Shown here piece after piece: positions 1 through 64,000 of a stretch of DNA of 64,000 bases. Position 1 is the stretch's first letter; the number at the start of each line of letters is the position of its first letter. The stretch spans positions 960,001-1,024,000 of the forward strand of contig CBDAOY010000007.1 of NCBI GenBank assembly GCA_965198225.1, read 5' to 3'. The notes beneath the pieces are model-generated. The model was not told where the DNA came from and searched no databases. It saw nothing but the letters and a program-made list of their open reading frames with translations. Both the position numbers and the translations under genes were made by a program. The DNA comes from Terriglobia bacterium. GTDB lineage: Bacteria; Acidobacteriota; Terriglobia; 20CM-2-55-15.

Positions 1-500
1 GCAGCAGGGGCGCCGGCCCTGCGAAGTGCGGTGCGAAGGTCGGCGATCGCCTGCGTGGCGGTTTCAATATCTGCCCGCGCGGCCTCGAGATTCTCCTGAG
101 TGCCCTGTATCTGAGGTAGCAGGCGAGTTTCCCGATTGTACATATCGCTCTGGGAAAGCAATTGTCGGTTCAGCTCGTTCAGTTGCAGTTCCAGCAAAGC
201 GACGCGATCCTGGTTGCGAGCGAGCTCGGCGCGGGCATTGCGGAAGTCCGCCCGCCATTCGGCTTCGCCGCGAACCGCCTGGGCCGCCTCTTCCGCCGGC
301 TCGGCCCGGGCAGGACTCTCCTCTGCGTTTTCGGAGGCGGGGCGATCGGTCCGGACGATGTTCTCGTTCGTGAAGATCCGTGTACTCGAGATCTGTTTCT
401 GCCGTTCCCGCTCTCGTTTCGCGACGTCGACCACGGACTGGGCGCTGCACTCGAGAGCGTAAACACCGACGATCAGAAACGCCAGAACTCGGAGCGTCAT
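1..500 (-). CDS. Secreted coiled-coil hypothetical protein (partial, runs off the window start; absent from the ORF track)
   Basis: ATG at 500 overlaps the PBP stop (ATGA) and follows AAGGAG. Manual translation MTLRVLAFLIVGVYALECSAQSVVDVAKRERERQKQ...IFTNENI...LRRAGAPA is open to base 1, with a signal peptide and heptad-like helices. Confidence 0.8.
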   Translation of the reverse strand, partial: MTLRVLAFLIVGVYALECSAQSVVDVAKRERERQKQISSTRIFTNENIVRTDRPASENAEESPARAEPAEEAAQAVRGEAEWRADFRNARAELARNQDRVALLELQLNELNRQLLSQSDMYNRETRLLPQIQGTQENLEAARADIETATQAIADLRTALRRAGAPA

Positions 501-2695
501 CGTTGTCTCCTTTCGGCGGTTCCCACACCTGGCAACACCGCCGGGATCGTTTCCTGCACATGGCTCAAGGCGGGTATCGGCCGGGCGAACTCTTCGTCCG
601 GTCTGTCTTCATGGATTCTCTCCATGAAATCGATCCAGATCGGCAGAGCCGTACGGCCGCCGGTTTCGGCGTAGCCCAGGGAGACCTTCTCGTCAAAGCC
701 GACCCAGGCGCCGGCGGTGATCGACGGCGTGAAGCCGACGAACCACGCGTCGGTGAAATCGTTGGTCGTGCCGGTCTTTCCGGCCACCGCCCGGTCGAGA
801 GATTGCGCCCCTCTGGCCGTTCCGCTGCGCACCACTTCCCGGAGCAAACCCACCATCGCGTCTGCCGTTTCAGCCGACATGACCTCGTTCGCCTCGGGCA
901 GGTTTTCCTCCAGAATGTCGCCGTCGTAGTCGGTCACGCGATTGATGAGCCGCGGTATTACGCGGACCCCGGTGTTGGGGAAGGCTGAATAGGCCGAGGT
1001 CAACTCGAGGAGAGTGATGTCGGTCGCCCCCAGGGCGATCGGCAGGTACGGTTCGATCACCGAGGAGATGCCGAAACGCGCCACCACCGGAACGAGCACG
1101 TCAAACCCGATCTGATTCAGAAGCTTCACCGCAGGAACATTCCTGGATTGCGCGAGAGCCTGGCGCAGTGTGATGGTTCCGCGGTATTCCCCGTCATAGT
1201 TCGTCGGAGAGTAACCGTCGAAATCGACCGGTGCGTCCTCCACCGTCTGATCCGGCGTCAATCCGTAGTCGAGAGCCGCCGTGAACAGCAGGGGCTTGAA
1301 GGCCGAACCGGTCTGTCGTAACGCCTGCGTCGCGCGGTTGAACTTGCTCGTGCCGAAATCGTACCCCCCCACCATTGCTTTCACTTCGCCGGTCCGATGG
1401 TCGATTGCGACCAACCCACCCTGAACCTCGGGCGTCTGTTCGAGCTCGAGCTCGATCGTCTTCTCGGCCGGGTTGATCGATTGGACGCGGAACACGCCGA
1501 CGTCACCCGGGGTGATCAACTGTTGAGGTGCGCTTCGGCCTGTCCATGCGACCTCCCGCGAGCCGATCTCGTCCCGGTAGTCTCCGACCCGGATCAGGGC
1601 GCTCCGCGCGCCCGACTCCACGACGACACCGCGGACGATGTCGCCGGCCCGAATCGGCTGCGTCCATTCGGGCAGAGAGTAGTTTTCCAGATCGTCTATC
1701 CCATTCTCCGTCAGGTTGAACTCCGCTCCGCGCCAGCCATGTCGTTTGTCGTAAGCGCGAAGTCCCGCCCTGAGGCTGGCCTTCGCGGCGCGCTGCATCT
1801 CCGCGTTCAGAGTTGAATAAACACGTAATCCGCCTTCGTGGACCGCGAATGTTCCGTATGTGCTTTCCAGGTACTGGCGCAGCTCCTCCACGAAGTAGGG
1901 AGCGAGTTGGTCGGGGGCCCGTTCGTCATTGAGTCGGATTGGTCTCTGCTTGGCCTGCTCGCCCTCATCGACCGCAATCTTGCCTTCCGCGACCATTCGG
2001 TCGATCACGTAGTTGCGGCGCATCATCGCACGCTCGGGATTGGCTATCGGAGAATAGCTCGACGGGGCTCGCGGCAGAGCGGCTAGCAGAGCCGCCTCTT
2101 CGATCGTCAGGTCCTGGATATTCTTACCGAAGTAGAACTCGGCGGCGGCCGCGAATCCATACATTCCGTGTCCGAGGTAGATTTGATTGCAGTACAGCGT
2201 GAGGATTTCATCCTTGGTATAGCGTCGCTCGATCTGTATGGAGAGCATCGCTTCCTTGACTTTCAAGGACCAGAGGCGCTCGTGGGAGAGAAAAAGGTTT
2301 TCGCTCAAGACCTGAGTGATCGTACTTCCGCCTTCCACGACGCGTCCCGCAAATATGTTCTTCACGGCTGCTCGCGAGATGCCGTAGAAGTCGAGGCCCC
2401 AGTGGTCGTAGAAATTCTGGTCCTCCACCGACACGATCGCGTCCTTAAGCACGCTGGGCAGCTGGTCGGATTCGACAATGATTCGACGCTCCAGGGCGAA
2501 CGAACCGATGACCTGGCCGCCATCACCGTAAACTTCGGTAATCACGTTGGGCCGGTAGTCTTCCAGGGATTCGACCTGCGGGAGCTCGCTGTTGTAGACA
2601 AAGAGAATACCACCTGTAGCGCCCAGCGTGATGGAAAACACAAGCAGTGCGGCAAACAGGAACGAACCGAAGTAGCGTCGGATCTGGAGTCTCAC
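497..2695 (-). CDS. mrcA: Class A penicillin-binding protein 1A (transglycosylase/transpeptidase)
   Basis: N-terminal TM helix, EDQNFYDHWG and GGSTITQ transglycosylase motifs, GSAFK (SxxK), SRN and KTG transpeptidase motifs. Confidence 0.93.
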   Translation of the reverse strand: MRLQIRRYFGSFLFAALLVFSITLGATGGILFVYNSELPQVESLEDYRPNVITEVYGDGGQVIGSFALERRIIVESDQLPSVLKDAIVSVEDQNFYDHWGLDFYGISRAAVKNIFAGRVVEGGSTITQVLSENLFLSHERLWSLKVKEAMLSIQIERRYTKDEILTLYCNQIYLGHGMYGFAAAAEFYFGKNIQDLTIEEAALLAALPRAPSSYSPIANPERAMMRRNYVIDRMVAEGKIAVDEGEQAKQRPIRLNDERAPDQLAPYFVEELRQYLESTYGTFAVHEGGLRVYSTLNAEMQRAAKASLRAGLRAYDKRHGWRGAEFNLTENGIDDLENYSLPEWTQPIRAGDIVRGVVVESGARSALIRVGDYRDEIGSREVAWTGRSAPQQLITPGDVGVFRVQSINPAEKTIELELEQTPEVQGGLVAIDHRTGEVKAMVGGYDFGTSKFNRATQALRQTGSAFKPLLFTAALDYGLTPDQTVEDAPVDFDGYSPTNYDGEYRGTITLRQALAQSRNVPAVKLLNQIGFDVLVPVVARFGISSVIEPYLPIALGATDITLLELTSAYSAFPNTGVRVIPRLINRVTDYDGDILEENLPEANEVMSAETADAMVGLLREVVRSGTARGAQSLDRAVAGKTGTTNDFTDAWFVGFTPSITAGAWVGFDEKVSLGYAETGGRTALPIWIDFMERIHEDRPDEEFARPIPALSHVQETIPAVLPGVGTAERRQR

Positions 2696-2708
2696 GGCGA
2701 TGATTATA

Positions 2709-4508
2709 TCAGGAGCCCACCCTCAATACGGCCAGGAACGCCTCCTGAGGGATGTCGACCTTGCCGACGCGCTTCATGCGTTTCTTGCCTTCCTTCTGTC
2801 GTTCCAACAGCTTGCGTTTCCTGGTGATGTCGCCGCCGTAGCATTTGGCGACCACGTTCTTCCGGATCGCCGGTATCGATTCGCGCGCGATCACGCGGCT
2901 GCCGATGGAAGCCTGGATTGCGACTTCGAACATCTGGCGGGGAATGAGCTCCTTCATCTTCTCGACCAGGGCGCGTCCGCGGGCATATGCAAAGTCGCGA
3001 TGGACGATCCAGGAAAGTGCGTCGACGGTTTCACCGCCGACGAGGATGTCGAGTTTGACCAGATCCGAGGTCCGGTAGCCGGACAGGTGATAGTCGAAAG
3101 ACGCGTACCCCCGCGAGACGGACTTGAGGCGGTCGTAGAAATCAAGAACGATCTCGTTGAGCGGCATTTCGTAGGTGAGCAACACGCGCGTCGCCGAAAG
3201 GTACTCGAATCCTTTCTGGATGCCCCTTTTGTTCTCGAGAAGTTTGAGGATGGGCCCGAGGAAATCGTCCCGCGTCATCACCAGAGCGGTGATGATGGGC
3301 TCCTCGATCGTGTCGATGAACTGGGGGTCCGGAAACTTTGTCGGGTTCTCGACGTCCTCCAGGCTGCCGTCCGTTTCGAGGATTCTGTACCTCACGCCGG
3401 GCGCAGTAGAGATCAGCGAGAGCTCGAACTCCCGCTCGAGGCGTTCCTGGATGATTTCCATGTGCAGCAGGCCGAGAAACCCGCATCGGAACCCGAAGCC
3501 GAGCGCGGTCGAAGTCTCGGGTTCGTAGAAGAAGGAGGAGTCGTTCAGGCGAAGCTTGTCGAGCGCGTCTCGGAGCGATTCGTACTGGTTTGGTTCGACG
3601 GGATACAGCCCGGCAAAGACCAGCGGCTTGATCTCCTGGAATCCGGGAAGCGGCTCTGTCGTCGGGCGTTCGTCCTCGGTGATCGTGTCTCCAATCTGGG
3701 TGTCGGAAACGGTCTTGATGTTGGCAATTATGTAGCCGACCTCGCCCGCCCTCAGGCTCCCAGTCGGGTTCATTTTCGGTCTGAGTGTGCCGATCTCATC
3801 GGCCTGGTAGACCTGTCCGTTGGACATCAGTCGAATCTTCGTGCCGCGCTCGATCAGACCGTCGATCATCCGAACCACAACGATGACGCCACGGTAGGTA
3901 TCGAACCAGGAATCGAAGACCAGGGCCTTCAACGGGGCGTCGACGGAGCCCGCAGGCGGTGGAACTCGCGTCACGATAGCTTCCAACACGTCGGTGACTC
4001 CCTCGCCATGCTTGGCGCTGATGTGGAGCGCCTCGTCAGGGTCGAGACCGATCACGGATTGGAGTTGCTCCTCGACCCGTTCCACTTCGGCGCCCGGCAG
4101 GTCGATCTTGTTGATGATCGGGACGATCTCGAGATGGTTCTCGATGGCCAGGTATGTGTTGGCCAGCGTCTGCGCCTCCACCCCCTGAGAAGCGTCGACG
4201 ATGAGCAAAGCACCCTCACAGGCTGCGAGGCTCCGGGATACCTCGTAGCTGAAGTCCACGTGACCGGGTGTGTCGATCAGGTTCAGGATGTAGTCCTTAC
4301 CGTCACGGGCTTTGTGATCGAGACGCACGGCTGCCGCCTTGATCGTGATTCCGCGCTCCCGCTCCAGATCCATGGCGTCCAAGACCTGCGAGGACATCTC
4401 CCGCTCCGACAGCGCGCCGGTCAGTTCCAGCAGCCGGTCCGCCAGTGTCGACTTGCCGTGATCGATGTGCGCGATGATCGAGAAATTGCGTATATGGCTC
4501 AATGGCAT
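2709..4508 (-). CDS. lepA: Elongation factor 4 (LepA)
   Basis: [29 protein letters not shown]-terminal [15 protein letters not shown]. Start set at MPLSHIRNF (4508). Confidence 0.98.
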
Positions 4509-5059
4509 GAGCTCTAAGTATAAGTGAACATCGTAGTCCGTAGGCCGTTGTGCTTCGCCGAAGGCGAACCCTGCGTTGGTGCGCCTGCCGCTCCTTTCCG
4601 GGAAGGTTCGCGGCATAGCAATCGCGAGCGGAACGTGGCCTGGATGCCTCTAACCGGTACTGTGAAGGTAACGGACGCAAGTCAGGGGAAGGCTGGTCGG
4701 ACGCAGACTAGGCCGCTGTGACCGCCCAGGTGGTCAAAGATCGCGCCCGAAATGTTCGATGATGAACGGACCTGAGCCGATGCCTTCCCACGCGGAACAG
4801 ATTCTGAATCACACCGTGAACATGCAGGAATCGCTGAGCCTGATCGGTTGATTTGAAGCGTCTCATCTGACGCTCCCTCAGTCGGCTCGATTGGTGGGAT
4901 ACTTCGCGGGCCCTGATTAGCTGCCAATTTCGTAGCTATTCTGATCTTACTCAGGGAGACCAGCCACAGACCTCTATTCGATAATACAAGTCGTCGTTGC
5001 TGTGTCGAGCAGTCAGGGAGAGGTCGACATAAGAGGCGTAGTCAATCACCGCGCCGGTG

Positions 5060-6475
5060 CTAGTGCTTTCCAATCCCGAAGGCATGAATCAATACCACGA
5101 GCCAAACCACCCCCATCCAAACTACCACGATGCCCGGGTGACGTTCGCCTAGGAGCAGCGACAGCGCCAGGAGAGCGTAGACCGCAATCACCCCGAGCCA
5201 CTTCGCCCTAATCTGGTAGCGACCCAACCAATCGCGGCCGCTTGACCTGTGTTGAGGTATCACCTGCATCCCGAATACACTCTTTGCCAGAAACCATCCG
5301 GTGCCGTCAGCCATCAAGGTGCAACAAGCACATGAGCCGGCGCGATGCCAACGTCGTCTATCGATCTGAGCTGTTGTCCGGACTCGACATCGATGAGACC
5401 GAATATCACCACCTTGACTCTTTGCCAGAAACCAGATGCCAACGTCGTCTATCGATCTGAGCTGTTGTCCGGACTCGACATCGATGAGAAGAATATCACC
5501 ACCTTGAAGAGTTGGTAGGTACAGCAAGCCGTCTTCAGATGTCATGCTCGAAAACTGTTGACTCGGGTGAATCGATTGAATGTGTTGAAGCGTCTCCGCA
5601 TCAAAAACGAGAATCCGGTCTGCCAACCGCATGTGGCTTGGTCCGTCACTCTCGCTGGCCGCTACCAGTATCATAGCGTCAGCCGCTATCGTCAAGAACG
5701 GGTGAACGTCGACGTTCGGAATCATCCGAGAAACCGTCTTCAACACCTCTCGCTGCGATAAATCAAGCGACAAAAGAGACGTATCCTCTTTGACAATGAC
5801 CATCCGTGTCGCACCATCAAGAAGCATGGCACCCGAATTTCGTCCTTGGGGCAAGGGCTGCCCTGACGGGGAACTAGGAAGTATCCACATGCTCGTTTGC
5901 GGCAGGCCATTCACCCATTCGGTAAACCGAACAGCGTTCCGGAATGGCGGAACGAATATCAGGCGACTCTCCAATTCAGCCGACATCATTAGCCACGGTA
6001 GACAGTCCGGTAGGCCGGTTCGCATTCCGTTGAGCCGTCCTGTAATCGGGTCGAAGGCAGACACTACCGTGAGACAGGAGCCTTCTGGTGGTCTGAGCTG
6101 AGTCTGAACATAGACCAAGCTGGGGCTTGAAAACAGATAAGGAAACCCTGGCTCAAGGGATCCCCTCACCCGATCAGCTACGTCAACTTCGTGAGTCACG
6201 ATTCCCTGTTGGACATCAAATACCACGAGCCGGTCGTCTTGAAGAATGGCGAGGGCGCTCCCTTCATTCACCACGGTGACGGCAGCGTCATCGGCGACCA
6301 GGATTCGGCCGTGAGCCACTCCCCATGCATCGATGAGTAGGATCTCATCATTGTCCTCTCCGCTTCGATCAAGCACATAAAGCCACCCTGATGACGGGGC
6401 TTCCCATGACTGTGGCTGTTGACCAGACAGGCTGGTGACCGACAAGGCTAGAATGACGATGATTCTACTAAACAC
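5060..6475 (-). CDS. Secreted beta-propeller protein (YncE / amine dehydrogenase heavy-chain-like); 3' end altered by a duplication
   Basis: Signal peptide and repeated blade-like segments (LYVLD, LVVFD, ILVFD, ILLID). The likely ancestral C-terminus GIAPAHVLVAP* near 5315 is now out of frame. Confidence 0.6.
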   Translation of the reverse strand: MFSRIIVILALSVTSLSGQQPQSWEAPSSGWLYVLDRSGEDNDEILLIDAWGVAHGRILVADDAAVTVVNEGSALAILQDDRLVVFDVQQGIVTHEVDVADRVRGSLEPGFPYLFSSPSLVYVQTQLRPPEGSCLTVVSAFDPITGRLNGMRTGLPDCLPWLMMSAELESRLIFVPPFRNAVRFTEWVNGLPQTSMWILPSSPSGQPLPQGRNSGAMLLDGATRMVIVKEDTSLLSLDLSQREVLKTVSRMIPNVDVHPFLTIAADAMILVAASESDGPSHMRLADRILVFDAETLQHIQSIHPSQQFSSMTSEDGLLYLPTLQGGDILLIDVESGQQLRSIDDVGIWFLAKSQGGDIRSHRCRVRTTAQIDRRRWHRAGSCACCTLMADGTGWFLAKSVFGMQVIPQHRSSGRDWLGRYQIRAKWLGVIAVYALLALSLLLGERHPGIVVVWMGVVWLVVLIHAFGIGKH

Positions 6476-6580
6476 AGGGATCGACCTTCCGATAGCGATC
6501 TTGGCGATTCGGTTCCGATAGCCGGCGGTCGAGCGGCCGATCCGTGTGGAACAGACCGGTCCGCCTCAAGTGAGAGCCAA

Positions 6581-6713
6581 CTAGATGGCCTTGCCGTCGA
6601 TCTCGTTGTCGTTCGCCGTCATGATGAAACCGCATCAATTCCTCCTCTCTCCTCGACCTCGACTGGCAAGACCCATCGGCGATGGTGCCGATCTCTCCGT
6701 TACAGGCCACTAG
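6581..6713. mobile_element. Truncated MITE related to the 55462-55728 element
   Basis: CTCCTCGACCTCG...GCAAGACCCATCGGCGATGGTGCCGAT...GTTACAGGCCACTAG closely matches the right half of the 55.5 kb MITE; CTAG on both sides. Confidence 0.75.
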
Positions 6714-6749
6714 TAAGCCTTCGCTCTCGAGCCAAGTTGATTCATCCTT

Positions 6750-7003
6750 CTAACTCTCGTCACAGTAACACGTTGGGATTATTACTCCCGGAACTGCGCC
6801 AGAAGAAACAAAGAAGCACTGCACATCGCCGCCCGTTCTGGCGCGAAGAATGATGTTCAGGTTGTGATTCCACGGTATGTATTCCCCGCCAGGGATTGTT
6901 CGGCAAAACGGATTCGAAGAGGAAGTGCACTGGAACTCCCCTGTACTTTCATAGTAGATTTCCCAGCCTACTGGTTCAATAAGGCCGATGTGGCAATCTA
7001 GGA
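6750..7003 (-). pseudogene. C-terminal fragment of the IS-interrupted secreted Cys-rich protein
   Basis: In frame with 9558-10203 once the IS and one CTAGGA copy are removed (...FDVL/DCHIGLIEP...CYCDES*). Confidence 0.85.
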
Positions 7004-7082
7004 CCTCAGTGGTCACTTCAAAACCGGCCAACGATGGTCACTTCAAAACCGGCCAACGGGGATGGCCCGGGACGGTGTTGTT

Positions 7083-7838
7083 CTACCTCTTTGGGACTGG
7101 ACTCGGCAAGCCCGTTTTAGTCCTCCAACTCCGAGGGCCGCATTTGAGGATGTGGCCGTGATGGAGCAGCCGGTCCAGCATGGCTGTGACGGCGGCGCTA
7201 TCACCCAGTAGTTTTCCCCAGTCTTGGACGGGTCGATTCGATGTCAGTAACGTACTGGTCCGTTCATAGCGTCGCATCACGATCTCGAGGAGTTCCTCTG
7301 CTGCAGTGGGAGGAAGCTTCCGCATCCCCAGATCGTCGATGATCAGCAGCGGGACCGTCGCCAAAGCTTCCATGCACTCCTTTCGGGTACCGTCAATGGT
7401 GGCTTCGGCGATGTCGTCGAGAAGCGCATGAGTTTCACGGTAGACGACCCGATAGCCCTGCTCAATGGCAGCCAAGCCGATGGCCTGAGCCAGATGACTC
7501 TTGCCGGTGCCAGGAGGACCGAGAAACAAGGCATCGTCGTGCCTGGAGATGAAGGCGCCCGTCGCCAGGTCGAAGACCAGACTACGATTCATCTTCTTGT
7601 TGAAAGTAAAGTCGAAGGAGTCGAGCGTCTTCTGGGGATCGCGGAACCGGGCCTGTTTCCGACGCCGTTCCAACAACCGGATGCTGCGACGGTCCAGTTC
7701 ATCCGAGACCAGACGAGAGACCAAGTCGATCGGCGCCATGGCTTCGGTCTGGGCCTGGTGGAGGCGTGTTTCCAACACCTCGGCAATGCCGCCGAGCCGG
7801 AGTTGTCGGAGAGCCCGCTGGAGTTCGATCAGATTCAT
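7083..7838 (-). CDS. istB: IS21 helper AAA+ ATPase IstB
   Basis: GPPGTGKS Walker A, LLIIDDLG Walker B, TSNRP and AMLDRLLHH motifs. Confidence 0.96.
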   Translation of the reverse strand: MNLIELQRALRQLRLGGIAEVLETRLHQAQTEAMAPIDLVSRLVSDELDRRSIRLLERRRKQARFRDPQKTLDSFDFTFNKKMNRSLVFDLATGAFISRHDDALFLGPPGTGKSHLAQAIGLAAIEQGYRVVYRETHALLDDIAEATIDGTRKECMEALATVPLLIIDDLGMRKLPPTAAEELLEIVMRRYERTSTLLTSNRPVQDWGKLLGDSAAVTAMLDRLLHHGHILKCGPRSWRTKTGLPSPVPKR

Positions 7839-9445
7839 GAGTGTTCCTGCTCCTGGATTTTGAGGTTGATGAGATCGCGATACTGAGTCAGTTCGCGAAT
7901 GAGAGGATCGACCTGACGCAGGGCGAGTGGAGGTCGCCGCTCCAGATAGCGGCGGACGAAACGATACTCGTAGACGTGGAGTTCCAGTGCCGCAGCCGAA
8001 GCATCCTCCACGGCGGAGACACCGTACTTCTTGGCCAGGGAGAGCACACCCAGGATGCGGCGGACCGCAGCTTCCCCTTGTCGGCGGTGAATGGCGTCAC
8101 AGAGTGTGCCGATGTGGGTGCCAGCGCGGCGGGCTCGGGCCAGCAGTTGCACCGTCGTTAACGGGGTTTTCTTCGGGTTGTCTTCAGCACGGACACGGTA
8201 TCCACCCCGCTTCTGGCGGACATGCTCGCGGAGGAGTGGATAGGTGTTTGGGTCCAGGATCCGGACGTGAAGCGTGTCCCACTGGACCTTGACACCCCGT
8301 CCGATCCAGCCCGGCGGTACACTGTAATAGGCGGCTTCGACTTCGACGCAACCGTCGAGATGGACGACACGTTCACCGAATTGGTAATAGCGAAACGGTT
8401 CGATCGGCAGCGGCTTAAGAGATGGTTTCTCTTCGGCGAACATGGCCGCCACCTGCCGCTTGGTCGTGCCGTGGATGCGGGTGTCGGCCCATCGGACTTC
8501 CCAGCGATCCAGATACCCCTGGGCCTGGTCGAGGCTCTCGAAGCGCTGTCCCTTCAATGGGGTCTTCTGGGCGTGCCCGACACCGGATTCGACTTTGCCT
8601 TTGCGGTCTGGATCGCGCACCCGGCATGGCATGGCCACCACGCCGTAATGGGTCAGGACATCTCGAAACAACGGATTCAGGGTGGGGTCGTAATGGTCCG
8701 GGACGATCACGCCTTCGCGCAGGTTATCCAGCACGATGAGGCGGGGAGTGCCGCCGAGTCGGCGGAACGCGGTCTCGTGCAACTGGGCCCAGATGCGGGA
8801 ACTGGACTTGAACGTCAGCAGCCGGACCGATTTGCGGCTGTAGCCCAACGTCATCACGAACAGCCGCGTCCGTCGGTACTTGCCCGTCTTCGGATCCCGG
8901 ACCATCGGTCCGGTCCCGTAGTCGACCTGCGCTTCCTCTCCAGCTCCGGTCTGGATGATTCCGACCGCTTCCGGGGATCGCACTCCCCGGAGTTTGCGAA
9001 CGAAACGCTTGACCGATTCGTAGCTGCCGACAAAACCGTGATCCGTGACCAGGTCCTGCCAGATCGCCATCGCGTTGCGGCCACGCTCCAGCGCCTGTTG
9101 GATGGTCTCCCGGTACGGCTCGCAGGAACTGCCCGACGGTGGGCTTGGAGGGGGAGCCGACGACTCTGCCGAGACCGGATTCTCGGCCTCCGGGTCGGTG
9201 GTCACCGTTTTGAAGTATCTCGACACCATTTACGCCTCCGGGTCGGTGGTCACCTCGTTGGCCGGTTTTGCCGGTCGCCGGCCCCAACTCCCGGGCGGCC
9301 GAATGGGGATTCCGGCCGCTCTCAGATACGCACTGGCCGTCTCACGACGCACGCCGGTGGTCTGTTCGATCCGACGCAGCGGCCATCCAAGCCGCCCCAA
9401 TGCAACAACTTGCTCTCTCTTTTCTGTGCTCAAGACATTGCTCAT
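7835..9445 (-). CDS. istA: IS21 DDE transposase IstA, split by an in-frame TAA at 9230-9232 (71 aa + 464 aa)
   Basis: N-terminal HTH (GWPLRRIEQTTGVRRETASAYL), then AQVDYG, LDNL and RKGKVESGV. Both parts are in the same frame. Confidence 0.9.
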
Positions 9446-9482
9446 GCCGACGGAGCCTGTTTCGGCTTCCCGTCGGTGTCAA
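9446..9482 (-). promoter_or_regulatory. Putative istA promoter, probably leaderless, embedded in an inverted repeat
   Basis: TTGACA-17 nt-CAGGCT-8 nt-ATG, overlapped by the hairpin CCGACGG..AGCC/GGCT..CCGTCGG. Confidence 0.55.
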
Positions 9483-9557
9483 TGTCCCGGGCTTATCTAT
9501 GTTCGTTGGCCGGTTTTCAGGTGACCACCATTGGCCGGTTTTGGGTGACCGCCGAGG

Positions 9558-10203
9558 CTAGGACATCAAACGTAGAGCCGTCGCAATCCGGGATCCAACT
9601 TTGGGTTATACACACTTGTCCGGGAGGACAACCAGGCAACTGATCCTTAAACTTCATCTGAGTGATATTCCTAGAAAGCCACAATCCAACGGGGTCATAG
9701 ACGCGCATATCGCCTTTGGCATGGTATTCAGTCTGCTGCTGCGCTGATACTGTTTTGAATACCGGAGACTCGGTCGACACGGCAGGTATCAACTCCCACT
9801 CTCGGTCCGAGTCCATCGCTACAGCCTGAGCTTGGCGTTTGTCGTTCAGCGACGCTTGGTCCCCAAAGAAGTTACGCGGGCCAAATGACTTACTGATGAC
9901 AATCAAGTTGCATTCGGCGTCCGGCATGATCGCCATTCTCCGACCGAAACCGGGCGGCGTGCGCATCGAGATTGTAAAGGCATCATATGTGCAGACTCCA
10001 CTAGGTGCTCGGGTGCCTTGGAGCACCGTCTGCCCAACCGCTAGCTCTCGATCGACAAAGACACGTTCAGCGGGGACCGGCTCCCTCTCTCTTCTCTGCG
10101 CTGAGACTGGGGACGGAGTTAGCAACAACGTACCAAGTGCTGCAACTAAAAGCGCCACGATGTAGCGGGTTCGGTTTGAAGAACGGTTTCTGAGTGTTTT
10201 CAC
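9558..10203 (-). pseudogene. N-terminal fragment of a secreted Cys-rich protein interrupted by IS21
   Basis: Strong RBS AAGAAGGAGG before GTG, signal peptide ending VSA-Q, reading frame runs into the IS end. Confidence 0.85.
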
Positions 10204-10271
10204 GGCGGCCTCCTTCTTTTGGCGGGTTGAAAGCGACGTTTCCTTGAACCGCGCAGAACTGTACGAGACCG

Positions 10272-10664
10272 TTACGAGTGGCGGTAGGGGGCCGAGTTGC
10301 GGTTTATGTGCCCTTGAGCTGTGCCGTTATCGTTGCGGTATTCACTGGGCGTAATCCCGTGTTCCCGTTTGAACATCCTCGAGAAGTATCGGAGGTCTCG
10401 ATATCCGAGTTTGTATGCGATTTCAGAGACTCTCAGGTTGGTCGACCGAAGCAGTATCTCCGCGATGCTTAACTTGACTCGCAGTCGGGCTTCCCGGAAA
10501 GAACTCCCGTGCAGACGTTTGAACTCGTGAGAGAAATGATTCGGACTGACGCTGAGAAGTTCTGAAGCGTCCTCCTGGCTCAGGTTCCCGTGAGTTGATA
10601 TCAGGGCCGTGAACACTTCTTCGAGACGTTCATCGCAGTCTACAAGTTGCAGAGTGAGTTCCAT
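10272..10664 (-). CDS. Stand-alone AraC-family HTH transcriptional regulator
   Basis: LSVSPNHFSHEFK and VSEIAYKLGYRDLRYFSRMFKREHGITPSEYR AraC signature. Start is uncertain (10664 or 10721). Confidence 0.88.
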   Translation of the reverse strand: MELTLQLVDCDERLEEVFTALISTHGNLSQEDASELLSVSPNHFSHEFKRLHGSSFREARLRVKLSIAEILLRSTNLRVSEIAYKLGYRDLRYFSRMFKREHGITPSEYRNDNGTAQGHINRNSAPYRHS

Positions 10665-11016
10665 GCCGGGCACCCTTGAAGGGCTATTCCTTGCACGGAG
10701 ATCCCCAGCCTGTAAGGTCAACAGATGGCTTAGTTAGCTTCTTGGCGGTGTCGGTGTGTCCTTGAGAAGCGCGACTAAGAATCGCGTTTGCTGAGACCTT
10801 CTGATTCCGTGGAGATTAGATATCTTGCGACACAGCCGATTGGCCGGGGTACGACCTGCCCGCTGTGGAGAAGACCCGTATTGCTGACTTTTGACCAGCC
10901 AACTTGTGGCTCCTGAAAGATCGGTTTGGCGAGAGTGGAGTTCTTCGGTGGCGGTGCGGGCACTTCAAATCTGAGAGTGTTGGGTCCACCTGCGACCTGA
11001 TAAGTGGAACAACGGC

Positions 11017-11943
11017 CTACGGACTACGGCCTACGTCTTGCCGCCTACGCACAACGTCCCGGGCATACAGCGCGGCACCGATAACGCCGGCGTCCGATCC
11101 AAGTTTTGCGGGGACGATCCGGCAGGCGTTGAAAGTCTCGGCGTAGGAGCGTCGACGGGTCTCTTCGATGGCGGGGTCGAACAACCATCGACCGGCGTTG
11201 GCTACGCCCCCGCCGATGACGATCATCTCCAGGTTCAGCGTGTTGATCAGGTTGGCGCACGCGAATCCCAGGAATTGGCCGGCCTCCTCGAGGACCCTCC
11301 TCGCCTCCGCGTTGCCCCGAGCCGCGGCCCTCACCAGGTCCTCGGCGCTCAGTTCACCGTCGGTTTTCACGCGATCGCGTGCTCGGGCGACGATCCCGGT
11401 CGCCGATGCACGGGTCTCCAGGCAGCCGCTACCGCCACAGGGGCAGGCGTAGCCGTCGGGTTCGACGACCATGTGGCCGACTTCGGCAGCATGTCCCCGG
11501 CTGCCTCCGTAGAGCTGACCGTCAAGGATCAAGCCCGAGCCGACGCCGGTACCCAGTGTCAGGCATGCCATGTACCGGACATCCGTAGCCGCGCCAACCT
11601 TGAATTCTCCCCAGGCGTTCATGTCCGCATCGTTCCGGCCGACGATCGGCAGCTGAATCCTTTCTCGGAGGAGAGCTTCCAGATTCTGTTTCACGAGGCA
11701 CGGAACGTTCGGCGAGGCTTCGATCAGCCCGGTCCTGGATCGCAACCCCGGAATGCCGATGCCGACTCCGTCGACCACGCTTTCAGCCGACAGCGTCGCC
11801 ACGAGCGACGACAGGTTCCCCAGCAGCGCGGCGATGTCGATCGCCTCGGTCGGACGACGAAGCGATTCGAGAACAACACCATCGCTGCCGACCCGTCCGG
11901 CCTTAATCGTGGTTCCCCCGATGTCGATCCCGATGTAGGACAT
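11017..11943 (-). CDS. ROK-family sugar kinase (glucokinase-like)
   Basis: IGIDIGGT, NDAD, LGTGVGSG, EVGH and CPCGGSGCLE motifs. Confidence 0.93.
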   Translation of the reverse strand: MSYIGIDIGGTTIKAGRVGSDGVVLESLRRPTEAIDIAALLGNLSSLVATLSAESVVDGVGIGIPGLRSRTGLIEASPNVPCLVKQNLEALLRERIQLPIVGRNDADMNAWGEFKVGAATDVRYMACLTLGTGVGSGLILDGQLYGGSRGHAAEVGHMVVEPDGYACPCGGSGCLETRASATGIVARARDRVKTDGELSAEDLVRAAARGNAEARRVLEEAGQFLGFACANLINTLNLEMIVIGGGVANAGRWLFDPAIEETRRRSYAETFNACRIVPAKLGSDAGVIGAALYARDVVRRRQDVGRSP

Positions 11944-11997
11944 AGGCGGTTCAATATACTACGTGTTACGAGTGCGACAGCCCTCGTCTTACCCGCG

Positions 11998-12026
11998 TTG
12001 ACTTCCCGCCGGGCCGGTCGTAACAT
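11998..12026 (+). promoter_or_regulatory. Putative sigma70 promoter for the rhodanese gene
   Basis: TTGACT-17 nt-TAACAT. Confidence 0.45.
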
Positions 12027-12248
12027 GGCCGGCGAGGAGAGGCGTTCAGGTCGGCAATCAGCCATCAGTGTTTAGCTATCAGCTCAATCGGATGCGACTA
12101 TCATCGCGTTCCCGAAGTAGCTCTCCGCGCAACGTGTCGTCAGCTGTTCGTAAGCTGACGGGCGCAGTCAGGCTGCAGCGACCCGGCATCGGAGCTCAAC
12201 CCTCAAACGCAAGGATCAAGCGTCCGAACACCAACCCGGAGGAGAAGA

Positions 12249-12692
12249 ATGAGCGTCAAACAGATCAATCCTGAGGAGGCCAGTGGATTCATGCAGGGCG
12301 ACAAGGGGGTCCTCTACATCGACGTTCGCACGGAACCCGAGTTTGAAAACGGCCATCCGCCAAACGCGATAAACATACCGGTGGTCTTTCCCGATCCGGC
12401 GACTCGTCAGATGACCCCGAATCCGGAGTTCATGAAAGTCGTGGAAGCGCACGTCGCGAAGGACAAGCCGGTCATCGTCGGATGCCAGATGGGCGGCCGG
12501 TCACAATACGCCGGAGAATTGATGGTGGGCGCAGGCTACACCGATGTCTCCAACATGCATGGGGGATTCGGGGGCGCTCGGGACCCGATGGGACAGATCG
12601 CCGCACCCGGTTGGCTTCAGATGGAGTACCCGGTGGAGAATCGGGTGGATGAGTCGAATAGCTACGCGGGGCTGAAGAAAAGTAGCCAGTAG
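12249..12692 (+). CDS. Rhodanese-like domain protein
   Basis: IDVRTEPEFENGHPPNAINIP and active-site loop CQMGGRS. Confidence 0.92.
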   Translation: MSVKQINPEEASGFMQGDKGVLYIDVRTEPEFENGHPPNAINIPVVFPDPATRQMTPNPEFMKVVEAHVAKDKPVIVGCQMGGRSQYAGELMVGAGYTDVSNMHGGFGGARDPMGQIAAPGWLQMEYPVENRVDESNSYAGLKKSSQ

Positions 12693-13550
12693 TCAGTAGT
12701 CAGTTGGGGTTGGCGAACCCGGCGCATCGTTTCTTTCCCGGAAGAATCTGGTCAAGAGTTTGAGTAACTGGGTCTCTGCTTTCTTTCCGGCTGCGAGGAC
12801 CTCGTCGTGGGTGATGGGGGACGCGTTTCGGTGGGCGGCGACATTGGACAGGACGGAGATAGCTGCCAGACGGATGCCCATGTGGTGGGCGACGATTGCT
12901 TCAGGGACGGTGGACATGCCGACGGCGGCGGCTCCGATCTTGCAAAGGAACTCGACTTCAGCCGGCGTTTCATACGTCGGCCCTGAAACCGCGGCGTACA
13001 CGCCTTCTCTCAGATGCACTCCCTCCAGCTCGGCTGCCCTCAGCATGCGATTCCGCAACGCTCGATCGTAGACTTCCCGTTGATCGAGGAACCGCGGTCC
13101 CCATCGTTCCTCGTTGACTCCGCGAAGAGGATTGGCGCCCAGCAGGTTGATGTGATCCGAGATCAGCATCAGGTTCCCGGGGGCGAAGTCTCGGGGTTTG
13201 AGGGAGCCGGCCGCGTTGGTCAGGACCAGTTCTTTTGTGCCGACCTTCCCGATCACGCGGATCAGGAAGGTCACCTCATCCATTCCGTACCCCTCGTAAT
13301 AGTGAATCCGCCCCGAAAAGATCCACAGATGGATTCCGCCGAGGCTGCCGAACACCAGACGGGCTGCGTGTCCCTCGACGCTGGAGGCAGGGAAGTGCGG
13401 TATGTCTCCATACGAAATCGACAACGGGCCTGGCACCAGTGTTTCCAGACCCGCGAGGCCGCTGCCGAGAACGAGCGCCGCGTCAGGTGCCTGACCCGAG
13501 CGCTCGAGTATGTATTCGGAAGCAGCTTCGACTCGTTCGTAGTTCGTCAT
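12693..13550 (-). CDS. punA: Purine-nucleoside phosphorylase (trimeric type)
   Basis: VLGSGL, GRIHYYEG, TNAAG, GPTYETPAE and VGMSTVPE motifs. Confidence 0.93.
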   Translation of the reverse strand: MTNYERVEAASEYILERSGQAPDAALVLGSGLAGLETLVPGPLSISYGDIPHFPASSVEGHAARLVFGSLGGIHLWIFSGRIHYYEGYGMDEVTFLIRVIGKVGTKELVLTNAAGSLKPRDFAPGNLMLISDHINLLGANPLRGVNEERWGPRFLDQREVYDRALRNRMLRAAELEGVHLREGVYAAVSGPTYETPAEVEFLCKIGAAAVGMSTVPEAIVAHHMGIRLAAISVLSNVAAHRNASPITHDEVLAAGKKAETQLLKLLTRFFRERNDAPGSPTPTDY

Positions 13551-13569
13551 TAGTCGTGGACCTGCCTAG

Positions 13570-13839
13570 CAGCCCGTGGCAGAACTCTGCAGGGTCGCGC
13601 GCAGGGGTCTTCGGGTTGCAGGCGCGAAGAGAGGAGCGGAGCGATGATCATTCATCGTGACCGACGAGCGACAAAGCCTGCGGGCCGACCCCCCCCTGCG
13701 CCCTTCGGGTTACGGCGAAACGGGGCCGTCTTCGTTGTCGCCGACTCCTCCCAATGAATGAGCATTGTTTCGTCCTCGCCTCCTAGAATCCGGCCCCGTT
13801 TGGCCGCAACGCGCCCCTGCAGAGTTCTGCCACGGGCTG
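13570..13839. mobile_element. 270-bp MITE with 25-bp perfect TIRs and a CTAG target duplication
   Basis: CAGCCCGTGGCAGAACTCTGCAGGG inverted at both ends; CTAG at 13566-13569 and 13840-13843; no transposase ORF. Confidence 0.88.
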
Positions 13840-15045
13840 CTAGAGGAGGATGCCTGCGATCGAAGCGGTCATCAGCGTAGCCATGGTTCCCGCCAGAAGA
13901 GAACGGAGGCCGAGCCGCGCCAGGTCGTGTCTCCGGTCCGGCGCGATGCCTCCAATACCGCCGATCATGATGCCGATCGAGCCGAGGTTCGCAAAGCCCG
14001 CCAGTGCGTAAGTCGCGATCGTGACAGAACGAGGATCCAGAGCGTCCGGGTTTCTCAGCATCTCTGTCAGGCTTGAATACGCGATGAACTCGTTCAGCAC
14101 GATCTTCTGTCCCAACAGGCTTCCTACCGAAACGATGTCGGGCGCCGGTACGCCTATGATAAAAGCAACGGGGGCGAAGAGGAATCCGAGTATCTGCTGC
14201 AATGAGATCCCCGCCAGGCCCAGGACCCCGTTAGCCATCGCGATCAGAGCGACGAACGCTATCAGCATTGCCGCGACGTTCAGTGCAAGACGCAGCCCGT
14301 CGGAGGCTCCCCGCGCGACGGCATCGATCACGTTCACGTCTCCCTGATCGAGGTCGAGTTGGACATTGCCCCGCGTCTGGGGTTCTTCGGTTTCCGGATT
14401 GAGGATTTTCGCGATCACCAGCCCGGCAGGAGCGGCCATCACGCTCGCTGTCAACAGATGACCCGCGCTCACACCCATCCGGATGTATCCGGCCATCACG
14501 CCCCCGGCGATCGTGGCCATCCCCCCTGTCATCAGGGCCATCATCTCCGACTGCGTCATCCTGCCGACGAACGGCTTGACGACGAGCGGAGACTCGGTCA
14601 TTCCCATGAATACGTTGGCTGCCGCGGCCAGAGACTCCGCACCGCTTGTTCGCATGGTCTTCGACATCAGCTTCGCGAAGACGAGCACGACCTTCTGCAT
14701 GATGCCCAGATGGTAGAGCACCGTGAACAAGGCGGAAGTGAATATGATGGTCGGCAGCACCTGGAACGCGAAAACAAGGCCGAAAGTGTCGACATCGGAA
14801 GCCAGGCGCCCGAAAACAAAGATCGCTCCTGCGTCGGCGAACGACAACATTCGCGTCACCGCTCGGCTGATGTTGTCGAACACGATCACCCCGGGGGATG
14901 TCTTGAGTATGAAAACGGCGAACCCGAACTGGAGCGCCAGGCCCCAGCCTACGATTCGAAAGTCGATGGCTCTCCGATTGTTGGACAATCCGTATGCTGC
15001 CAGGAGCATCAGGAAGAGACCGCCCACGCTGATGATGTTCGTCAT
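13840..15045 (-). CDS. nupC: Concentrative nucleoside transporter (NupC/CNT family)
   Basis: Multi-TM protein with FAFQVLPTIIF, ANVFMGMTE, GMATIAG, NEFIAY and FANLGSIGI motifs; next to the PNP gene. Confidence 0.93.
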   Translation of the reverse strand: MTNIISVGGLFLMLLAAYGLSNNRRAIDFRIVGWGLALQFGFAVFILKTSPGVIVFDNISRAVTRMLSFADAGAIFVFGRLASDVDTFGLVFAFQVLPTIIFTSALFTVLYHLGIMQKVVLVFAKLMSKTMRTSGAESLAAAANVFMGMTESPLVVKPFVGRMTQSEMMALMTGGMATIAGGVMAGYIRMGVSAGHLLTASVMAAPAGLVIAKILNPETEEPQTRGNVQLDLDQGDVNVIDAVARGASDGLRLALNVAAMLIAFVALIAMANGVLGLAGISLQQILGFLFAPVAFIIGVPAPDIVSVGSLLGQKIVLNEFIAYSSLTEMLRNPDALDPRSVTIATYALAGFANLGSIGIMIGGIGGIAPDRRHDLARLGLRSLLAGTMATLMTASIAGILL

Positions 15046-15120
15046 TGGTTCCTCACTTGGATGAACGAATCGAATTTTAGCCCGCGCCGGGCCCGCACGA
15101 TTGTATCGCCGAACCGCGAG

Positions 15121-15187
15121 TGTAGGTGCGCTCTATGAGCGCACGTGTTTCGGTTCGAAGAGCGTGCGGTCATGGACCGCACCTACA
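15121..15187. repeat. GTAG-type REP doublet
   Basis: TGTAGGTGCGCTCTATGAGCGCAC ... GTGCGGTCATGGACCGCACCTACA; same unit as at 16.5-17.2 kb and 27.0 kb. Confidence 0.85.
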
Positions 15188-15290
15188 CCGGCCAGTCATC
15201 GGCAGTCAGTTGTCAGTCAGGGTCTCTTGCTGACTACCGACTACTGACTACTGACAACTACAGGTCCGAAGGACCGGTTATAATTCCCCG

Positions 15291-15824
15291 ATGGAAGCCA
15301 GCGTCGAAGGAGTCCGAATCTCCATCACCAAAGGCGACATCACCGAAGTCGAGACCGATGCTGTTGTCAACGCGGCGAACAACCACTTCTGGATGGGTGG
15401 CGGAGTTGCCGGTGCACTGAAGCGGGCCGGTGGGGGTAACATCGAGACCGAAGCGATGAGCAAGGGGCCGGTGCCGGTCGGACAGGCTGTGGTGACCGCT
15501 GCGGGCACACTACCGGCACGCTACGTCATCCACGCGGCTGTAATGGGCCAGGACCTGGCGACAAGCAGTGACGCGATCCAGGAGGCGACGCGCAGCAGCC
15601 TCGAGCGTGCCGAAGCCCTGAAGATAAAAAGCATCGCGTTTCCCGCTTTCGGAACCGGTGTCGGCGGGTTCCCCCCTGAAGAATCGGCGGTGGCGATGAT
15701 CGGCGCGAGTGTGGACTTTCTCAAATCAGTCCCCGTCAGGCTCGAGTGCGTCGAGTTCGTTCTGTTTTCGGACGAGTTACGCCAGGCGTTCGAGAAGAAA
15801 CTGGCGGCCCTACTGCCCTCTTAG
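15291..15824 (+). CDS. Macrodomain protein (ADP-ribose binding/hydrolase, YmdB-like)
   Basis: GDIT, VNAAN, GGGVAGA, VIHA and PAFGTGVGG motifs. Confidence 0.93.
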   Translation: MEASVEGVRISITKGDITEVETDAVVNAANNHFWMGGGVAGALKRAGGGNIETEAMSKGPVPVGQAVVTAAGTLPARYVIHAAVMGQDLATSSDAIQEATRSSLERAEALKIKSIAFPAFGTGVGGFPPEESAVAMIGASVDFLKSVPVRLECVEFVLFSDELRQAFEKKLAALLPS

Positions 15825-15870
15825 TAAAGCGCTGCGGTTCGGTTTCATGACGAGGAGGAGTGCTGAACGC

Positions 15871-16236
15871 ATGTTCTGTCCAAGCTGTGGTTCGGAATAC
15901 GTTGAAGGAATCGTCAGGTGTGCGGACTGCGATGTCGATCTCGTCGCACAGGCACCGAACGTGGAATCTGGCGCCGAACCGCTTTGTCTGGCTAGGATAT
16001 GCGGGCCGACGGACGCCCCGATGATCGAGGAATTGCTCAAGAACAACAACATCGATTCGGTCGTTCAGGGAGAGAGGTCGGCGGCTACGATTCCTGCTGC
16101 CGGTGAACTGACAGAGGTTCGGGTCTGGGTGCGCGAGCGGGACCTGGCCAGGGCAAACGAACTGATCGAAGCTTTCTTTTCCGACAACGCCGAAATTTCC
16201 GAAGATCCGAACCCGGAAGATGAGGAAGTGACTTGA
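15871..16236 (+). CDS. Zn-ribbon plus DUF2007 (PII-like) domain protein
   Basis: MFCPSCGSEY..CADC, IEELLKNNNI and VRVWV..DLARA motifs; RBS GAGGAGGAG. Confidence 0.8.
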   Translation: MFCPSCGSEYVEGIVRCADCDVDLVAQAPNVESGAEPLCLARICGPTDAPMIEELLKNNNIDSVVQGERSAATIPAAGELTEVRVWVRERDLARANELIEAFFSDNAEISEDPNPEDEEVT

Positions 16237-16271
16237 GGACGCCATCGGACAATTTGCTAAACTGATCTGGT

Positions 16272-16406
16272 ATGGATAGTTTCACGCTAGCCGTCGTTAT
16301 CGGAGTAGTCGGCATCGTCGGAGTCCTCATCCTCCTTGTCGCGATAGACAAGGGAGCTCCGGAACCGACCGGCACCACGAAACCACGCGGTAAAAAGTCT
16401 GCCTAG
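16272..16406 (+). CDS. 44-aa single-pass membrane microprotein
   Basis: MDSFTLAVVIGVVGIVGVLILLVAIDKGAPEPTGTTKPRGKKSA*: one TM helix followed by a basic tail. Confidence 0.6.
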   Translation: MDSFTLAVVIGVVGIVGVLILLVAIDKGAPEPTGTTKPRGKKSA

Positions 16407-16528
16407 GGCATCGCGAACCTGACCCGTCACTCATCCCTATGACTACGGGTAGCCTGTTTCCCGGCACCAGTGACGACACTGGAATATGGCGTGTCGACAC
16501 GGCTGGCTCGGTCTATCCCTTGAATAGC

Positions 16529-17227
16529 GTAGATGAAGGCAAGTGTAGGTGCGCTCTGTGAGCGCACATCCGACGAAACAGAACAACTGTGCGGTCATAG
16601 ACCGCCCCTACACCGGCCGGTCAGCACACCCTTGCCGGACACTTGGCTGAGAGATTTCCGCGGTTGGCGGAGATGTAGGTGAAGGCAAGTGTAGGTGCGC
16701 TCTGTGAGCGCACATCCGACGAAACAGAATAATGTGCAGTCATAGACCGCCCCTACACCGGCCGGTCAGCACACCCCTGCCGGACACTTGGCCGAGAGAT
16801 TTCCGCAGTTGGCGGAGATGTAGGTGAAGGCAAGTGTAGGTGCGCTCTGTGAGCGCACATCCGACGAAACAGAACAACTGCCACTCCGATATCCGACGAA
16901 ACAGAACCTGTGCGGTCATAGACCGCCCCTACACCGGCCGGTCAGCAGACCCCTGCCGGACAACACTGGCCGAGAGATTTCCGCAGTTGGCGGAGATGTA
17001 GGTGAAGGCAAGTGTAGGTGCGCTCTGTGAGCGCACATCCGACGAAACAGAACAACTGTGCGGTCATAGACCGCCCCTACACCGGCCGGTCAGCAGACCC
17101 CTGCCGGACAACTTGGCTGAGAGATTTTCGCAATTGGCGGAGATATAGGTGAGGGCGAGTGTAGGTGCGCTCTATGAGCGCACATCCTGCGAAACAGAAC
17201 AAAGTGCGGTCATAGACCGGACCTACA
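16529..17227. repeat. Tandem REP-doublet array (BIME/REPIN-like), 5 doublets, period about 146 bp
   Basis: TGTAGGTGCGCTCT(G/A)TGAGCGCAC starts at 16544, 16690, 16835, 17013 and 17160, each followed by an inverted REP and a near-identical linker. Confidence 0.92.
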
Positions 17228-17228
17228 C

Positions 17229-17378
17229 CTACTGATTACTGGAATCCTCCGCCTCCTCTATCAAGGCCCGCAGTTCCTCGATCCGCCGATCCAGTTCCTT
17301 CTGCTTTCGGGACATCAACATCGTGTAGGCGAAGATGGCGACCCAGAAGACGGTATAGGCGGCGACGACCCAGCTCAT
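17229..17378 (-). CDS. ccmD: Heme exporter protein CcmD
   Basis: 49 aa MSWVVAAYTVFWVAIFAYTMLMSRKQKEL...; ATGA-coupled to ccmC. Confidence 0.8.
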   Translation of the reverse strand: MSWVVAAYTVFWVAIFAYTMLMSRKQKELDRRIEELRALIEEAEDSSNQ

Positions 17379-18049
17379 TGCGACATCACCACCTGTTCGA
17401 AGTAGGCGACTTGTTGATCGGCCCGTTCGACAGCCAGGCGCTTTCTCAGCAGGAAGACGAAGAGCAGGAGAAACGCCGCCATGCTCACCGCAAGGGCCAG
17501 CGCGATCGCCGGGTCCGCCCCTGAACCATCCCCCCCCGCGATAACAGGGGCGGGATGCTGCGTGCGCCACCAGCGGATGGCCATGTAGTTGATCGGAACG
17601 TCGACGGACCCGAGAATCCCGAACACGGCCTGGAGACTCGCTCGTTTCGTGGGATCGGCGACGTAGGCTCCCAGCATCAGGTAGGAAACGAAGATGAGTG
17701 CCAGGAGCAGCTGCAGGGTCAGCCGCATGTCCCAGGTCCACCAGATTCCCCAGATCGGCTTGGCCCACAACATGCCCATCAGGATATTGGCTCCGGCAAA
17801 CACGACACCGACTTCCGCCGAGCAGTAGGCCAGGCGATCCCATTTGCTGTCCCGGCTGAACAGGAACATGATGCTCCCGACTCCGACCGTCAGGAATGCA
17901 ACGTAGGAGGTGATGCCTGCGGGCACATGGAAGTAGAAGATCCGCTGAACGATGCCCATCGTCGCTTCGGTCGGCGCGAAGATGAACGCGGCGAACATGG
18001 CCGCCGTCATGCCCACCAACGTTGCGATTCCGATAATCCGATCTGTCAT
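17375..18049 (-). CDS. ccmC: Heme exporter protein CcmC
   Basis: RIFYFHVP, WAKPIWGIWWTWDMRLT (WWD domain) and WRTQHP. Confidence 0.95.
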   Translation of the reverse strand: MTDRIIGIATLVGMTAAMFAAFIFAPTEATMGIVQRIFYFHVPAGITSYVAFLTVGVGSIMFLFSRDSKWDRLAYCSAEVGVVFAGANILMGMLWAKPIWGIWWTWDMRLTLQLLLALIFVSYLMLGAYVADPTKRASLQAVFGILGSVDVPINYMAIRWWRTQHPAPVIAGGDGSGADPAIALALAVSMAAFLLLFVFLLRKRLAVERADQQVAYFEQVVMSQ

Positions 18050-18051
18050 TG

Positions 18052-18717
18052 TTACTCTTCCACCACGTAATCGAAGAGGAGATAGGAGACGACGAAAAAG
18101 ATAATATCAAACCCGATCAGCAAGTTCATCCAGGAGGACAAGCCTTCGCCTTCGTCGGTGAGCACGGCGACAGTCGCGGCGACTGCGGCAAGAATCATCG
18201 GTAACGTCAACGGGATCTGAAGAACCGGAAGCATCACCTCGCTCATGCGGGTGTTCGAAGAAATCACCGACAGAATCGTTCCGACAGTCGCAAAACCGAA
18301 CGTTCCCAGTACCGCAATCAGGACGAGCCAGAGTATTTCTGTTTCGAGTCTAAGGTCGTAGAAGACGATGAACAGCGGCAGAATTACAGCGTCGGCGACG
18401 AGCATGAAAAGAAAATTGCTCAAAACCTTGCCGATGTAGAGGTTTCCCCGACTCACCGGCGCCAGGAGCAGTCCCTGCAGGGAGTCGTTGTCCAGGTCGA
18501 TCGCAAGAGAGCGGTTCAGGCCGATCATGCCGGCGAAAATCAGGGCAACCCACAGGACCCCCGGCGCGATAAACAGGCTCTGAGCCCCGCTCGGTTCGAA
18601 TGCAAAGTTGAAGATCACCGTGACCAGAAGTCCGAACATCATCATCGACGTTACGGATTCCTTCCTTCGGAGTTCAACGGCGACGTCTTTGGCGACCAGA
18701 GCTAGAAGCTGCTTCAT
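18052..18717 (-). CDS. ccmB: Heme exporter protein CcmB
   Basis: Six-TM protein with PGVLW and LPVLQIPL motifs, between ccmA and ccmC. Confidence 0.92.
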   Translation of the reverse strand: MKQLLALVAKDVAVELRRKESVTSMMMFGLLVTVIFNFAFEPSGAQSLFIAPGVLWVALIFAGMIGLNRSLAIDLDNDSLQGLLLAPVSRGNLYIGKVLSNFLFMLVADAVILPLFIVFYDLRLETEILWLVLIAVLGTFGFATVGTILSVISSNTRMSEVMLPVLQIPLTLPMILAAVAATVAVLTDEGEGLSSWMNLLIGFDIIFFVVSYLLFDYVVEE

Positions 18718-19430
18718 GGCTTTGCACCGGTACGAATGTACCGATCGTAAGCTTCTCGTACAGACGCATCTCTCGAACTGCCGGAATAGACGATCCGGCC
18801 CCTTTCGATGATGTGAACCTCGGTGGACGCGCGCAAGCCGCGGTCCAGGTCGTGCGTCGTCATCAGGACGGTCCGTCCTTTCGCCACGGCTTCGTCGAGC
18901 ATGGTGTTGAGGATCTCGACGGCGTGGGCGTCCAGCCCGGTGTATGGCTCGTCGAGCATCAAGAGAGAAGGGGTATGGAGCATGACGCGCGCCAAGCCGA
19001 CGCGTTGCTGCAGACCCCGGGAGAACGACCTGACGGGGTCGTTCTTGCGTCGGGCGAGTCCGACGCGTTCGAGCAGGTTGTCGAGATGGTCCTCCCCGCC
19101 GTCTACCCCATAGAGTCGCGAGAAGAAACGAAGGTTCTCCTTGGGGCTCAGATCCCGATAAACGTAGGTGTTGTGAGAGAGGAATCCCAGCCTCCGGCGG
19201 GCCTCCTCGGGATCTTCCAGGATGTCGAAGCCGTGGATTCGCAGGTTGCCTCCGCTCGGTCGAGCCAACGTCGCAGCGACCTTCAGAAAAGTCGTCTTGC
19301 CCGCACCGTTCCGCCCGAACAACGTCACGAAGGCTCCGGCCGGTACCCGAAGGGAGACTCCTCGCAGCGCCGGAAAATGGCCGTATTTCTTCGTAATCTG
19401 TTCAGCCTCGAGGGCGAATTCCGTGCTCAT
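18714..19430 (-). CDS. ccmA: Heme ABC exporter ATPase CcmA
   Basis: GRNGAGKT, FSRGLQQR and LDEPYTGLD motifs; operon context. Confidence 0.92.
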   Translation of the reverse strand: MSTEFALEAEQITKKYGHFPALRGVSLRVPAGAFVTLFGRNGAGKTTFLKVAATLARPSGGNLRIHGFDILEDPEEARRRLGFLSHNTYVYRDLSPKENLRFFSRLYGVDGGEDHLDNLLERVGLARRKNDPVRSFSRGLQQRVGLARVMLHTPSLLMLDEPYTGLDAHAVEILNTMLDEAVAKGRTVLMTTHDLDRGLRASTEVHIIERGRIVYSGSSRDASVREAYDRYIRTGAKP

Positions 19431-19569
19431 CTTACAAAACGTCGGAAGCCGTGAAGAAGTGACAAGTGACGAGTGACAAGTGACGGGTCGGAGGGTGTTT
19501 TCTTACTCGTCACTTGTCACTCGTCACTGCTCTCGGACCGCTATTGCGTGGGATTCGGCGAAGGAAAGA

Positions 19570-19962
19570 CTACGCGCGGCTCTTCGATGCCTTCTGGCCC
19601 TTCAGCTTCTCGATCACGCGCGCCAGTTGTCCACGCTTTTCCTTCATCCGCTTCTTGTACTGACCACCACTGATGGTACCCGATTCCCGTGCCATTTCGA
19701 GTTTCGTGATTTGGTCGAGGAGAGATTCTTTGAGCCGGAGGAGTGTTTCAAGCGCCTTCTTCCCGCCCGCACGTTCCTTCAACAGCTGGATCGAGTAGCT
19801 CGCGGCCCAGGCCAGAAAAGCGAAAGTGATCAGGATGATGAAGACGGTGTGGGTGGCCATCGGGTTGGGAACCGAGATTGGCCCCCTCTGGGCCCGGGCG
19901 GGCAGAGCGATGACGAAGATGGCAGCAGGTATCAGTAGCCCGCGGCCTACCAGGTACCGCAT
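19570..19962 (-). CDS. Membrane hypothetical protein in the ccm operon
   Basis: MRYLVGRG.. with signal/TM segments and a LLDQITKLE...G.IS..QY helical motif; coupled to the upstream gene. Confidence 0.7.
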   Translation of the reverse strand: MRYLVGRGLLIPAAIFVIALPARAQRGPISVPNPMATHTVFIILITFAFLAWAASYSIQLLKERAGGKKALETLLRLKESLLDQITKLEMARESGTISGGQYKKRMKEKRGQLARVIEKLKGQKASKSRA

Positions 19963-20384
19963 CAACTTTCCAGCTTGGATCCGCACTCGGCGCAAAACCT
20001 GTTGACGACGACGTTCGCGTGGCCGCAGGTGGGACAGACATTCTGGTCCGTGACGATCTCTTTGCGTGAAGCCACTTCGCGCCGAATCAGGGCGTCCAGG
20101 TCCTGCGAAGTCTCGATGTTGTCGATCTCGCCCATGACAGCCGCTGCTTCCCCGGCCATTTCGCGACGCAGAGTCTTGTAGTCCTCTTCGGAAAGCTTGC
20201 CGCAGCTGTACTCGAAGTCGAGATCCTGGATGTTGCCGAGGATGACCTCTTTCTTGCGCTGAACCAGATCCCACTCGGTTTCGTCCAGTATCACCGACTC
20301 GAGGGAGTCGGACCTGGCAAACAACGGCCAGCAAACCGCCGTCAGGACGCCGCCGGCCAACAGCCCCGAGAGTATGTAGATCAT
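19962..20384 (-). CDS. CcmI N-terminal-like membrane protein with a C-terminal Zn ribbon
   Basis: TM helix, IQDLDFEYSCGKLSEEDY motif and CPTC..FCAECG. Confidence 0.75.
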   Translation of the reverse strand: MIYILSGLLAGGVLTAVCWPLFARSDSLESVILDETEWDLVQRKKEVILGNIQDLDFEYSCGKLSEEDYKTLRREMAGEAAAVMGEIDNIETSQDLDALIRREVASRKEIVTDQNVCPTCGHANVVVNRFCAECGSKLES

Positions 20385-20409
20385 GTTCCCTGGTCGATGA
20401 AACGGAGGA

Positions 20410-20869
20410 TTAGTCTTCAGGAGCGTAGCTGGACAGCTCCTCTTCGAGTCGTTCCTGGAAACTGCGGTCATCGACGCCGGCGGCAACGGCCGGTCGTTGG
20501 AAGCGATCGCGGAACCGGCGAACGTAGTATGCGACAAAGAAGAGCCCACCGATCAGTACGACGAAAGGCATCAACCAGGCCGAGATGTTGAAGGCGCCGG
20601 TTGTCGGTGGCGCTGCCAGGACCGTGAGCCCGTATTTTTCGACGAATCGTGCCAGGATGCTTTCTTCGTCCAGGCCTTCGTCGACGAGCCCGGCCAGTTC
20701 AGCCCGCATCGGCACGGAGTTGGAGCAGGCGATCATGTTGCATGCCCTGAGGATCTGGTTGCAGCCACAGGTACAGATCATCTGGCTCCCGATCTCGTCG
20801 ACCTTCTCTTCGTTGGACACCTGCGGAGCGGACGAAACGCCTCCGACCGCAAACGCGATGAGCGCCATG

Positions 20870-20892
<23 letters not shown>
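20410..20892 (-). CDS. ccmH: Cytochrome c biogenesis protein CcmH
   Basis: Signal peptide, ICTCGC..C, FVEKYG..VLAAP and WLMP followed by a TM helix. Confidence 0.88.
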
Positions 20893-22897
<2,005 letters not shown>

Positions 22898-22916
22898 TTA
22901 TTTCGTGTCCCGAGTT

Positions 22917-23336
22917 CTAGGTTGCGGGGAGGATCACTCCGGCCTCGGCCTCGCGTTCGTATTTCGACGCGCACTTGGCCTGGAGCTTGACGCCGGTGAA
23001 GACACCGCCGCCGGTGTAGGAGCCATCGACAACGGCTTCGGCGTAGTCGCGGAAGGTGTCGGGCAGGGGCGCCGTCCCCACGTAGCGCACCTTGAGGGTC
23101 TGGTCGCTCTCGGTGATGACGAAATCGACGGAATCATCTCCACGGACGATCGAGCCGGGAACCACTTCTCCCATCACTCTGAACCGCTTGCCTTCCAGGG
23201 AGTCTTCCATCGCGTAGAGTTCGGAAACGGTCTGGAAGTACGCCTTGTTGTCGTTGAACGCCGAGAACGCGATCCACGCAAGGGTCAGCACGATGACCAC
23301 CGGACCGATGACAAACTTAAGCTGCTTGCGCTTCAT
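22917..23336 (-). CDS. ccmE: Heme chaperone CcmE (CxxxY variant)
   Basis: N-terminal TM helix, LPDTF and AKCASKY. Confidence 0.92.
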   Translation of the reverse strand: MKRKQLKFVIGPVVIVLTLAWIAFSAFNDNKAYFQTVSELYAMEDSLEGKRFRVMGEVVPGSIVRGDDSVDFVITESDQTLKVRYVGTAPLPDTFRDYAEAVVDGSYTGGGVFTGVKLQAKCASKYEREAEAGVILPAT

Positions 23337-23509
23337 AGAGTTAGCCTCTCCTGATTCGATACTGGCATTATATCAACTTAGTTATTAGAATGCTGGCGAA
23401 TATATTTTATCCGAAAGGTCTGTATACAATCGAGGTATTTGGACACGAGGACGGCTTCGGACTGATCACAAAGAGCTTCTAATCAAATCAAAACGTGCCG
23501 GGAGGAGAC

Positions 23510-24652
23510 ATGGAGCAGAAGCAAGGCGTTTCGCGCCGCAGATTCATGGGTGGTGTGGCCACCGCACTGACCTACGCGGGAATGAAGCCCGCAATCGAAC
23601 TGGTGGCGGCGCCGGCACAAGCGCCGATGAGGCCATCCGGTTACGTCAAGATCAGCAACAACGAGAACCCATACGGCCCTTCGGATGGCGTCCGTCGCGC
23701 CATGACGAGGGCCTTTGAAGAGTCCCACATGTATGTGGGTTCGAGCAGGATTACTGAGGCGATTGCCGATCATCATGGCCTCGAAACCGACCACATCCTG
23801 CTCGGGGCGGGCTCGAGCGAAACGCTGAAGACGATCGACGATGCGTTCCTCCAGGGCGGTGGAAACATCGTCGGCGTGGAGCCGACTTATGAGACGACCT
23901 ACCGCTATCTCACCAACACTCATGCGGAAGGCAAGATTCTTCCGCTGACGTCGGACTACCGTCATGACCTGCCGGCCATGGCGAAAGAGATCGACTTCAA
24001 CACGCGGTTCGTCTACATCTGCAACCCGAACAACCCGACGGGGACGATCGTCACGGACGCCGAGATTCGGGAGTTTCTCGACAGCATTCCCGACAACATG
24101 ATCGTCGTGATCGACGAGGCCTACCATCACTTCGTCGAGGACCCGGGTTACGCGAGCGCCATCAAGTACGTCAAGGAAGGCCGGAACGTAGTCATCACAC
24201 GTACCTTCTCGAAGGTCTACGGCATTGCCGGGTTGCGCCTGGGTTATGGCATCGCGAAGCCGGAATTGATCCAACGTATGCGACCCTTCAACCTGGGAAG
24301 CATCAACGTCATCGCGAAGTCCGCCGGAATTCAGGCACTGAAGGAACCGGAGGTCGAGACCAGGGTCATTCAGCTGAACAACAGCATCAAGAAACGCGTG
24401 ATGGGCCAGCTGAGCGACCTGGGCTACGAAGTGATCCCGTCGGAGACCAACTTCTTCATGGTCGGTGTCGGACGCGACATCGATCCGGTACGGCGGGCCT
24501 TCCGGGAGCGCAACGTCGAAATCGGCCGGCGGTTCCCGCCGATGACCCAGCATCTCCGGATCTCGGTCGGCACCGAGGCCGAGATGGACCGCTTCATCGA
24601 CGTCTGGAACGAAGTCATGGGGCCCGCCAACTCTCAGGCGGCACGAGGCTAG
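23510..24652 (+). CDS. Class I/II PLP aminotransferase (HisC-like) with a Tat signal
   Basis: SRRRFMGG twin-arginine leader, NENPYGP, CNPNNPTG, DEAY and RTFSKVYGIAGLRLGY. Confidence 0.88.
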   Translation: MEQKQGVSRRRFMGGVATALTYAGMKPAIELVAAPAQAPMRPSGYVKISNNENPYGPSDGVRRAMTRAFEESHMYVGSSRITEAIADHHGLETDHILLGAGSSETLKTIDDAFLQGGGNIVGVEPTYETTYRYLTNTHAEGKILPLTSDYRHDLPAMAKEIDFNTRFVYICNPNNPTGTIVTDAEIREFLDSIPDNMIVVIDEAYHHFVEDPGYASAIKYVKEGRNVVITRTFSKVYGIAGLRLGYGIAKPELIQRMRPFNLGSINVIAKSAGIQALKEPEVETRVIQLNNSIKKRVMGQLSDLGYEVIPSETNFFMVGVGRDIDPVRRAFRERNVEIGRRFPPMTQHLRISVGTEAEMDRFIDVWNEVMGPANSQAARG

Positions 24653-24787
24653 AGACGAAGAAGTGACGAGTGAATAGTGACGAGTGACGAGTAAGAGCTC
24701 TGACTTGTCACTTGTCACTCGTCACTTGTCACACCTGTACCCCCCCCCTTCCTGAATCCCGCCACACTGCAGTACACTTTCCCTCCT

Positions 24788-25873
24788 ATGCGCAGATACG
24801 CGATGTTCGATCCGCCCGAGTACGCGGAGTGGAGACCCGATCGGAGAGTCACCGAAGAATACCGTCGGACCATCGAGACGGATCCCGGGCGATACGAAAT
24901 CATCAAGAGCCTGTCTGAAGACACGCTCATGGGGCTCTACGCCGGGATGTTGCGGTTTCGCCTTCATGACATCACGCTGAAGCGCTGGGTCAAACAGGGC
25001 GTGCTTTCCAAGGCATGGCTCGGAACAGGAGAGGAAGCGGTCACGGTTGGTAACGTGCATGCGCTGGACCGCACCTGCGATTTGGTGGCCCCGATGATCC
25101 GGAACGCCGGGGCCTGCCACGAGATGGGCATGCCGGTCGCTGACATGCTGCGCGAGTATCTGGCCACGGAAGACTCCCCGAGCAAGGGGAAGGACCTCCA
25201 TCTCGGAGATCTGAAGTACGGTGTGATCGCGCCCCCCAGCCAGGTGGGATCTCTGGGAGCCGTCGTCCCCGGCGTTGGGCTGGCCTTCAAGAGACGTGGC
25301 GAGGCTCGCGTCGTGCTCACCTGGATCGGCGACGGTGCGACCAAGACGACAGCGAGCCACGAGGGTGTGAACATGGCCGCCGTGTTGCGGGTACCGGTCC
25401 TCTACGTCTTCCAGAACAACCAGGTCGCTCTCGGCACCAGCTTCCGCGACCACCAGGTTGGCCCGTTCACAGCGTGGAGCAAGGCGTATGGGATCCGTGG
25501 TTTCTCCTGTGACGGCAACAACGTCCTGGACACTTTCGCGGCGACCCGGCAGGCAGCCGACCACGCCCGCGGCGGCTCCGGTCCGGCCATTATCTATGCC
25601 GATACTTTTCGGATGGGCGGGCACGCAACCCACGACGAAAAAGAAGCTCGATCAATGTTTGACTCGGACATATTTAATGAATGGGGTCAGAGAGATCCAA
25701 TAGGTAATTTCGAGGAATACTTGAAATCTATCGACATTTCCGACTCGGCCCTGGAGGAGACCGAGCAAGGAATCATCGACGAGCTGGCCGAGGCCGAGAA
25801 GCGGGCCCTGGAGAGCCGCGAGAATTGCATGCCCGCCCCGGAAAGCGCCTTGGAGGGGGTTTACGCGGAATAA
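24788..25873 (+). CDS. TPP-dependent 2-oxoacid dehydrogenase E1 alpha subunit
   Basis: GEEA, GDGA...NN TPP motif, DGNN and RMGGHATHD. Confidence 0.9.
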   Translation: MRRYAMFDPPEYAEWRPDRRVTEEYRRTIETDPGRYEIIKSLSEDTLMGLYAGMLRFRLHDITLKRWVKQGVLSKAWLGTGEEAVTVGNVHALDRTCDLVAPMIRNAGACHEMGMPVADMLREYLATEDSPSKGKDLHLGDLKYGVIAPPSQVGSLGAVVPGVGLAFKRRGEARVVLTWIGDGATKTTASHEGVNMAAVLRVPVLYVFQNNQVALGTSFRDHQVGPFTAWSKAYGIRGFSCDGNNVLDTFAATRQAADHARGGSGPAIIYADTFRMGGHATHDEKEARSMFDSDIFNEWGQRDPIGNFEEYLKSIDISDSALEETEQGIIDELAEAEKRALESRENCMPAPESALEGVYAE

Positions 25874-25936
25874 TTGACGGCTGATAGCCCGCTACCGCCC
25901 CTTGAAACTGGCTCTCTTTTGAACCTTTCCGCTTAG

Positions 25937-26000
25937 CCAACACGCGGGGACAGGGCCATGCCCCTCCACCTCACAGTGGCTCCCTCGCGAACCTTTCGCT
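25937..26000 (+). repeat. Dispersed GGGGACAGGG repeat, degenerate copy
   Basis: ACACGCGGGGACAGGGCCATGCCCCT..CTCACAGTGGCTC matches copies at 52.4 kb and 62.2-62.4 kb. Confidence 0.6.
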
Positions 26001-26028
26001 CCACGTACGGGCGTGGTAGAGTCCGGCC

Positions 26029-26979
26029 ATGCTGATCAAACCTCTTCTCTCTCTCGTGTGGATTGCGGCCGCTTTCCAGAACCCGGACCCTGCTCTGGAG
26101 GCACAGGCTGCAGAGTTACGCTCCATCATCAGTCAGGCGTCGAAACTGGCGCTCGAGGCGGGCGAAATTACGGCGGTTCCTCCCCGCCAGGGCTGGGAGA
26201 TGGGCATGGTGTCGTGGGTTGCGGCGGGCGACGACGATGTGACGTACCTCCTCCAGCGCGGCGAAAACGCAGATCCGGTCGTCGTTCTGGATCGGGACGG
26301 GAACGTCGTCCGATCCTGGGGCAAGGGCCTCTACTCTACACCGCACTCGATCCGAGTCGATCCGGAGGGCAACGTCTGGACAACCGATGCCAAGAGTTCC
26401 AAGGTCATCAAGTACAGTTCTCTGGGCGAGAAACTGATGGAGATCTCGGTCGGAGGCCAGCCTCCGGATTGCCGGGGAAACTTCTGTGGCACAAGTGACG
26501 TCGCCTTCGGGCCGGACGGACGCATCTTCATCGCCGACGGTTACCGCAACGCGAGGATACTGGAATACACGGCTGAGGGAAGAAAAGTTCGCGAATGGGG
26601 GAGTGCCGGAGATGGTCCCGGAGAGTTCCGTTTACCGCATTCGATTGCCGTCGACGATGAGGGCGTCATCTACGTTGCCGACCGCGAAAACGGCCGCATC
26701 CAGCGCTTCGACCTCGACGGGGATTTTCTTGGGATGTGGACCCAATACGGCAAGACCTTCGGACTGCACCTGGAGCCGGGAGTCGTCTGGCTGGCGACGC
26801 AGCACCGCAACGAACGGAACGCTTCGCCGGGCTGGCTGTTGAAGATCGATCGTCGGAGTGGGGACCTGCTCGGGTACGTGAGCGTAACCGGTGTGCACGG
26901 CATGACCGTCCTCGACAACGGCGAGTTGATGGTCGGACCAGGTCCGGAGAATCGCCCGCAGTGGTTCAGGAAGAACTAA
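26029..26979 (+). CDS. Secreted NHL-repeat protein (peptidyl-alpha-hydroxyglycine lyase-like)
   Basis: PHSIRVDPEGNVW, ADGYRNARI and PHSIAVD..YVADRENGRIQ motifs. Confidence 0.85.
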   Translation: MLIKPLLSLVWIAAAFQNPDPALEAQAAELRSIISQASKLALEAGEITAVPPRQGWEMGMVSWVAAGDDDVTYLLQRGENADPVVVLDRDGNVVRSWGKGLYSTPHSIRVDPEGNVWTTDAKSSKVIKYSSLGEKLMEISVGGQPPDCRGNFCGTSDVAFGPDGRIFIADGYRNARILEYTAEGRKVREWGSAGDGPGEFRLPHSIAVDDEGVIYVADRENGRIQRFDLDGDFLGMWTQYGKTFGLHLEPGVVWLATQHRNERNASPGWLLKIDRRSGDLLGYVSVTGVHGMTVLDNGELMVGPGPENRPQWFRKN

Positions 26980-26983
26980 TAAC

Positions 26984-27052
26984 TGTAGGTGCGGTCTATG
27001 ACCGCACATTGTTGCTGATGATGAAAACGTGCGGTCATAGACCGCACCTACA
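26984..27052. repeat. GTAG-type REP doublet between convergent genes
   Basis: TGTAGGTGCGGTCTATGACCGCAC ... GTGCGGTCATAGACCGCACCTACA. Confidence 0.88.
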
Positions 27053-27449
27053 CCGGCTTGTTCCTCGCCGTCAGGACCACAAAGAAAATTGCTGTCGACA
27101 GGGCAGCAGACCCGAGACAGTACTCGCAGTAGGCTTCCAGGACGAACATCTGGATCCCCGTTAGAGCGACCGAAGCGATGAGTGCGATGGTCGCCGGCCA
27201 GATGAGGAGGTGAATGGTGCGGGTATTTCCCGACGCCTCGAACACCGCTGCTCCGAAAACGACCACGTAGAACGCCAGGCCGAGCCACGAAAGCGGTATC
27301 CCTGCCACTTCGGAGTACGCGCTGGTCAGGACGTCCTCGCATCCGAGAGTGATGTGGCAGGGGGGCGGTCCCGATGGCCGCGACAGCGACAGATAAAGCG
27401 TGTCTATCATTCCCAGAAAAGAGAGGAGAGCGACACCGAGGGCTTTCAT
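27048..27449 (-). CDS. Vitamin K epoxide reductase (VKOR) family protein
   Basis: C...GCEDVLTSAYS, GIPLSWLG and YCEYC redox motifs; four TM helices. Confidence 0.92.
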   Translation of the reverse strand: MKALGVALLSFLGMIDTLYLSLSRPSGPPPCHITLGCEDVLTSAYSEVAGIPLSWLGLAFYVVVFGAAVFEASGNTRTIHLLIWPATIALIASVALTGIQMFVLEAYCEYCLGSAALSTAIFFVVLTARNKPV

Positions 27450-28135
27450 CAGCGATTTTCTATCGCTCGGTAGAGCAGCCGCTCGAACCCCTCGACCCCG
27501 GGCGGAAGGTCGATCGGGAACCCATCGACGAAGAAAGAGGGTACCGAGGCGATCGCGAGTTCCCGGGCTCGAGCCACATCTTCGAGTACCCGCGATTCCA
27601 CCGACGTGTCGCGCATCGATCGCATAAAGCGGTCCTGGTTCAGATCCAGGCCGGCGGCGTAGCTCACGAAGAGGGCTTCGGGATTGGGGGACCGGGCCCA
27701 GGTGTCCTGGTTTTCGAACAACAGGTCGTGCATCTCCCAGAAACGGCCCTGTTCACGCGCGGCTTCGGCCGCGACGGCCGCTGCCATCGCGTTGGGGTGG
27801 ATGCCCACGAGGGGGAAGTGGTGGAATTCCAGCTGGACCTCGGACGGGTACCGCTCGAACAGTTCCATGACGATCTCGTGGTAGGCCCTGCAGGCCGGAC
27901 ACTGATAGTCGCCGAACTCGACCAGCTTCAAGGCGGCGTCCTCGGCCCCGCGAATTCCGCCCGTCGCGGGAATGGCGACTGGAGCGTCCGCCCCAACCGC
28001 AGAGGCCTGTTCTTCGCCGGCCCCGCGAGACAGAAAAACGGCAATCGCCAGGGCCGCGCCGATGCCCAGGACCAGGATTGCGAACGGTTTCGTGGACGGT
28101 TTCTTGGTGGTCTTGGTCCGTGATTTCTTCGCCAT
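27449..28135 (-). CDS. Membrane-anchored DsbA-family thioredoxin
   Basis: EFGDYQCPAC, HFPL and VPSFF (cis-Pro loop); adjacent to the VKOR gene. Confidence 0.92.
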   Translation of the reverse strand: MAKKSRTKTTKKPSTKPFAILVLGIGAALAIAVFLSRGAGEEQASAVGADAPVAIPATGGIRGAEDAALKLVEFGDYQCPACRAYHEIVMELFERYPSEVQLEFHHFPLVGIHPNAMAAAVAAEAAREQGRFWEMHDLLFENQDTWARSPNPEALFVSYAAGLDLNQDRFMRSMRDTSVESRVLEDVARARELAIASVPSFFVDGFPIDLPPGVEGFERLLYRAIENR

Positions 28136-28476
28136 GGCCCTAATACTACCCAAAGATACTTGAAATTTGCAGAAGCAATCAGCCTTCAGCGTTCACCTTC
28201 TTAAGAAGACCCTCGGCGTTCGATTCCTGTCTGAAAGCTGACCGCTGATCGCTGGCCGCACGCTTGATGCCCGCAATCTCAGAGCAAACCCTCAGACCTG
28301 GGGATCAAGCGTTTGGCACCCTTCGATTCGCTGCGTTACCGTTTCTGAAGCCCGAACCTGCCAGGCCCCGGAGGCGGCTGTCCAGTGCCACTGGTGCCCG
28401 AGCGGGCCGGATTCGTTCCCGGACTGGTGTCTGAGCAACTTCCAGGTCAAAAAATACATCAAAGTGTAAAAAACCC

Positions 28477-28505
28477 TTGCAATAAGGGTGTCACAGGTTA
28501 AGAAT
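28477..28505 (+). promoter_or_regulatory. Putative sigma70 promoter with an A-tract UP element
   Basis: TGTAAAAAA upstream; TTGCAA-17 nt-AAGAAT. Confidence 0.5.
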
Positions 28506-28511
28506 GCCTAT

Positions 28512-28710
28512 GGTCTCGAATCGAGACTGAATTTCTTCTAGTGAGTAAAAGGCTACTCCAGCCAGGGACGGTAGTCGGCTGCATCGGGTGCCAGGAGGCT
28601 GAGGCGGGACGGATCCCGGGCGAAACGGATTTCGCGATCAGAGCCACGACGTAGACGGTGAAGGCTAGAGGAAAAGCCTCACGGCGTAGGAAGCGCCGTG
28701 AGGCTTTTTT
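28512..28710 (+). ncRNA. Candidate sRNA of about 200 nt with multiple GGA-loop hairpins (CsrB/RsmZ-like)
   Basis: Bounded by a promoter and terminator, no convincing ORF; hairpins GCC-AGGA-GGC, GGGA-CGGA-TCCC, CGAAA-CGGA-TTTCG and others. Confidence 0.6.
28672..28710 (+). terminator. Rho-independent terminator
   Basis: AAAAGCCTCACGGCG-TAGGAAG-CGCCGTGAGGCTTTTTT. Confidence 0.9.
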
Positions 28711-28950
28711 AATGCAGTATTCGGTAGTCAGTAGTCAGCTACGTTCCGGCATCGCGAGGATGCCCCAACTGCTGGGTTCGGTATCCGTACAGTCACTCAA
28801 CTTGCAGCCGAAGCCTGACCACAAACAACTTTCGTCAATGCGATATAGTAGTCAGCAGTCGGTTTGTGCGCGACCGGCTACTGATTGCCTGCCAAGAAAC
28901 AGTAGCTTGCCCGCAATTCCAGCACGCAACTGACTACCGAATACTTCCCC

Positions 28951-29349
28951 ATGGCATACACTGATGAACACGCAAAATCGGGGATCGATACAGACCTTCC
29001 GGAGATCGAGTGCTGGCCGAATCAGTTTCCGGGCTACGACATCAGTATCTCCATTCCCGAGTTCACCTCGATCTGCCCTAAGACCGGGCTCCCGGATTTC
29101 GGGCTGATCACAATCGAATACGAGCCGGACGCGCGATGTCTCGAGCTGAAGTCATTGAAGACCTACGTGCTGGCCTACCGGGACCTCGGTATCTTCTACG
29201 AGAACGCGGTGAATCGAATGCTGAGGGACATCGTCAGGGCCTGCTCGCCGGTTCGAGCGAAGGTGAGGGGGGATTTCAACGCCCGGGGCGGGATGCGGGC
29301 CGTCGTGGAGGTCCGGTACGATCGTGCCGGCGGTGGTTCGGACAATTGA
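28951..29349 (+). CDS. queF: PreQ1 synthase (7-cyano-7-deazaguanine reductase)
   Basis: PEFTSICPKTGLPDF, ELKSLK and FNARGG motifs. Confidence 0.95.
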   Translation: MAYTDEHAKSGIDTDLPEIECWPNQFPGYDISISIPEFTSICPKTGLPDFGLITIEYEPDARCLELKSLKTYVLAYRDLGIFYENAVNRMLRDIVRACSPVRAKVRGDFNARGGMRAVVEVRYDRAGGGSDN

Positions 29350-29355
29350 CTCCAC

Positions 29356-29874
29356 TCAGGAAGGCCGCCGGCCGCGTTGACTTTTCTTTTTCCTGTCGTC
29401 GCGGTAGATGATCCACTCTTCCTCCAGATCTGCGACCTCTCGTTCACCCAGCAGGTAGTCCCAGAAGAAACTCATGAAGTCAGCCCGGGACCCGCCGTCG
29501 GCGAGAATCTCTTTGAGTTCGTCGTCGGTCCGACCGAACACCTGTGCCGCCGCGTCCATCTTGAGGTACAAGTTCTCGATGTCGAGTTCGGCGCGGACCA
29601 TCTCATCGCCCAGGCCCTGGTAAAGGCGTCCCTCGAGCCGCCTCATGAACCGGCGGAGCACAGTGGCGTTCGCCACCGAGTCGAACTGCGCGCGCTTCAT
29701 CCACTCGATGTTGAGAGGATCGCGGTTTCTGTGATTGATGGCGGGCCACAGGCGGTCCCAGTCAAGGTCGAGCAGACCGACAGGATTGCCGTCGACTTCG
29801 ACGACCACCTGGACTTTAGAAGGCCGTGATTTCTTCGATGGCGTTCGCTTCGATGTCCTCTGCTTTTGAGCCAT
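29356..29874 (-). CDS. Hypothetical protein
   Basis: 172-aa ORF 6 nt downstream of transketolase on the same strand; no family recognised. Confidence 0.7.
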   Translation of the reverse strand: MAQKQRTSKRTPSKKSRPSKVQVVVEVDGNPVGLLDLDWDRLWPAINHRNRDPLNIEWMKRAQFDSVANATVLRRFMRRLEGRLYQGLGDEMVRAELDIENLYLKMDAAAQVFGRTDDELKEILADGGSRADFMSFFWDYLLGEREVADLEEEWIIYRDDRKKKSQRGRRPS

Positions 29875-29880
29875 CTTGCC

Positions 29881-31752
29881 TCAGACAAGTTTTCCGACGA
29901 GTTCGACGATACTCGCCGCGCTGATCCCGAACGCGTCGATGAGTTCGTCCGGCGTTCCGGACCTGGGAACTCCCCGAACCGCCAGCTTGTGGACTTCGGC
30001 CCTGGTACCGACCGCGTTGAGTACCGCGTCGCCAAGGCCTCCATCCCAGTAGTGATCCTCGACGACGACCAACCGGCCCCCTGTTTCCGCGGCTGCACGG
30101 ATCAGGCCCTCGGCATCGATGGGCTTGACCGAGTATGCGTCGATGACCCGGATGGAGCAGCCTCGCTCCTTCAGGATGTCGTGTGCCTTCAAGCCTTCGT
30201 GGAGCGTGATCCCGGCGCCGACCACCGTGATGTTGTCATCATCGGACTGTCTAAGAGTCTTCGAGCCGCCGATGTCAAAGACCTCGTCGGAGTCATAGAT
30301 GACCGGTGCTTTCGGGCGGGTCGTGCGCAGATAGGAAATACCATCTTGATCCGCCAGTCTTGAGACCAGGCGTTCAGTCGAAACCGCGTCGCTCGGATAC
30401 AGCACCACCGAGTCGGGAATGGCGCGAAACATCGCTATGTCTTCCAAGCCCATCTGGGACGGTCCGTCCTGTCCTATCGAGACGCCGCAGTGGGAACCGA
30501 CGAAGCGGATGTTCGCCCGGGAAATACGGGCCATCCGGATCTGGTCGAAACTTCTGGTCAGAAAAGCTGCGAACGTCGAAACAAACGGGATCTTGCCGCA
30601 GGCGGACATGCCTGCAGCCACACCGACCATGTTCTGTTCCGCGATGAACATCTCGAAGAACTGATCGGCGTGATCGGCGAGGAGTTTCTGGGAGAATGTC
30701 GAGTTCTTCGTGTCGCCGTCGAGCGCAACGACACGCGGATCCTTGTCGGCCAGCTTGACCAGGGCGTCACCGTAGGCCTCCCGCGTCGCGGCCTGATCTC
30801 CGCGGTTGCGGGTGACGTCGATGCGGTGTTCGACGTGGGCGGCTTCGATCGGAATGCTCGGTCGCGGAGACGGTTTGTAGCCGTCTGAGCCGAGCGGGGT
30901 CGACAACTCCCGGAGTGCCGAGCTGAGTTCGGTCTTCGGTACGGGCTTGCCGTGCCAGCCGTCCTTGTCTTCAAGAAGCGATACGCCTTTGCCCTTGAAT
31001 GTGCGGGCGACGATCGCGCGGGGCCGATCGCCTCCCTCGGCCCGACACTTCTCGAACGCGCCGGTGATCGCCTCGTAGTCGTGCCCGTCGATCGCGAGGG
31101 CGTACCATCCGAAAGCCCGGAATCGCTCTGCGTAACGGTCGACGTCGAAGCCGTACATCGTTCGCTGGCTCTGGCCCATGCCGTTGACATCGACGATGGC
31201 ATAGAGGTTCTTCGTCTCGTAGAAACTCGCCAGCGCGGCCGCTTCCCACACCGAGCCCTCGGCGCACTCACCGTCTCCCAGCAGCACGTAAGTATCGTAG
31301 GGCGCGTCGTCCATGCGCGCGGCCAGCGCGAGGCCCAGCCCGGCCGACAGCCCCTGGCCCAGAGATCCCGTTGCCACGTCGACCCACGGGATTCGCGGGG
31401 TCGGGTGGCCCTCGAGGTCGCTGTCAAACTTGCGAAGGCTCAGCGTCGCGTTCTCATCCACAATTCCGGCTTCGGCGTACGCCGCGTACAAGAGCGGTGC
31501 CGCGTGGCCTTTCGACAACACGAACCGGTCGTTCGAAGGGTTGTTCGGCTCCTGCGGGTCGTAATGCATCTGCCGGAAGAATATGACCGAGGCCAGGTCT
31601 GCGGCCGACAGGCATGATGAAGGGTGTCCAGAGCCGGCCTCGGTCGTGGCCTTGATGGAGAGGACGCGCATTCGGCGCGCCTTTTCTTTGAGGACTTCGA
31701 TGGGCGTGTCCATGATTTCGAACGCTGTTCCTTTTCGAACGGTTGACGACAT
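29881..31752 (-). CDS. tkt: Transketolase
   Basis: SGHPSSCLS, LSKGHAAP, TGSLGQG, GDGE TPP motif, IAEQNMV and DGPSQ. Confidence 0.95.
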   Translation of the reverse strand: MSSTVRKGTAFEIMDTPIEVLKEKARRMRVLSIKATTEAGSGHPSSCLSAADLASVIFFRQMHYDPQEPNNPSNDRFVLSKGHAAPLLYAAYAEAGIVDENATLSLRKFDSDLEGHPTPRIPWVDVATGSLGQGLSAGLGLALAARMDDAPYDTYVLLGDGECAEGSVWEAAALASFYETKNLYAIVDVNGMGQSQRTMYGFDVDRYAERFRAFGWYALAIDGHDYEAITGAFEKCRAEGGDRPRAIVARTFKGKGVSLLEDKDGWHGKPVPKTELSSALRELSTPLGSDGYKPSPRPSIPIEAAHVEHRIDVTRNRGDQAATREAYGDALVKLADKDPRVVALDGDTKNSTFSQKLLADHADQFFEMFIAEQNMVGVAAGMSACGKIPFVSTFAAFLTRSFDQIRMARISRANIRFVGSHCGVSIGQDGPSQMGLEDIAMFRAIPDSVVLYPSDAVSTERLVSRLADQDGISYLRTTRPKAPVIYDSDEVFDIGGSKTLRQSDDDNITVVGAGITLHEGLKAHDILKERGCSIRVIDAYSVKPIDAEGLIRAAAETGGRLVVVEDHYWDGGLGDAVLNAVGTRAEVHKLAVRGVPRSGTPDELIDAFGISAASIVELVGKLV

Positions 31753-31969
31753 GCTAAAGCAGCCCGAGGCCAGGCATCTCCGAGGGAACGCCGGACCGAA
31801 ATTTGCCTGAGATGAAGTTGTGAATTATACGACACCTCTCGGGCCAGAAGCGGGGCCTAGAGGCAACGAAAACGGTTGGATGTTCGGCTTAGCCGTATCG
31901 CTGGTCCAATGTGATCCAGGTCTCTCCTGGCGGGCAGCCGATTCTTCTATAAAGACTGTAAAAAATGTA

Positions 31970-31998
31970 TTGACAACAAGATCACGAAAACAGATAAT
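31970..31998 (+). promoter_or_regulatory. Near-consensus sigma70 promoter
   Basis: TTGACA-17 nt-GATAAT with upstream TGTAAAAAA. Confidence 0.75.
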
Positions 31999-32004
31999 TC
32001 GCGT

Positions 32005-32065
32005 AATCTCATTAATTTGAGCGTTCCCCACACTCCGGGCCCTGCGCGATGCAGGGCCTTTTTTT
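32005..32065 (+). ncRNA. Candidate sRNA of about 60 nt
   Basis: Lies between a strong promoter and a terminator; 5' hairpin CTCA-TTAATT-TGAG and single-stranded TTCCCCACACTCC. Confidence 0.6.
32038..32065 (+). terminator. Rho-independent terminator
   Basis: GC-rich stem GGCCCTGC/GCAGGGCC with a short loop, followed by a T7 tract. Confidence 0.9.
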
Positions 32066-32555
32066 CTGCAGAGACACCGATGATTCTTCACTCTCGGGGC
32101 AAACGGGGCGTGCAACCGGGCGTTACCATCTTGCGTGTGCTGTCGTCGGCGAACTGAGAAACTCGAACCAGCAGCGCCACCGAAACCTGCACGCAGTGGC
32201 CGCACTCCGGTTGGGGCTCAAGGTTCGACCAAACCTCGAGGTGAGCCGTCGCTCGAATCGACAGACGCCAGCACCGATCCGGACGCCGAGGATCGCGGCG
32301 TAAAGCACTCCAAGTGATGCCGGCCGTCCTGAGGGACCTACTCGGTACAGCGACCTTGTCACGAAAGACTTCCCGTTCTTTCTCCATTTCATGTTCCGTT
32401 GAGTCGAGTGATGAGCTGGTCTTTTCCCGTCGGTCATAGCATCCACGGTATTGCAGCAGTCCAATCCGGTGGGCACGACGAGACCTCCCACCAACAGAAT
32501 CCCGTCCGATTTTCGACCTGCTTCTCTAGAGCGGAAGTGTCCGCCAACCGTAATC

Positions 32556-33044
32556 CTAGGCGGTCTTGCCTACATCAAGCCATCTGCGAATCGCTCTGGA
32601 GGCGTCGCGCCGGATGATCTCTTCCAAGTACGGCACGAGGCAAGCATACGGACGCCTCAGCCAGGGCGTGCCCTTCGGATCATCCCCCGCGAAGCCAAAG
32701 TCGATCCAATCCTCGCATCCCGCGAAATGTCCGCCCCGGCAGAGCCGACATATTCGCCAGCGTAGCTTGCTTTTCGCGCCCTGTCCGAGGACTAGGAAAG
32801 TCTTTCGTTCGGCCTGCAGCTCCCGAATCTGCCTGAGTTCGTAGCGAAGAGATTCGGACATCATGTCAATCGTGACAATGACGTGGGACGACAGGCGAAC
32901 GCACTCGCGGACCAGCTCGCGCCATTTGTCGTCCGGTGCGATTAGCTTCGGAATTGGCATGGGTCTGGCGGCCAAGTTCAAGGTTGACGAGCCCAAGCCG
33001 ATAACGGAACACCCTTGACCTCCGGCCACGTAGTTGGGGCGCAC
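32556..33044 (-). pseudogene. Probable degraded fragment of a horizontally acquired hypothetical gene
   Basis: Protein-like core PIPKLIAPDDKWRELVRECVRLSSHVIVTIDMMSESLRYEL, but no clear start; lies downstream of the tRNA. Confidence 0.35.
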
Positions 33045-33205
33045 CCAACGTCTTGGGCTGGTTCCGTTGCTTGGCAGCGGTGCGAAGATCGAGAACCGGC
33101 TGGAGAATCGGGGTAGACCCGTCCAAACTGTGGGGTGAAATGCGGAGCACAGGACCGACCGTCAATGAATCAACTCTGTTATCAGCAGCTTACAGCTACG
33201 GGAAG

Positions 33206-33292
33206 CGGAGAGGGTGGGATTCGAACCCACGGTGGAGTCACCCCCACACCGGTTTTCGAGACCGGCCTGTTCAACCGCTCCAGCACCTCTCC
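33206..33292 (-). tRNA. tRNA-Ser (anticodon CGA), CCA not encoded
   Basis: GGAGAGG acceptor stem, anticodon arm CCGGT-CTCGAAA-ACCGG, long variable arm, GGTTCGAATCC T-arm. Confidence 0.97.
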
Positions 33293-33446
33293 GTAGTTGA
33301 TTTTACACCACTTAGCAAGGCCCACCACTTTTCATCGTCAGTCGACAGTCCGCCTCCGTGGCAGCGCGGCAAGACAAACGAGGCCCCCCTCGAACATGAA
33401 GAAGGACTTGGGGGCCTGGCCTATCGCTGCCCGGGAATCGTGGATT

Positions 33447-36400
33447 TCAGTCTTCGCCGCCTTTCCCGGACTTCTTGGACTTATCTGACTTTTCGGATTT
33501 GTCCGATTTGCCGGACTTGCCCGACTCCTCAGACTTGTTCGATTTTCCGGACTTGTCGGACTTACCCGATTTGTCGTCATCGTCGCCTTCGATGTCAGCC
33601 TGGATGCGGATCTCTCCCGAGTCGTTGCCGATCGTTAGGTTGACCTCGACTGGATTCGAGATACTGTCCAGATTCACGGCCTCCGCCTCGACTCGAAAGT
33701 CGAAGGCGTCCGGACCCAGCTCGCGAATCCTCAGCTCCAGCTCGATCCCGGCGACCTCGCCTTCAAACTCAAAGATGTCCGCACCACCCTTACGGCGGAA
33801 CTCCAGCGAACCTGCCGGCAGCGTCAGTTCGAAGACGCCGATGTTCAGGACAACATCTTCCTGTGACGGGTCGATACCGTCGGAAGCGACGCCCAGCGTG
33901 AAAGCTTCCCGGAGGTCGAACTCGCCGTCCGCGCCCGTTTCAATCTCAGCGACGGCGGCGAAATCGGCAAATATCTCTGGCTGCGTGTCGCGGATGGTGA
34001 TCTCCACAGTGTCGTCGACGCAGTCGGAGCGAGAGTTGCAGGCCCGGAAGGCCGCCGAAACAATGGTATCCGCTCCCACCGACGGTGCGAGGAACGTTGC
34101 GCTGGCTCCCGACGTCTCGAAGACGCCGTCGCTGTCTGTGTCCCATTCAAGAGTCAGGAACGACACATCGCCCCCTTCCGCGTGGGTAACAGTCCCGTTG
34201 AGCGCAATCGACTCTCCTTCGTCGACCTCGTACGGCCCCCCGGCATCCGCCGTGATACCGGCGAGATCCTCGTCGCCGAACGTGTCCCCGGGAGCTACTG
34301 CTGCTATTTCGTTGCCGTCGGAGTCAACCACCCGAAGTGCAACGTTGCCCAGATTCTCGACCAGGAACTGTCCCAGCGGGGACTCGGTGACCTTGCCGAT
34401 CCCGCCCGTCGGGATCGACACGAAGGTGTCAGCGCCGAAGCCGACCTCGACTGGCCCACGGAGGACCTCTAAGGTCAGGGACCCGCACAGGAACTTCACG
34501 GCATCGTTCTGGTCCAGGTCCACTCCCTGGCCGCACGCCACGATGTGCGCCTTTTCGGTCCCGCCCCTGGCGTTGGCGAACAACCCGTTTCCGAACGCGT
34601 CCCAAACCGTCACGTGCTGGTCCGCCCGGATCATTATGAAACCGGAACTAATCCCGTCGCTGAAATCGTCAGAAAAGGTCTGATCGGTGTCCACCTGGTC
34701 GATGATCCCGTCGCCGTCCCGGTCTTGCGGACCGATGGCCGTGACGCGGCCCCCCACCCCAACGATGGCGCCGACCACCTTGTTCGAAACCGTCCCGTTT
34801 TCGTCCACCACCTCGATGACCTGAACGACGGACTCACTGGCCACGTAGACCTTCGTCCCGTCCGGACTCACTGTGACGTCACTACCGAACGCCCCCGGCA
34901 CTGCCGGGACGACGACGTCCTTGACGTTCGTGTCGATAACCGCGACTCCAAACGGTCCCATCGCAACGTAGACGAGATGGCCATGGCCGTCTACGGGCTG
35001 CGGTGTCACGGCCAGATCGGACGGTACACCTCCAACGCTGATGTCCTTGACCTTCATGCCGTACTCACTGGTGTTCCTGTCAGCGCCGATGACGGAGACG
35101 GTCTTCGCGTTGGCAAAGGTATTCCCCACATAGGCCCACTGACCGTCGGGCGTCACGAGTACAGGACTGGGCTGGGTACCGACAACGATGTCGAGGGCCT
35201 CGGAGGTCTCGGTGTCGATCCGCGTGACCTTTTTCTGTTCGCGCCGGGTGGCGTAGACCTGAGTGCCGTCCGGGTGCACCGCCACACCGTCGAAGTTTTC
35301 CGCTGCTTTACCGGAATGTAAGACGGTCAGACCATGGGTCTCAGTGTCCATCACGTAGATGTCCGACCTGTTGCCACCCTGGTTGTCATTTTTGTCCTCG
35401 TGGACCACGACGAAGAGCTTCGTTCCGTCGGGGCTCACGACCAGTGCTTCGGGACCTGGTCCAACGACGTCCTCAACGGGGATAGGGACCTTGTGCACCT
35501 GTTTGGTGGCCGTGTCGAAGACCACAACGTTTTGGAGGTTGTTAAGGGAGTCCCGCTCGAGCCCATAGACTTCTGCCCCGTCTGGACGGACTGCGACGGC
35601 ACCTGGCGCGCGATCAGTCAGGCCCGGCACAAGAGCTCCCGGCACCGTTTCGGTGAGCAGGCAGTCATTGGCGGTGTCGATGATGCGGCCGTCGCCGGTA
35701 TAGGCAAGCGGCCCGCCACCGCCGGTGCACGAAAGGGTGATCTTCGCGACGAACGCGTCGTTTCCGATTCCAGCGTTTGGCTGCAGCGTATTCCCCTCCT
35801 GCGGGAAGTTGGCGGATCCCGTTGTGCCGGCGACATAGACCTCACCGAACGGGTTGACCGCGATACCGGAGCCCCTGTCGGCTCCGCTTCCTCCAAGGTA
35901 GGTGGAATACACGAGGTCTGTCCCGGAAAGGTTGAACTTGCTGATGAAGGCATCGCAGAGCGTGCCATCGTGCAAGTGGGCTACGGGGTCCTCGGGTAGA
36001 GGGTCGACGAGTGGGAAACCGGTCATCGGGGCAGTCGTCGAGCAGCCCTGCCCGGTCACGTAAACGCCCGAGGGGTCTGCCGCGACAGCGTATCCGTAGT
36101 CGTCTCCCACGCCGCCCAGGAACGTGGAATACGTGAGATCCGCACAGTTGTTGTACTGGACCTGTCCGATCGGGCAGCTCACGAAGGAGGAGTTGCCCGC
36201 GGACAGTGCCGCCACAAACACATCGTAAGTCCCACCGCCATGTGTCTCCTGGTAGGTGCCCGGAAAGCCGAAATTGCTGGAGGAGACAGGGAAGTCCATC
36301 GAAATGGTCTCTCCTGTGACCACGATTCCCCACGGACTGAAGGATATGCCTCGCGCCAGGTCCCAGCTGGAGCCGCCCAGGTAGGTGGCATACTCCAGAC

Positions 36401-38048
36401 GAGCTATCCCCTGGTTGTTTGTGCCCAGTTCGGCCAGAAAGGCGTCGCATCCGCCGCCGTACTGGGTTGAGAAAGGAGTCGCCGAAGGAGGGGTGGGAAA
36501 GTCGTCTGAGCAGGTCTGTCCCGTCACGAAGGGGCCGGTCGACTCGGAGCCGACGATGATTCCCAGACCATCCTCGCTGGACTGGCCCCCAAGGTAGACA
36601 CCGTAGTCGAAGTCGTGACAGTCGCTGTATTGGATTCCGTTGATGTTGCAGGAACTCTCGTTGAAGGGAGTGCTGATATCGAGCTTGACCACGAAGGCGT
36701 CCCGGGCAAGCAGCGGATTGTTCACGTCGATGGAGAGCGTGGTCAGTGCGGATTGGGCGTTGTCGGCAGGGAAGTCCGCCGAGTGGGTTGTGCCGGTAAC
36801 AAAGACGGAGTTCACGGTGTTCGGTAAGAGCGAGGGTGTCACAGCCACGCCGAGGGCGAGGTCGTCGCGGCTGCCGCCCAGATAGGTGGAGTACTGGAGT
36901 TGCCCGCTGAAGGGCGCGAGCGCAAGCACAAAGCCGTCCAGATCGGTGCCTCCTAACTTGTTGGGGTCCAATCCCCGGTCAAAGGCGTCGGGAGTCGTGG
37001 GGAAGTCCGATGACCTGGTGTGACCTACTACGTACACCGTGCCCGAGGGCGCCGGGACGATTCCCCTCGCGGACTCGTCGCCTGTCCCTCCGAAGTAGAC
37101 GGAATAGGCCAGGGCGCCGGAGCTGTCTATCTTGACCACGAAGCCGTCGTCTCCTGCCGCCGGCGGCACCTGGGTTGCCGGACCGGGCAGTGTGGCGCCC
37201 GAGGTGGTCGACCCTGCTACATAAACGTTCCCCTCGCCGTCGATGGCGATGCCACGGGCTGAATCCTCGCCCATCCCGCCAAGGTAGCTGGAGTAGCCTA
37301 GCTCCAGCACCGGATCGATGACCAGAGTTTTGCTGTCATCGTATGCGGCCAGTTGAAAACCGACGACCTGGGATTCTGGATTCAAGAGGTATCCGCCGGG
37401 GACCGTTTGCCGCCGACCGTCGATTTCCTGGTAGATGACGGGTTTTCGAAGTCGAACCTCACCGGTGGAGGTGTCGAGGACGAGGTCCCCGTTCGTGTCG
37501 ATTTCGACTCTATCCGGACCCTCCAAGGAAACCTTGATGGAGTCGGGATCAGCCCCGGGCGCAACTATGAAGTCGTGCTCCCAGCGCCGTTGGTTGCCAT
37601 AGTGAACGAGGTCGATCCCTGGATAGACATTCTGGTATCGGACCCTTGCGTAGGTTGGGAGGTTGGTGCGCCACTTCTCGGGGTCGCTTCCGATGAAGTA
37701 ACTGCTCTTGCCTGGCAGCTCCTGGAGGCCGATGATAGCCGATCCGGAGTCGGCGCCGACGAGCCGCATCCGCACCGCACTTGCCGGGGTTTTGCCGGCG
37801 TCGCGCTCACGGAGCAGAAGAACCGCTTCTTCGGAAGTCAGGAAGAGCGTATAGCCGCTGCCTCGGGAAATGAACCGGACCTCTTCGTCCGCCTGGCCCT
37901 GGTTGGGCTCGAAGGCCATCGGTAATTGCACGAAGGTCGCCGGCAGGCTCTGGTCGACCTTTCCTTCACCCTGGCTGTTGGCCCCCCCGGGGGAAACCAC
38001 GATTCCGAACAAAAGGCAGACCAAGAAGGCTTTCATCGCCGATCGCAT
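33447..38048 (-). CDS. Large secreted protein: SBBP beta-propeller repeats, YVTN-type propeller, PKD/Ig-like domain, K-S-x low-complexity tail
   Basis: Signal peptide, FEPNQGQ and IDPVL N-domain motifs, repeated YSTYLGG..D, AVTPDG..YV repeats and ADAGGPY. Confidence 0.9.
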   Translation of the reverse strand: MRSAMKAFLVCLLFGIVVSPGGANSQGEGKVDQSLPATFVQLPMAFEPNQGQADEEVRFISRGSGYTLFLTSEEAVLLLRERDAGKTPASAVRMRLVGADSGSAIIGLQELPGKSSYFIGSDPEKWRTNLPTYARVRYQNVYPGIDLVHYGNQRRWEHDFIVAPGADPDSIKVSLEGPDRVEIDTNGDLVLDTSTGEVRLRKPVIYQEIDGRRQTVPGGYLLNPESQVVGFQLAAYDDSKTLVIDPVLELGYSSYLGGMGEDSARGIAIDGEGNVYVAGSTTSGATLPGPATQVPPAAGDDGFVVKIDSSGALAYSVYFGGTGDESARGIVPAPSGTVYVVGHTRSSDFPTTPDAFDRGLDPNKLGGTDLDGFVLALAPFSGQLQYSTYLGGSRDDLALGVAVTPSLLPNTVNSVFVTGTTHSADFPADNAQSALTTLSIDVNNPLLARDAFVVKLDISTPFNESSCNINGIQYSDCHDFDYGVYLGGQSSEDGLGIIVGSESTGPFVTGQTCSDDFPTPPSATPFSTQYGGGCDAFLAELGTNNQGIARLEYATYLGGSSWDLARGISFSPWGIVVTGETISMDFPVSSSNFGFPGTYQETHGGGTYDVFVAALSAGNSSFVSCPIGQVQYNNCADLTYSTFLGGVGDDYGYAVAADPSGVYVTGQGCSTTAPMTGFPLVDPLPEDPVAHLHDGTLCDAFISKFNLSGTDLVYSTYLGGSGADRGSGIAVNPFGEVYVAGTTGSANFPQEGNTLQPNAGIGNDAFVAKITLSCTGGGGPLAYTGDGRIIDTANDCLLTETVPGALVPGLTDRAPGAVAVRPDGAEVYGLERDSLNNLQNVVVFDTATKQVHKVPIPVEDVVGPGPEALVVSPDGTKLFVVVHEDKNDNQGGNRSDIYVMDTETHGLTVLHSGKAAENFDGVAVHPDGTQVYATRREQKKVTRIDTETSEALDIVVGTQPSPVLVTPDGQWAYVGNTFANAKTVSVIGADRNTSEYGMKVKDISVGGVPSDLAVTPQPVDGHGHLVYVAMGPFGVAVIDTNVKDVVVPAVPGAFGSDVTVSPDGTKVYVASESVVQVIEVVDENGTVSNKVVGAIVGVGGRVTAIGPQDRDGDGIIDQVDTDQTFSDDFSDGISSGFIMIRADQHVTVWDAFGNGLFANARGGTEKAHIVACGQGVDLDQNDAVKFLCGSLTLEVLRGPVEVGFGADTFVSIPTGGIGKVTESPLGQFLVENLGNVALRVVDSDGNEIAAVAPGDTFGDEDLAGITADAGGPYEVDEGESIALNGTVTHAEGGDVSFLTLEWDTDSDGVFETSGASATFLAPSVGADTIVSAAFRACNSRSDCVDDTVEITIRDTQPEIFADFAAVAEIETGADGEFDLREAFTLGVASDGIDPSQEDVVLNIGVFELTLPAGSLEFRRKGGADIFEFEGEVAGIELELRIRELGPDAFDFRVEAEAVNLDSISNPVEVNLTIGNDSGEIRIQADIEGDDDDKSGKSDKSGKSNKSEESGKSGKSDKSEKSDKSKKSGKGGED

Positions 38049-38125
38049 CTCTTCCCTCCGTTGCCCGGCAGATGTATGAACGCCGGGCTGATTCCATTTC
38101 TACGGGAGTGTCGGCGTTGACGGAA

Positions 38126-38345
38126 TCGCATGAACATGCGGTTTTCTCATCTAAGCCGATGGCCGAGACCGCGTATTGAGAACTCGGCAGGGGGACGGTT
38201 GCTGGAGCGGCGGTGAATTCTGATGGATGGAAGATGTAAGCCGACGTCTCTGATCTATGGACTCAGGCGGCCGAGACCGCCCGTGTATCGCACGGCGCTA
38301 CGAGCATTTGCAAGCGGGGGAGACTCGCATGAATATGCGGTTTTC
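38126..38345. promoter_or_regulatory. Two 21-bp direct repeats with a palindromic core upstream of the SBBP gene
   Basis: TCGCATGAA(C/T)ATGCGGTTTTC at 38126-38146 and 38325-38345. Confidence 0.5.
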
Positions 38346-38466
38346 GCTTCGTCCGTAAGAGATCAAATCTGAGAGCCTGGGAAGTGCTGTGATAGCCGCC
38401 AGCAAATCAGTAGTCAGTTGCTTTTGGCGCATCCCTAACTGACTACCGACTCCTGACTACTAACCA

Positions 38467-39792
38467 TCAATTCTTCCAACTGTCGGCCCACAAAGGCAGG
38501 CGCAGCCTGGCCGCACAGCCTTGCCCCTCGCCCCGGTTCTCCAGTGTCAGGGTACCCTGATGCGCTTCTGCGATCTGTCGGCTCAAAACCAGCCCGATTC
38601 CCGAGCCGCCCTTCTTGGTGGTGAAGAAGGGGACGAACAGGTTGGAGGTGTTCGGCAGGCCCGGGCCTTCGTCTTCAACCCAGATGTGCAGGTGGCCGCC
38701 GGAGCGACTCCACCCCGTTCGCACATCACCTCCAGTTTCGAGAGACGCGTCGACGGCATTCCGGACCAGGTTGATGAGGAGCTGCTCGATCTGTCCGCCG
38801 TCGGCTTCGATCGTGATCGGCGGACCTGGTATCAGGTTGACCGGCAGGCGCGTCTCCATTCCGACGACTCGACGTACCAGGGTGTCCACATCGACCTCTT
38901 CGGGTTTCGGTTGAGGTAGGCGTGCGAGCTTGGAATAGGACTCGACGAACTGGATCAGGGAAGCGGATCGGGACGAGATCACCGAGAGACCGTGTTGGAC
39001 GTCTTCCTCCCAGTCCGCCGGCCGCTGATCGCGCCCGAGCAGGCTCATGAGACTGCTCGCGATCGAGCTGATCGGTGTCAGGGAGTTGTTCAACTCGTGA
39101 CCCAGAACGCGCACGATCCTCTGCCAGGTTCGCCTTTCCTCCTCGCGGAGCGTCCGGCTGAGATCGGACAGAACCAGCAGCTGGTGGGGAAGTCCACCCT
39201 GGCGAAAATTTGTCCGGCGGATCTCCCACCGGCCCCCGCCGCCCGGGAAACCGAACTCGACCAGCCGCGGCGTTTTGCCCTCCAGGCAATGTGCCAGACC
39301 CAGTTCGGCGGCGTTCGCGCCGAGCAGGCGTTCCCATGGTCTGTTCAGGAGGCGTTCGCCGGCACGGTTGACCAGCCGTAGCTTCTGGCCCTCGTCGAAG
39401 GAGAGTATCGCGACGTCGATCTCCTCCATGATCTTCTGCAAGAGCGCGGTTGCCTCGAGCGCGTCCATTCGCTGCCACCGGAGCGTGTCGGCGAGCGCGT
39501 TGATTTCTCGCGTCACATCTCCCAGCGCGTCGTCAATTCGGGCACTGCTGCCACGGATCGAGTAGTCCCCCTCACGGAGCCCCGCGAGCAGGTTGGAAAG
39601 GGTCTGAAGGGGGAAGACCACTTTCTGCCTGGCGCCGAACGCCGCCCCTAACCAGACCACGAGGATCAACACCGACAGCGTCCACTGGACTTTCGCCGTG
39701 TAATCACTGCTCCAGAGGATAATCAGGGAGATGAGCGAGCCGGGGACCCCGGCGGTGAAGGCGATCCAGAATATGCGCTCTTCGTGTCGCAT
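38467..39792 (-). CDS. Membrane sensor histidine kinase (HAMP/PAS, NtrY-like)
   Basis: Two TM helices, LGHELNNSLTPI H-box, INLVRNA, DEGPG and FFTTK..GSGIGL. Confidence 0.94.
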   Translation of the reverse strand: MRHEERIFWIAFTAGVPGSLISLIILWSSDYTAKVQWTLSVLILVVWLGAAFGARQKVVFPLQTLSNLLAGLREGDYSIRGSSARIDDALGDVTREINALADTLRWQRMDALEATALLQKIMEEIDVAILSFDEGQKLRLVNRAGERLLNRPWERLLGANAAELGLAHCLEGKTPRLVEFGFPGGGGRWEIRRTNFRQGGLPHQLLVLSDLSRTLREEERRTWQRIVRVLGHELNNSLTPISSIASSLMSLLGRDQRPADWEEDVQHGLSVISSRSASLIQFVESYSKLARLPQPKPEEVDVDTLVRRVVGMETRLPVNLIPGPPITIEADGGQIEQLLINLVRNAVDASLETGGDVRTGWSRSGGHLHIWVEDEGPGLPNTSNLFVPFFTTKKGGSGIGLVLSRQIAEAHQGTLTLENRGEGQGCAARLRLPLWADSWKN

Positions 39793-40216
39793 GGCTCGTT
39801 TTAGTTACAAGTAGGCCGTTGTCCGTTATTGTGGCAAATGACTCGTAGCCGTAAGCTGATCGCTGATGGCCAACTGACCGCCGGCCGGCTGCAGGCCATA
39901 GCTATCACCGGCCGCATCGCCGCCACGTGCCACAACAACGGCCTACGGATAACGACCTACATCACTCCCACCAACTCATCCTGGCCGGGGACCCGGCGGT
40001 GAAGGCAGTCCAGAATATGTAATCGTCGTGTCGCATGGTCCGTTTCGTTACAAGTAGGCCGTTATCCGTAGGCCGTTATTGTGGTAAATGACTCGTGGCC
40101 GGAAGCTGATCGCTGATGGCCGACTTACCCGCCGGCCGGCGGCAGTCTGGCCACGAGCTATCATCGACCGCTTAGCTGGGACGTGCCACAACAACGGCCT
40201 ACGGATAACGGCCTAC
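39739..40216. repeat. Degenerate tandem duplication (period about 245 bp) including the kinase 5' end
   Basis: 39739-39960 aligns with 39984-40216. Confidence 0.85.
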
Positions 40217-40290
40217 GGCCGCGTCAGCGGCCCAACGGCCTACGGATAACGACTCACGGCCGCGCCAGCGGCCCAACGGCCTACGCTCAA

Positions 40291-41661
40291 TCACAACTCG
40301 TATCTTTGTATCCGCCTGTACAACGCGCTCCGGCTCAACCCCAGGGCCTTCGCCGCCTGGCTGACGTTGTTGTCGTACCGCGCGAGAGCCTTGCGGATCA
40401 GGAACGCTTCGACCTCCTCCAGGCTCATGTCTTCGACCCGGCCCGCGGTTTCACGGCCATCGTGCAGACCCAGATCGGCCGAGGTGATCATCTCTCCCTG
40501 CGCCATCAGGACGGCCCGCTCGATGGCATGGTCCAGTTCACGAACGTTACCCGGCCACGGGTGGTCGACGAGGATCGGCAGTGCTGACGGATCGATACCA
40601 CGAACCGGCTTGCGATACCGTTTTGCGTAGGTGTTCAAGAAGTGGATCGCCAGTGGCCGTATATCGTCGCGACGGTCTTTGAGGGAGGGCAGGCGAATCT
40701 CGATCGTATTCAGTCGAAACAGCAGGTCCGGGCGGAATCGTCCTTCGGCAGCTTCCTTGACCAGGTTCGCGTTCGTGGCCGACAGGACACGCACGTTCAC
40801 GTTGCGTGTCTTGGACGAGCCGACGCGTTCCAACTCCCCGGATTCCAGGACGCGCAGCAGTTTGGCTTGCTGGGTCAGCGGAACGTTGGCGATCTCGTCG
40901 AGAAAGAGCGTTCCGCCGTTGGCCAGCTCAAAGCGCCCGACGCGGTCGGTCTTGGCATCGGTAAAAGCGCCTTTCACGTGTCCGAACAACTCGCTTTCGA
41001 AAACACCTTCCGCAAGTCCGCCGACGTTCACCGTGACCATGGTGTTCGACGCGCGTTCCGACAGCGCGTGGATGGTGCGTGCGACCACTTCCTTGCCGGT
41101 TCCGTGTTCACCTGTGATCAGCACGTTGGCGTCGGAGGGCGCAATCCGTGTCATCAACTGGAGCACGGGTTGCATCGTAGCGGACTCGGCGATGAAGCTC
41201 GGCCGTCCCTCCGCGCGCAGCAATCGGTTCTCCGCTTCGAGTCGCTGCTCGTTCCGCAACGTTCGGCAGAGTTCGATCTGCGTGCGCACGATCGCCAGGA
41301 GGCGGGGGTTTTCCCACGGCTTCTGGATGAAATCCCGGGCCCCACGACGCATTGCCTCGACGGCCAGCTCGATCGTACCCCAGGCCGTCATCACGACCAC
41401 GGGCAGAGTGCTGTCGATGGTGCTGATTTTGGTCAGCAGGTCGAGTCCCTCCTGCCCGGAGGTGGTGTCCCTGGCGTAATTGAGATCCACGATCGCGACG
41501 TCGAAATCGCGCGCTTCGATCGCACTGAGGATACCCGACGGCGTCGTCGCGGCCTCGGTTCGATACCCTTCAGCCTTCAACAGAAGCCGCAGGGCCTCGA
41601 GGACGTCGGACTGATCATCCGCAATCAAGACCTGGGCCGGGGAAGCGCTTCGGTTTCTCAT
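40291..41661 (-). CDS. Sigma54-dependent response regulator (NtrC family)
   Basis: REC domain, GEHGTGKE, ESELFGHVKGAFTDA, LFLDEI, WPGNVREL and Fis-type HTH. Confidence 0.96.
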   Translation of the reverse strand: MRNRSASPAQVLIADDQSDVLEALRLLLKAEGYRTEAATTPSGILSAIEARDFDVAIVDLNYARDTTSGQEGLDLLTKISTIDSTLPVVVMTAWGTIELAVEAMRRGARDFIQKPWENPRLLAIVRTQIELCRTLRNEQRLEAENRLLRAEGRPSFIAESATMQPVLQLMTRIAPSDANVLITGEHGTGKEVVARTIHALSERASNTMVTVNVGGLAEGVFESELFGHVKGAFTDAKTDRVGRFELANGGTLFLDEIANVPLTQQAKLLRVLESGELERVGSSKTRNVNVRVLSATNANLVKEAAEGRFRPDLLFRLNTIEIRLPSLKDRRDDIRPLAIHFLNTYAKRYRKPVRGIDPSALPILVDHPWPGNVRELDHAIERAVLMAQGEMITSADLGLHDGRETAGRVEDMSLEEVEAFLIRKALARYDNNVSQAAKALGLSRSALYRRIQRYEL

Positions 41662-41790
41662 GGTGTCAATCAGGTGATCCTTAAGGTTTCCCGTTTCGGT
41701 CGTCGCACGGTGGCTTCCTTTTGTTTAGATTGTATCTCATTGATAAGAATGTCCTTAAACTTTCCGGGAGGGAGGGTGCGTCGAGTGGGG

Positions 41791-41860
41791 TGTTCAGCGA
41801 CGACAACGGGTGTTCGAAAACGAACACCCGATCTCGCGTTCTCGTGTTCGAACCCGAACA
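41791..41860. promoter_or_regulatory. Palindromic enhancer-like sites TGTTCG-N4-CGAACA
   Basis: Perfect copies at 41811-41826 and 41845-41860, a weaker copy at 41791-41806; AT-rich IHF-like tract and GG-N10-GC (41705-41718, minus strand) on the regulator side. Confidence 0.6.
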
Positions 41861-41917
41861 CGCTTTGTCTTTAAGGTTGAGAGCCCAATGCAGCAAGATC
41901 GGACCGGGCCAGCAGCC

Positions 41918-42580
41918 CTAATCCCGGACCCACCCGTCGAAGAGCTGGATGATCCGATCGCCGCAGGCCGCGTTGGACTCGGAGTGAGTGACCTGTATGA
42001 TAGTCGCCCCTTCGTCGTTCAGTTTCTTGAACAGCTCCATGATTTCGCGGCCCTGGCTGGAGTGCAGGTTGCCAGTTGGCTCGTCGGCGAGGATAACCTT
42101 CGGATCGGCGATCACGGCGCGCGCAACGGCGACGAGTTGCTGTTGACCGCCTGAGAGCTGGTTCGGGAAGAGGTCCTTCTTGCCGACCATCTGAAAACGG
42201 TCGAGCGCGTCGGCGACGATGGCCTGGCGTTCGCTACGTTTGATGTTCCGGTAGGAGAGGGGAATGTCCAGGTTCTCGGCCACCGTCAGGCTGTCGAGCA
42301 GATGGTACTGCTGGAACACGAAGCCGATGTATTGCTTGTTCAGCTCGACTCGCTGCTTGGGTTTCATGCGGTGGACGGCGTTTTCCAGGAAGAAGAACTC
42401 TCCCTGCCAGGAACTGTCGAGCATGCCGAGTATCGCCAGGATCGTGGACTTGCCGGCCCCGGACGGTCCCATGACCGTCACGAACTCCCCTTGCTTGATG
42501 TCCAGATTGATCCGGCGCAGGACGTATGTTCGCCCGGCGCGCGTGTCGTAGAACTTTTCGAGATTTCGCAGTTGAATCAT
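41918..42580 (-). CDS. ABC transporter ATP-binding protein (LolD/MacB-type)
   Basis: GPSGAGKS, LSGGQQQ and ADEPTGNLH. Confidence 0.93.
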   Translation of the reverse strand: MIQLRNLEKFYDTRAGRTYVLRRINLDIKQGEFVTVMGPSGAGKSTILAILGMLDSSWQGEFFFLENAVHRMKPKQRVELNKQYIGFVFQQYHLLDSLTVAENLDIPLSYRNIKRSERQAIVADALDRFQMVGKKDLFPNQLSGGQQQLVAVARAVIADPKVILADEPTGNLHSSQGREIMELFKKLNDEGATIIQVTHSESNAACGDRIIQLFDGWVRD

Positions 42581-42593
42581 TCAGGGGGCGAAC

Positions 42594-43295
42594 CTACTCG
42601 CCCGCACCGATGCTTTCTTCGACGATGGCGCCGTCGAAGAGGTGGATTTCCCGTTCCGCGTAGCGCGCATACCGCGGGTCGTGCGTCACCATGCAGATCG
42701 TCGCGCCTTCCCGGTGGAGGCCGCGCATCAGATCCATGACCGCTTCACCGTTCTTGGAATCGAGGTTTCCAGTCGGCTCATCCGCCAGCAGGATCGAGGG
42801 TGTTCCACCCAAGGCGCGAGCCACCGCGACCCGCTGCTGCTGACCACCCGACAACTGCGACGGGTAGTGCTTCATCCGGTGGGCCATCTCGACCTTGTCG
42901 AGCGCTTCCTGGACGGCCTTCTTCCGTTCGCTCGAGGGCATCCCGCGGTAGGTCAGAGGCAGTTCCACGTTTTCATAAACGGTGAGGTCGCCGATGAGGT
43001 TGAACGCCTGGAAGATGAAACCGACCTCCCGGTTTCGGATCCGCGCTCTCTCCGACAGAGACAGGTCAGCGACGGCTTTTCCGCTGAGCCAGTATTCGCC
43101 TTCTGTGGGCGAATCCAACAGACCCAGGATCGAAAGCAGCGTCGATTTACCACAACCCGACGGGCCGGAAATCGACACGTACTCGCCCTTGTTGATGTTC
43201 AGGTGAATCCCCGCCAGCGCGTGAGTCTCCACTTCGTCGGTGTAGAAGATCTTTTTCACATCCTCCATCTGAATTACCGCTTGCTGCTCTGTCAT
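42594..43295 (-). CDS. ABC transporter ATP-binding protein (LolD/MacB-type)
   Basis: GPSGCGKS, LSGGQQQR and ADEPTGNLD. Confidence 0.94.
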   Translation of the reverse strand: MTEQQAVIQMEDVKKIFYTDEVETHALAGIHLNINKGEYVSISGPSGCGKSTLLSILGLLDSPTEGEYWLSGKAVADLSLSERARIRNREVGFIFQAFNLIGDLTVYENVELPLTYRGMPSSERKKAVQEALDKVEMAHRMKHYPSQLSGGQQQRVAVARALGGTPSILLADEPTGNLDSKNGEAVMDLMRGLHREGATICMVTHDPRYARYAEREIHLFDGAIVEESIGAGE

Positions 43296-43353
43296 TCTTC
43301 TCTCCTGCGCTCAATGATGATTTCGATTCTTGTGACGCAACCCTTTTCTCTGA

Positions 43354-44604
43354 TCAATTCAGTTGGACGCGATCGAACGCATCCCAGGCAGACATGTCGG
43401 AGAGGATCACTTCGTCTCCAACGTTGAGCCCCTGGACGATCTCCATCGTGCTTACCGACGTCCGGCCCAGCCGGACCTGTGTCCGGACGGCTTCACCGTC
43501 AATGCCGAGCCTGAAGATCCCAACCAGGCTGTTTGCCTGTCCGTACGCCGGCCGTCCGACGTAGAGGACATCTTCCAGGCGTTCGATCTCGACCGTGCCA
43601 TCGACACTCAAGTCCGGGCGGGCTCCGCGGGGCAACTCCCCGTCGAGCCTGACGTCCACTTTGACCGTTCCGTTCAGCACCGCCGGGTCGATCCGGATCA
43701 CCGTGCCGGGGATGACCCCGTTCCGGGTGTCGATGGAGGCAAACTGCCCGACCTGGATGTCCTTGGCCTGAGTCTCTGCGATGTTCAGTTCGGCTTTGAG
43801 CTTTCCGGGTTCGGCCACTCGCGCGATCCGGCTGCCCGGCGAGAGGCGGTCACCGACCTCGATCGGAACCTGTTGCAGCACGCCGTGGATTCCGGCACGT
43901 ACCCTCAGTTTTTCCAGCTCAGTCAGCCGGAGCTCGTATAGAGCATTCAACTGTTCGATGCGGGCTTCCTGCGCTGCCAGCTGAGCTTCGGCGGCCTGCG
44001 AAGCGATTTCCAACCGCTGCCCCTCCAGCTTGAGCCGTTCGCTGAGCTGCTCGGCGTCGACGCGCGACTTGTTCAAGTTCAGTTCCGCGATCAAGCCCTC
44101 TTTTGCCAGCTCGGCATCGGCTTCATATTGCAGCCTGGCGCTGTTGGCCTGGCCTTCGATTGCAGCGGCCCCGGCCCGCTGGGTCAGCAGGTTGCTCTGA
44201 AGCTGGACCCGCAGGTTGGCCAGTTCGGCCTCAGCGACGCGGATCTGGAGCGCGACGTCCAGCGTGGTCTGTTCCAGGTCGGGGTTGCTCAGCTCAACCA
44301 CAACCGTCGCCGGGTCGACCGTGACGCCCGGCAGGACGACGATTCGTTCCACGAGTCCTTCCGTCGTGGCGGCGATCCACCGAATTTCCTCGGGCACGAG
44401 TTTGCCGAGTCCCCGAACCTGGCGGAGCATCTCACCTCGTTCCACGGTGTCGATGTACACGGTCGCGCGATCGACCCGTGGCGCCGCCGGCTTCAATCGG
44501 GACAGACCCAGGGTGATGCCGGAACCGACAAGGATCACCAGCGTTCCATAGACGATGCGCTTGATCCGCTTCTTTCTGGCTTGAGATGGGCGGGGTTTAT
44601 CCAT
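43354..44604 (-). CDS. Periplasmic adaptor / membrane fusion protein (MacA/HlyD-like)
   Basis: N-terminal TM helix, lipoyl-like halves flanking a long coiled coil, GLNVGDEVI. Confidence 0.92.
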   Translation of the reverse strand: MDKPRPSQARKKRIKRIVYGTLVILVGSGITLGLSRLKPAAPRVDRATVYIDTVERGEMLRQVRGLGKLVPEEIRWIAATTEGLVERIVVLPGVTVDPATVVVELSNPDLEQTTLDVALQIRVAEAELANLRVQLQSNLLTQRAGAAAIEGQANSARLQYEADAELAKEGLIAELNLNKSRVDAEQLSERLKLEGQRLEIASQAAEAQLAAQEARIEQLNALYELRLTELEKLRVRAGIHGVLQQVPIEVGDRLSPGSRIARVAEPGKLKAELNIAETQAKDIQVGQFASIDTRNGVIPGTVIRIDPAVLNGTVKVDVRLDGELPRGARPDLSVDGTVEIERLEDVLYVGRPAYGQANSLVGIFRLGIDGEAVRTQVRLGRTSVSTMEIVQGLNVGDEVILSDMSAWDAFDRVQLN

Positions 44605-44623
44605 AAGTCCTCCGATGGTGGAT

Positions 44624-44640
44624 ATGCGAATCGCGTTCCA
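44624..44640 (-). promoter_or_regulatory. Sigma54 (-24/-12) promoter for the MFP-ATPase genes
   Basis: TGGAACGCGATTCGCA (GG-N10-GC) about 20 nt before the ATG, with a GGAGG RBS and an upstream AT-rich tract. Confidence 0.7.
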
Positions 44641-44767
44641 GTCTGCTGTTTCTGTTAAGTCTATCTGTTTTCATCACTTCCACTTCGTCGAATCCACTAA
44701 ACCAGGACGCAAGGTGTTCGCTTCTGGGATTGCATTCAGCGAAAGCGAACGTGTTCACAACCTCGTC

Positions 44768-46480
44768 CTACTGCTGTCCAGCCACTCCCCGGGTTTGCAC
44801 ACTCGCCAGCGAGGGGCGTAACTGCTGCTCGATCTGGATATTGTTCCGTTCTAGCGTCCGACCCACGGCGCGGTCATAGGACACCACGGCCTTGACGTAA
44901 TCGACGAGGGACCGGATTTCGGTCGTTTGCGCCTGGGTCAGGTTCCGCTGCTCCTGCAGCACGAAACGGATCGCCGATGCACCCAATCGGAATTTTCGCT
45001 GTTCGGCATCCAGGCGCCGCTCGGCCAGTTCCCTGGCGATCTGCGCCGCATCGATCCGGGCACGGTTCATCTCGATCTGGTTGTAGGCGTCCCGGACCTC
45101 GGTGGCGATCGCCTGCGCGGTTGCGGCCATACGCGATTCGTTGAGCCGCTTTTGGGTGGTCAACCGCGAATGGTTGGCCTTAGCCGACTTGTTGCTCAAC
45201 GGAATCTGGAGCGAGAAGCCTACGGAGTAGCCAGTGAAGTCGAAGCCAAAGATGTCTTCGAACGCACCGCCGATTCCGCCGGGGACCTGTATCACCGAAC
45301 CCGTGGGTTCTCCGAACACGTTGCCGCGAAGATTCCTCGTTCCGCCCAATCCGCTCTGAGTGTAGGATGCGCTGACATCCAACTGCGGCAGCAGCTGATT
45401 CTTAGCGAACGCGAGGTCGATATCGTTGTTCTGGACCTGCAGGTCGATCTGTCGCATTTCGGGCCGATTCAGCAGCGCCAGCCGAATCGCCTCCTCGACC
45501 GGCAGGATCTGGTCCTCGCGGCGTCCGCGGACATCTTCGATCGGATTCAGCGACATCAGGACCAGAGCGGGATCGGGAACCCGGCTGACCATCTTCTTGA
45601 TGCTGTCCTCGATCCGGGTTTTGGAGTAGTTCGCCAGAACCAGCCCCTCGCGACGGCTGGCCACCTCCGATTCCGCCTGAACGACTTCGATCGGTGCAAG
45701 GGTACCGATCTCGACCTGCTTGCGGTTGTCGTCGAGCGTACGCTGGGCCAGTTGCAGGGACTCTTGCTGGACCTTGATATCCTCCAGTGAGAAGACGAGG
45801 TCCCAGTAGAGGTTGTGAGCCTGGGTTACGAGGTCCATGACCTGCATTTCAAATTGAATCTCGGAAATATTCAGATTGTTCCGGGCGATCCGAATCTGGT
45901 TGGTGTTGTTGAGCCGGCCGAAGTTCCTCAACAGCGGCTGCGAGAACGAGTACTGCAGGCTGCCGAAGTAGGAGGGGTTTACCGAACTGAACAGGCTGTT
46001 GGTCGAACTTCGGTTCATCTGGAACCGCACCTGGTACGACGTTCCATGTTCGAGGAAGTGGTTGTACGTCACGGCGTAGTTTCCGCCCAGCCTCGAATTG
46101 GATGCCGCACCGTCCAGCGCGGATCCTGACGGCGTCGTGTTGCGGTTTATGTTGCCCGACAGCGTGAGCGTCGGATCAAACCGCCCGTAAAGCGTGTTGA
46201 TCAGGTATTCCGTGGTCAACGGCGAAAAACGGTTCACACCGATGTCCATGTTGTTTTCCAGCATGAGCCGGATGACATCGTTCACCGAGAGAGGCAGGCC
46301 GCCATCCTGCTGGACCATTGCAACCAGCGATGCCGGTGGCGCGTCGGTTGTTTCCAGGGCAGCCAGACCGATTTGCGGCGGCCGGTACCGATCCAGGAAA
46401 CCGGTCACCCAGTTCTGTGCGGAGGCGGTGGAACCCAGCAGCAGTACCCAGAGGGCGACCAAAGTCACATATTTTTTCAT
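44768..46480 (-). CDS. TolC-family outer membrane efflux protein
   Basis: Signal peptide MKKYVTLV.., two OEP repeats (SQPLLRNFG, NQLLPQLD, EQRKFRLG). Confidence 0.92.
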   Translation of the reverse strand: MKKYVTLVALWVLLLGSTASAQNWVTGFLDRYRPPQIGLAALETTDAPPASLVAMVQQDGGLPLSVNDVIRLMLENNMDIGVNRFSPLTTEYLINTLYGRFDPTLTLSGNINRNTTPSGSALDGAASNSRLGGNYAVTYNHFLEHGTSYQVRFQMNRSSTNSLFSSVNPSYFGSLQYSFSQPLLRNFGRLNNTNQIRIARNNLNISEIQFEMQVMDLVTQAHNLYWDLVFSLEDIKVQQESLQLAQRTLDDNRKQVEIGTLAPIEVVQAESEVASRREGLVLANYSKTRIEDSIKKMVSRVPDPALVLMSLNPIEDVRGRREDQILPVEEAIRLALLNRPEMRQIDLQVQNNDIDLAFAKNQLLPQLDVSASYTQSGLGGTRNLRGNVFGEPTGSVIQVPGGIGGAFEDIFGFDFTGYSVGFSLQIPLSNKSAKANHSRLTTQKRLNESRMAATAQAIATEVRDAYNQIEMNRARIDAAQIARELAERRLDAEQRKFRLGASAIRFVLQEQRNLTQAQTTEIRSLVDYVKAVVSYDRAVGRTLERNNIQIEQQLRPSLASVQTRGVAGQQ

Positions 46481-46633
46481 TGAGATACTCCTAGGAACTC
46501 GTGCAATAAGGTGCGTCTTAATCAATCATCAAGCTCTTACGCCGCGGACGGGCGATCCGTTACGTCCGGAGGGCCTATTTAAAAGAAGTTAACAACATTC
46601 GCGACCGAATTCCACTGCCCCGGGGGTTTCTCC

Positions 46634-47431
46634 CTACAGGCCACTGGACCGGCGCAGCCGGATCGCTCCGTTCACTGTCTTGAGGCGGAGATCCCGTCCG
46701 CCGTTTCCGATCGTCCCGTTCAGCCGTCGGCTTCCGAAGCGTCCCGACACGGTCATCGGGAAATCGCTGGAAATTCCGCCGTTCAGAGTTTCGGCCCGGA
46801 CGTCTGCGTTGGTGTTGTCTGGGAGTTCAACCGTGATGCGACCGTTGACGGTTTCGAAAGTCAGGTCGTCCTGCCAGTCGCTCCGTCCCATCGAAACATC
46901 GATCGATCCGTTCACGGTCTTTGCCTGAACCAGCCCGGTGGCCGATACCTCGACCTGGCCGTTTACGGTGTAGGCCTCGACGTCACCGTCGATCGAGTTG
47001 GCCTCGACACCGCCGTTCACGTTGCGTCCGATGAAACGTACACCCGCCGGAACCCGGACCGTGAAGTCCACTTCCACATCGTTGTCGTGCGTGTTCATGC
47101 GGCCGTCTGTGCCGGGTCTGCAATCGTTGGCTCGATCAGAGTTCCGACTCGGGTATACCGCGCAGATCGTGACGCCGTCGTCGTGCTCTATCGTCTCGAT
47201 CTGGACAGAGTCGACGTCGCTACGGCGCGAGCTCTTGTTTGCGACGACCTGCACCTGATTGCCCGATGCGGATGACGCTTCGACCTTACCGTTGATACCT
47301 TTGATTTCGATCGCTTTGCCGGCTGCGATCGTTCCTTCCCATTCGAAGCGTTCCTGTGCGAACGCGGATGGAATGCCGATGGTGGTGGCCATTCCCAGGA
47401 CCAGGGCGGTTCGAGTCAGTGTCTGGTACAT
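46634..47431 (-). CDS. DUF4097 beta-strand repeat (adhesin-like) secreted protein
   Basis: Signal peptide and repeated TVNG.I/V motifs. Confidence 0.85.
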   Translation of the reverse strand: MYQTLTRTALVLGMATTIGIPSAFAQERFEWEGTIAAGKAIEIKGINGKVEASSASGNQVQVVANKSSRRSDVDSVQIETIEHDDGVTICAVYPSRNSDRANDCRPGTDGRMNTHDNDVEVDFTVRVPAGVRFIGRNVNGGVEANSIDGDVEAYTVNGQVEVSATGLVQAKTVNGSIDVSMGRSDWQDDLTFETVNGRITVELPDNTNADVRAETLNGGISSDFPMTVSGRFGSRRLNGTIGNGGRDLRLKTVNGAIRLRRSSGL

Positions 47432-47749
47432 TTCTCTCTCCTTCACGATATTGAGTGCACTTACGGGCAGGGTTACCCGAATGTTCAATACCGTCCACCA
47501 GTCCATCGGTTACGCCCGGTTCGGGATTCGCGAGTGCGATCGGTCGCAAATCGTCGTCCGGTCGCCTGCATGCTCGCATGCGCATCTCCCGTTCCATCGT
47601 TCCGATTCACGTAATTCGTTGAAAGCAATACGGCAATGGTTCACCCGCGGGTGATGCCCCGCTGTCCCCGTGCCCGTCTGTGGGACGGCCGGTCCGAAAA
47701 CGAACAGTGGAGTCGAGCAGGGCTGAATTCAGTCTGACGGACGCGGCGT

Positions 47750-48214
47750 TTACCGGCGCTCGCGAAAAAAGCGCTGCAGGAGATCCCTACATTCGACCCC
47801 GCGGACCCCTCCGAGCACTTCAATGCGGTGGTTCAGTCTCGCGTCGCGGGGCAGGTCGTAGAGCGATCCTGCCGCCCCCGCCTTGGGGTCGGACGCCCCG
47901 AACACGAGGCGATCGATCCGGGCGTGCGTCATCGCTCCGGCGCACATCGGGCAGGGCTCCAACGTCACATAAAGGATCGTGCGTGCGAGCCGATAGTTGT
48001 CCAGCCGGTCGGACGCTTCGCGTATGGCGTTGATTTCGGCATGAGCCGTAGGATCTTTCAAACCTATCGGACAGTTGCGACCGCGTCCGACGACCTCTCC
48101 ATCACGAACCACGATGGCGCCGATCGGGACTTCCCCGGCGTTCCCGGCTTCTTCGGCGAGCCCGAGTGCCAGTCCCATGAAATAGGGGTCATCGGATTGT
48201 CGGTCTGGAGGCAT
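47750..48214 (-). CDS. tadA: tRNA adenosine(34) deaminase
   Basis: GEVPIGA, DPTAHAE, TLEPCPMC and DPKAGA. Confidence 0.95.
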   Translation of the reverse strand: MPPDRQSDDPYFMGLALGLAEEAGNAGEVPIGAIVVRDGEVVGRGRNCPIGLKDPTAHAEINAIREASDRLDNYRLARTILYVTLEPCPMCAGAMTHARIDRLVFGASDPKAGAAGSLYDLPRDARLNHRIEVLGGVRGVECRDLLQRFFRERR

Positions 48215-48235
48215 GATTGCAGTAGAATCTAATCA

Positions 48236-49183
48236 ATGCGTCGTTTTGTGCTGATGGTAACACTCCTGGTCTTTGCCGCTCCGCTTTCGGCCCAGGGCAT
48301 CCGGATGACTCCGGATTTTCTGCCCCTGGAAGTCGGAAACGTCTGGCGCTATGCCGTGACCGACCCGGATGGAGCGACGCTTGACGAGTTCACGATGGAG
48401 ATCCGACAGCACACCATCGTGGAGGGGAAGAGCCTCTATGTCTTCACCCAGTTCCCGCTCGCACCCGGAATCGACGGGGGTGTCCCCGTGGGAGTGCGTC
48501 ACGATCGAAACCTGCGCCAGTACAAGCGTTTTGACGGGGAGCTCGAAGAAGATCTGTTCCCCTCGGCCGGCGCTTCGACCGAGGTCCTCGAAAGAGACGC
48601 AAACGGGTTGCCCTTGAGGGTTGTGTTCGACTTCAGCCCGGGCCGGCTGACACTGGAGCGGGGCGTCGGCATCGTCGGGGCGGAGGCCGGGCTTCAGGTG
48701 ATCAAGCTGGTCGGAGCTCGCGTAGGCGCGGTCGCGATCGGCGAGGTCGTTACGCGATCCCCGGGTCCGCAGGAGACCGCGCGGCCCGATTACCGGGACA
48801 ACGTCGTCCCGATCACCGAGGAAAACCCGATGCTGGAGGTCGAAACCGTCCAGGACGGAGACGGCCATCGCTTTCTGCTCCGGGTCCGGAACACGTCAGA
48901 CAAGTTGTTGCCTTTTGATTTTTCTTCGAGCCAGAGCTTCGATTTCGTCGTGGTCGACCCAACCCACGGGCAGGAGATCTGGCGTTGGTCGCGCCGGATG
49001 TTCTTTTCCAAGGTCATCCGCAGCGAGGCGATTCGGGCACGTGGCGAGTGGGTGTTCGAAGCCGTATGGAATCATCGCGACGACAGCATGAACGAAGTCG
49101 AGCCCGGTACTTATCAGGTCTTCGCCGTCCTGACTGCTGAAACCCCTATCGAATCGGAAGCCTTCGACATCGAGGTCCCGTAG
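48236..49183 (+). CDS. Secreted protein with a C-terminal BsuPI-like (proteinase inhibitor) domain
   Basis: Signal peptide; FLPLEVGNVWRY N-domain; N.S..FDFSSSQSFDFVV..EIWRWS..MF and PGTY motifs. Confidence 0.75.
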   Translation: MRRFVLMVTLLVFAAPLSAQGIRMTPDFLPLEVGNVWRYAVTDPDGATLDEFTMEIRQHTIVEGKSLYVFTQFPLAPGIDGGVPVGVRHDRNLRQYKRFDGELEEDLFPSAGASTEVLERDANGLPLRVVFDFSPGRLTLERGVGIVGAEAGLQVIKLVGARVGAVAIGEVVTRSPGPQETARPDYRDNVVPITEENPMLEVETVQDGDGHRFLLRVRNTSDKLLPFDFSSSQSFDFVVVDPTHGQEIWRWSRRMFFSKVIRSEAIRARGEWVFEAVWNHRDDSMNEVEPGTYQVFAVLTAETPIESEAFDIEVP

Positions 49184-49210
49184 CCCGGACTCCCAGACAA
49201 TTGGGACAAT

Positions 49211-49287
49211 TCGGGGACGGAGACCGAATTCGTGGGGTCCGTAACCGAACGGTTTAATGGTCCGGGTAATTCGGTCTCCGTCCCCGA
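49211..49287. repeat. Perfect 20-bp inverted repeat (REP-like)
   Basis: TCGGGGACGGAGACCGAATT / AATTCGGTCTCCGTCCCCGA. Confidence 0.8.
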
Positions 49288-49358
49288 TCTCAACGCTTCG
49301 ATCGTGGCCTTGGCGTATTCGGGTGAGAAATGCGCGGCAGCGTCTATACTGATCGCCG

Positions 49359-50567
49359 ATGAGATCGCCGGATTCGATCGTCACCTCCACCACTGTTCGG
49401 TTGCGGCTGCAGCGTCTGCGGTTGGACCCCCGTGTCCAGGCCGCCATCGAGTTCTTTCGCCGGAACGTTGAGGAGATCGAAGAGGAGCAGGTCCGGATCA
49501 CCAGGATTCCTGCACCACCGTTCGAGGAAGCCGAGCGGGCTGACCACTTCCTCCGACGTCTGACCGATTCCGGCTTTGACGCCACGAGGGACGCCATCGG
49601 CAACGTGATTGCGATCTTTGAGGAGTCCGGGTCGGACCCCCTGGTCGTCGGTGCCCATCTGGACACGGTTTTTCCCCGCGACACCCCCCTGGAACTCGAC
49701 CGCCGTCCGCCCGTGTTGAGGCTTCCCGGCATCACCGACAACGGGACGGGTCTGGTGGCGGGAATCTGGCTGTTCCGGGCTGCTCGTGAAGCGGGAATGG
49801 AGTTCGAACGGCCTTTGCTGCTCGTCGGTAACGTCGGCGAGGAAGGGGTCGGCAACCTGAGGGGGATCCGCCATCTGTTTGAGAATCCTCCCTGGTCGGG
49901 TGATAGCTGCGAGTTCGTCGCACTCGACGGTGCCGGCCTTCAACGCATCACCGTCTGTGGTCTGGGGAGTCGAAGGTTTCGCGTCCGAATGACGGGGCCC
50001 GGAGGTCACAGTTGGGCGGACTTCCCCAGGCCGAACCCCATCGACGCGCTGGCGGTCGCAATCCAGGATCTGAATCTGGCGCTCCGGGACCCGCCGCCCG
50101 GAACCACCCATAATGTCGGCGTCATACACGGTGGCATCTCCGTCAACGCGATACCGTCAGAGGCGTACATGGAAGTCGATCTCCGTGCAACTTCCGAGAC
50201 GAACCTCGACGATATGGAGCGTTGCTTCCGCTCTGCTGCGACGCGCGCCGCCGAGCGGGTCGGCGTAACGTGTGACATCGAGGTGATCGGCAGGCGCCCT
50301 TCCGGCGAAACTTCACCGGGAGCGGGCCTGGTACAGACGGCGGTCGAAGCGACGCGGCTGTGCGGCGTCGAGCCCATCCTGGATATCGGCTCGACCGATG
50401 CCAATGTCCCGATGTCTCTGGGTATTCCGGCGTTATCCATCGGAGGTGGTGGGAGCGGCGGCAACATCCACAGCCTTGAGGAGTGGTTCGACCCGACGGG
50501 TCGGCACGTCGGGTTGGAACGCCTTCTGCTGCTGGTCGCTGTCCTGGCTGGCCTGAAGGCGGCATGA
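49359..50567 (+). CDS. M20/M25/M40 family metallopeptidase
   Basis: AHLDTVF, PGITDN, GEEG, GGHSW, STDAN and HSLEEW. Confidence 0.9.
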   Translation: MRSPDSIVTSTTVRLRLQRLRLDPRVQAAIEFFRRNVEEIEEEQVRITRIPAPPFEEAERADHFLRRLTDSGFDATRDAIGNVIAIFEESGSDPLVVGAHLDTVFPRDTPLELDRRPPVLRLPGITDNGTGLVAGIWLFRAAREAGMEFERPLLLVGNVGEEGVGNLRGIRHLFENPPWSGDSCEFVALDGAGLQRITVCGLGSRRFRVRMTGPGGHSWADFPRPNPIDALAVAIQDLNLALRDPPPGTTHNVGVIHGGISVNAIPSEAYMEVDLRATSETNLDDMERCFRSAATRAAERVGVTCDIEVIGRRPSGETSPGAGLVQTAVEATRLCGVEPILDIGSTDANVPMSLGIPALSIGGGGSGGNIHSLEEWFDPTGRHVGLERLLLLVAVLAGLKAA

Positions 50568-50757
50568 CCGACGTTTCGGAAAGACGAAGCGATTGTGCAA
50601 CCTCCAGGGCGCGGAGATGCCCGTGACCTTCCCGCCCTGGATCGGAAAGCGCCCAATCTGAAATCTCAAATCTGCTATTTCGAACTTCCAATATTCCTGG
50701 ACCGCTCCGTCCTGCCTCGCCATAATCTCAGTTCACCAACTACCCCAAGGAGACCGA

Positions 50758-52344
50758 ATGATGAAGCGTTCATGGCAAGTACCGTCGCCGCGAGTGTATT
50801 TGCCGATCCTGCTTGTCCTCCTGCTGACGTTTCCCATCGCAGCCCAGATGCAGGAAACCGTGGACCTCGACGCCATTTACCGCATCAAGGACGAAGGGTT
50901 CAACCGATCCCAGGTAATGGACATCATGAGTTACCTGACCGACGTCCACGGGCCGCGGCTGACCGGGTCCCCCAACATCAGGGAAGCGGCAGAGTATGCC
51001 AGGAGCAAGCTCATCGAGTGGGAACTGGTCAACGTAGACCTGGAGAAGTGGGGTCCGTTCGGCCGCGGCTGGACCAACGATCGCTTCTCGGCCCACATGA
51101 TGACCGGGGGACACGCTTACCCGATCATCGGATACACGAAGGCATGGACTCCAGGAACGGACGGGGCCGTCAGTGGTGAAGTCGTGATCGCCGACATCGG
51201 GTCGGCCGCGGACTTCGACGAATACCGTGGCCAATTGCGCGGCAAGTTCGTTCTCATCTCTCCGATGCCGGCCGTTCCGGCGCTTTTTGACCCTCCTGCA
51301 GTTCGGCTGACCGACGAAATGCTGACCCAGCGTGCGATGCAGCGGCAGGCGCGGGGGCGCCGGGGCGGTCGCGGCCGAGGCGGTCGGGGTGGAGCCAGTT
51401 TCCGGCAGGAGCGGACACAGTACTTCGTCGATGAAGGCGTGGCGGCGCTTCTAGAGCCGGGTCGCGGGTCGGGAGGAACCGTGTTTGTCGGCGGCGGCGG
51501 TTCGCGCGATCCAGAAGCGGATCCGGTGCCCGTCCAGATCGTGCTGGCGGTGGAGCATTACGGCCGCATGTACCGGACGCTGCAGAGAAATGTCCCGGTC
51601 ACGATGCAGATGGATGTCGCCAATACGTTCTACGACGACGACCTGGATGCCTTCAACGTGATCGGTGAGATACGTGGGGACGACAGGGCCGACGAGGTCG
51701 TCATGCTCGGTGCGCACTTCGATTCGTGGCACTCCGGCACCGGCGCGACCGACAACGCCGCCGGCTCGGCGGTCATGATGGAGGCCGTTCGGATCCTGAA
51801 GGAAACAGGACTGCGCATGCGTCGAACTGTCCGGATCGGACTCTGGACTGGGGAGGAACAGGGGTTGCTCGGTTCCCGGGCCTACGTCGGCGACCACTTC
51901 GGGGATCGAAGGACGATGGAGTTGAAGCCCGACCATGAGAAGTTCTCGGGGTATTTCAATGTCGACAACGGTACCGGCGCCATCCGCGGGGTGTACCTGC
52001 AGGGCAACGAGGCGATCGCTCCCGTTTTCGAGGCCTGGATGAAACCCTTCGAGAACCTCGGCATGACGACGCTGGCGATTCGCAACACGGGAGGAACCGA
52101 TCACCTTTCCTTCGACGCGATCGGCCTGCCGGGCTTTCAGTTTATCCAGGATCCGGTGGAATACGGCAGCAGGACCCATCATTCCAGCATGGACGTATAC
52201 GAGCGGATTCAACCCATGGATATGATGAAGAACGCTGTCATCGTTGCATCGTTCGTCTACCACACGGCCAATCGCGAGGAGCTCCTCCCGCGCAAGCCGC
52301 TGCCGCGGCCCCGGGACCGGGGAGGAAGGGGGCGGGGGCAGTAG
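50758..52344 (+). CDS. Secreted M28 family peptidase (carboxypeptidase Q-like)
   Basis: GPRLTGS, GAHFDSW, GATDNAAG, GEEQGLLGS, TDH and HHS motifs; RG-rich inserts. Confidence 0.92.
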   Translation: MMKRSWQVPSPRVYLPILLVLLLTFPIAAQMQETVDLDAIYRIKDEGFNRSQVMDIMSYLTDVHGPRLTGSPNIREAAEYARSKLIEWELVNVDLEKWGPFGRGWTNDRFSAHMMTGGHAYPIIGYTKAWTPGTDGAVSGEVVIADIGSAADFDEYRGQLRGKFVLISPMPAVPALFDPPAVRLTDEMLTQRAMQRQARGRRGGRGRGGRGGASFRQERTQYFVDEGVAALLEPGRGSGGTVFVGGGGSRDPEADPVPVQIVLAVEHYGRMYRTLQRNVPVTMQMDVANTFYDDDLDAFNVIGEIRGDDRADEVVMLGAHFDSWHSGTGATDNAAGSAVMMEAVRILKETGLRMRRTVRIGLWTGEEQGLLGSRAYVGDHFGDRRTMELKPDHEKFSGYFNVDNGTGAIRGVYLQGNEAIAPVFEAWMKPFENLGMTTLAIRNTGGTDHLSFDAIGLPGFQFIQDPVEYGSRTHHSSMDVYERIQPMDMMKNAVIVASFVYHTANREELLPRKPLPRPRDRGGRGRGQ

Positions 52345-52389
52345 GTCGTAGGCCGTAGGCAGTTGTGCGCGGGGGTCCGTTCAGCTTAA

Positions 52390-52456
52390 CGGTCCGCGAG
52401 AGAGCCATCGTGAGGGGACAGGGCTAGCCCTGTCCCAGGGTGTTCGCTGAGCAGAA
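52390..52456 (-). repeat. Dispersed GGGGACAGGG hairpin repeat
   Basis: GGGACAGGGCTAGCCCTGTCCC palindrome with flanks homologous to the 62.2-62.4 kb copies. Confidence 0.7.
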
Positions 52457-52538
52457 AAGTCGGCAAACGACGGAACGCTCTCACGGACAGTTCCGTTATA
52501 CTGTGATGATAGGCGCCATCTAGAACGGGGAGAAGATC

Positions 52539-53099
52539 ATGAGTGGTAATCAGGTTGAGGTCACGCGCGATTGTGAGGTAGTCGAAATTCCCGGCGGACA
52601 GACGCACCACTTGACGAAGGGAACCGCCGTCGCCATCACGCAGGCGCTCGGCGGATCCTACACGTTGATGGTGCCTTCACACGGGGGCCTGTTCCGACTG
52701 GCAGGGCGCGATGCCGACGCGATCGGCAAGGATCCGACTGAAGAGTCGACCGAAAGCGGCGCCGCGGCAGAACCTCTGGATTCCGAGCAGCTCGAAACGG
52801 AAATCTGGGCGCAGCTCAAAACGTGTTTCGACCCCGAAATCCCGGTCAACATCGTCGACCTCGGGCTGATCTACGGCATGACAGTGTCTCCTCTCGAAGA
52901 TGGAGGAAACCACGTTGCGGTTCAGATGACGCTCACGGCTCAAGGTTGTGGGATGGGTGATTCGATTGCCGCCGACGCCCAGCACAAAATCCGACGCATC
53001 CCCCAGGTTGCCACCGCGGACGTGCAGGTGGTATGGGATCCTCCCTGGACGCCCGATAAGATGTCCTCTGAAGGCAAGGCGATGCTCGGGATCGGCTAG
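52539..53099 (+). CDS. sufT: Fe-S cluster assembly protein SufT (DUF59)
   Basis: ITQALGGSYT, DPEIPVNIVDLGLIY, MTLTAQGCGMG and WDPPW. Confidence 0.92.
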   Translation: MSGNQVEVTRDCEVVEIPGGQTHHLTKGTAVAITQALGGSYTLMVPSHGGLFRLAGRDADAIGKDPTEESTESGAAAEPLDSEQLETEIWAQLKTCFDPEIPVNIVDLGLIYGMTVSPLEDGGNHVAVQMTLTAQGCGMGDSIAADAQHKIRRIPQVATADVQVVWDPPWTPDKMSSEGKAMLGIG

Positions 53100-53345
53100 C
53101 CAGGCCAGCTTCCAACCCAAGAAGGGGGCGGGCGTGACGCGCCCGCTTCTCCATCAAAGTTTTTGGGATCTTTCGGCAACATAGCGGTCTAATTGCAAAC
53201 CGCGATATTGACTAATCCGCATTGCATGTTGTTCATTGGAGATTGCTTCACTTCAAATTTTCGGGAACAAATCTCCCGGGAGTTACCGGCCTTAGCGCTG
53301 ATCCCGGAACTCCAAGTTTTTCGCTTCACTGGTACAGGCCACTAG

Positions 53346-55418
53346 ATGACTCGACGAGAGCACGTTGACCTGAACTATCCCGAGTCGAGACGTGTCGATC
53401 AGGTCGACGACTATCACGGGCACCCCGTGGCCGATCCCTACCGGTGGCTCGAAGACATGGATTCGGATGAAACACGCAGCTGGATCGCGGCGCAGAACGA
53501 AATCACCGAACAGTTTCTTGATCGGGTGCCCGGAAGGAGCGAGATCCTCCAACGCGTGACGGAGCTGTGGAACTTCGAGCGATTCGGGGTTCCGATCAGA
53601 GAGGGAGGACGCTACTTCTACTTCCGTAACAGCGGCCTGGAGAATCAGGCCGTCCTGTACACGATGGAACAACTGGATGGCGAACCGCGCGTCCTTTTGG
53701 ATCCGAACACGATGTCGGTGGATGGCACGCTCGCACTTGTGGCATACGCGCCCAGCCGTGATGGAAGGTTCCTGGCCTACAGCGTGTCCACCAGCGGGTC
53801 CGACTGGCAGCATATACTCGTCCGCGACGTGGCCGGCGGAGCCGATCTTGAGGACCGTCTCGATTGGGTCAAATTCTCGGACATTTCATGGACCGCGGAC
53901 CACGAAGGCTTCTTCTACAGTTGCTACGACGCCCCTTCCGGCGACGAATTCGCCGGCGAAAATTATTTCCAGAAGCTCTACTATCACCAGCTTGGAACTT
54001 CCCAGTCCGCAGATCGTCTCGTTTACGACAATCCCGACGAGCAGGAGTGGGGGTTCCTGGGTCACGTGACCGAGGACGGCCGTTACCTGGTCATTCACAT
54101 CCGCAAAGGCTCGGGACCCAAACACTGCGTCTATTTCAAAGATCTCGACGAATCCGACGCCATGGACGATTGCGGGATCGTCAAACTGATGGACGGATTC
54201 GATGCGCGCTATGAGTTTGTCGGCAACGCTCGAGACGAGTTCTGGTTCCTTACCGATCGTGACGCTCCCCGTGCGCGGCTCGTGGGGGTCGACCTGGGAC
54301 GAAGCGATCCGTCCCAGTGGCGGGAGATCATCCCGGAGGGTGATGCCACGCTCGAGGCGGTCGTCGCGGCCGGCGAAGGCTTCGTCGCCCGCTTTCTCGA
54401 ACACGCTCGCAGTCGAGTGGAGCTGTACGGTAGGGACGGCGGGCATGTCCGGGAGTTGGAACTCCCCGGCATCGGGTCCGTAGTGGGTTTCTTCGGTAAA
54501 GCCGGCGGCACCGAAGCGTTCTACGCGTTTACGGATTTCACCAGTGCGCCAACCATTTACCGGTACGATGTCGCGACGGGTAAGAACGAGGTTTTCCGGA
54601 GTCCTCAGATCGACGTCGTGGGGAGCCGGTTCGAAACCCGACAGGTCTTCTACCAGAGCAGCGACGGAACGACGGTTCCGATGTTTCTCGTCCACCGGAC
54701 CGACCTGGAGCTGGACGGGAACAACCCGACCCTGCTCTACGGTTACGGCGGCTTCAACATATCGATGACCCCGGCGTTCTCCGTGCGCAACCTTGCCTGG
54801 CTCGAGATGGGCGGGGTTTATGCGGTCGCAAACATCCGGGGTGGCGGCGAATACGGTGAGGAGTGGCACCAGGCCGGAATCCGCCGCAACAAGCAGAACG
54901 GGATCGATGATTTCATCGCCGCGGCCGAATGGCTGACATCGAACCGCTACACGAGCCCCAACCGCCTCGCGATCCACGGTGGGAGCAACGGCGGAATGCT
55001 CGTCGGGGCGTGCATGACGCAGCGACCCGACCTTTTCGCGGCTGTCGTGTCGGCGGTCGGTGTGATGGACCTGCTGCGTTTCGACAAGTTCACGATCGGA
55101 TGGGCATGGCGCTCTGATTACGGGTCGCCGGACGATCCGGACGACTTCAACATCCTCCGTGCCTGTTCGCCGTACCACAATCTACGAGAAGGAACAGAAT
55201 ACCCGGCGACGATGATCACCACCGGCGACCACGACGACCGTGTCGTCCCCTGTCACAGTTTCAAGTTCGCGGCAGCACTGCAGTCGGCGCAAGCCGCCAG
55301 GAGCGCTGCGGTGATACGGATCGGGGTCTCCGCGGGCCACGGCATGGGTAAGCCGACTTCGATGCAGATCGAGGAGGCCGCCGACGTCCTGACCTTCCTC
55401 AAGCACTCGGTCATGTGA
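53346..55418 (+). CDS. Prolyl oligopeptidase (S9A)
   Basis: ADPYRWLED, YGYGGF, GGSNGG, DHDDRV and GHG catalytic motifs. Confidence 0.96.
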   Translation: MTRREHVDLNYPESRRVDQVDDYHGHPVADPYRWLEDMDSDETRSWIAAQNEITEQFLDRVPGRSEILQRVTELWNFERFGVPIREGGRYFYFRNSGLENQAVLYTMEQLDGEPRVLLDPNTMSVDGTLALVAYAPSRDGRFLAYSVSTSGSDWQHILVRDVAGGADLEDRLDWVKFSDISWTADHEGFFYSCYDAPSGDEFAGENYFQKLYYHQLGTSQSADRLVYDNPDEQEWGFLGHVTEDGRYLVIHIRKGSGPKHCVYFKDLDESDAMDDCGIVKLMDGFDARYEFVGNARDEFWFLTDRDAPRARLVGVDLGRSDPSQWREIIPEGDATLEAVVAAGEGFVARFLEHARSRVELYGRDGGHVRELELPGIGSVVGFFGKAGGTEAFYAFTDFTSAPTIYRYDVATGKNEVFRSPQIDVVGSRFETRQVFYQSSDGTTVPMFLVHRTDLELDGNNPTLLYGYGGFNISMTPAFSVRNLAWLEMGGVYAVANIRGGGEYGEEWHQAGIRRNKQNGIDDFIAAAEWLTSNRYTSPNRLAIHGGSNGGMLVGACMTQRPDLFAAVVSAVGVMDLLRFDKFTIGWAWRSDYGSPDDPDDFNILRACSPYHNLREGTEYPATMITTGDHDDRVVPCHSFKFAAALQSAQAARSAAVIRIGVSAGHGMGKPTSMQIEEAADVLTFLKHSVM

Positions 55419-55425
55419 CGCTCAC

Positions 55426-55460
55426 GTAGTGGGTCAGCTTGAATTCAAACTGAACCACTA
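55426..55460. repeat. Palindromic GTAG-type REP-like element abutting the MITE
   Basis: GTAGTGGGTCAGCTTGAATTCAAACTGAACCACTA. Confidence 0.55.
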
Positions 55461-55461
55461 G

Positions 55462-55728
55462 TGACCTGTAACAGTGCTATCGGTACCAGCGTTCGGCGGA
55501 ACGGCGTCGGATTCTAGGAGTGACGCCCGAGCCAATGCTGTTTCATTGCGAGGGCGTTACGACACCGAAGACGGCGCCGTTCCGACGAACCCTTCGGGCC
55601 GATGGGGGTTGCGGGCGATCTCTTTGTCGGAAGCCGTCACCGATGAAAGAGCATCGCTTTCCGTCTCCCTCCTCGACCTCGCCCGCAAGACCCATCGGCG
55701 ATGGTGCCGATAGCACTGTTACAGGCCA
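55462..55728. mobile_element. 267-bp MITE with 27-bp TIRs and a CTAG target duplication
   Basis: TG(A/G)CCTGTAACAGTGCTATCGG(T/C)ACCA inverted at both ends; CTAG at 55458-55461 and 55729-55732. Confidence 0.88.
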
Positions 55729-55804
55729 CTAGCACGCTGCCGGCTGCCTTGATCGAAAGCGTGCTGCGTGATAGTTTTCATCCCGTACGTTACGGAGAAT
55801 TCCC

Positions 55805-57715
55805 ATGAAAAAGAACCGTCTTCCGGTGCGTTTGCTTACCGTTGCCGCAGCCACGCTGGCGGTGATCTCTTGCAGCGGCGTTTCAGCCGACAACGAGTTT
55901 TTCGGTCGCGTGACACCGCCTGAAGGACAGGTGATGCGCTACATTTCGGGATCCGAGCCGGAATCGCTGGATCCGCCGGTATCTTCCGGGCAGCCCGAGG
56001 CTCGCCTCTACATGGCGCTGTTCGAGGGGTTGACCGACTACAACCCGAAGACCGCCGGTCCGATCCCGGGTGTTGCGGAGAGCTGGGAAGCCAATGCGGA
56101 CAACTCCGAGTTTGTCTTCCACCTCCGTGAAGATGCCCGTTGGAGCAATGGCGAACCGGTCAGAGCCGGGGATTTCGTCTACTCCTGGCGTCGTGCGCTA
56201 TCGCCGGAGCTGGCGTCCAGAAATGCCTACCTCGCCTACGACATCAAGTACGCGCAGGCCTACAACGAGGGCGGCGTGTTCGTCCTCGATCCTGAGACCG
56301 GGGAATTTCTCCGCGCGGTGGAGACGGCCCAGGGACCGTCCGATTCGGAAGAGAACGATGAGTCCACCGGGGACACAGCCTTTCATGTCTTCATCCAGGG
56401 ACCCACCCGTCTGACGCTCCCCGGGGACGAGGAGAGTCGTCAGGCGATGTTCGACGAAGATACTGAACTGGCGGGCCGGATGGCTGGGAAGGAATTCGTT
56501 CCCGTCCAGGCCGAGAGCATCGGCATCGAAGCCGTCGACGACCATACCTTCCGCGCGACTCTGGCTCGACCGGCGCCGTACTTTGTCGGCCTCGTGGCGC
56601 ACCAGACCTTCATGCCGGTCCTCCAGTGGGTCGTCGAACAGTACGGTGAGGCCTGGACAAAGCCGGAAAACATCGTCACGAACGGCGCTTTCAAGCTGGA
56701 ATCCCGGAAGCCGTACAACGAGATCGTCATGGTTCGGGACCCGATGTACTGGGACGCGGACGCAGTGCGTCTCGACAAGCTCATCTTCTACCCGATGGAA
56801 GACGCAACGACGATGATGAATCTCTACAAGGCCGGAGAGGTCGATGCTGTCTTCAATCATGTCGTTCCGGTGGCCTGGCTGGATCTGATCCGCCCCCTCG
56901 CCGACTACATGGATGCGCCCGAGAACGCGGTCGGGTACTACATGTTCAACGTGACGCGACCTCCTATGGACGACATCCGGGTGCGAAAGGCCTTCAACGC
57001 GTCCATCGACAAAGAGGCCCTGGCCCAGTACCGCCGGGTGACCAAGCCGCTGACTGCCTTCAGCCCCGAGGGAATCTACCCGGGTTACCCCCAGCCGAAG
57101 GGAGACCCGTTCGATCGGGAGCGGGCACGGAAGTGGCTCGCCGAGGCGGGCTACGTCGATGCGGCGGGCAACTACGATCCTTCCACCTTTCCGATTGAAG
57201 AGGTCGAACTGACATACAACACTTCGGAAAGCAACCGGCAGGTGGCGGAGTTCATCCAGGCGCAATGGAAGCAGAACCTGGGCTTGACGGTTCCGCTCAA
57301 GAACATGGAATGGAAGACATTCCTGGTTGTACGGGCGGCGCTGGACTACAAGGGCATCGGGCGTGCCGGCTGGGTCGGCGACTACATGGATCCGTTTACT
57401 TTCCTCAATATCTTCTACACCGCCGGAGGGGACAACGGCACTGGCTGGTGGGACCCGGAATACGTGCGTTTGCTCGACGAGGCGAACACGACGCTGGATC
57501 CGGCGCGACGTTACGAACTGCTCGCTGAAGCCGAAGCATACATGCTCGCGGCACAGCCGATCATCCCGTTCGAGACCAACGCGACAAACTGGATGAAGAA
57601 GCCCTACGTGAAAGGTATGTATCCGAACCCGGGGACCCTCCATGCCTGGAAGTTCGTCTACATCGAACATGATCCGGCGAAATGGGACAGCGGCGTGCCG
57701 GATATGAGTCAGTAG
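55805..57715 (+). CDS. oppA: Oligopeptide ABC transporter substrate-binding lipoprotein
   Basis: Lipobox AVISC, EPESLDP, PGVAESW, WSNGEPV..DF.YSW, NGAFKL and WVGDYMDP. Confidence 0.93.
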   Translation: MKKNRLPVRLLTVAAATLAVISCSGVSADNEFFGRVTPPEGQVMRYISGSEPESLDPPVSSGQPEARLYMALFEGLTDYNPKTAGPIPGVAESWEANADNSEFVFHLREDARWSNGEPVRAGDFVYSWRRALSPELASRNAYLAYDIKYAQAYNEGGVFVLDPETGEFLRAVETAQGPSDSEENDESTGDTAFHVFIQGPTRLTLPGDEESRQAMFDEDTELAGRMAGKEFVPVQAESIGIEAVDDHTFRATLARPAPYFVGLVAHQTFMPVLQWVVEQYGEAWTKPENIVTNGAFKLESRKPYNEIVMVRDPMYWDADAVRLDKLIFYPMEDATTMMNLYKAGEVDAVFNHVVPVAWLDLIRPLADYMDAPENAVGYYMFNVTRPPMDDIRVRKAFNASIDKEALAQYRRVTKPLTAFSPEGIYPGYPQPKGDPFDRERARKWLAEAGYVDAAGNYDPSTFPIEEVELTYNTSESNRQVAEFIQAQWKQNLGLTVPLKNMEWKTFLVVRAALDYKGIGRAGWVGDYMDPFTFLNIFYTAGGDNGTGWWDPEYVRLLDEANTTLDPARRYELLAEAEAYMLAAQPIIPFETNATNWMKKPYVKGMYPNPGTLHAWKFVYIEHDPAKWDSGVPDMSQ

Positions 57716-57835
57716 CGTGAGGCCCAATGTCCAAAGTCCGAGGTTCAAAGTCCGAGGTCCAAAGTCCAAGGTCGAATGTCTGGAGATCAGTTAATGACGT
57801 CGGACAGTGGACTTCGGACCGTGGACTGATTCCCG

Positions 57836-58756
57836 ATGTTGCATTTCATAATCCGCCGACTGATGGTGACGCTGCCGATGGTCCTGGTTGTCGTGTCGCT
57901 GACCTGGGCTTTGATCCGGCTGGCTCCCGGCAACTTCTACACGGGCGAGAAGCCGATTCCCCCAGCGATCGAAGCAAACCTCCGCGCCAAGTACGGGCTC
58001 GACCAGCCTTGGTACGTCCAGTACGGGAAGATGATCAGCAACACGCTGAGGGGGGACTTCGGAAACTCGTTGCGATACCAGGGACAGTCGGTGAACGAGA
58101 TCCTGGCTGCCTCGCTGCCGGTGTCGGCGGGGATTGGCTTCGCGGCATACCTGCTGGCCCTTCTCATCGGCGTGCTCGTCGGCACGGTCTCGGCGGTCAA
58201 ACAGAATTCCAGCATGGACTACACGTCGATGGGCTTTGCCATGGTCGGCATCTCTGTGCCCAACTTCGTTCTCGGACCGATTCTGGTGCTGGCGTTCGCA
58301 CTGACGCTGTTCTGGCTGCCTCCGGCCCGGTGGGAAGGCTTTTTCAGTGTCCATACCATTCTGCCCGTGATCACGCTGTCCGCAGTCTACATGGCCTACA
58401 TCGCCCGGCTTGCGAGATCGGGAATGCTCGAGGTACTCCGATCCAACTACATCCGAACCGCGCGGGCCAAGGGTTTGGATGAGAAAACCGTCGTTGTGCG
58501 GCATGGCCTGAGGGGTGGACTGCTGCCCGTCGTTTCGTTCTCGGGTCCGGCTCTGGCCCTGCTCATATCGGGCACCGTAGTCGTCGAGCGCATTTTCGCG
58601 CTGCCGGGATTGGGAAACTATTTCATCAACGCCAACCTCAACCGCGATGAACCGTTGATCATCGGAATCGTCGCGTTTATGTCGATCTCGATCCTGATCT
58701 TCAATCTGCTGGTCGACATCGCGTATGGATTCCTGGACCCCAGGGTGAGGTATTGA
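57836..58756 (+). CDS. oppB: Oligopeptide ABC transporter permease
   Basis: YGLDQP, GDFGNS and EAA-loop YIRTARAKGL. Confidence 0.93.
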   Translation: MLHFIIRRLMVTLPMVLVVVSLTWALIRLAPGNFYTGEKPIPPAIEANLRAKYGLDQPWYVQYGKMISNTLRGDFGNSLRYQGQSVNEILAASLPVSAGIGFAAYLLALLIGVLVGTVSAVKQNSSMDYTSMGFAMVGISVPNFVLGPILVLAFALTLFWLPPARWEGFFSVHTILPVITLSAVYMAYIARLARSGMLEVLRSNYIRTARAKGLDEKTVVVRHGLRGGLLPVVSFSGPALALLISGTVVVERIFALPGLGNYFINANLNRDEPLIIGIVAFMSISILIFNLLVDIAYGFLDPRVRY

Positions 58757-58942
58757 AGAAGTTATGCGTAGGCCGTTATCCGTTGTCGGAAGAGGAGCTA
58801 CCAACTCACAACGACGTACCAACGGCCTACGGCCTACTGAACCGAGGAAGTTATGAGTAGTCAGCTGTCAGTAGTCAGTTTTGGGAAAGGGATGGCGTAC
58901 CGCCCAACGGCCTACGGACAACGGCTTACGACTTATTGACGA

Positions 58943-59881
58943 ATGTCCCAGGTTACCGAAACCGAAGTTGTGGCCGGAACGTCCTTGTGGCGCGACGCAT
59001 GGCGCCGCCTGCTTCGCAACAGGTTGGCCGTCATCGGCATGACTTTCGTCGCCTTGATCGTTCTCGCGTCGATCGTCGGCCCACCGATCATCGAGGCGAC
59101 AACCGGTTTCACGTACGACTACATACCGGCTGATTCCTCGCAGATTCGATCGTTCCCGCCATTCACGGCGCCTGACGGTTCCTTTTCCCTGACTCACCCG
59201 ATGGGAACCGACGAGGCGGGGCGGGACATCCTCGCGAGAGTTCTGTTGGGCGGGCGAATCTCTCTCATGGTCGGAAGCATTTCGACGATCGTGTCCCTGC
59301 TCATCGGTGTGACATACGGGGCGACGGCCGGTTACGTGGGCGGCCGGGTCGATGACGGGATGATGCGCATCGTCGACGTGCTCTACGCGATTCCATACAT
59401 GATGGTTGTGATCGTCCTGCTGGCTTTCTTCGGAGGTCAGTCGCCGCTGGGTCAGTTGTTTCTGTTGTTCTTCGCTCTCGGCGCCGTGTCGTGGCTGACG
59501 ATGGCCCGAATCGTGCGGGGACAGGTGATCTCGTTGAAGAACCAGGAATTCGTCCTCGCCGCGCGCGCCGGGGGCGTGTCGACTCCAAAGATCATCTTCA
59601 GGCATCTCGTTCCGAACACGCTCGGACCGGTCGTCGTCTACGCGACGTTAACGATCCCGTCCGTCATGCTGCTCGAGGCGTTCCTGTCTTTCCTGGGTCT
59701 CGGTGTCCAGGCTCCGCTCGCCTCGTGGGGGAGTCTCGCCGCGGACGGCATCCGAAACATCGCCGTCTTCCCGTGGCAGCTGATCTTTCCCGGAGTGACG
59801 ATGGCCGCGACGCTGTTCTCGTTGAACTTCATGGGTGACGGGCTCCGGGACGCCTTGGATCCGCAGATGCGAAAGATGTAA
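58943..59881 (+). CDS. oppC: Oligopeptide ABC transporter permease
   Basis: HPMGTDEAGRD, EFVLAARAGG, LSFLGLG and GDGLRDALDP. Confidence 0.93.
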   Translation: MSQVTETEVVAGTSLWRDAWRRLLRNRLAVIGMTFVALIVLASIVGPPIIEATTGFTYDYIPADSSQIRSFPPFTAPDGSFSLTHPMGTDEAGRDILARVLLGGRISLMVGSISTIVSLLIGVTYGATAGYVGGRVDDGMMRIVDVLYAIPYMMVVIVLLAFFGGQSPLGQLFLLFFALGAVSWLTMARIVRGQVISLKNQEFVLAARAGGVSTPKIIFRHLVPNTLGPVVVYATLTIPSVMLLEAFLSFLGLGVQAPLASWGSLAADGIRNIAVFPWQLIFPGVTMAATLFSLNFMGDGLRDALDPQMRKM

Positions 59882-60043
59882 GCACGGATTACACGGATGG
59901 ACTTACACATACAGGAGGAAGACAAGCCACGGATTGCACGGATTACACGGACAGGAAGAAGCCCGTGGTCTGCATTCCGAAAAGACTACTCCTAATCCGT
60001 TAAATCCGTGTAATCCGTGGCTTAGCAGTCTGAACATCAACGT

Positions 60044-61078
60044 ATGAACGAGGCTACGCTACTTTCGGTCCGATCACTAAGGACCTACTTCGAAACCGAG
60101 GACGGTACCGTCAGGGCGGTCGACGGTATCGATTTCGACCTCGCCTGCGGACGGACGCTCGGTATCGTCGGAGAATCCGGGTCCGGGAAGTCGGTCACCA
60201 ACCTTTCGATCATGCGCCTGATCCCGTCGCCACCAGGTCGCATCGCTTCGGGCGAGATCGACTTCGACGGCCGGGATCTCCTGTCCCTGTCTGAGGAGGA
60301 CATGCGCGGCGTTCGCGGCGATCGCATCGCGATGATCTTCCAGGACCCTATGACTTCGTTGAACCCGTTCATGCGGATCTCGGACCAGCTCATGGAAGTG
60401 ACCCGCCTCCACCTCGGGCACGGCAGGGCCGAGGCGCTCGAACACGCGGTCGGAATGTTGGAGCTGGTCGGTATTCCGGATGCGCGCGAACGCGCGGGGA
60501 ACTATCCACACGAGTTTTCCGGAGGAATGCGCCAACGCGTGATGATAGCGATGGCATTATCGTGCGAGCCGAAACTGCTCATCGCCGACGAGCCAACGAC
60601 GGCTCTGGACGTCACGATTCAGGCGCAGATTCTCGAACTGATCCGAAAACTGAAACGGGAGACAGGCACGAGCGTCATCCTGATCACCCACGACCTCGGC
60701 GTTGTAGCCGGTATGACCGACGACATCGTGGTCATGTACGCCGGCAAGGTCTTTGAACAGGCGCCGACACGCAGGCTGTTTGCCAATCCGGCCAATCCGT
60801 ACACCGAAGGGTTGTTGCGCTCGGTCCCTGGACCGTCGTCGAACGGCGGGGAGCTGTACCAGATTCCTGGTCTGCCTCCCGACCTCACGCGGCTCGGACC
60901 CGGCTGTCCGTTCGCGCCCCGATGCGACAGGGCGCAAGAGATCTGCAACAGCGAATTCCCGCCCTTCGTGGAACTCGGGCCCGACCATCACTCGCTGTGT
61001 CACTTCGCCGCCGAGGTTTACGCCGCGAACGGCGGGAGACAATATGACGCCGGCTCGCCGTCCGAAACCGGTGATTGA
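60044..61078 (+). CDS. oppD: Oligopeptide ABC transporter ATPase
   Basis: [16 protein letters not shown] and C-terminal GCPFAPRC. Confidence 0.93.
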
Positions 61079-61083
61079 GAGAC

Positions 61084-62166
61084 ATGGCTGAAAGCGCAAC
61101 AGGACCGGACGTGGCCCACAACGGAACGCTTCTCTCGATCCGGGATCTCAAGGTGCATTTCGATCTGGGCGGCGGAACCCTGTGGGATAGGGCCACAGGG
61201 GGGAGTCCGGTCCGGCGCGTCGTCAAGGCTGTCGACGGTGTGACCATCGACATCCGCGCCGGCGAGACCCTGGGCCTGGTCGGAGAATCCGGATGCGGCA
61301 AGTCCACCCTCGGGCGTGCGCTGCTACGTTTGGAAGAGCCGACTGCCGGCGCGGTCGTTTTTCGCGGAGTGGACCTCCGCGGCCTGGCGCCGGCCGCGAT
61401 GCGCGAGCAGCGGCGTCATCTGCAGATGATTTTCCAGGATCCGTACGCGTCCCTGAACCCGCGCATGACGGTCGGGCAGATCGTCTCGGAGCCGATCGAG
61501 ACCTTCGGACTGGCATCCGGCGCGGAAAAGGCCGGCCGGGTGAATGAGCTGATGGAAACGGTCGGGCTCAGCCAGAGGTTCGTCAAGCGGTACCCGCACG
61601 AGTTCTCCGGCGGACAGCAACAGCGCATCGGCATCGCGCGCGCACTGGCGGCCAATCCTGATTTCATTGTCGCCGACGAGCCCATATCGGCCCTGGACGT
61701 GTCGATCCAGGCGCAGATCATCAACTTGATCGAGCGGTTGCGCCGGGAACGAAACCTGACATACCTGTTCATCTCACACGATCTCCGCGCTATCCGGCAC
61801 ACTGCCGATCGCGTCGCGGTGATGTATCTGGGAAAGCTCGTCGAGCTGGGTGACGCCGAGACTCTCTACAACGACCCGCTCATGCCGTACACGAAGGCGC
61901 TGATCTCGGCGGTTCCCATTCCCGACCCCGAACGGGAGTTGGCGCGCGAGCGTGTCGTGCTGGAAGGTGACGTTCCGTCCCCCATCAACCCGCCCTCTGG
62001 CTGTCGCTTCCACACCCGCTGTCCTTATGCCATCCACGCTTGCAGGGAGAACGTGCCTGAGCTCGTCGAAATCAAGCCGGACCACATGGCCGCGTGCATC
62101 CGGATCAGTTCCGAGCAGCCCGACATCGACGGGGTTGCGCCTGATTCGGCCCCGGGACTTGGTTGA
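61084..62166 (+). CDS. oppF: Oligopeptide ABC transporter ATPase
   Basis: [16 protein letters not shown] and [11 protein letters not shown]. Confidence 0.93.
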
Positions 62167-62176
62167 GAAATTCCTG

Positions 62177-62444
62177 TCTGAAAAGTTTTGGGTAAGTAGA
62201 CACCCGAGGACAGGGCTATACCCCTGTCCCCCTCACATTGGCTCTTTCACGGACTTTTCGCGTAGCGACCGGAAAACCCTCTGTGCCTCCGCGCCTTTGC
62301 GGTGAGATCGCCGCTCTGAAGAGTTCTGCGTAAGCAGACACCCGGGGACAGGGCTATACCCCTGTCCCCCTCACATTGGCTCTCTCACGGACATCCCGCG
62401 TAACGACAGGAAAACCCTCCGTGCCTCCGCGCCTCCGTGGTTAG
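62177..62444. repeat. Tandem duplication (period 138 bp) of a GGGGACAGGG hairpin repeat plus an 8-mer array
   Basis: 62177-62306 aligns with 62315-62444. Confidence 0.85.
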
Positions 62445-63757
62445 TCTTCTTTCATCACCAGTGTTTTTGCGTGTTTCGAGCGGAACAGGTAGGCCACGTA
62501 GCCGAGGGTGAGCGTGGCGATTCCGGTCAGAGTCGAGATCGGTTGGGACTGGATGCTCCACACGGTGATCCAGAGGGCAAAGATCGTGAAGATCAGCGGC
62601 GGGATGGGGTAGCCGATACAGATGCGGTGAGTGGAGCGGCCGGATCGGCGGAGGCGGAACAGGCTGATCACCGTCAGCGCCGCAAAAATGTTCAGAGTGA
62701 AACCGATGTAGATCAGCAACGCGGTGAACGACGACGTCAGCGCAATCAGCACCGCAAGGGTTGCCTGGAAGAACACGGCGAAACTGGGGACATTCCGATG
62801 ATTGAGTCTGCCGAAACGCTCGGGAAGAAACCCGTCCCGGGCCATGGCCTCGGCGACGCGCGGGCCGGTCAGGAGCATGGCGCTGATCGGAGCGATCAGG
62901 GTCACGGCGATCAAGGTCGACACGAGCCGCCCGCCCTCGGGTCCCCAGACGGTCCTCGCGACGAGGTAGCCGACTTCTTCGACGCCGGAGAGTTCCTCGA
63001 GTCCTACGGATCGCAAAAAGGAAAGGTTGACGAGAAAATACAGGAGCGTGACGCCGCCCGCGCCCCATAGCAAAGAGCGAGGCAGGTTGCGCTCCGGCCG
63101 ATCGATCTCCGTCCCGATGTATGCCGCAGCATTCCAACCGCTGTAGGCGAACGAGATGAACACAAGAACGACCGCGAACGACGACGAGGTCCAGAATCCG
63201 GGATTGAACGTCAGGGGGGACCCCGACCTGACGTCCGGTCCGGCGAAGAGGATGCCGAACACGAACGCCAGGAGCAGGAGCACCTTGATGGCGATCATGA
63301 TGGTCTGTACCCGGCTTCCGAGTTTCAGATCATATGCGTGGAGCAGGGCGAGCAACAGAATCGTTCCCGCCGCCATCCCCCGGACGGGCCAGTTCGGCAA
63401 AATGGTGCCGACGTAGAGATGCATGGCCATGGCCGATGCTGCGATCGGGGCGGCAAACCCGACGATCAGGGAAACCCAGCCGGAAATGAAACCTGCGGCC
63501 GGGTGGAGAAGCCGGCTCAGATAATGGTATTCGCCGCCCGAGGCCGGGAAGTGTGCACCGATCTCCCCGTAACAGAGGGCGCCGCACAGGGCGATTGCGC
63601 CGCCGACCAGCCACCCGAGGAGAATGTCGCCGCCTTCGGCACCCATGGACACCATCAACCCGGTCGTCGTGAAGATGCCGGTGCCGATCATGCTCGAGAC
63701 GACGATCGCCGAAGCCGGTATCGCGCCCAGAACACGGCGGTTTTCGGTGTCTCTCAC
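62441..63757 (-). CDS. APC-family amino acid permease
   Basis: MIGTGIF, GGEYHYL and FAYSGWN motifs; about 12 TM helices. Confidence 0.92.
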   Translation of the reverse strand: MRDTENRRVLGAIPASAIVVSSMIGTGIFTTTGLMVSMGAEGGDILLGWLVGGAIALCGALCYGEIGAHFPASGGEYHYLSRLLHPAAGFISGWVSLIVGFAAPIAASAMAMHLYVGTILPNWPVRGMAAGTILLLALLHAYDLKLGSRVQTIMIAIKVLLLLAFVFGILFAGPDVRSGSPLTFNPGFWTSSSFAVVLVFISFAYSGWNAAAYIGTEIDRPERNLPRSLLWGAGGVTLLYFLVNLSFLRSVGLEELSGVEEVGYLVARTVWGPEGGRLVSTLIAVTLIAPISAMLLTGPRVAEAMARDGFLPERFGRLNHRNVPSFAVFFQATLAVLIALTSSFTALLIYIGFTLNIFAALTVISLFRLRRSGRSTHRICIGYPIPPLIFTIFALWITVWSIQSQPISTLTGIATLTLGYVAYLFRSKHAKTLVMKED

Positions 63758-63827
63758 GTCCAGGGAATCCTACCAGACTTGCCACGCGGGCCAGATGAAA
63801 TGATGTAATACGAGTGAGGTCTGTTCG

Positions 63828-64000
63828 ATGCGTGTCTGTTACGGTCCCGGCTACACCATCCCTCTGCCGCACACCCATCCGTTTCCGATGGGCAAGTACG
63901 AGGCGCTCTACCGGATTCTGATCGAAGAGGGCTTGATCGTTCCCGCCGACGCGCACGATCCCGGCGAAGCGGATTGGAGCGACCTGGCCTTGGTGCATAC
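63828..64000 (+). CDS. Histone deacetylase family protein (partial, runs off the window end)
   Basis: Manual translation MRVCYGPGYTIPLPHTHPFPMGKYEALY...DLALVH matches the HxFPMxKY / LxLVH N-terminal HDAC motifs. Confidence 0.85.
   Translation, partial: MRVCYGPGYTIPLPHTHPFPMGKYEALYRILIEEGLIVPADAHDPGEADWSDLALVH

Follow-up and report, generated by a model that had tools for sequence, protein, structure and literature searches.

Small RNAs (sRNAs) of the Csr/Rsm type, RsmY/RsmZ/RsmX and CsrB/CsrC (clan CL00106), are the closest described counterparts of the RNA presented here. Like it, they are stand-alone sRNAs transcribed from a strong promoter up to an intrinsic terminator, have paralogous copies in genomes that carry csrA and include a number of conserved GGA sites, part of which lie in 6-nt loops on short stems. 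For CsrA that is linked to FliW, we know of no sRNA antagonist. According to the available portion of a review, PMC7652899, the CsrA sites selected by SELEX have their GGA within a 6-nt loop whose stem is at most 4 bp long, and a CsrA dimer is able to bridge sites 10-63 nt apart. In the sections available from PMC4682653 and PMC13407953, CsrA antagonist sRNAs are essentially gammaproteobacterial and FliW is the antagonist elsewhere; the first of these also gives BarA-UvrY as anti-correlated with fliW. The FliW-CsrA-flagellin switch of Bacillus subtilis and Campylobacter jejuni is described as sRNA-free in the available parts of PMC4682653, PMC7652899 and PMC13407953.

Two further groups bear comparison. 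PreQ1 riboswitches I-III are, like the RNA studied here, structured RNAs beside a gene of the queuosine pathway. GlmY/GlmZ and Qrr1-5 are sets of homologous sRNAs with sigma-54 promoters.

The locus lies at 28477-28710 on the forward strand of the window, the whole stretch of 64,000 nucleotides from a Terriglobia bacterium that was analysed. The initial annotation had proposed an undescribed sponge RNA for CsrA or another GGA-binding protein, with a leader of the downstream gene queF as the alternative, and all the literal sequence features that it listed between these positions (+) were found where it placed them. The parts of the RNA, as refined by comparison with its relatives, are as follows.

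28449-28454 and 28468-28473 (within 28449-28473), +: two A-tracts, UP-element-like, 5′ of the -35 box
28477-28482, +: -35 box TTGCAA, from the sequence and its relatives
28500-28505, +: -10 box AAGAAT, at a 17-nt spacer from the -35 box
28512-28528, +: P0, 5′ hairpin GGTCTCG-AAT-CGAGACT, from the minimum-free-energy fold
28533-28541, +: P1 5′ strand, closing stem, TTCTTCTAG, from the alignment
28551-28576, +: P2, nearly invariant hairpin GGCTACTCC-AGCCAG-GGA-CG-GTAGTC, which holds GGA site S1
28579-28588, +: P3 5′ strand, from the alignment
28593-28596, +: S2, AGGA in the P3/P4 internal loop, from its conservation
28599-28602, +: P4 5′ strand CTGA, pairing with 28638-28641, from covariation
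28606-28617, +: P5, hairpin GGG-ACGGAT-CCC with site S3 in its 6-nt loop
28620-28635, +: P6, hairpin GCGAA-ACGGAT-TTCGC with site S4 in its 6-nt loop
28638-28654, +: 3′ strands of P4 (28638-28641) and P3 (28644-28654), from the alignment
28660-28664, +: S5, GAAGG; relatives carry GAAGGAGAC and the window copy is three bases shorter
28665-28673, +: P1 3′ strand CTAGAGGAA, including GAGGA, from the alignment
28672-28710, +: intrinsic terminator, an inverted repeat with 15-nt perfect arms (28672-28686 and 28694-28708), loop TAGGAAG, then T6

The proposed promoter, an A-tract followed by TTGCAA-17-AAGAAT, is conserved in 26/28 copies of the form found in the window (type A). These 26 have TTGnnn, a spacer of 16-18 nt (mostly 17) and nAnnAW, and an A-tract precedes the -35 box in 26/28 copies as well. 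By inference, transcription begins around 28511-28513. The strong terminator also holds: besides its perfect arms and T-run, its stem covaries across relatives. A simple consensus scan called neither this promoter nor this terminator, the latter probably because the T-run merges into the A/U ends of the stem. As had been noted, the roughly 200 nt in between include no credible open reading frame; the only ones are of 37 aa (+) and 49 aa (-), and the region has 1- and 2-nt indels between close relatives. RNA evidence comes from assembled metatranscriptome contigs of a single study (four runs), in which stretches without cover carry no meaning. These contigs cover only 28533-28686, at a word depth of 10-84, and pieces over the spacer and queF have a depth of 2-4. 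Upstream of 28533-28551 and downstream of 28638-28665 their sequence departs from that of the window, and thus they may derive from related strains or from other copies. The locus is very probably an independent sRNA gene of about 200 nt with its own promoter and terminator.

Searches against Rfam returned no match to the window RNA at gathering thresholds, which together with its own promoter and terminator supports the earlier claim of an undescribed, discrete non-coding RNA gene. At E<=10 (28100-29000) the only Csr-type match was CsrC, at a noise-level 9.5 bits (gathering threshold 279, E = 9.1). With a covariance model, the RNA was found in 30/34 genomes of one Terriglobia family and in 0/130 genomes of 12 other families, counts that come from related genomes and are not independent samples. 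The RNA family is new and restricted to a single lineage, one family of soil and sponge Acidobacteria. No paper describing it was found in the full texts searched, a set without subscription journals and supplementary files. Two known RNA types were considered and rejected. The locus has no match to 6S RNA (RF00013), which is found elsewhere in the genome (C6:230181-230371, 64.4 bits), so that the 6S role is already filled. ANTAR targets are dual hairpins whose adjacent hexaloops carry A1 and G4 and of which the second overlaps a terminator. The P5 and P6 loops fit A1 and G4, but G3 and A5 are conserved too, and P6 lies about 40 nt 5′ of the terminator, enclosed by P4, P3 and P1.

The RNA is a closed multi-helix fold rather than a string of hairpins, as comparison of its copies indicates, an architecture that the initial annotation had not foreseen. 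Its predicted folding energy is -88.5 kcal/mol against -67.7 for shuffled sequences (z = -4.9; 0/200 shuffles as good). Six helices are supported in the alignment of 45 copies, with 84.9% of cells paired against 29-49% in slid controls; a MAFFT alignment gave 82.6% against 33-50%. The covarying stems sought among homologs were found: 25/40 pairs are changed on both sides across the 45 copies, and 0/500 shuffles reach the observed values. P1 shows UA to CG and CG to UA exchanges, in either direction, at two pairs (20 versus 20 sequences). Both sides have changed at 8/8 pairs of P3, at 4/4 of P4 and at 5/5 of P6; the proportion of paired cells is 90.9% for P4, 97% for the P5 stem, with a CG exchange, and only 69% for P3, where the register differs between subgroups. 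P0 retains GTCTC..GAGAC in most relatives, and the multi-helix junction holds invariant bases. Conservation is highest in P2: CCAGGGACG is retained in 41/45 copies, and the 45-copy alignment shows no covariation within the hairpin. A closed fold of several helices and a nearly invariant hairpin of 28 nt are unlike known sponges, a point that does not favour the reading preferred below.

Within the single sequence, GGA is not enriched. GGA occurs 7 times in the window RNA, while shuffles average 6.97 (1194/2000 of them reach 7), and the genome has 46 tandem GGA-loop hairpins against about 32 expected by our own arithmetic; enrichment was rejected as evidence. Conservation gives another picture. 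GGA is kept at five sites, S1-S5, each in 43-44/45 copies (S2 in 43, S3 in 44, S4 in 43 and S5 in 44), while the flanks vary. Two of the five, in P5 and P6, lie in 6-nt loops on covarying stems, and their hairpins correspond to GGGA-CGGA-TCCC (28606-28617) and CGAAA-CGGA-TTTCG (28621-28634) of the initial annotation, both of which are borne out as hairpins. The remainder of its set of six GGA fared less well, three being paired or without conservation. GGCTAC..GTAGTC (28551-28576) exists as a hairpin that hardly varies; its GGA, however, is predicted to be paired, with UCC as the partner. GCC-AGGA-GGC is not conserved as a hairpin; its AGGA is, in 43/45 copies, as part of an internal loop. The additional GAGGA at 28668 is no free site, as it lies in the 3′ strand of P1 and is thus paired, and the GGA of the terminator loop is kept in only about 13/27 relatives (counted by eye). 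Conserved GGA loops exist in the short-stem hairpins P5 and P6. Multiple conserved GGA in loops or single strands, the hallmark of a Csr/Rsm-type RNA, are provided by the five sites, S1 being predicted as paired. The sole exception to the S5 GGA among the 45 copies is that of the window itself. The predicted pairing of S1 and this missing GGA both count against the reading preferred below.

Several genera also carry paralogues, here called type B (16 copies). In 15/16 of these, TGGC-N8-KGC is found at -52 to -56, a motif with a background frequency of 0.026 per 90 nt, and rpoN is present in 5/5 genomes checked. Each copy has its own terminator; they form tandem sets of 2-3 and have no co-oriented gene close 3′. 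This suggests that type B is sigma-54-driven and that, in some genera, the same RNA may also be made on a signal. Like GlmY/GlmZ and Qrr1-5, the two types are homologous sRNAs with differing promoters (sigma-70 for type A, sigma-54 for type B), present in multiple or tandem copies with an invariant segment common to all; unlike them, they have as their candidate partners an antisense-like sRNA and hairpins of flagellar UTRs, and there is no sequence relation. The window genome has no type-B copy, yet its flagellin 3′UTR matches the type-B consensus over 20 nt.

The complementarity of P2 to other RNAs was unexpected. It involves a second conserved sRNA, located 3′ of fabH in 11/11 loci, and hairpins in the flagellin 3′UTR. 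The genome includes 4 non-self complements of P2 of at least 14 nt, against about 0.8 expected (own arithmetic), and a 13-mer P2-complement pattern has 53 matches in the 34 genomes compared to 4 for a backwards control. Within single genomes, P2 and the loop of the partner sRNA are complementary over 12-19 nt in 20/21 cases (control median 7, maximum 9), and in three genomes (G043, G010 and G019) changes on both RNAs lengthen or strengthen the duplex. When co-occurrence is compared with g6, G048 and G049 left out, the RNA and its partner are both absent from 3/3 genomes examined of genus g4. Complements of at least 12 nt are found in 6/30 distinct flagellin 3′UTRs. P2 is also complementary to a hairpin in the flaG-fliD spacer; this complement 5′ of fliD is not conserved in 29 other fliD loci and may therefore be specific to the window genome. 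Whole-molecule calculations with RNA duplexfold scored shuffled targets similarly and were set aside as evidence. Searches of Rfam with type B, the partner sRNA and the flagellin 3′UTR element gave nothing usable, the best matches being Phe_leader (31.9, gathering threshold 55) and BSnc120 (27.7, threshold 114), which we read as noise. Since P2 is complementary to both the partner sRNA and the flagellin 3′UTR hairpins, base pairing is probably part of the mechanism, and the pattern of complements and matching changes makes it likely that this pairing is functional.

csrA, whose presence in the genome the initial annotation had left to be checked, is indeed there. The window genome has a flgL-fliW-csrA operon and an orphan csrA paralogue, whose product in our own reading has T at the position of E. 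coli CsrA R44. In four of its five flagellin leaders, a hairpin whose loop is of the A(A/G)GGA type lies 5′ of a GGAGGA Shine-Dalgarno sequence. Both the operon and these leaders, with a GGA hairpin and a GGA-containing Shine-Dalgarno, resemble the FliW-CsrA-flagellin switch; unlike in that switch, a GGA-rich sRNA complementary to the flagellin 3′UTR coexists with them. The P5 and P6 loops are of the same type as the CsrA sites of the genome's own flagellin leaders, and from this we infer, with slight preference, that the RNA binds CsrA. Co-occurrence of the RNA and csrA is loose and is not used as strong evidence. CsrA is encoded in 32/34 genomes of the family. G022 and G048 have csrA without a match to the RNA, in G044 csrA is accompanied by just a truncated copy, G006 gives a weak RNA-like match (32 bits) and none to csrA, and in another family (f5) csrA is found in 13/19 genomes and the RNA in 0/19. 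The loose co-occurrence, the linkage of the canonical CsrA to FliW, the T in the orphan paralogue, the lack of conservation of the site upstream of fliD and the type-B match of a flagellin 3′UTR in a genome that has no type-B copy are further observations that do not favour our preferred reading.

How should this RNA be understood? Motifs that cluster by chance within a long spacer, in a place where there is no RNA gene, would agree with the ordinary GGA count and tandem hairpins of the single sequence; this is nearly inconceivable for an RNA present in 30/34 genomes with its promoter, covarying helices and terminator, and present in RNA libraries. More was to be said for the RNA as the 5′UTR of queF, that is a cis-acting leader, attenuator or riboswitch whose terminator would be switched by preQ1, preQ0 or a protein. 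It lies directly 5′ of queF on the same strand in 27/28 type-A loci, with only 17-39 nt between the T-run and queF in 12/27. Moreover, in genus g4, where queF is relocated behind tkt, the RNA is lost or degenerate, and in G044 its core is deleted and the promoter retained. Gene order is, however, conserved in any case for all six neighbours, and in 24/27 loci (by eye) an extended -10 box that belongs to queF itself, TGnTAnnnT, lies 5-8 nt 5′ of the start codon. This position fits a leaderless message, and queF is, on this pattern, a separate unit and probably leaderless. The 16 type-B copies stand alone with their own promoters and terminators and occur in tandem, and the genes 3′ of them are convergent or distant. 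No conserved antiterminator was seen by eye; the one candidate, UGAGGC (P4) with GCCUCA (terminator), was rejected as it shows no covariation in G002 or G012 (by eye). Unlike preQ1 riboswitches, the RNA matches none of the PreQ1-I, -II and -III models even at E<=10 (28100-29000), is much larger, and is followed by its own terminator and then the queF promoter; its paralogues are unlinked to que genes, bar a divergent PTPS-domain gene in genus g10. The leader alternative is accordingly disfavoured, and we consider it very improbable.

The remaining readings accept a stand-alone RNA and differ in what it does. It could act purely by base pairing, as an sRNA or RNA sponge whose P2 seed pairs with the partner sRNA and the flagellar UTR hairpins, CsrA being uninvolved and the GGA loops being there for the fold, for tertiary contacts or for some other protein. 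P2 being the most conserved part, its complements exceeding chance and changing together with it, the joint loss of RNA and partner in genus g4 and the loose co-occurrence with csrA all fit this, as do the multi-copy, sigma-54-driven paralogues with an invariant segment, which resemble Qrr-type sRNAs. We nevertheless think it rather unlikely: GGA is retained at five sites while neighbouring loop bases vary, an unsystematic look identified no conserved UCC partner for the loops, and P5 and P6 share the form of the flagellin-leader hairpins and of the SELEX consensus in the available part of PMC7652899. Still less probable is a structured RNA with some other job, either a decoy for another GGA-binding protein or a catalytic or scaffold RNA in which the GGA and P2 features are just part of a larger fold. 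The closed junction of several helices with its invariant bases, the absence of an Rfam relative and a 6S role filled elsewhere agree with such a view; against it, nothing points to a particular other partner, and its ties with flagellar messages and with loops of the CsrA type are specific. The reading that we prefer, at about even odds, is that of a CsrA-binding, base-pairing sRNA of a flagellar circuit, encoded by a stand-alone gene and acting in trans.

In this preferred reading, the RNA is made from its own sigma-70-type promoter and ends at its own terminator, separately from queF, as the comparative data show. Of its five conserved GGA sites, two lie 16 nt apart in 6-nt A-N-GGA-N loops closed by stems of 3-5 bp, and through these sites the RNA might bind CsrA dimers and titrate or scaffold them, as RsmY/RsmZ/CsrB do. 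P2 would pair over 12-19 nt with the apical loop of the second sRNA 3′ of fabH, and with the related hairpins in the flagellin 3′UTR and the flaG-fliD spacer. The complementarity and the matching changes are observed; pairing in the cell would tie the RNA to late flagellar messages. Unlike the Csr/Rsm sRNAs of Gammaproteobacteria, this RNA, from the phylum Acidobacteriota, matches none of them in sequence or structure, has only about five sites in a closed multi-helix fold, and includes a 28-nt nearly invariant hairpin complementary to other RNAs; its promoters are of the sigma-70 type with an A-tract or of the sigma-54 type, and the CsrA of its hosts is linked to FliW. A more elaborate scheme can be put forward tentatively, as doubtful in its entirety: an RNA circuit of three layers superimposed on the FliW-CsrA switch, in which type A would be constitutive and type B sigma-54-driven and multi-copy, both titrating CsrA and at once docking onto flagellin messages and the dedicated partner sRNA through a loop-loop duplex of 12-20 nt.

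The phylum concerned has very few annotated sRNAs; Table 1 of PMC9029176, in the portion available, has four from Acidobacteria. To these are added two unrecorded RNA families, the GGA-rich RNA, with a sigma-70 and a sigma-54 form, and the partner sRNA complementary to it. The GGA-rich RNA might turn out to be the first RNA to partner CsrA in a group of bacteria presumed to control it by protein only. If the three-layer circuit is true, a single regulator would be subject to RNA sponging, to RNA-RNA pairing and to the protein antagonist FliW, and this would be the first example of sRNAs cooperating with FliW on CsrA and also of a Csr-type sRNA outside Proteobacteria. With a defined sequence and mutable sites, two CsrA paralogues and candidate RNA partners, the question of the CsrA antagonist in these bacteria becomes directly testable.

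The GGA RNA, a gene of about 200 nt, lies in an 800-nt spacer with a divergent DsbA-like/VKOR gene pair on one side and queF on the other. Its signals and its neighbor are the following.

28477-28482, + strand: -35 box TTGCAA, read in the window sequence with two A-tracts ahead
28500-28505, + strand: -10 box AAGAAT, after a 17-nt spacer from TTGCAA
28672-28686 and 28694-28708, + strand: arms of a perfect 15-nt terminator stem, followed by a T-run
28951-29349: queF, identified by Pfam

Approximately 200 nt separate AAGAAT from the terminator, and promoter, length and terminator all read as the initial annotation had them (window 28440-28720). The RNA strand folds at -88.5 kcal/mol compared to -67.7 kcal/mol for shuffles (z = -4.9). 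The only ORFs inside are of 37 and 49 aa, and close relatives differ by 1- and 2-nt indels in this ORF region.

No Rfam family matches the GGA RNA at gathering thresholds, and at E<=10 the sole Csr-type match is CsrC, at noise level (9.5 bits, where the gathering threshold is 279). The GGA RNA is outside all Rfam Csr/Rsm families: the claim made here is that it works like them, never that it is one of them. The 6S RNA gene is located elsewhere in the genome. The sole gathering-level Rfam match in the window is an 87-nt tRNA gene with a long variable arm (33206-33292, - strand).

Using blastn, the region was recovered from 20 of the 23 further genomes in the family; of 17 genomes outside the family, essentially none matched, with a single one aligning in the terminator alone. 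A covariance model built from 18 sequences, R1, matches 30 of 34 family genomes; in 12 further families of the class, represented by 130 genomes, it matches none. When a single genome for each species was scanned with an exact pattern, 22 stretches matched, and the titles of their records are all Terriglobia, Acidobacteria, Solibacteraceae or Candidatus Sulfopaludibacter. The GGA RNA is therefore an acidobacterial RNA restricted to one family. Its consensus includes the following helices and GGA sites (S1-S5).

P0: 5' hairpin
P1: closing stem, TTCYTCTAG / CTAGRGGAA
P2: nearly invariant hairpin
P3-P4: arm ending in the twin hairpins P5 and P6
Terminator: last element
S1: GGA in P2
S2: GGA in the P3/P4 internal loop
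S3: GGA in the P5 loop
S4: GGA in the P6 loop
S5: GGA ahead of the P1 3' strand

When the sequences are aligned by MAFFT, without fitting to the model, 82.6% of the cells are paired, compared to 33-50% with slid partners, and both sides change at 20 of 40 pairs. With 45 copies aligned to the model the values are 84.9%, 29-49% and 25 of 40, reached by none of 500 shuffles; these figures lean toward the structure, since the copies were fitted to the model and come from related genomes, which are not independent samples. Covariation is located in P1, P3, P4 and P6 and none is seen in P2.

Two types of copy can be distinguished. Type A carries a sigma-70-type promoter. Type B, with scores of 54-78 bits, occurs in genera g1, g3 and g10 and was not found in the window's own genome by the R1 scan. 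Of 16 type-B copies, 15 have a sigma-54-like TGGC-N8-KGC box at a constant distance (background 0.026 per 90 nt), and rpoN was found in all five genomes checked. Each copy has a conserved leader and its own terminator, often in two or three tandem units of about 400 nt (L024, L055-L062; genomes G001-G003, G005, G012, G015, G020, G046 and G047). The neighbors vary (NhaA, DUF1800, old yellow enzyme, HAD and MBL-fold genes). The g10 array is divergent to an ORF of 349-363 aa (L056:1509-2558, - strand; L057:3206-4297, + strand), whose scanned G020 copy has a C-terminal PTPS (QueD-type) domain; this is a second link to the queuosine pathway, possibly coincidental. In G003 the last unit is interrupted by a putative transposase gene, judged from size and position.

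Of the 28 type-A loci, 27 have the GGA RNA upstream of queF, with a gap between T-run and queF of 17-240 nt (median 87). This position, and a gap as short as 17 nt, first suggested a queF leader, also the alternative raised in the initial annotation. It would fit with genus g4, where queF immediately follows tkt in the same orientation (L087-L090, L053) and the RNA is absent from G016, G022 and G048 and, in G049, degenerate and oriented convergently to queF, and with G044 (L091), where an internal deletion removes P3-P6 and most of the terminator and leaves the promoter and 5' part. Four observations argue against it and make it improbable. Judged by eye, queF has an extended -10 box of the TGnTAnnnT type 5-8 nt ahead of its GTG or ATG start codon at 24 of 27 loci (window 28930-28953 and homologous positions in L026-L052; the window's own queF is among the three without a clear box). 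Such an arrangement corresponds to a leaderless message transcribed from a promoter of its own, and from it queF appears leaderless. A covarying antiterminator was looked for by eye and none was found. The type-B copies have their own terminators and promoter boxes, and variable neighbors. Finally, in four metatranscriptome runs from one study, contigs cover 28533-28686 only, at a word depth of 10-84, with pieces over the spacer and queF at depth 2-4, which is a weak hint since these are contigs and not reads. The GGA RNA is very probably a new, independently transcribed, structured sRNA family.

A perfect 17-nt inverted repeat (28716-28732 / 28929-28945) encloses about 200 nt lying between terminator and queF, and its arm has short matches at three other places in the genome. 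The segment 28716-28945 may be a small inserted element, which would account for the window's 240-nt spacer compared to the median of 87. Between queF and tkt, a 172-aa ORF (29356-29874, - strand), to which Pfam assigns no family, is conserved and syntenic in most relatives.

Complements of P2 in the window's own genome comprise four non-self matches of 14-16 nt, where our arithmetic expects about 0.8.

24 nt past a flagellin stop codon, in a G-run/C-run hairpin of the 3'UTR
Spacer ahead of fliD (FliD by Pfam)
3'UTR of a VTT-domain gene
C5:~379720-379925, + strand: small hairpin RNA just downstream of a fabH-like gene (the partner sRNA)

Across the family genomes a 13-mer pattern gave 53 matches against 4 for a backwards control: 38 are GGA RNA genes and 10 of the 15 others are the fabH-linked partner sRNA. 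The latter (L098-L103, L105-L108, L115-L125, L205, L206) has its own promoter-like element, conserved upstream, a long stem that covaries, a T-run and the P2 complement in its apical loop. It has no Rfam match and represents another small RNA family not yet recorded. Ten of the family's 11 genera (all but g6) were covered, and nine have it: g1, g3 and g10 by blastn, g7, g8, g9 and g11 by pattern, and g2 and g5 from inspecting the sequence that follows fabH. It is absent downstream of fabH in the three g4 genomes examined, as is the GGA RNA. Within a genome, P2 and the partner loop are perfectly complementary over 12-19 nt in 20 of 21 cases (control median 7, maximum 9); in G018, the one exception, P2 itself carries mutations. 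Changes on both RNAs in G043, G010 and G019 make the duplex longer or stronger, a hint of co-evolution between unlinked loci.

Among 30 distinct 3'UTRs of flagellin genes from g1, g3 and g10, the genera with type-B copies, 6 carry related hairpins, and type-B P2 is their best match. The flagellin 3'UTR hairpin of the window's own genome matches type-B P2 over 20 nt, though that genome lacks type B. The complement ahead of fliD is not conserved in 29 other fliD loci. A dispersed repeat makes up the 150 nt that separate fabH from the partner sRNA (C5:379559-379708); it has 13 matches in the genome, its own locus included (12 other places). A 13.7-kb contig of a genome assigned to another genus (G020:C19; L104 / L173) is 99% identical to the flagellin region of the window's own genome (C9:549240-549499), which may reflect a binning mix-up or recent transfer.

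The number of GGA motifs in the window's copy is ordinary (7; shuffle mean 6.97), and tandem GGA-loop hairpins number 46 genome-wide against about 32 expected by our own arithmetic. Conservation among homologs, raised as a check in the initial annotation, is observed for GGA sites: at each of S1-S5, GGA is kept in 43-44 of 45 copies, from related genomes, with variable flanking bases. Of the six GGA motifs originally listed, three fail as free, conserved loop motifs: that of P2 is predicted to be paired, the extra GAGGA at 28668 is part of P1, and that of the terminator loop, counted by eye, persists in no more than about 13 of 27 relatives. P5 and P6 have stems of 3-5 bp and 6-nt A-N-GGA-N loops spaced by 16 nt, in agreement with the features of CsrA sites known from SELEX and with the range of 10-63 nt for dimer bridging, both given in PMC7652899.

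The genome does encode CsrA, in two copies: one in a flgL-fliW-csrA operon and an orphan paralogue. By our reading of the translation, copy 1 retains R44 and N55; copy 2 has T at position 44. Four of five flagellin leaders carry a hairpin with an A(A/G)GGA-type loop, the loop type of P5 and P6, 20-30 nt ahead of a GGAGGA Shine-Dalgarno, which is the classical two-site CsrA layout. The GGA sites may well bind CsrA, in the manner of RsmY/RsmZ. The main rival explanation retains P2 pairing and drops CsrA. CsrA is present in 32 of 34 family genomes and, in the rest of the class, only in families f3 (4 of 20) and f5 (13 of 19), and its distribution follows that of the RNA only loosely: G022 and G048 carry csrA without an RNA match, G044 has csrA and a truncated copy, G006 has a weak RNA-like match and no csrA match, and G016 has neither.

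No description of the GGA RNA was found in the published full texts searched. In passages of three sources (PMC4682653, PMC7652899, PMC13407953), sRNA antagonists are presented as gammaproteobacterial, with FliW as antagonist elsewhere, and whether the two ever act together is left open. P2 probably pairs with the partner sRNA and the flagellar UTR hairpins, and the most likely mechanism combines this pairing with the putative CsrA binding; both would place the GGA RNA in the late-flagellar CsrA-FliW circuit.
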